Source of the DNA: Macrostomum lignano
Taxonomy: Eukaryota
Assembly (NCBI GenBank): GCA_002269645.1
Contig: NIVC01001567.1
Coordinates: 203,587-267,586, forward strand
Direction: 5' to 3'
Length of the DNA: 64,000 nt
Positions 1 through 64,000 of this stretch are shown piece after piece. A program made the translations under genes and the position numbers. Every line of letters starts with the position of its first letter. Positions within the stretch are counted from its first letter, which is position 1. The notes under the pieces were generated by a model. The model saw only the letters and a list, made by a program, of their open reading frames with translations, did not search any database and was not told where the DNA came from.

Positions 1-300
1 GGGGCGAATTTTTTCGAGTGTAGTGTCAAATTGTAGCCCATCGGATGCCCTTTTGAATGACATAAGACACTCTGGAAAAAACCCCTGTTAACAGGTACTT
101 TTTACCGGTTAAGTGAAAAACGGCCCATTTGGGGGTACAAACTTTGAAGTCGAAAAATAAGAAATTTTGCGCACCGATTTTTCTGCATTTTCAATATTGT
201 TTAGTCGAATAGCTAAAGTTTCACCGGTCATACGCCAATATGGCTGGAAAATTCGTATTTTTGAGCAAACTGCATCTGATTTTTAAAAATGCAATCTATA

Positions 301-3016
301 CCACTATACCACTAGACTAACTAATGCCAGGGGCGTGGGGCGGCCAGCCCCCACTATACCACTAGACTAACTAATGCCAGGGGCGTGGGGGGCGGCCAGC
401 CCCCACTATACCACTAGACTAACTAATGCCAGGGGCGTGGGGGCGGCCAGCCCCCACTATACCACTAGACTAACTAATGCCAGGGGCGTGGGGGCGGCCA
501 GCCCCCACTATACCACTAGACTAATAAATGCCAGGGGCGTGGGGGCGGCCAGCCCCCTACTATACCACTAGACTAACTAATGCCAGGGGCGTGGGGGCGG
601 CCAGCCCCCACTATACCACTTAGACTAACTAATGCCAGGGGCGTGGGGGCGGCCAGCCCCCCACTATTTCACTAGACTAACTAATGCCAGGGGCGTGGGG
701 GCGGCCAGCCCCCCACTATACCACTAGACTAACTAATGCCAGGGGCGTGGGGGCGGCCAGCCCCCCACTATACCACTAGACTAACTAATGCCAGGGGCGT
801 GGGGGGCGGCCAGCCCCCCACTATACCACTAGACTAATAAATGCCAGGGGCGTGGGGGCGGCCAGCCCCCCACTATACCACTAGACTAACTAATGCCAGG
901 GGCGTGGGGGCGGCCAGCCCCCCACTATACCACTAGACTAACTAATGCCAGGGGCGTGGGGGCGGCCAGCCCCCCACTATACCACTAGACTAATAAATGC
1001 CAGGGGCGTGGGGGCGGCCAGCCCCCCACTATACCACTAGACTAACTAATGCCAGGGGCGTGGGGGCGGCCAGCCCCCCACTATACCACTATACCACTAG
1101 ACTAACTAATGCCAGGGCGTGGGGGGCGGCCAGCCCCCCACTATACCACTAGACTAACTAATGCCAGGGGCGTGGGGGCGGCCAGCCCCCACTATACCAC
1201 TAGACTAACTAATGCCAGGGGCGTGGGGGCGGCCAGCCCCCCACTATACCACTAGACTAACTAATGCCAGGGGCGTGGGGGGCGGCCAGCCCCCACTATA
1301 CCACTAGACTAATAAATGCCAGGGGCGTGGGGGCGGCCAGCCCCCCACTATACCACTAGACTAACTAATGCCAGGGGCGTGGGGGCGGCCAGCCCCCACT
1401 ATACCACTATACCACTAGACTAACTAATGCCAGGGGCGTGGGGGGCGGCCAGCCCCCACTATACCACTAGACTAACTAATGCCAGGGGCGTGGGGGCGGC
1501 CAGCCCCCACTATACCACTAGACTAACTAATGCCAGGGGCGTGGGGGGCGGCCAGCCCCCCACTATACCACTAGACTAATAAATGCCAGGGGCGTGGGGG
1601 GCGGCCAGCCCCCACTATACCACTATACCACTAGACTAACTAATGCCAGGGGCGTGGGGGGCGGCCAGCCCCCCACTAAACCACTAGACTAACTAATGCC
1701 AGGGGCGTGGGGGCGGCCAGCCCCCCACTATACCACTAGACTAACTAATGCCAGGGGCGTGGGGGGCGGCCAGCCCCCCACTATTCCACTAGACTAACTA
1801 ATGCCAGGGGCGTGGGGGGCGGCCAGCCCCCCACTATACCACTAGACTAACTAATGCCAGGGGCGTGGGGGCGGCCAGCCCCCCACTATACCACTAGACT
1901 AACTAATGCCAGGGGCGTGGGGGCGGCCAGCCCCCCACTATACCACTAGACTAACTAATGCCAGGGGCGTGGGGGGCGGCTAGCCCCCACTATACCACTA
2001 GACTAACTAATGCCAGGGGCGTGGGGGGCGGCCAGCCCCCCACTAAACCACTAGACTAACTAATGCCAGGGGCGTGGGGGCGGCCAGCCCCCACTATACC
2101 ACTAGACTAACTAATGCCAGGGGCGTGGGGGGCGGCCAGCCCCCACTATACCACTAGACTAATAAATGCCAGGGGCGTGGGGGCGGCCAGCCCCCCACTA
2201 TACCACTATACCACTAGACTAACTAATGCCAGGGGCGTGGGGGCGGCCAGCCCCCCACTATACCACTAGACTAACTAATGCCAGGGGCGTTGGGGGCGGC
2301 CAGCCCCCCACTATACCACTAGACTAACTAATGCCAGGGGCGTGGGGGCCGGCCAGCCCCCCACTATACCACTAGACTAATAAATGCCAGGGGCGTTGGG
2401 GGGGCGGCCAGCCCCCTACTATACCACTAGACTAACTAATGCCAGGGGCGTGGGGGGCGGCCAGCCCCCCACTATACCACTTAGACTAACTAATGCCAGG
2501 GGCGTGGGGGGCGGCCAGCCCCCCACTATTCCACTAGACTAACTAATGCCAGGGGCGTGGGGGGCGGCCAGCCCCCCACTATACCACTAGACTAACTAAT
2601 GCCAGGGGCGTGGGGGGCGGCTAGCCCCCCACTATACCACTATACCACTAGACTAACTAATGCCAGGGGCGTAGGGGGCGGCCAGCCCCCACTATACCAC
2701 TTAGAATAACTAATGCCAGGGGCGTGGGGGCGGCCAGCCCCCCCTATACCACTATACCACTAGACTAACTAATGCCAGGGGCGTGGGGGCGGCTAGCCCC
2801 CCACTATACCACTATACCACTAGACTAACTAATGCCAGGGGCGTGGGGGCGGCTAGCCCCACACTATACCACTATACCACTAGACTAACTAATGCCAGGG
2901 GCGTGGGGGGCGGCCAGCCCCCACTATACCACTAGATTAACTAATGCCAGGGGCGTGGGGGGCGGCCAGTCCCCCACTATACCACTAGACTAACTAATGC
3001 CAGGGGCGTGGGGGGG
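301..3016. repeat. ~51-bp tandem satellite (about 50 copies), GC hairpin followed by CTAG in each unit
   Basis: Unit CCACTATACCACTAGACTAACTAATGCCAGGGGCGTGGGGGCGGCCAGCCC(C)n repeats continuously; copies vary mainly in G/C run length and an occasional extra CTATACCA. Confidence 0.97.
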
Positions 3017-3571
3017 CTTTTTAGCTCTCAATTTAGGTTAAATAAATAGATGTCATAGCCATAAACAATAATGGACACAATATAAACCATCGTCCCACCT
3101 TTGAAGACGACAGCGTCTTCATTTTACTAGTTTCGATGAAAAACTTCGTTTTGTCTTAATTTATTTTATCATGTTTTGTGTATATTTTATTATTATTAGG
3201 TTGCATAAAAATATCACGCCACTCTGTGTGACCCTTCTGTAGATGCATTCATTGTGCTCCAAGCCTAGGGCTGAGTGAAGTGGTGTGGGTGGGGGGGCTT
3301 CTAGGTAAAATAGAATTTCTATGAATGCAATTAGTATTGTAGCGTGCATATTCTATCTGTCTGTTAAAAGGGGGTGAGAAATAATTTTAGGCTGACTGGG
3401 TGCACAGATTGCCCTGTGAAGGTAGAGAGCGTTACCTTGACTACCCAGTGTGAAAATTGTATGATTATATATCACATTCTTTGACATTTTTCTTGCATCT
3501 TTTTCTAGTCGACCGTTGGAAAGAGGCCGCGGTTTTTAAATAGTATCAAATTATAATCATCAATATATAAG

Positions 3572-4750
3572 ATGGATGCCGCTTGGATTGTTGATCGGGT
3601 CAGTCACGCCTACGATTTCTACTTGTGGACTCTGACTAGAGCTGGTAAGACTGCTATACCTTGTGTCCTTTGGTGTGCTGCTGGACCTTGTGTCCTTTAG
3701 TGGGCTGCTGGACCTTGTGTCCTTTGGTGTGCTGCTGGACCTTGTGTCCTTTGGTGTGCTGCCGGACCTTGTGTCCTTTAGTGGGCTGCTGGACCTTGGG
3801 GGTCCTTTGGTGGGCTGCTGGACCCTGTGATCCTTTGGTGTGCTGCCAGACCTTGTGTCCTTTGGTGTGCTGCCAGACCTTGTGTCCTTTGGTGTGCTGC
3901 CAGACCTTGTGTCCTTTGGTGTGCTGCCAGACCTTGTGTCCTTTGGTGTGCTGCTAGACCTTGTGTCCTTTGTTGTGCTGCCAGACCTTGTGTTCTTTGG
4001 TGTGCTGCTAGACCTTGTGTCCTTTGGTGGCCTGCCAGACCTTAGGGGGTCCTTTGGTGTGCTGCCAGACCTTGGGGGGTCCTTTAGTGGGCTGCTAGAT
4101 CTTGGGGTCCTTTGGTGTGCTGCTGGACCTTGTGGTCCTTTGGTGTGCTGCTAGACCCTGTGGTCCTTTGGTGGGCTGCTATACCCTGTGGTCCTTTGGT
4201 GGGCTGCTATACCCTGTGGTCCTTTGGTGGGCTGCTAGACCTTGTGGTGCATATTGTTCGTACTGAAAGTACGCACTACCTCTCTGCGGACCTCAAAAGT
4301 CATAGCCAGTATTTTTGTTCTAACTAAAATCACACACCGGCAGACAAGCGCGTGGAGCGATGGTTTCTGATGCAGGACTACTGGCCCACCTGGGCACTCA
4401 TGTTTCTGTACCTGTTTGCCGTGCACTTCGGCAAGAAGTTCATGGCCAACAGGGAGCCGTTCTCGCTGCGGTGGCCGCTCATCATTTACAATGCCGCCCT
4501 AGTGTTGCTTAACTTTCACATCTTCTGGGAGGTGAGACTCTTGCTCGGGCTGGCGTTTTTGCTGACTGCTGTTCTGGACAGATGGGCCGCATTGCTGGCT
4601 CTTGGGAACCGTGCAATGAAGGGCAGGCACTAAGACAGACCAACTAAAACAGGCCGACAGACACTAAGACATGCAGACAGACAGACATACATACAAACGG
4701 TCAGACGGACAAGACACTAAGACACTAAAACAGACACTAAAACAGACACT

Positions 4751-4792
<42 letters not shown>

Positions 4793-6528
4793 CAGATCGT
4801 AAGAAATCAGTATTTACAAAGTAATAAAGCGCTTGGGCAGTATAAAGTATCCAGTGTGAGGATAGCACGGCTCACTGTCAGGCACAGGTGAGCTGTAATC
4901 TCATCAACCCTGCCGCCATCACCAGCTGTTTTACTGCTCATATATGCGCGGCTACAGCTACCTGTGCCAGCACCTGGACTACTCTGAGGATCCCTACGAA
5001 ATGCGCATTGCCAAGGCCCTGTGGTGGTACTACTTCTCCAAGTGTATCGAGTTCATGGACACTATTTTCTTTGTATTGCGCAAGAAGAACCATTTAATCA
5101 GCTTCCTGCACGTGTACCATCACGCCACTATGTTCCCGCTGTGGTGGATCGGAGTCAAGTGGGTGGCAGGCGGCCAGACCTTTGTAGGCGCCATGATCAA
5201 CTCTTTTGTGCACGTGGTTATGTACACCTACTACGGTCTGTGCGCTGTCGGCGAGTCCGTGCAGAAGTATCTGTGGTGGAAGCGGTACCTCACTAGGATG
5301 CAGCTAGTGCGTTTGCCTCTGTGTGGTGTGCTATCAGCCTCCCAGATCCCCAGTTGCTGGGCCAGCTTCCCAGAGTGTCAGTTGCTGGGCCAGCCTCCCA
5401 GATCCCCAGTTGCTGGGCCAGCTTCCCAGAGTGTCAGTTGCTGGACCAGCCTCCCAGACCCCCAGTTGCTGGGCCAGCCTCCCAGACCCCCAGTTACTGG
5501 GCCAGCCTCCTAAACCCCCAGTTGCTGGGCCAGCCTCCCAGACCCCCAGTTGCTGGGCCAGCCTCCCAAACCCCCAGTTGCTGGGCCAGCCTCCCAAACC
5601 CCCAGTTGCTGGGCCAGCCTCCCAGACCCCCAGTTGCTGGGCCAGCCTCCCAGACCCCCAGTTGCTGGGCCAGCCTCCCAGACCCCCAGTTGCTGGGCCA
5701 GCCTCCCAGACCCCCAGTTGCTGGGCCAGCCTCCCAAACCCCCAGTTGCTGGGCCAGCCTCCCAAACCCCCAGTTGCTGGGCCAGCCTCCCAAATCCAGT
5801 TGCTGGGCCAGCCTCCCAGATCCCCAGTTGCTGGGCCAGCCTCCCAAATCCAGTTGCTGGGCCAGCCTCCCAAATCCAGTTGCTGGGCCAGCCTCCCAAA
5901 CCCTCAGTTGCTGGGCCAGCCTCCCAAATCCAGTTGCTGGGCCAGCCTCCCAGACCCCCAGTTGCTGGGCCAGCTTCCCAAACCCCCAGTTTCTGGGCCA
6001 GCCTCCCAAACCCTCAGTTGCTGGGCCAGCCTCCCAAATCCAGTTGCTGGGCCAGCCTCCCAGATCCCCAGTTGCTGGGCCAGCCTCCCAAACCCTCCGT
6101 TGCTGGGCCAGCCTCTCAAATCCAGTTGCTGGGCCAGCCTCCCAAACCCTCCGTTGCTGGGCCAGCCTCTCAAATCCAGTTGCTGGGCCAGCCTCCCAAA
6201 CCCCCAGTTGCTGGGCCAGCCTCCCAGTCCCCAGTCAGCCCGCAGCAGTCGCAACGCATCCCTCCAACATCCCTCCCCACAGATCCAGTTCTTCATCGGC
6301 ATGGTGATGGGCAGCCACTCGCTGCTGACTGGCTGCGGCGCGGTGCCCATCTGGATGGAGTACGGGGCCATGTTCTACGGCATGTCCATGATTGTCCTGT
6401 TCGCCAACTTCTACTACCAAGAATACGTATCCAGGACCAACGCCAACAAGAAGAGGCCGGCCGTCAATGGCGCTAGCAACGGGTTCGCTGCGTCTCATCA
6501 CCATAGCAACGGGAAGAAAACAGATTAG
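3572..6528 (+). CDS. ELOVL4: Very-long-chain fatty acid elongase, ELOVL4-like (4 exons, ~295 aa)
   Basis: Exons 3572-3644, 4344-4531, 4926-5306, 6283-6528 join in frame (888 nt) with GT-AG introns. Protein [34 protein letters not shown]..., with KCIEFMDT, histidine box [21 protein letters not shown] and a C-terminal KKTD dilysine ER signal. Family is certain; the ELOVL4 subfamily call is by resemblance. Confidence 0.93.
3655..4245. repeat. 27-bp minisatellite in ELOVL intron 1
   Basis: Unit CCTTGTGTCCTTTGGTGTGCTGCCAGA, degenerate at both ends. Confidence 0.95.
5325..6230. repeat. 26-28-bp minisatellite in ELOVL intron 3
   Basis: Unit GTTGCTGGGCCAGCCTCCCAGACCCCCA; accounts for all the long ORFs at 5321-6528 on both strands. 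Confidence 0.96.
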
Positions 6529-7464
6529 GCGATTTTTTAAATGCAAAATCAAAAGCCATCTCTCTCTATATAGCAACATTCTGGCAACAAGGCAACTGCG
6601 TGCGTAGCAAAGTTTGACTTTTTCACTGATTTCTTTTATTGATTAGCTGCTAATATAAAACAGAGATGCAAATTGCTGATATGATTCGCTGTAGTCTTTG
6701 TTTTCCTTGCTTCTGTTTGCTGCTTATCGCTTCCTTTCTCGCTTCCTTTAATGTATGCCACGTGCTTTAATTTTCACATTTGCGTTTTTTATTACGCGCA
6801 CCTCTAAGTTTGAGTTTAGTAATCTCAATTTTATTGTCTGTTTTTAAGACCAAAAAAAATTTTTTTTCATTTCTTTATTGCACAGATTTTGTGTTGTTTT
6901 TTCAATTTTAACAATACTTTTTTACTTTTAGAGGCACCATGTCGTACGGTACTACTTATATAAGAGTAGCTGTTTTGTCCTATCACAGCTGGAACGATTT
7001 TGAATATGATAATAAATGCATTATAGTATAACTCTGACTCTGTCAGGTCGTGTTTTGTAGTTTGAATTTCTGAAGTATATTATTCTTATTTACTTTATTA
7101 AAAAATCGATAAAATTCAAATAATACCCCTATGAGTAGCGCAAAATCAGAGAAAATTCCGATTTGGTTCTACAAAATCAATATTAGGTTTTTGTTTTTTA
7201 CGAGTATATCACACTTTGCCTTTCGCTACCAAGCGTTGACTAATTTTGATACTAAATTTAATCAACAAACATTCGTAATTCCACGACTTGCTGATATGAA
7301 AAATAAATGTTTAAATTTTACTGACGAGTTTTTATGTTAGACCTTTTCCTAGATATCGCCTGCGGCATTGGACCATTTGTGTGTTGAATTATTTCAGGTC
7401 TGAGTCTTTGGAAAACTTACCTCTGAAGTACAGGTATTGTGGATTGAGCGACCCCTTTGACCCC

Positions 7465-8065
7465 TTTAGTACCTCTGAAGCATTGGGTGGTGTGACAGTA
7501 CCTCTCTGAAGCAGCATCTGGAGGTGTGACAGTACCCCCTGAAGCATCATCTGGGGGTGTGACAGTACCCCCTGAAGCATCATCTACAGATGTGACAGTA
7601 CCCCCTGAAGCATCATCTAGAGGTGTGACGGTACCCCCTGAAGCATCATCTGGGGGTGTGACAGTACCCCCCTGAAGCACCATCTGGGTGTGACAGTACC
7701 CCCTGAAGCACTATCTGGAGGTGTGACAGTACCCCCTGAAGCATCATTTGGAGGTGTGACAGTACCCCCTGAAGCATCATCTGGGGGTGTGACAGTACCC
7801 CCTGAAGCATCATTTGGAGGTGTGACAGTACCCCCTGAAGCATCATCTACAGGTGTGACAGTACCCCCTGCAGCATCATTTGGATGTGTGACAGTACCAC
7901 CTGAAGCATCATTTGGAGGTGTGACAGTACCCCCTGAAGCATCATCTACAGGTGTCACAGTACCCCATGAAGCATCATCTAGAGGTGTGACGGTACCCCC
8001 TGAAGCATTGGGAGGTGACGGTATTCCCTGAAGCATTTAGAGGTGTGACAGTACCCCCTGAAGTA
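7465..8065. repeat. 33-bp intergenic minisatellite
   Basis: Unit GGTGTGACAGTACCCCCTGAAGCATCATCTGGA. Confidence 0.95.
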
Positions 8066-8438
8066 TCAGCAGATGCTTGCGATTGTGTAAGCAGAAGCGC
8101 AGTCTCACTGTAATCATAGAAAGTTGGTGACACTTCACTTCTGCGGAAAGACTTACGCGCTCGTACAAGTGGGTGCTGCGAATGTACATATTGTAGACTT
8201 TGCATGTACATCATTCGCTGTTGATAAGAAAAAGAATTGTGTTGTGACACTCGCTAATAAGTTATCTAATCTGTATTGCTTCAATGCTGCGAGTCTCTTT
8301 CAAACATTTTGCAGCTATCTGCTGCTCAAGGTTGACTTCTTAAACCGATTCCTGTGCTAACCTGAAGTTCTGAACTCAGTTTGTAAAATTTCATGCTTTT
8401 TATAGCTTTTGTTGATCACACAGATTTCGAGATCAGTC

Positions 8439-11936
<3,498 letters not shown>

Positions 11937-12164
11937 GGCGGCGGCCAGCTGGCTTTCAACGAAACCGACGTCTGCGAATTCTCTAGCTGGGCTGACTTTT
12001 GCAACTTCGAGTAGATTAATCAAGCTGATAGTTGACTAAAACGGCCCATTTTAGGGTTAAATATTTTCAACTATGACTGTAGTGAAATTTGCAGCTCGTT
12101 GTACGAAGTTAAAGAAAACTTTTTACTCTAAGAGTTTATGAATTTTACGAACTAACTGCACTGC

Positions 12165-12550
12165 ACTAGACCTGCACTCATGCTGACACTAGACTTGCAC
12201 TCACTGACACTAGACCTGCACTCACTGACACTAGACCTGCACTCATGCTGACACTAGACCTGCACTCACTGACACTAGACCTGCACTCACTGACACTAGA
12301 CCTGCACTCATGCTGACACTAGACCTGCACTCACTGACACTAGACCTGCACTCACTGACACTAGACCTGCACTCACTGACACTAGACCTGCATTCACTCA
12401 CTCACTGACACTAGACCTGCACTCACTGACACTAGACCTGCACTCACTGACACTAGACCTGCACTCACTGACACTAGACCTGCACTCACTGACACTAGAC
12501 CTGCACTCACTGACACTAGACCTGCACTCACTGACACTAGACGTGCACTC
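12165..12550. repeat. 21-bp minisatellite
   Basis: Unit CACTGACACTAGACCTGCACT. Confidence 0.95.
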
Positions 12551-12664
12551 ACTTGTGCCCTTTTTTCCCTCGTTCCCCGCCCCAACCCTTCCAGTCTGCC
12601 CCATCCCTCCATTTTTCTCAGTCAATAATCAATGCGTACGCTGATCACGCCACCTGGCACCTTG

Positions 12665-13310
12665 ACATCTACTCAGACATCTACTCAGACATCTACTCAG
12701 ATATCTACTCAGATATCTACTCAGACATCTACTCAGACATCTACTCAGATATCTACTCAAACATTTACTCAGACATCTACTCAGACATCTACTCAGACAT
12801 CTACTCAGACATTTACTCAAACATCTACTCAGATATCTACTCAGACATCTACTCAGATATTTACTCAGACATCTACTTAGACATCTACTCAAACATTTAC
12901 TCAAACATCTACTCAGATATCTACTCAGACATCTACTCAGATATTTACTCAGACATCTACTCAGACATCTACTCAAACATTTACTCAAACATCTACTCAG
13001 ATATCTACTCAGACATCTACTCAGATATTTACTCAGACATCTACTCAGACATCTACTCAAACATTTACTCAAACATCTACTCAGATATCTACTCAGACAT
13101 CTACTCAGATATTTACTCAGACATCTACTCAGACATCTACTCAAACATTTACTCAAACATCTACTCAGATATCTACTCAGACATCTACTCAGATATTAAC
13201 TCATACATCTACTCAGACATCTACTCAGACATCTACTCAGACATCTACTCAGATATTTACTCAGACATCTACTCAGACATCTACTCAGACATCTACTTAA
13301 ATATCTACTC
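12665..13310. repeat. 12-bp minisatellite with higher-order variants
   Basis: Unit CATCTACTCAGA, with recurring variants AACATTTACTCA and GATATTTACTCA. Confidence 0.95.
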
Positions 13311-14350
13311 AATTTTTGTTCACAAGCCCCAAATGAACGCTGGGCTGCTCTGCGCCAAGCCACATCGATGTCAAGGAAATTTGGCCAGAGAAATTCTGCC
13401 CTACTTCTGTTACCAAGTGTCACTTACAGCCGGTCTCAACGGGTCTCAGGCCATCTGCCGCTGCAAGCCTCCAAACACAAACACGCAGACGTTCGGATGT
13501 CGCATTTCCTGCCCAATTTCCTTTGTCAAACAGGCTTGAAAACTGGCCTGCCAAAAGCCGTGGGTGTTGCTTGAGAAACCGATCCAACGGCTGTTTTGAA
13601 ATTTCTTTCGTTTCCGACTGCGGGGCTTGTTGAAAGTGCAAAAGTTAAACGGCAAGATGCAAAAGCAGTATTAATATTAGATGTGAAAACTGAAATTCCA
13701 TCTGCTCAAGCGTGCTCAAGTCCTACCCACTCACTTCCTCTCTTTCTTTTGTCGTCTCCTGCCTCAAGCGTGCACCCTAAATTCCTTTTTTTAATTCCTT
13801 CATCCTTCCTCTTCAGCCTGGTGTGGGTTGAGGCGCTGCGAAAGAATGAGACAGTTATTGCCCCTCAGCCGCGGTGCTCAGGGTGTGGCGCGATGGCTGA
13901 GGGGATGACGTGGGGGAAAACTGATGCACTTGGCAACCCGCAGGCAAAAGTTTTGCTTTCAGACCTCAAGCCCTGCTCCCCTGTAAAAGTTCTTTCTTAA
14001 GTGCTTGGAGAGGCTTAAATTCCCAAATAGCAGAGTGTCCCAGCCTCCCTCAATATCCTGGGACCCCCCGGGCATTCAGTCTCTGAGCTGTTTACTGAGG
14101 CATTGAGATGGACCAGGAATGAATTTTAATTATTTATGGAGAGGCTTCAAGATCAAGCCGAGCAGTCTCGGGGCAGACTTGAGGCAGAGCTGCGGGGAGA
14201 CAGGTGGGTGGTCTGCGGCCCGCGTGCTTCCCTGAGACACTTTTGCTTTTATGTTGTACTTTCTGGCTAGCGACTCCGAGGCTCCTGGCTGGGACTCAAA
14301 CTTGATGAATCACTTTCTGCAGTTCAGTGAGCTGGCGATTGCTGGGTCAT

Positions 14351-14680
<330 letters not shown>

Positions 14681-14723
14681 AATCTGTCTAATTTATCTTA
14701 TCTAGTTAACTATTTCGTCTGTC

Positions 14724-16797
14724 TCCGAAACAAAGTCTCCGAAACAACGACAAAATTGTCACTAAGCCTGCAGATAAGGGCAGCAACATGGTCATCCTAA
14801 ACCTCGAAGACTACATCCGTGAAGTGAATAGACAACTTTCTAACACGACTTTTTACCAGCCTGTGGACTCAGCTTCAAGCACTCACACGGGTTCTCTGAT
14901 CAAGCAGATCTTTCAAGAACTGAAGGAGCAAAAGCTAATTACAAACCACCAATACTTCCAGCTTATTCCACCTCTTGAACCTCGCGATCGGATTTTCTAT
15001 TTGCTCCCAAAGATCCACAAGGATCCTAAATCATGGCCGATTCCCACAATCCCACCCGGACGGCCGATTGTCTCCGACTGCAACTCCGAAAGCTACATGA
15101 GCGCAAGGTTTATCGACCTCTTTCTACAACCGATTGCCAAGGAACAGGACTCTTTCATCCGCGACACCGATCACTTCCAAGCGGTCATTGACGGTTTGTA
15201 CTTTGCTAAGGAGGACAGTGTCCTCTTGGCTACAATGGACGTTGAGTCCCTTTACACAAACATCCCAACCGAGAGAGGTATGGATGCAGTGAGGGACGCT
15301 TTTCAAAAGTTCCCAGCGCCGACAAGGCCAGACCGACAGCTGCTTGACCTCTTAGACATTAACCTTAACCAGAATGATTTCGTCTTCAATAACAAGCGGT
15401 ATCTGCAGATCGAGGGCACTAGCATGGGGAAAGCCTTTGCACCCTCCTACGCCAACATCTTTATGGCGGACTGGGAGTCTAGAGCCCTGGAAACCGCACC
15501 TTTTGCTCCTCGACTGTATAAACGCTATATTGACGACGTCTTCATGGTCTTCGTTGGCGAGGAGTCGCAGCTGGAGGAGCTGCACAGACACCTGAATGGC
15601 TTCGATAGTAACATTCGGCTCACTTTGAACTACAGCCGTGAAAAAGTTCACTTTCTTGACTGCTACGTTTCTCTGACTGATGAAGGGGACATGAAAAGGC
15701 TGAATTGCTCAATCTATTCTAAGCCCACCGACTCTCGCCAACCCTTAGACCCGTCCTCATTCCATCCCAAACACACCTTCAAGGGGATCATGAAATCCCG
15801 ATTTCTCCGCTACGCACGTCGATGCACATTCAAGGCAGATTTTGATGAGGCTAGCAGCAGTCTGTTGGGCATCCTAAAGAGACAAGGACACTCAGTTCGG
15901 TTGATCCGAGACGCTAAGAAATCCGCCCTTACCCAGCTGGGGTTCTACACCGACTGGCAATGGGAGTTCGACTTTCAAGATTGCGGCATTCAAAGCTGCT
16001 ACTTATGCAAAGAACACAGCCAATGGGGCCAAGTCTGTCCAGGCTCAAAGTCTACGAAAATGATCTACAGAACCTGCCGGAAAGTCAGCTGTGACTCTCG
16101 AAACGCTGTCTATGCAATTCTTTGAAAAGCCTGCAGCGGCCACTGTGTCTACATAGGCGAGACGGGTGGAGCTCTAAAAGTTAGGCTCATGGCCCACCTG
16201 AGCGACATTAGACTCGCTAAAGACACCCGGTCTCAAGACATTTCTGCTCGTTTAACCACAACATTAAAGATCTCCGCTTCATGGGACTGTGGTAATCAAC
16301 TTGCTGAGCACTTGGACACCTGCTGGTCTCAACACAGCTGACAGTAGCAGAAGTGCTTGCATTCCGATTGTGATTCCATTCACGGACCACTCCGCCAATA
16401 TTGTACACAAAATACGCACAACCATCTCTGAGCATGCACGAGAGCTAAGCACGGTGGCTGCGTACACCAGGTCACGCTCTCTTAAGGACATTCTCTGTCC
16501 GTCCAAACTGCCTGCCCTAATCAATAACACAAATGAACCACCTTTCGGGTGAATAATTGTACATGCAGAGCTAGATCGCCAACGTGCCGGTTCGGCACCC
16601 TGCTCAACCAACTTATGCTTTTATACCTGCTCAAATTTACTAACTCTTCACTTTTCACTTTTTTAATTAGCTTTTTTTTGGATTTTTGTTGTTATTAAAT
16701 AAATAATTAAACCCTGAAGAAGGCCTAGCCTAGGCCGAAATATCGGTTCCAATAAACCTAGTCGAACTGTGTGCGTGGATTTTTCCTTTGCTTTCAT
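14724..16797 (+). mobile_element. Penelope-like retroelement (RT + C-terminal GIY-YIG endonuclease), 5'-truncated, endonuclease disrupted
   Basis: Frame open from LRNNDKIVTKPADKGSN through ORF 14788-16125: PPGRPIVS, DVESLYTNIP, GTSMGKAFAPSYANIFM, YKRYIDDVF, KPTD, HPKH. Then CxxxCxxC, VYAIL*KAC..VYIGETG..RLMAH, a frameshifted VSRHF..NH, and LSTWTPAGLN. The 3' UTR carries a hammerhead motif and AATAAA at 16751. Confidence 0.93.
16710..16748 (+). ncRNA. Minimal type I hammerhead ribozyme
   Basis: AACC (stem I), CTGAAGA core, extra A, GGCCTA-GCC-TAGGCC (stem II), GAAA, TA, TC cleavage site, GGTT (stem I'). Stem III is reduced to palindromic ATAT, as in the dimeric hammerheads of Penelope-like elements. 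Confidence 0.88.
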
Positions 16798-16854
16798 ATC
16801 TATCTATCTATCTATCTGTCTAATTATCTAATCTATTTAACTATTTCGTCTGTC

Positions 16855-17022
16855 CTACTGTCTGTCTCACTGTCTGTCTGTCTGTGTGTCTGTCTGTGTG
16901 TCTGTCTGTCTGTCTGTCTGTGTGTCTGTCTGTGTGTCTGTCTGTGTGTCTGTCTGTGTGTCTGTCTGTGTGTCTGTCTGTCTGTCTGTCTGTGTGTCTG
17001 TCTGTCTATGTGTCTGTCTGTG

Positions 17023-17074
<52 letters not shown>

Positions 17075-17160
17075 CCTGTCTGTCTGTCTGAATGTCTGTC
17101 TGTCTGTCTGTCTGTCCCTGTCTGTCTGTCTGACTGTCTGTCTGTCTGTCTGTCTGTCCC

Positions 17161-17200
<40 letters not shown>

Positions 17201-17226
17201 CCTGTCTGTCTGTCTGACTGTCTGTC
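16855..17226. repeat. (TGTC)n/(TGTCTGTG)n microsatellite
   Basis: Compound TCTG/TGTG run downstream of the Penelope-like element. Confidence 0.96.
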
Positions 17227-17590
17227 TTTAACCTGCCTGTTCGCTGATATCCAATCAGATCGCAGCAGCAGAGCAGTTCGCCCTGCAGTCTCACCTAACG
17301 CGTTCCTCCTCTATCACCATTGGCCCAGTTTGGAGCAGGCGTAGCTTGAGGTCGAGTCATGGAAAATACTATTTATGACAGCTTGCCAACGCGCGGGTCT
17401 TGACTGCTTCCAGTTTCTCTACTGACTTTTTAAAGATTTTCAAAGCTTCGAAAGCTTTTCTCGCAATGGTTCTGGTGGTTGAAGACTCCCGTTTGATGGT
17501 GGCCGCTAGCCGCTCTTTTCATCGGGTAAGAATTTTTTGCTATACAAACTGAGTTTGCTGTGTTGATAGAGTTGACACGCAGCCCGACAG

Positions 17591-18213
17591 CTCACAGATT
17601 CAGCCTGTATGATTCACCGCCCGACCCGATGCTTCAGCCGCGCCCCCTGTCGCAGTCGGTGAACAACCACGCGCCCGCGGCAGCCCGACCCCGGCAGACC
17701 CTCCGCCCAGTGCCGAACTCCGCAGCCGCCGCGGCCGCTGAACCCGCGGCGCACTTCTCCGAGTCCATCTGCATCGGACCAGACCGACCTACCGGCTCCT
17801 CAGAGTCAGGAGGCGTCTCCACGACCACGGAATCCACTCTGCTGCACAACAGCCGGCTGTTCCAGCAGGAAGTCCGGCTGCAGCTGCAGCCGCAGGCGCT
17901 GGTGACCCGCCGGTTGCAGCTGATGACGACTCCCGACGGCCGGACGGTCACCCGGCAGAGTGTCGCCTACGGGCCGCGCTGGGTGGAGACCGGCCGGTCG
18001 CAGGCCGAGCGCGTCGACCACGACGCCGCGCCGCTGCTGTTCTTCACCAGCCGCGTGAGCCGGGGCGGCACGCGTCGGCAGTTCCGCTGCGAGCTGAGCT
18101 TGCCGAGGCTGAAGACTTTGAGCAGCGCGGACACCCAGCTGGCTAAGGGATACTTGAGCACATTCGAAAGCAGAGAAGTCACCTGTGCGAGCGGTTCTTC
18201 ATGCTCAACGTGA
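17591..18213 (+). CDS. Putative orphan coding exon (Pro/Ala-rich N-terminal part, no recognised domain)
   Basis: GC-rich non-repetitive ORF 17560-18213. A phase-compatible upstream exon exists at 14136-14202 (MERLQDQAEQSRADLRQSCGET, donor GTGGGT) with acceptor GACAG at 17590. No homology recognised. Confidence 0.3.
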
Positions 18214-18364
18214 ATAACAATGAGGCCACGGTGCCGCTGTCCGTGTTCAGGATGATCACAGGAGACTCGGCGAGCCAGAAGCAGCAAAGGCAGCAGCAAC
18301 CGAAGCAGAAGCGGCAGAAACTCTGCGCCTCAGCTGCGCCGCGGCTGGAACTGAAGGCGTCATG

Positions 18365-18378
18365 ACTGACTGTCTGCC

Positions 18379-18443
<65 letters not shown>

Positions 18444-18510
18444 GCCTGCCTGCCTGTCTGTCTGTGTGTCTGTCTGTCTGTCTGTCTTAGTGTCTGACTG
18501 ACTGACTGAC

Positions 18511-18550
<40 letters not shown>

Positions 18551-18577
18551 AGAGTGTCTGTCTGTCTGTCTGTCTGT
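18365..18577. repeat. (TCTG)n microsatellite
   Basis: TCTG/TGAC run. Confidence 0.95.
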
Positions 18578-19201
18578 TTGCATTTTGACATTATCCTAAT
18601 TAAGTCTGCACTTACACTTCTAAAACTTTATTGACAGTGAATTTAAGAAACGATGTCTTGAACGAGTCCATGGGAGCAGCTAATGAGCATGCAATGGCAT
18701 TAAGCATGAATTCGTGTAGCACATGTGTCCTGAAATATAATTATTTTCCTAAACTTAACTACGCTTGTCAAATATTTACTCTTTTTAGCGTCTTCTTTTA
18801 AAGAGGTATAACTTTAACAACACATAAAATTAGATAAAATTAAAATGACAACTGTCCATAATGCCTTACTGATGAATGAATATCAGTAGTAAACTGCGAA
18901 TATTGCAGTCTTGATATGCAATAAACAGAATATTTCTCGCTATTGCTGTCTGCCAATGAAGAGGAGGCAAATTCGTCAGCCAATCAGAGATCTTCAAATA
19001 GAGGAGCTTTTTGGAGAATAAAACTCAGTTCCGATAGCTTGAAAATGTTGAGCAGTCACTCCAAACACCATTGCCACTTTGAAGAATGCCGCTATAGCCT
19101 GATGCTTTCGAAGCTCGAGAACCTTCCTACTCTACAGGGTTGATCAAACCCGTTGTTAATTTTTTCATCGGCTGACGAACCACCGGCTGCTCGCAGTCAG
19201 G

Positions 19202-49388
<30,187 letters not shown>

Positions 49389-50712
49389 AATTCTGTCCAA
49401 ACCATTTATTTCTTGACCTTAATTATGATTCAGACGTTTGCATCGTCATATTTCTACTTTTAGTAGCCAAAAAACAGAACGCATGAAGGGCATCCTGTAC
49501 AGAGCTGATTGCAAATAATTCGAATTCGCTTGTTGAATTACAGACGAGGTCCCGTGACTCGACGCAGGTTGCTACTAAACTGTGTGTGCGCAAAAATGCA
49601 AATTTTAGATAATATTTTCTCAAGTTTAAATATATAATAATGATGAAAAATGCTGAAAAAGCAACCGAAAACTCTGGGATGCTTGCGCAGTTTTATTCCA
49701 GACGTGATTAAACAAGTGAATATAATAATAAAAGCGCTGTATTAAAACTTCTATTATAAGTTTGGCAGACTTCTTTTGTCCCATGTTGTACGAGTAGTAA
49801 GCAAGTAATCCGAAATCAACTGCAAATTAAAACAATGTGATGCGCATGTCGTACATGTAACTAGGGTACAAATTATCAAATAGGTGTGTGCATCTGATTG
49901 GAGACCTGACTGGGGTGCAAGCGAAGATACTGTTTTAAAATGGAAGTCATGACATGGTTTCGAAGGTATTCAATATTGTGTTGTGTACAAAGTCACCCAG
50001 TAAACAATCATGGCGAATCGGCGCAAAAGAAAGTTCGAGCAACAACTAAATAAAAAACTACTGCTTTGGTCCAGCTATGCGTGTGGAAATACAACGGACC
50101 GTTCGATTGTGTGGCGAAGAGCTGGAATTAGTTCGAGAGAGCAGGTCATGGACAGAAAAAGTTGTCAGCCTAAATGGAACTAAACTTAAGAATAGTAGGA
50201 AAGATTGAGTTTTAAACACAATCCAAAGAAGGAAACAACCTTCTGGGTATTTTTCTAGAGAGGGGTCTCGCTATTTACTTCATTGCACCAACTACGAAAT
50301 TTTGAAACAGTCTGATAAATCTTTTCTAGGGCTGCAACGATTTGCTGGTGATCAGTTGAAGAAATCTACACTACCATTTATCTGATTTTTTGCGTACTGT
50401 TGTCTCAGTTAAAAAACTCAAACGCGTCTTATTACTTTCTTTCGATTTTAGATGACAACTTGTTTGCCTCTGGCCTGCTGCCTCAAACAGATAAAAATGA
50501 TCCACGATTTGCACTTCGAGTTCTACTTAGACTGAAAAAAAAACAATATTATCGTACGGGGCCACTTAAGCAGATACATGCAGCTGTGAGTATGATGATT
50601 AGGCTCTGATAACAACAGGAGGTAACACTATAACTAAGTCAGCTTGGTTGAGTATGCATCTATGCGTGATTCAATTGATCGAGTATGTAACCTTGTCTCG
50701 TCAGTAAGAGCC

Positions 50713-52189
50713 CTACCGCACCACCACGCTACTCGCGGCCTCTCCAAATCTTCCATAAGCAGACGCTGACGCCGCCGCAACAGCCGCCGTCGCCGCGGCG
50801 ATTCTTTGTCGGTTTCGTCTAGCAAAAATGGCGCCAAGACCGCAGATCTGCAGCGCGGCGGCGCCCAAGCAGCATAGGGAGTAGGCGCGGAGTTCGGTGG
50901 ACAGCCAGGCGTGAATCTGGGCAGCGCAACCGACAGGAAACGGGCTGGCACAATCGGCAACTTTGCCTGCGCAGCAACTGGCAGGCGGCTGAGCTTCAAA
51001 GGCCAGCCAGTCTTTAGGCGAGTCGATTCCGCAGCAGCCAAGGGCCTGCTGGGTGAGATCGATCCACTGTTTGGCATCACCGGTCCCGTTAGAAGTGGAG
51101 TAGGCTCGCATCTCGGCCAGAAACTTCTGCCTGGCCTCCTTCTCCACCTGGGCCTGCATGACGAAGCCGGCTAGAAAGCCGGAGATCTCCATGCTGAGTA
51201 GCAGCAGGATAGCCAAGACGAGAATGAGAGTCTGGGAAGGCCAGTTGGGGTGAGGAGCGCGTTGTCTACATGTAGCAATCGAGATTCAAATTGCATACTT
51301 TTGTGCAATAACAAAATCCACATATTCAATATGCAAGAAAAAATTTGCAGAGTTTACTCGCATAACGCGTAGCTTTCATGAGCTAGGCGTTATGCGTTGT
51401 TGCTATAAAACTATGAAAAAATATCTTTGCGTACCCATAGTAAGTTGAAGACCCTCATAATTGACTGCAAGATACGGATGTCTTATTATATTATTAGAGT
51501 CTTAGTCCCAATGAGTTGAACTATTGTGACCATAATAATATTAATAACAACTGATTGCACCTGCTCCAATTGGGCCAGATGTGCAACCGACAACTCAGGC
51601 GCAGCTATTTGCGCGGCTCATCTGAAGCTGCGTACCGCTGTTAAGTCCAAGGATTGAGGAGTCGTCAAGCACCCTTAATTACCGCAGCTAATGCTGGCAC
51701 CCATTTTACAGCTGGTTGAGCTGAAGCAATGCAGAGTTAAGTGTCTTGCTCAAAGACACAAATTGTTTCAGTGGGATAGGGAATCGAAAATCCGACCTTT
51801 AAGTCGTGAGTCGACGCTTTAACCACAAGGCTACAACCTCATGTTGTAGCCTGTTGTAGCCTCAATTTCATGTTAGATTATAGCTGTGCAATTTATTTAA
51901 ATCCTGTCAAGTCACTTTATAAACATCGCTGCCAATGCTTGTGGGGGTCGAACATGAGCAAATGCCTCACCTGAAAGCCTCCAATTCGAACTCCGCTCTG
52001 ATGGTAGGCGCTGTCGGATGCCACCGCAGTGATGGCAATGGCAGCCGTTATGACAATCAAAAGTGACATAGGGAAGGTGCAGCCATATATGTCATACAGC
52101 TGGTCCTTCTGTCCCGTTAAGAAGAAGCCGCAAATGACCAGCAAAAAGCCGATGGCAAAACAGGCCACATTGTACAGAACGAGGTACAT
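50713..52189 (-). CDS. Tetraspanin (2 coding exons, ~245 aa)
   Basis: Exon 52189-51971 (two TM helices, donor CAG/GTGAGG) joins exon 51231-50713 (acceptor TTCCCAG) in phase 0. The large extracellular loop has CCG, PPASCC and GC (6 Cys), followed by a fourth TM. Confidence 0.85.
51552..51840 (-). mobile_element. tRNA-derived CORE-like SINE (copy 2, in tetraspanin intron)
   Basis: Collinear with 40263-40527; shares GCTAATGCTGGCAC..TTTTACAGCTGG..CTGAAGCAATGCAGAGTTAAGTGTCTTGCTCAA..GACACAAATTGT. Confidence 0.82.
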
Positions 52190-55100
52190 TCTCTGCTCCT
52201 CGCTCCTCGATCGATCGTGTCTCCCTCAGCTAGGCTACGAGAAAGGCAAATGAAATCAACTGCTGTGCTGAATTTCCCTTTATACACACGCGATTGTCTT
52301 CTCGACAATCCCCCCTCTAATCTACGTGGGGCTTCTCGTCCCCCCAAAACACTATTCAACGTATTATTGCCGCTTGCGTGGGCAGAAGTTGAGAGCGGAG
52401 CTCTTCCTGACGTGCTCGGGGCTGGAAGAGCTTAATGCAGGAATTTATTGCCCAGCAGTGCTAATCCGGCTGCCTTATTTGAATAGAAGTATATTGACAG
52501 ATTTTGTCAGTGGAAACTATTATATTCATTTTGCCTGAGCTTACAAATACAGTAAACGAATGTAGTAAAAAGCATTATTTGATTATTCTCTCTTGTACTT
52601 AACAGCGTTTCAATAGCCAGTTGCATTCTACTCCAATAATTTTAAACAAAGTGTTTCACAAGTGTATTGAAAAAAAATTAGATTTGTGCGAGCGAACAGT
52701 ATTGTTAGAAGGTATTATTATGCAAAGTTGAATTACAAGTATGTACTTCTTGAGAGTGCAGGACACCAGGGCTCAGCTCAGCGCTTCAGCCCTGAATATT
52801 TGAAAAAAATGGTTTAGCTCTATTAGTTTTATGGAGATGCATGAGTCCCACTAAGTACTGATCCCGCATAAACTTTTAACGCATCTGTAAGGTTGCTAGG
52901 ACGTCACAAAATTAACCCATTTTTTCTCCAATATTGTCAACATCGTTTATGACCCAAAACATTCAAAATCACCTTCAGTGCTACAAAAAGTAGCACAAAT
53001 TTAGTTTAGGAGCGAAAAATTTATACAGCCAATTATTCAATTATTACGAAAATTCGTGACGCTGTAGATACGTATTTAAAATACTAAAAAACTACGTATT
53101 TTATACGCCCAAGCAGTAGCGTAGCTAGGGTGGGATACGGGGATATATCCCCCATTTTAGGAAACGAAAATGAGGTTTTATCAAAAAAATGCAAAATAAA
53201 GTGGCTTAGGTTTAGCAAAATTGCCTAAAATTGGTGTATTTTACTCGTAAATTACTATTAAAATGTTTTAAACGATATTTCCGCGAATCCCTAGTTCCTA
53301 AAATGCTGGAATCAAGACAGACGTCTGACGGCTTTATTCTGATTTTAACAAAGTAAAGTCTTTAGCCAAAAAACTTTAGAGTCTAAAGTCTTTAGACAAG
53401 CCCATGCAACAATGCTAGTTTAAGCGACGTTCGCTTTTCAAAAAGCGAATGGCTTAGTGTTGTTAAAAAACTTTGGAAGGGTTTCTGCTTTTCCACTAAA
53501 TGCAGATGTGACTCGCGTCGGTGTGTTTCAAGTATGTTCTGCTGAGCTGATAACCTTCTGACTGCTTTAATGTTCGCTTATCGAGAGTCTGGGCGTTTAA
53601 ATCGTCATTGGAAATTTGCTCTGCTAGTAGCTGTGCGTTACTTGATTTTCTCAAACGAGCGTCTGATGCCAAGTTCGACGTAGATGTTGCCCGGGCTCGA
53701 GCCAGCTACTTTCTTCAGTGCTCTGAGCTGCAGGATAACGGTTTGGTTGTGCAGCGTCCTAATGGTACTGTTATAATTTGCTCGTGTGCTTCTGGGGTGC
53801 ATGTTGCTGGGCAGTTGAGGAAATCACCCATAGTAATTCGAACTGCCCTTCTCGCATGCAGTGTTCTACTACCCGAGAGTTGCTATCTCTATCAATAAAC
53901 CGCCATCATTTGTCAATGAATTTCTGAGTAAAGATTTGAAAAAGATTGAAAAAGTGTTTCTTGTTTATTTTGAAATCTGTATCTTCATTAGACTACTAGC
54001 TACAGCATTTGACTAACTAGTACTTAATTATTTAACAACAGCAAAAAACCAGAAAAGATCGTTTTTCCTGTTGCTTTTGGAATCTCTATCTTCATTAGAC
54101 TACAAGCTACAGCATTTCACTAGCTAGTACTTACTTAATTGTTTAGCAACAACTAGAAAAAACTCTGTTTCTTGTTTTTTGGAATCTTTATCTATTCATT
54201 AGACTACTAGATACACCATTTCACTAACTAACAAGCGCTGCGGAACAGGGGGGGGGCAGCTGCCCCCAGACATTGAGTTGGGGGCATTGCCTCCCTCAAA
54301 TACCGTTTAATAGCATAATTTTTCTTACATTTAAAATTGTAAGAAAGGGGCTGTCTTAAGTATAGGCTAGCCAGGCCAGCAAATAGGTCGGAAGAAACGT
54401 CTCTGTGCTCAACGCTGCATGCTTGCCGCTGCTTCAGCCGACTATCCTTTAGTGCTACTTCACGCGTCTTCTCGAGCGACAGCCTCTAGCGATTCGATGG
54501 GCGCGCAGGAGCCTGCTGCGCCACATCACGTCTCGCGAGCGTCAGGCTCTGCCGATTCGATGGGCGCGCACGTTCCATACTCACCCCGATTCAGAACTCC
54601 TTCCAGGATAGCGTTTTTGCAAGCCTTACAATGCTCTGTTACAAACAAAAGAACTAGTCATCCGTGTGCTTCGATGCATTTTCCAGTTAAAAAGTATTTC
54701 AGAGACGGTAGTGTGGCGTGTCAACGGGGAACCAGCAGTACATCTACGAACGCTGCTACTCGTAACACTCCTGCAAGCAGCCGTGCCTTTGCTGATGAAG
54801 TCACTGTAGCGTCTGTTACCCATGGAAAAGAAAACAGTGACAAAGCAAAATCTACTGCTTCCAACGTACGGCCAAGAAAGGCTATCAGTGTTGACAACAG
54901 TACGTAACGCCTTCCCAGATGATTTTGTTCGAGTCACCAGACCTTCAATCGAAAATAAGCAGCGCTCGAAAGGTTCCACTGCAAAGTATTTTCCATTCAG
55001 TAACTATTTCAGGCAAACGCAGCGAGCAGCGGACTCGGAAGATTTGCCGAAGGTATTCTGCTGGCAAAAACCATTGTGGTAAGCAGTTACACGAGATGGC

Positions 55101-56044
55101 CAGGACTCTACGAACCAGTAGACGTCTATCTGAACGGGATTTGCTCAGTCAACCATACTTTTATGGCAATTGTTTTTCATCTTCGTGATTACTCTTCAGT
55201 CACAGAAGACTTCAGAGCTCATTTTGGCAATATTAAAATTGCCAAATGCATCTTAGAAGTGGTAGATGCCAGGAAATCTGGGCCAGGAGGCCCAGAAAGC
55301 ACTGCTTGACAGGATTCTTTCTTCGAGGTACAGGTAGAAATTTTTAGACATGTTTCGTCACAGCGATTTATCTTCATTTTCTCAATTTTGCTGTCCTAAC
55401 CAACTTACGCCGTAAGGCCTCCCAGCACTTCACTTGTGCGAGGCTGGCGCCGTTCGCGTTCCTCTTGGTGCAAGTACAAGAAATTTCTCTCTCTCCAATT
55501 TGTACTGTAACTGATTCCGCTTGGTCCCGAATCACAAGCTGCGCCCCCCTTTTCGTCCCTGCTCTCTGTAAGCCTTAAGGCCTCTGCATTAGCCTGTGCG
55601 AGGCCGGCCTCCTTTTGAGCCCATGCGGTTGTAAGGAGGCCACTTAAGCGCTAGGGAGGCCCTCCCCAATTTTTCACAATCTAATGTCTTTAAGTTTCTC
55701 CCCTAGCCCAAGTATCTTACTCCTGGTCAGTGCTTTGTCATGTTAACATCTCCAGCTATTTCTCGCGGGGATGATTATCAGTTTTATGACCTTCAGTGGC
55801 CAGCTCTCTCAGTTAACGCCCTTTTACTTTAAGGGCATTGAGCTCCGCCCGCTTTGATTTTAAATAATGCTATCGTTTATTAAACGGCCACAGTTTGCGT
55901 CTGTTTATTGTCTCGGGCACTTTTATCACGAGCCCCCCAATCTATTCCTTTCCACTCGGTGTAATATTCTTTACACTTGGTGGGAAACTGTTTTCCACCG
56001 AGTGAAATCCGGCTAAGTATAAAAGGCCAGCCCCACCATCTGGG

Positions 56045-56503
56045 ATGGAATCCGAGTCGTCTCCCTCTCTTTGGGCCGCTGCGCCGAGAGTTTGCATCAA
56101 TTTGATTTCACGAAACCAGCAAGCCAAACTGGAGTCTTTTAAATTGGAGCTAGAGCGTCTGCTGGATCGAATGCGAGCTGCTCCGACGCCGCCTAATAGC
56201 CCCATTGCCATCAGACGAATGGCCGCTGTGTCAGCGAGGACCGCCGACGAGGCCCCGTCCCTCGACCAGGACACAGAAACCGTCACCCCAACAGACATGC
56301 CGCGTCCACTGGGAAACCCCGTGATTGGCGGCTGGAGTACCGAGGCACCGACCGGTTGTAGCGTGTTTGCGGCCAGCCCCTCCCCCGCGCACGCCGACTC
56401 TTGACGAGGCCGATATGGCTGAGGCGCAGCGCCTCGCCACCGGGCTGCTCGACGTGCTCGAAGCAGAAGTCGGCAACGGTGAGCTCCGCGAGAACCCGGC
56501 CTA
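56045..56503 (+). CDS. Possible orphan gene (Pro/Ser-rich), perhaps frameshifted
   Basis: GC-rich ORF 56045-56404 preceded by TATAAAAGG at 56018-56026. An overlapping frame continues as TPTLDEADMAEAQRLATGLLDVLEAE. No homology recognised. Confidence 0.25.
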
Positions 56504-57239
56504 GACAGGAGGCCGGGTTCTCCCGGGCCACGCTGGCAGTCCGCCGGCTGGCAATCGAAATTGTCAGCCGTCGTATTCATCCGCGCCAGCCGGACTCCGG
56601 CTACCGAATGGGCTCCCGCAAACGCCCTCTTCTGGCACGCCAGGACTTGACTGGCGCAGGACGGCCCGCCGCCGCCCCAGCTGCGCACGGACCTGCAGGC
56701 CTGCCGGTTGGGCTCAGGACGTCCAGCCCGCCGACCGGCTGAGACTATAGACAACGACCCGGCGCAGCTCTCGGCCAAGCGTAGACGCCGGGCCGGTCAT
56801 CGGCGGAGCCCCGCTGAAATATGTTGTCATGGCTCACCGGGTCAGTTGTAGGCGCGGCCTCCCACTGACTGACAATTTTATTTTCCTTGCAGCTGGCAGA
56901 CTGACAGCTTTTTGATATGACGTGACTATAATATTGATATTATTTTAATTGCATATGCGGTTTGACGCGTTTTGTTTTATCTATGGACTAAATGAAGCTG
57001 CAAAACAGCCTTGGGTTAAAAGCCCGCTGTGAGAATGTGAAATAAAGAGAAATAAGAGCAAGGCTAAGAACCTTGGAGCCGCGGAAACGTCTGCTAGGAT
57101 ATCAGCACTAATAACTAATGCCTTAAGTTAATATTGAAGACTTTAAGTAACCTGAAAACAACACTTTTCAGGCAGTGCAAGTATTCTCAAGCATACATGT
57201 ATCGTGGCACGTGGCACGTGGTAAACCACATTTCCCTAG

Positions 57240-57890
57240 TCCTAGCTGATTGAGGTTGAAGCTCTGGAACTCGAAGGGGCTGGAATGGTGATGTCCATTG
57301 AAGGCTCGGTGGTTCACGAAGACCATCATAATGAACTTCAACAGTTTGTCATGGGTGAATTCTTCTATGTTTTTTGACTGAATTCCCTAGGACAGAATAA
57401 AGTTTTGCATTTCGGTGCACTTGATGGGGTAAAGTGCGTTCTGATTAGTCAGTCCCTGTACATGCGCCAGGCTTATGTGAGGCGCCAGTTTGACTCGTCG
57501 AAGGTTCAGAATGTAGTGGGAGATTTTCATTCAGTAGGCTGTGTTGTTCTCATCTGGGGTTCGTATAGCAAATGCAGAATCGCTGGATATCAGCTTGATG
57601 TGCAGGTATAAAGTGTTCAGCAGCAGAACATGACACTGGAAGATGTCGCCGAGCAGAGGTCCTGCATACTCCACACAGCTGGACTCCCTGTGTCTCGGTG
57701 TGCCCTTCAGCAGCAGAGTCGGGTTCCAGGAATCATCATCAGAAAAGCTCATCAGAGCTTTTAGGTAGGCATGGTAGGGGTAGAGCTGGTCTCCACTTGA
57801 GACAATGCGCTGGTTGATGCTTTCAATTACATCTGAGAATTCCGTAGACAGGACAAAGTTTTCTGGATGCACACCAGTCTCTGCGCTCAG
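57240..57890 (-). pseudogene. Polinton/Maverick (adintovirus-like) major capsid protein fragment
   Basis: One frame reads HPENFVLSTEFSDVIESINQRIVSSGDQLYPYHAYLKALMSFS..VEYAGPLLGDIF..LLLNTLYLHIKLISSDSAF..Y*MKI..LNLRRVKLAPHISLAH..ALYPIK..ILS*G..FVNHRAFNG...SPFEFQSFNLNQL. This is collinear with Polinton MCP motifs as I recall them (NNFLHSLFSQVDV.LN, YPYRAY, GPLH.DIF, RKVK, AKYPI, AFNG..NPF.F..YNL). Stops at 57531-33 and 57387-89. Confidence 0.8.
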
Positions 57891-57894
57891 TGAC

Positions 57895-58890
57895 AACTCC
57901 ATTAGCTCCTCTAATCTAATTTCACCAAACTGCAGCATATCCAAAACACCAACCTCAGACTGTGCTATAACGCTCCTAAATTCACCAAAATTAACTACCT
58001 GCACAAAATAGCAAACATACCCATGGTAAAGCCCAGGGTAGAGAAGGTAGCCACCAAATGGTAGCCACCAAAAAGCTATAGCTAATGCCATCCATGGATT
58101 CGAAGTCCCCCCTCCCAAGCAAGCTTGGAGAAACCATAAGATCCCAGAACCACCATTAGACCGATTAGTAAAACTAACCGAGCTGATGGAGAAGGCTGCG
58201 GGATAGTAGATCTCGCCTGTCAAAATTAAGCCAAATTATTATCTAGTCCATGCTGCTTTTTTATAGTGCCTTTCCTTTTACAACTATTGCTCAACTGTTA
58301 AATCCTTTTCTAAATGCGACAATTTTTTATACTCTATTTACTACATATGCGCGACCTCTCCTGTAAGGAAGGGGAGCTCACAATACGACTGGTCACCCGC
58401 TTATATAGCCTTCCAAACTATAACCCCTAGCCTCCCCGCGACGCGTCCTGGCCGCCGCTAATTGGCTGCTCCCCCCCGCCTAGGGGTTTTGGGCTGGCCA
58501 ATCACGGCAGAGGAATGTCCCTTCTCCAGTCTAACAGGATTCGCGGGCCCTCGTATTGCGAATCACCCGTCCCCGCAGATGCCCACCTTTTCTTTGTGAT
58601 GTCCCACTTTGTGAGCCTCCCTCCCGTACTGTATCTCTGCACCATTTTTTAGTTTTATGCACTAATTTTATTCACTTATTTAATTTAATTTATTTTTAAC
58701 TTGTACTGCTTACTCTAATCTTTATAGTTTATCTACTTAATCTCTATTGTTTATCCTTACTGTTTAACACTATTGCTACCGGTTTTAAATTTTACAGCAC
58801 CTTTAATTTCTTTCTTTCTCCTATTGTGTTCTCTTGCATCTGTTTTACTCTTACCCTGAAGTACTAATACAGTCTAACCTAGGAATTAAG
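57895..58890 (+). mobile_element. 3' end of a Jockey/I-type LINE (RT C-terminus + long 3' UTR), 5'-truncated
   Basis: 57915-58060 reads SNFTKLQHIQNTNLRLCYNAPKFTKINYLHKIANIPMVKPRVEKVATKW, the KLQ.IQN..LR....AP......LH..A.IP motif of the post-RT region. A non-coding, T-rich tail follows. The right boundary is approximate. Confidence 0.7.
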
Positions 58891-58899
58891 TTTTTGTAC

Positions 58900-61800
58900 A
58901 CTTTACAAACCAACTATTTTTAAAATATACACAGGCGCAAGAGCCAATTTTTTAAAAACGGCTGACGCGCGGCCAGGGAGTTGTCGGCTTGGCACTCCCT
59001 CGGCATACTTAATAACTAAACAACTCGGAAAAAGCATTCGTTTTCCGTCCTTAAAGAAAAGGCAATAGTTGCCTTGGTAACTAATAAGCACTATAGTTTT
59101 AATACATCACAGGTATCCACAGTGTGGGCCTTCGGATGTGTCTTGCTATTCTGTGAATTAGCATCTGAGGTAGCTACTCACCTGGCGTCTGCATCGGCCT
59201 TCGGCGGCGACTTCAGCGGCATTGTCGGCGGCTTCGGCTTTTTCAGCGGTGACTGCAGCGGCTCCGGCTTCGTCAGCGACATCTCGGCGCCTGCAGCTTC
59301 GGCGGCTTCGACGGCTTGGTCCGGCGGCTCGGCGGTGCGACCCGGCTGGGCGGCGGCGGCAGCGGCGCGTCACGGCGGCGACAGCAGCGCGGCTCGTCGG
59401 AAGCGGCGGTGACAGGCACCTCGCGCGGCATCTGCAGCACGGCGCCAGACCAGCCCGGCTTATAGATATTAGAGCTTAGTTTTGATTTAGGACCTTCTCT
59501 TGTATTTTGTAGACAATCTACTACTATCAGTAGGATTATTAGTGTTTTAACATAGTTTTATTATTTATAAGTTTTAAAGTTTTATAAATTAGCCTACTGT
59601 TTTAAGGCTTTATTTTGTAAACACTTAGTACTAGCACAATCTGCAATGGAAGTAGAAGTCAATAGCAAAAGATGTGGTTCTAGAGACACTGACTCGCCGC
59701 CAGTCAGCACCAAGAAGCGCAACAACCGGTCCTCTTCCGGTCGAGACCAAAGGTCCTGTTCTGCGTCCTCCAGCAATGAGCCGTCTTGTGTGCAACAGCA
59801 GACAGTGACTGAAGAACCTCCCTCATGCGGTCAGCGATGGTGAGAGTCAGCCTGTCAAGAGTAGTAAACTAGCAGACTTAGGAAAAGCAACTAACATATT
59901 GACACTCAGTCTACCAGAACCTGACCTCACAGATGACAAAACTAGCCAGCCTTTAACTAACTGCAAAATCAGCAGCTCAAATCTTCTGAAGCCAAGCTAA
60001 TTAAAATTATAATGGAAGACATTTATCCAAACTCATACCACCATCTAACCAAGGGCAAGCCTGAGGCCAGGAGAATAGTCTGGTATGGGCCTGAGTACAC
60101 CTATGGGGGTACTAAGATTGAGTGCAACGACGCTTGGCACCCAGTCGTCACTCACTTAGCCACTTGGCTTCACGTCGAGCTTAGAGTGCCACTAGCTAAT
60201 TCGTGCCTGATCAAATTTTATAAAGATGGATCGGTAGCCATCCATGGCACTCTGACAACGAACCAGAGTTAGGCCACGACCCGACCATTGTGTCGGTGTC
60301 GCTGGGAGCCCAGAGAGACTTCCAGCTTCGAACTAAAGGGCCAGATTTAGAATATAGTCTACTCGCAGAGGCTTGCCAGTGGTAGCATCACGATAATGAG
60401 TGGGGCTAGCAACTCAGCAATCAACCAATCGCACTCAGCAGCCAAGCACACACACTCAGCAGCCACAAGCACGCACTCAGCAGCCAAGCTCACAACAATC
60501 TAATAATTCTAAATTAACTAAAATTACGCCAGTTGTATTTGAGATGCCCGTTGAGGCTAAGAATCCTATTAAATTCGAATATTTCTTAAAAACAAACTTT
60601 CCTAACACTCGCATCGTGTCATCATCGTGTCATAGCTCAGGACACTACGTAATTTACTAATTCTCCACACGATATGAACAACTTATTGACAACAACACTA
60701 AAAGTTAACGAAATTAATGGGCACACTGTCACTAGGCGCCTGCCGTCAAATAGGCCACTGCACCAAGGCGATGATCGGCTGCGTAAGCCCCTTAAATCGC
60801 CGCAGGTCCGCGCCTTCATCGTCAAAGGTGTTCCTCTAGCCGTGGAAGCCGAGGAACTGCTGCAATATTTAGATGAAAATCAGGCACATTTTTAATTCGA
60901 CAGTGCGGTACGCATTGTCTCGAAGGCCTCAGGCCAACCGACACCTCTCATCAGGATGTTTACAAAGTCAAGGGCAACTTACGACACCTGCCTGGAGAAC
61001 GGCATTAAGCTTGGGGCATTGAAACTCGGGTGCGAAGAATCGCACAATCTTCCACGGTCAAGGAAGTTCAGTGCCACAGGTGTCAAGGCCTTGGACGCAC
61101 CGAAAGCAGGTGCAACGCCGGTTTTGTTTGCAACAAGTGTGCCGGGGCGCACTATTCCGGCGACTGCCCAAAAGATACGGCTTTAAGTGCGCTAATTGTG
61201 GGGGTGAACACCCGGCGTTCTCCTTCAAATGCCCAAAAGGTTCAGCATGCAAATGAGAGCGGCGACTGAAAGAGAGCATCATAGAGTTCAAACTTTAAGA
61301 CTTAAATTCAAACAGACTAGAAAATTAGAACCTACTCAAAATCTAGCTGAGACATTTGGCGTACCTGGCCCTGTCTCGTACGCGGAGGCTGTCAATCAGG
61401 TGCCAGTACTAGGACCAATCGCGTTCGAGAACAGAGCTTCCAAAGCGTTCAAGGCTGCTGCTGCTGCCGCTGCTGCCGCCCAGCCAGCAGCGCCGTCTAC
61501 TGCTGCTGCTGCTGCCGCCCAACCAGCAATGTCGTCTGCTGCTGCTGCTGCCGCCGCTGCCGCCCATTCAGCAGTGCCGTCTGAGACTAAAGCTCCTGTG
61601 ACCAAGAAGCCTGCAATGACACCAATCAATGCCGATCCAAATAACACTGACAATGCCGCCACTTCTTCTGCTGGAAACGGTGAGAGGGCTTTACTCAGGT
61701 GACGTGCTCGAGGTGGTTCTCGGGGCACTCAACCGATCATAGAGATCGAACCGGGGCGTCTGCTCACTGCCTGGGAAGCAAGCCAGCTTGCTATTCGGGT

Positions 61801-64000
61801 AGTGACGGAAGTCCTGGCGACTTTCCTGAATCACGGAAGAGTGCCCGCTGTCAGGGCAGGGGAAACCAAAGCCACTTCGGTGAGCGGAGGCGGATCCAGC
61901 CCTGAATAATCACTGACTTACTATGGCTTTCTATAATAAATCTTCCAAAAGTGCACTAAACATAGGACACCTTAACTGCAACAAATTAAGCAACAAAATG
62001 CACGAAATTATTATGTGGTTGCACAATGACGATATTGACATTGGTCTTTGCTGCGGGCTGGCTTCTGCCCGAGCAGATTGAGCTTTAATTTGTAATTGCC
62101 ATAGACAAGTTTATTTGCCTGTACTGCGATTAGTTGGCGCAAGTGTCAAAGAGCCTTCGTGACAAAAAATAGAAATACATAAGTATTCAAGAAGACTGAT
62201 AAGAGCAACGGCTGCAAGAGCCGAGAGTGCACGGCACACAACTTGCGTAAATATAACGCAATACAAAAGACAGACTTGTAACAGTATTTTCTCTGAAACC
62301 GATCTTAAAAATATTGATACTTTTTATGTACAAGGTTATGCCATCATCAGGTATGACACTCCTGACTGCAGAAGGGACTGGCAATTGCCTACAAGAATAA
62401 CTTTAAAATTTGAAATGTCAATAAATATTATGACAATTCCAATTATGAGCTTATCAGCCTTGATGTCACTCCAACAACAATCCCTGTAGTACTCTTAGGA
62501 TTTCTGTTATCTACAGAGCTCCCAATCCTGACCATATCAGCACTGCACTGCTTGAGCAGCTGCTCTCCCAACCCAGATCCTTACTATTAGGGGATCTCAA
62601 CTGTCACTCTATGCTAGGTGGGGACAGTGTAGAAAACTTCCCAGGCAAACAGCTATTCGATTGGCTCGATAATCACCCTGATCCCCCCTCTATCCTCAAC
62701 TCCTTTGGTGACTGCACCAGGATTTATAATAGAGGGGGCAACATTATCGGGAATGTTCTTGATCTAGGTATTTGTTCCCCTGATCTAGTCAACTCTGTTA
62801 GTGATGTTTTAGGGGCGATGACCTTGATAGTGATCACCTACCCATTATGATTAAAGTCTTCCTCGACCCCTGCTCCAAGGTTAAACCAAAGCCATCCAAG
62901 AGTTTTTGGCACACTGACTGGGAAGCTTTTAAGTATGCACTCCAGATAATTTAGAAAACTGCAGCATGATTCGTTCCCGAATCTTCACTCCCGATGATCT
63001 TGACAACGTGTTGATAAGCTCACGGAAAAAATCCATGAAACAATAGAGTAGGTGGTCCCAGATAGGGATCCGAGAGAACAGCTTCTCCAGACATTGTAGA
63101 AAAGATTAGGAACAGAAGAAAGCTTCAAAAACTTTTCAAAAAACCAGAATTGACGCTTTTAGAGTACAGGCAAACCAAGCCGCTAAAGAAATAAGAATTG
63201 CTATAAGAATGCATAGGTACAGAAAATTTGAGAATGTATGCCAGAAAATTGCTAAAACTAGCTACAGAAAAGAACCCTGTCAATTCTGGATCGACATAAA
63301 GAAAATGACCGGACAATATATTAAACCAGTCTCATTTCCCGCCCTTAGCTACAAAGGGGTGACTGCCGAAACTGAGCAAGAAACTGCAAACTTATTTCAA
63401 GATTTCCTCAAGGACCAAATGCAGCCTCATCCCGACACCAAGTCCCTTATCTAAAAGGAGGTTATTTCTAAGGAAAATCATGAGATCTTCCGGCCCTACG
63501 ACTGCATGGCCAGAGCCCTGACCTATCACCGGGACAGAACTGACCTGATGACCCTGGTAGGGAAGCCATGGAATCTGACATCTTAACATTCTGGATATAG
63601 ACGTCCTCATGGAAACAAAAAATCTTAGATCTGGGGGAGCCCCTGGCCCTGATCAGATCCCAAACATTGTCCTCAAACGAGGGCTTAGTCCGCGACTCTG
63701 TTAGAACTATTGCAAAAATTTTCAACACAAGCTTTTTCTGGGCTTTTTCCCAAGGCCTGGAAGCGGGCGACTATCAAAATGATACCAAAGCCAAAGAAGT
63801 TTAGGCATGAAATAAACAATTACTGCCTATCAGCCTAACCTCCTGCCTGGGAAAACTTTACGAAAAAATAATTGCCAGAAATCTTAGAAAAACAAGGCAT
63901 TATTAATGAAGACCAATGTGCGTACAGACAAGATCATTGTACGTTTGACAACATTGGTGCGACTCACAGACGATATACTAAAATGAATTTATGGAGACAT
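58900..64000 (+). mobile_element. Decayed non-LTR retrotransposon (Jockey/I group): 5' UTR, ORF1 (AlkB-like + CCHC gag), ORF2 (APE + start of RT)
   Basis: ORF1 remnants span 59646-61702: MEVEVNSK.., AlkB motifs, FIVKGVP (RRM-like), three knuckles CHRCQGLGRTESRC / CNKCAGAHYSGDC / CANCGGEHPAFSFKC, and SYAEAV. ORF2 starts at ~61960: GHLNCNKLSNK, SETDL, GYAIIRYD, GDLNCH, VLDLGICS, then LPISLTSCLGKLYEKII and EDQCAYR. Many frameshifts and stops; the 5' boundary is approximate and the element runs off the window. Confidence 0.9.
60060..60425 (+). pseudogene. AlkB/ALKBH2-3-like 2OG-Fe(II) dioxygenase domain within LINE ORF1 (frameshifted, C-terminally truncated)
   Basis: RRIVWYGPEYTYGG..WHPVV..ANSCLIKFYKDGSVAI / WHSDNEPELGHDPTIVSVSLGAQRDFQLR / SGSITIMSG / ATQQ. 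The HxD motif lies at 60248-60256. Confidence 0.85.

What the first reader, a model, noticed from the sequence alone, without database searches (positions are those of the whole stretch)
59646..61702. LINE ORF1 carrying an AlkB-type nucleic-acid demethylase domain ahead of its gag zinc knuckles
Seen: between the ORF1 start (59646) and the RRM-like/CCHC gag region (60500-61240) lies a collinear ALKBH2/3-like motif series: R..WYG..Y.YGG, NSCLIKFYKDG, W-H-S-D-N-E (HxD iron ligand), I.SVSLGA.R.F, GS...MSG.TQ. An APE+RT ORF2 follows. Established: AlkB enzymes oxidatively remove m1A/m3C (some paralogues m6A), and several plant RNA virus replicases carry AlkB to repair their RNA. The ORF1 accessory domains usually described for LINEs are RRM, CCHC, PHD and esterase. 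Inference: this family may package its own demethylase in the RNP to repair or erase methyl marks on its RNA or cDNA. Caveat: this copy is dead. It has frameshifts, N>K in the NxY motif, and the distal His and R..LTFR strand are missing, with a TQQP microrepeat in their place.
Basis: partly seen in the sequence, partly recalled or inferred. Interest (0 to 1): 0.82.

Follow-up and report, generated by a model that had tools for sequence, protein, structure and literature searches.

The report
LINE gag protein carrying AlkB demethylase
This is a dead copy of a flatworm jumping gene (LINE) whose RNA-packaging protein has a built-in ALKBH3-type nucleic-acid demethylase. Intact relatives keep the enzyme's catalytic residues, so some animal retrotransposons seem to carry their own RNA/DNA repair enzyme, which I could not find reported for LINEs.

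Summary
Window 59976-60418 encodes, across three frames, an AlkB domain (Pfam PF13532, E=5e-18; best solved relative human ALKBH3). It sits inside a decayed LINE ORF1 (59646-61909), followed by a Q-rich linker remnant, two RRM-like domains, three CCHC knuckles, a conserved C-terminal tail and an APE/RT ORF2 that runs off the window.

It is not a one-off capture. The ORF1 is collinear with Macrostomum lignano proteins that keep the complete AlkB, including the distal His and RVNLTFR. Uninterrupted 757-962-aa AlkB+RRM+CCHC ORF1s exist in four further families, each followed by an APE or APE+RT ORF2. A second M. lignano family has the same layout.

All retroelement AlkBs form one clade (99/99 support), separate from metazoan ALKBH3 and from the flatworm's own ALKBH3-like gene; an AU test rejects recent host capture (p=0.008). 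AlkB is the best-conserved ORF1 segment, and every intact copy keeps HxD...H and RxNLTFR.

The most likely function, which is inferred, is oxidative removal in cis of RT-blocking m1A/m3C from the element's RNA or single-stranded DNA. Nine literature searches found AlkB only in plant viruses and an orchid Ty3/Gypsy element, not in LINEs.

The parts
59180..59645 (+). Possible 5' UTR: a GC-rich stretch with 30-bp tandem repeats (59211-59300), then an AT-rich spacer. The 5' boundary is not determined.
   Evidence: Tandem repeats. There is only a weak, low-complexity resemblance to the translated upstream part of M. lignano P0003 (E=0.33). Tentative.
59646..59975 (+). ORF1 N-terminal region (ATG at 59646), broken by a stop at 59841-59843 and a frameshift.
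   Evidence: Collinear with M. lignano P0004 from SRDTDSPP (59679) onward into the AlkB domain (BLASTP E=4e-72 for the whole stretch). Translations.
59976..60418 (+). AlkB (2OG-Fe(II) dioxygenase, ALKBH3-type) domain remnant. It has three frameshifts, Asn>Lys in NxY and HxD present. The C-terminal third (distal His, RxNLTFR) is deleted.
   Evidence: Pfam PF13532 E=4.9e-18. PDB best hit ALKBH3, E~2e-16. Frames. tblastn of P0003/P0004. Alignments.
60412..60487 (+). TQQP microrepeat (21 bp x 3.6): remnant of the Q-rich disordered linker and junction of the internal deletion.
   Evidence: TRF. Alignment to P0001/P0002 linkers. The linker is predicted disordered in relative P0008.
60502..61060 (+). 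Two RRM-like domains of the gag part. They carry two in-frame stops, frameshifts and an 11-bp tandem duplication at 60612-60633.
   Evidence: Collinear with P0001/P0002. In relative P0008 this region folds as two beta-alpha-beta-beta-alpha-beta domains. Its best Foldseek matches are tandem-RRM proteins such as U2AF65, Pub1 and hnRNP A1, E~3e-7. No Pfam hit.
61072..61232 (+). Three CCHC zinc knuckles: CHRCQGLGRTESRC (His>Arg), CNKCAGAHYSGDC and CANCGGEHPAFSFKC, spread over two frames.
   Evidence: Direct reading. Aligned with the knuckles of P0002 and P0005-P0008. zf-CCHC Pfam hit in relative P0007. Weak nucleocapsid matches.
61233..61909 (+). ORF1 C-terminal tail: a helix, Ala-rich repeats (61454-61583), and a conserved helical C-terminal domain (DVLEVVLGAL...VVTEVLATFLNHG). 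The terminal stop is at 61907-61909.
   Evidence: tblastn of P0001/P0004 reaches 61891. Alignment. The C-terminal three-helix bundle has pLDDT ~85 in P0008.
61923..64000 (+). ORF2: AP-endonuclease, linker and the start of the reverse transcriptase. It is heavily decayed, has a ~240-bp insertion at 62049-62288, and runs off the window end.
   Evidence: Pfam Exo_endo_phos_2 E=5.5e-8. tblastn with the intact 948-aa ORF2 of L001 covers its residues 43-592, E=1.6e-58. Coordinates.

Best explanation
Window 59646-64000 is a decayed, 3'-cut copy of an APE-type non-LTR retrotransposon, most likely from a Macrostomum flatworm. Its ORF1 protein is a Type I 'gag' (two RRMs plus three CCHC knuckles plus a helical C-terminal domain). 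An ALKBH3-type Fe(II)/2-oxoglutarate dioxygenase is joined to its N-terminal side through a long disordered Q-rich linker.

Shown here:
- The AlkB module is an integral, old and selectively maintained part of ORF1 in a group of related LINE families.
- It is not a local accident.
- This particular copy is dead: about 180 aligned residues are deleted, removing the distal His and RxNLTFR; there are also Asn>Lys, frameshifts and stops.

Inferred mechanism. In active copies ORF1p binds its own transcript in cis through the RRM/CCHC part. This holds the tethered demethylase at high local concentration on the element's RNA, and on the single-stranded DNA exposed during target-primed reverse transcription. 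There the enzyme would oxidatively remove N1-methyladenine and N3-methylcytosine. These lesions or marks break Watson-Crick pairing and stall reverse transcriptases. Removing them would keep the template copyable and raise the yield of full-length cDNA.
For: Identity and architecture:
- Pfam and PDB hits for the window peptide.
- Collinearity of the whole window ORF1 with M. lignano P0001, P0002, P0003 and P0004.

Integral to LINEs:
- Uninterrupted ORFs of 843, 892, 757 and 962 aa with AlkB+RRM+CCHC on raw contigs L001, L004, L011 and L010.
- On L001, L010 and L011 these are followed by an APE or APE+RT ORF2. The L004 contig ends just past ORF1, but its last ~240 bp are 82% identical to the start of L001's ORF2.
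- A second M. lignano family lies in genomic scaffold NIVC01003829.1, with AlkB-gag ORF1, then APE, then RT. It has at least 5 gene models on several scaffolds.

Selection:
- Every copy whose AlkB domain is complete keeps HxD, the distal His and RxNLTFR.
- AlkB is the best-conserved ORF1 segment between deep lineages: 39-51% identity against 30-39% for the RRM core and 13-21% for the linker.
- Between L001 and L004, dN is 0.24 in AlkB, 0.39 in the RRM core and 0.68 in the linker, with dS saturated.

Origin:
- The retroelement AlkBs are one clade (UFBoot/SH-aLRT 99/99), apart from a metazoan ALKBH3 clade (96/95) that contains M. lignano's own ALKBH3-like P0064.
- The AU test rejects grouping the window family with P0064 (p=0.0076).

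Substrate class:
- The best sequence and fold matches are human ALKBH3, including its ssDNA/3mC complexes (E 5e-19, TM ~0.8), then ALKBH2.
- The m6A eraser ALKBH5 and E. coli AlkB score about 1e-9.
- That ALKBH3 acts on m1A/m3C in ssDNA and RNA is established knowledge.

Precedent:
- Plant-virus AlkB domains repair m1A/m3C in RNA (PMC2553587).
- An orchid Ty3/Gypsy AlkB is an active RNA demethylase (PMC9289625).
Against: - No enzymatic, expression or retrotransposition data exist. The substrate and the cis action are inferred from homology and architecture only.
- The window copy itself cannot be active.
- For the window's own family (M. lignano family A) I have gene models with a complete AlkB (P0003, P0004) or a complete gag (P0002), but no single uninterrupted full-length ORF on DNA.
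- The TE clade differs from host ALKBH3. It has LxH instead of WQH, a loop about 9 residues shorter before the last strands, and a shorter N-terminal hairpin. Specificity may therefore have shifted.
- The exact donor lineage is unresolved (68/82 support at the joining node).
- The known taxonomic breadth is narrow: M. lignano, one SRA project (SRR316283xx-4xx, organism unknown to me) and one further run.
Confidence: 0.6

Rival explanations
1. Epitranscriptomic counter-defence. The domain erases m6A, or another regulatory mark, from the LINE transcript to escape reader-mediated decay or silencing, as proposed for the orchid Ty3/Gypsy AlkB and some plant viruses.
For: An AlkB in a Ty3/Gypsy element has m6A demethylase activity in vitro (PMC9289625). 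m6A and ALKBH5 modulate human L1 (PMC7873242, listed). The catalytic residues are conserved, which fits any demethylase activity.
Against: The domain is ALKBH3/ALKBH2-like by sequence and fold. ALKBH5 is a distant match (E~6e-9 against 5e-19). ALKBH9/10- or FTO-type relatives do not appear among the best hits. In human L1 the eraser suppresses rather than helps retrotransposition (abstract of PMC7873242).
Confidence: 0.15
2. DNA-side repair. The enzyme acts mainly on single-stranded target or cDNA during integration, for example by removing 3mC made as a by-product of DNA methyltransferases in a DNMT-positive host, rather than on the RNA template.
For: ALKBH3 prefers single-stranded nucleic acid, including ssDNA; the top fold hits are ALKBH3-ssDNA/3mC complexes. 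M. lignano is reported to retain DNMT1/DNMT3 and ALKB2 (PMC9246332).
Against: Nothing here separates RNA from ssDNA substrates. Fusion to an RNA-packaging protein places the enzyme on RNA first.
Confidence: 0.12
3. A non-catalytic role. The AlkB fold serves only as an extra nucleic-acid-binding or host-factor-binding module, for example as a decoy for ALKBH3 partners.
For: ORF1 accessory domains of unproven activity exist, such as PHD and esterase (PMC4120745). The TE clade has lineage-specific loop changes.
Against: The iron ligands (HxD...H) and the 2OG-binding Asn/Tyr and Arg residues are kept in all lineages with a complete AlkB domain, at 26-49% overall identity. A purely binding role would not demand this.
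Confidence: 0.08
4. A one-off event. The AlkB piece is a fragment or retrocopy of the host ALKBH3 gene that landed next to, or was template-switched onto, a 5'-truncated LINE at this locus.
For: The geometry (5' part of an mRNA-like sequence fused to the 3' part of a LINE, AlkB missing its 3' end) is what a template-switch chimera would look like. There is only one copy in the window.
Against: The same N-terminus-AlkB-linker-gag-tail order is found in M. lignano proteins and in at least five other families. The missing AlkB end is an internal deletion relative to these. The window AlkB groups with the element-borne AlkBs (100/98), and the AU test rejects a clade with the host gene (p=0.0076).
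Confidence: 0.02

Closest known systems
Human/metazoan ALKBH3 (AlkB homolog 3; PDB 2iuw, 8jnk, 8jnr)
   Same: It is the best sequence match (E 2e-25 for an intact M. lignano copy) and the best fold match (TM ~0.8, E 5e-19). The HxD...H iron triad, NxY and RxNLTFR are the same. It is a single-domain jelly roll of about 190 residues.
   Different: The element-borne domains form their own clade outside the metazoan ALKBH3 clade. They have LxH instead of WQH and shorter loops. They are fused to RRM/CCHC gag domains inside a retrotransposon ORF1 instead of being a free-standing host enzyme.
Type I LINE ORF1p (RRM + CCHC; Khazina & Weichenrieder classes as summarised in PMC4120745)
   Same: RRM domain(s) lie immediately upstream of CCHC knuckles, and an APE+RT ORF2 follows downstream.
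   Different: No AlkB is listed among ORF1 domains (RRM, CCHC, coiled coil, CTD, PHD, esterase, zf/lz) in that survey of 448 Jockey-superfamily elements; the word AlkB does not occur in the paper. Here an enzyme of about 190 aa and a linker of 100-200 aa precede the RRMs.
AlkB domains of plant RNA viruses (Flexiviridae and others)
   Same: A mobile RNA-based replicon carries its own AlkB. These enzymes were shown to repair m1A/m3C in RNA (PMC2553587; mapping in PMC544882). The logic of protecting a template is the same.
   Different: There the domain is embedded in a viral replicase polyprotein of plant viruses, and it is a different AlkB lineage by those papers. Here it sits in the nucleic-acid-packaging protein of an animal retrotransposon. 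The relationship of the two AlkB lineages was not tested here.
Orchid (Phalaenopsis) Ty3/Gypsy elements with a 2-ODD/AlkB ORF (PMC9289625)
   Same: A retrotransposon has fixed an AlkB-family demethylase, which was active in vitro.
   Different: That is an LTR element in plants with a separate extra ORF. Its AlkB is of the plant m6A-demethylase type and is described as a recent acquisition. Here the carrier is a non-LTR element in animals, the domain is fused into ORF1, it is ALKBH3-type, and it is old enough to span families with 26-49% ORF1 identity.
ALKBH8 (host RRM-AlkB fusion) and TET/JBP dioxygenases linked to Kyakuja-Dileera-Zisupton DNA transposons (from my own knowledge)
   Same: ALKBH8 shows that an RRM joined to an AlkB domain is a workable way to aim the enzyme at RNA; 3tht appears among the fold hits. 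TET/JBP-KDZ shows another 2OG dioxygenase travelling with transposons.
   Different: ALKBH8 is a tRNA-modifying host enzyme with a methyltransferase domain. TET/JBP acts on 5mC in DNA and rides DNA transposons in fungi. Neither is a LINE component.

Membership tests
AlkB family, 2OG-Fe(II) oxygenase (Pfam PF13532) | Profile match above the curated threshold | tested here: met
   Window peptide 66.5 bits against a cut-off of 31.2, E=4.9e-18. Relatives score 78-109 bits.
AlkB family, 2OG-Fe(II) oxygenase (Pfam PF13532) | Complete HxD...H iron triad | tested here: not met
   The window copy has HSD (60245-60253), but the distal His is deleted. All relatives with a complete AlkB domain have the full triad. 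The family qualifies; this copy is a pseudogene.
AlkB family, 2OG-Fe(II) oxygenase (Pfam PF13532) | 2OG-binding residues (Asn/Tyr of NxY; Arg...Arg of RxNLTFR) | tested here: not met
   The window copy has KFY instead of NFY, and RxNLTFR is deleted. Both motifs are present in P0001, P0003, P0005-P0008, P0152 and P0154.
AlkB family, 2OG-Fe(II) oxygenase (Pfam PF13532) | Double-stranded beta-helix (jelly-roll) fold | tested here: met
   AF2 model of relative P0008, residues ~75-262, pLDDT 75-90. Foldseek top 25 hits are all ALKBH3/ALKBH2. The broken window copy was not modelled.
AlkB family, 2OG-Fe(II) oxygenase (Pfam PF13532) | Fe(II)/2OG-dependent demethylase activity | not testable with these tools
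   Needs biochemistry.
ALKBH3 orthologue group | Best reciprocal similarity to ALKBH3 rather than to other paralogues | tested here: met
   PDB search of intact copy P0003: ALKBH3 92.8 bits, ALKBH2 72.9 bits, no other paralogue at E<0.01. The fold ranking is the same.
ALKBH3 orthologue group | Placement inside the metazoan ALKBH3 clade | tested here: not met
   The element-borne AlkBs form a separate clade (99/99) next to the metazoan ALKBH3 clade (96/95). The joining node is weak (68/82). They are ALKBH3-like, not ALKBH3 orthologues.
Non-LTR (LINE) retrotransposon, APE type | ORF2 with AP-endonuclease followed by reverse transcriptase | tested here: met
   Window: Exo_endo_phos_2 E=5.5e-8, and homology to L001 ORF2 residues 43-592. 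The RT is cut by the window end. Relatives L001 and L009 have complete APE+RVT_1.
Non-LTR (LINE) retrotransposon, APE type | Multiple dispersed copies, including decayed ones | tested here: met
   Several M. lignano gene models on different scaffolds. A tandem partial copy in L009. The decayed window copy. Genome-wide copy number was not measured.
Non-LTR (LINE) retrotransposon, APE type | 3' end (poly(A) or simple repeat) and target-site duplication | not testable with these tools
   The element runs off the window at 64000, and its 5' end is not defined.
Type I ORF1p (RRM + CCHC) | At least one RRM directly upstream of CCHC knuckle(s) | tested here: met
   Relative P0008 has two beta-alpha-beta-beta-alpha-beta domains whose best fold hits are tandem RRMs, E~3e-7. 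The window has three CX2CX3-4HX4-6C motifs, the first with His>Arg.
Jockey superfamily/group (Jockey, CR1, L2, Rex1 ...) | RT phylogeny with reference elements | not tested
   No Repbase reference set was available. There are only indirect hints: APE+RT without RNase H in 948 aa, and Pfam PF14529. The ORF2 homologue search gave no named clade.

The most novel reading that the evidence does not exclude
A single ALKBH3-derived demethylase module was captured long ago by an animal retroelement and has since been kept under purifying selection. It has diversified with several LINE families and may have moved into the upstream ORF of a Penelope-like element (L003). It would work as a self-carried repair enzyme that clears RT-blocking m1A/m3C from the element's own template. 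That would make nucleic-acid methylation damage, or deliberate host methylation, a real barrier to retrotransposition that elements have evolved to overcome.
Probability: 0.45. Interest if true: 0.82.

Novelty: new variant of a known kind. Interest (0 to 1): 0.7.

Why it matters
The recognised ORF1 accessory domains of LINEs are RRM, CCHC, coiled coil/CTD, PHD and esterase. A conserved nucleic-acid repair dioxygenase would add a new enzymatic activity to the LINE RNP.

It would imply that m1A/m3C on template RNA or ssDNA limits retrotransposition in vivo. These lesions could arise from damage or from host methyltransferases. The idea is directly testable, because intact natural copies exist.

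It extends a theme seen so far in plant RNA viruses and one plant LTR element to animal non-LTR elements, which suggests convergent pressure on RNA-templated replicons.

It also matters for annotation. LINE-borne AlkB copies are labelled 'Fe2OG dioxygenase domain-containing protein' in M. lignano. They could inflate ALKBH gene counts in comparative studies of DNA methylation and repair.

Tried and rejected
- Second copy in the window: a self-BLAST and tblastn found none.
- DNA context for M. lignano family A: exact look-ups of P0001, P0002 and P0003, and of a window ORF meant to identify the organism, found nothing on record. The species of the window and an uninterrupted family-A ORF1 therefore remain unshown.
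- GC-rich 59180-59460 as a conserved 5' UTR: only a weak low-complexity match to P0003 (E=0.33). Left as tentative.
- Clade naming through ORF2 homologues: 14 hits, none with an informative name. Two of them (L007, L008) were too short upstream to show an ORF1.
- P0087 (AlkB plus a C-terminal region that looked like an L1-type RRM): its AlkB lies outside the element clade, and the C-terminal part has no Pfam or PDB support. Not counted as a retroelement.
- dN/dS: synonymous sites between L001 and L004 are saturated, so only dN ranking is usable.
- Literature: nine searches combining AlkB/2OG terms with LINE, ORF1, non-LTR, Penelope, Macrostomum, Jockey/CR1 and Repbase found no report of AlkB in a LINE. 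Repbase Reports and subscription journals are not covered.
- L009 against the window by BLASTN: no DNA similarity.
Full report
**1. What is in the window**

The region 59646-64000 reads as a two-ORF non-LTR element on the + strand. It is riddled with stops and frameshifts and runs off the window end.

After stitching three frames, the segment 59976-60418 gives a peptide that matches two references far beyond chance:
- Pfam 2OG-FeII_Oxy_2 (PF13532) at E=4.9e-18, 66.5 bits against a gathering score of 31.2.
- Human ALKBH3 among solved structures at E~2e-16, with ALKBH2 next at 1e-6.

- RRIVWYGPEYTYGG
- NSCLIKFYKDG, with Lys for the 2OG-binding Asn
- PWHSDNE
- IVSVSLGAQRDF
- GSITIMSGA|TQ

The frameshifts lie near 60243, near 60350 and near 60410.

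After 'GATQ' the sequence passes straight into a 21-bp x 3.6 TQQP repeat at 60412-60487. The distal His and the RxNLTFR strand are absent.

**2. The rest of ORF1 and ORF2**

Downstream of the repeat come:
- a region collinear with relatives' RRM-like domains (60502-61060);
- three CCHC knuckles (61072-61232, the first with His>Arg);
- a tail with Ala-rich repeats;
- a conserved helical C-terminus.

Homology to relatives runs to 61891 and the stop is at 61907-61909.

ORF2 starts at 61923. It has an AP-endonuclease (PF14529, E=5.5e-8) and reaches only the first ~60 residues of the RT domain before the window ends. This is judged by tblastn with an intact relative's ORF2, E=1.6e-58. There is no second copy in the window.

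**3. Is the AlkB part of the element, or an accident at this locus?**

A template-switch chimera between a 5'-truncated LINE and a host ALKBH3 mRNA would give the same local picture, so I looked outside the window.

*M. lignano relatives.* A word-indexed search with the stitched AlkB+gag peptide returned three proteins. Two are named as Macrostomum lignano; the third (P0002) has only a MetaClust accession.
- P0001 (696 aa) has a complete AlkB (…SGATQSHLQHAV…RVNLTFR), then a Q-rich linker, the gag part, a CCHC knuckle and the same C-terminal tail as the window.
- P0002 starts with the last AlkB strand (RINLTFR) and has the complete gag with three knuckles.
- P0003 and P0004 have complete AlkB domains. 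P0004 also shares the window's N-terminus from SRDTDSPP onward.

Against these, the window copy shows an internal deletion of about 180 aligned residues, from 'GATQ' into the linker.

*Other families.* An exhaustive HMMER search of 1.84 billion representatives with P0001 found further full-length fusions of 757, 962, 892 and 843 aa (P0005-P0008) and a second M. lignano family (P0010, P0048, P0153-P0155).
- On raw contigs these are single uninterrupted ORFs.
- They are followed by ORF2. L001 (9 kb) has ORF1 of 843 aa, then a 948-aa ORF2 with Exo_endo_phos, Exo_endo_phos_2 and RVT_1. L010 and L011 have an APE ORF starting right after the ORF1 stop.
- L009 (M. lignano scaffold NIVC01003829.1) has AlkB-gag, then APE, then RT, and is preceded by the tail of another copy's RT.

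**4. Are the catalytic residues kept?**

Every relative whose AlkB domain is complete has HxD, the distal His and RxNLTFR, together with NxY. This holds although whole ORF1s are only 26-49% identical.

AlkB is the most conserved ORF1 segment between deep lineages:

| Segment | Identity between deep lineages | dN, L001 vs L004 |
|---|---|---|
| AlkB | 39-51% | 0.24 |
| RRM core | 30-39% | 0.39 |
| Linker | 13-21% | 0.68 |

Synonymous sites between L001 and L004 are saturated, so no omega can be quoted. Even so, the ranking points to strong constraint on AlkB.

**5. Structure**

An AlphaFold2 model of the 843-aa ORF1 (7-sequence alignment) shows, in order:
- a confident jelly-roll domain, residues ~75-262;
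- a disordered linker, 265-380;
- two beta-alpha-beta-beta-alpha-beta domains, 385-453 and 487-561;
- the knuckle region;
- a long helix;
- a disordered stretch;
- a confident three-helix C-terminal bundle, 781-842.

Foldseek against the PDB ranks human ALKBH3 first (E 5e-19, TM to target ~0.8, including the ssDNA/3mC complexes), then ALKBH2. ALKBH6, E. coli AlkB and ALKBH5 follow at 1e-9 to 1e-11.

A separate model of the gag part has tandem-RRM proteins as its best matches (U2AF65, Pub1, hnRNP A1/UP1, HuR; E ~3e-7 to 1e-5).

The protein is thus a Type I ORF1p in the sense summarised in PMC4120745, with an AlkB enzyme added at the N-terminal side.

**6. Origin**

In a tree of 159 AlkB domains, all 17 sequences linked to retroelements form one clade (SH-aLRT 99).

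A more careful 60-sequence tree gives:
- 99/99 for the retroelement clade;
- 100/98 for the window copy with M. lignano family A;
- 96/95 for a separate clade of named metazoan ALKBH3 proteins (emu, vole, the nemertean Tubulanus, the crinoid Antedon, spiders). This clade also holds M. lignano's own ALKBH3-like protein P0064.

Forcing the window family together with P0064 costs 34 log-likelihood units and is rejected (p-AU 0.0076).

The capture is therefore old and probably single. The donor was ALKBH3-like, but the node joining the two clades is weak (68/82). Other near neighbours are bacterial and algal AlkB-family proteins, so the exact donor is unresolved.

The element clade has its own signatures: W-x-G-P without the 'EL' insertion, LxH for WQH, and a loop about 9 residues shorter.

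**7. Mechanism (inferred)**

ALKBH3 removes m1A and m3C from single-stranded DNA and RNA; this is established knowledge. Both lesions abolish Watson-Crick pairing and stall reverse transcriptases.

ORF1p binds the element's RNA in cis. An AlkB tethered to it by a flexible linker would therefore patrol the very template that ORF2p must copy, and also the single-stranded DNA present during target-primed reverse transcription.

Plant-virus AlkB domains do this for viral RNA (PMC2553587), and an orchid Ty3/Gypsy AlkB is an active RNA demethylase (PMC9289625).

I consider template repair the most likely function (about 0.5). The alternatives are m6A erasure, DNA-side repair of 3mC and a non-catalytic role. 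The structural conclusion, that AlkB is an integral and selected ORF1 domain of this LINE group, I hold at about 0.95.

**8. Novelty**

Nine full-text searches found AlkB in plant viruses and in one plant LTR retrotransposon, but never in a LINE ORF1. The 448-element survey of Jockey-superfamily ORF1 domains does not contain the word.

Repbase Reports and subscription journals could not be searched.

I classify the finding as a new variant of a known kind. LINEs with modular ORF1s are known, and AlkB on mobile RNA replicons is known. This combination is not, as far as I could find.

**9. Limits**

- The organism of the window is inferred only from best hits (Macrostomum).
- Family A lacks a demonstrated uninterrupted ORF1 on DNA.
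- P0005-P0008 all come from one SRA project whose organism I could not identify.
- The LINE clade was not named by RT phylogeny.
- No function was measured.

Noticed in passing
L003:1805-7083 (Logan SRR19193851): A 1012-aa ORF carries an AlkB domain of the same retroelement clade (P0009/P0152). 108 bp downstream lies a 710-aa ORF with RT and a C-terminal GIY-YIG nuclease, the Penelope-like layout. The AlkB module may also sit in the upstream ORF of a Penelope-like element, which would imply module exchange between retroelement classes. This rests on one contig only, and the Pfam E-values for RT and GIY-YIG are weak (~3e-3).
   Followed up: partly
window 14788-16125 (+): An intact 445-aa ORF with a reverse-transcriptase domain (RVT_1 E=4e-8). 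By eye its motifs (PKIHK, GRPIVS, LATMDV.SLYT, YIDD) match those of the RT of L003's Penelope-like ORF. No AlkB lies next to it in the window.
   Followed up: partly
window 62049-62288: A ~240-bp insertion interrupts the AP-endonuclease of ORF2 between DIDIGL and FSETDL, which are contiguous in the intact relative L001. It may be a small secondary insertion. Not analysed.
   Followed up: no
window 60612-60633: A perfect 11-bp tandem duplication (CATCGTGTCAT x2) lies inside the first RRM-like domain. It is one of the frameshifting lesions that killed this copy.
   Followed up: yes
window 4944-6528 (+): A fatty-acid elongase (ELO family, Pfam E=1e-41) exon is followed by ~1 kb of proline-rich minisatellite. 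After that the reading frame resumes with elongase-like C-terminal sequence, so a tandem array seems to sit in or next to a host gene.
   Followed up: partly
window ~10.7-33 kb (e.g. 10700-11000, 12600-13500, 14330-14780, 16830-17340, 20900-22200, 22520-23230, 24480-26480, 30240-31110, 32270-32990): The window is packed with long micro- and minisatellite arrays that give spurious ORFs of hundreds of codons ([31 protein letters not shown] repeats). This fits a very repeat-rich genome.
   Followed up: no
window 44696-45289 (+) and 50713-51216 (-): Host gene fragments: a cyclic-nucleotide-binding-domain exon (weak Pfam hit, below the cut-off; by eye it looks like a channel gene) and a tetraspanin (Pfam E=1e-18).
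   Followed up: partly
M. lignano proteins P0001, P0003, P0004, P0010, P0153-P0155 (UniProt/NCBI 'Fe2OG dioxygenase domain-containing protein'): LINE-borne AlkB copies are annotated as ordinary dioxygenase genes. Surveys that count ALKBH/ALKB2 genes in flatworms (for example the statement in PMC9246332 that M. lignano retains ALKB2) could be affected by such copies. The genuine host ALKBH3-like gene seems to be P0064 (PAA75878.1).
   Followed up: partly
L010:3587-3588 and L011:3110-3112: In two families ORF2 begins 1-2 nt after the end of ORF1. In the window the spacer is 13 nt, and in L001 it is over 400 nt. The tight junctions suggest termination-reinitiation coupling in some families.
   Followed up: no
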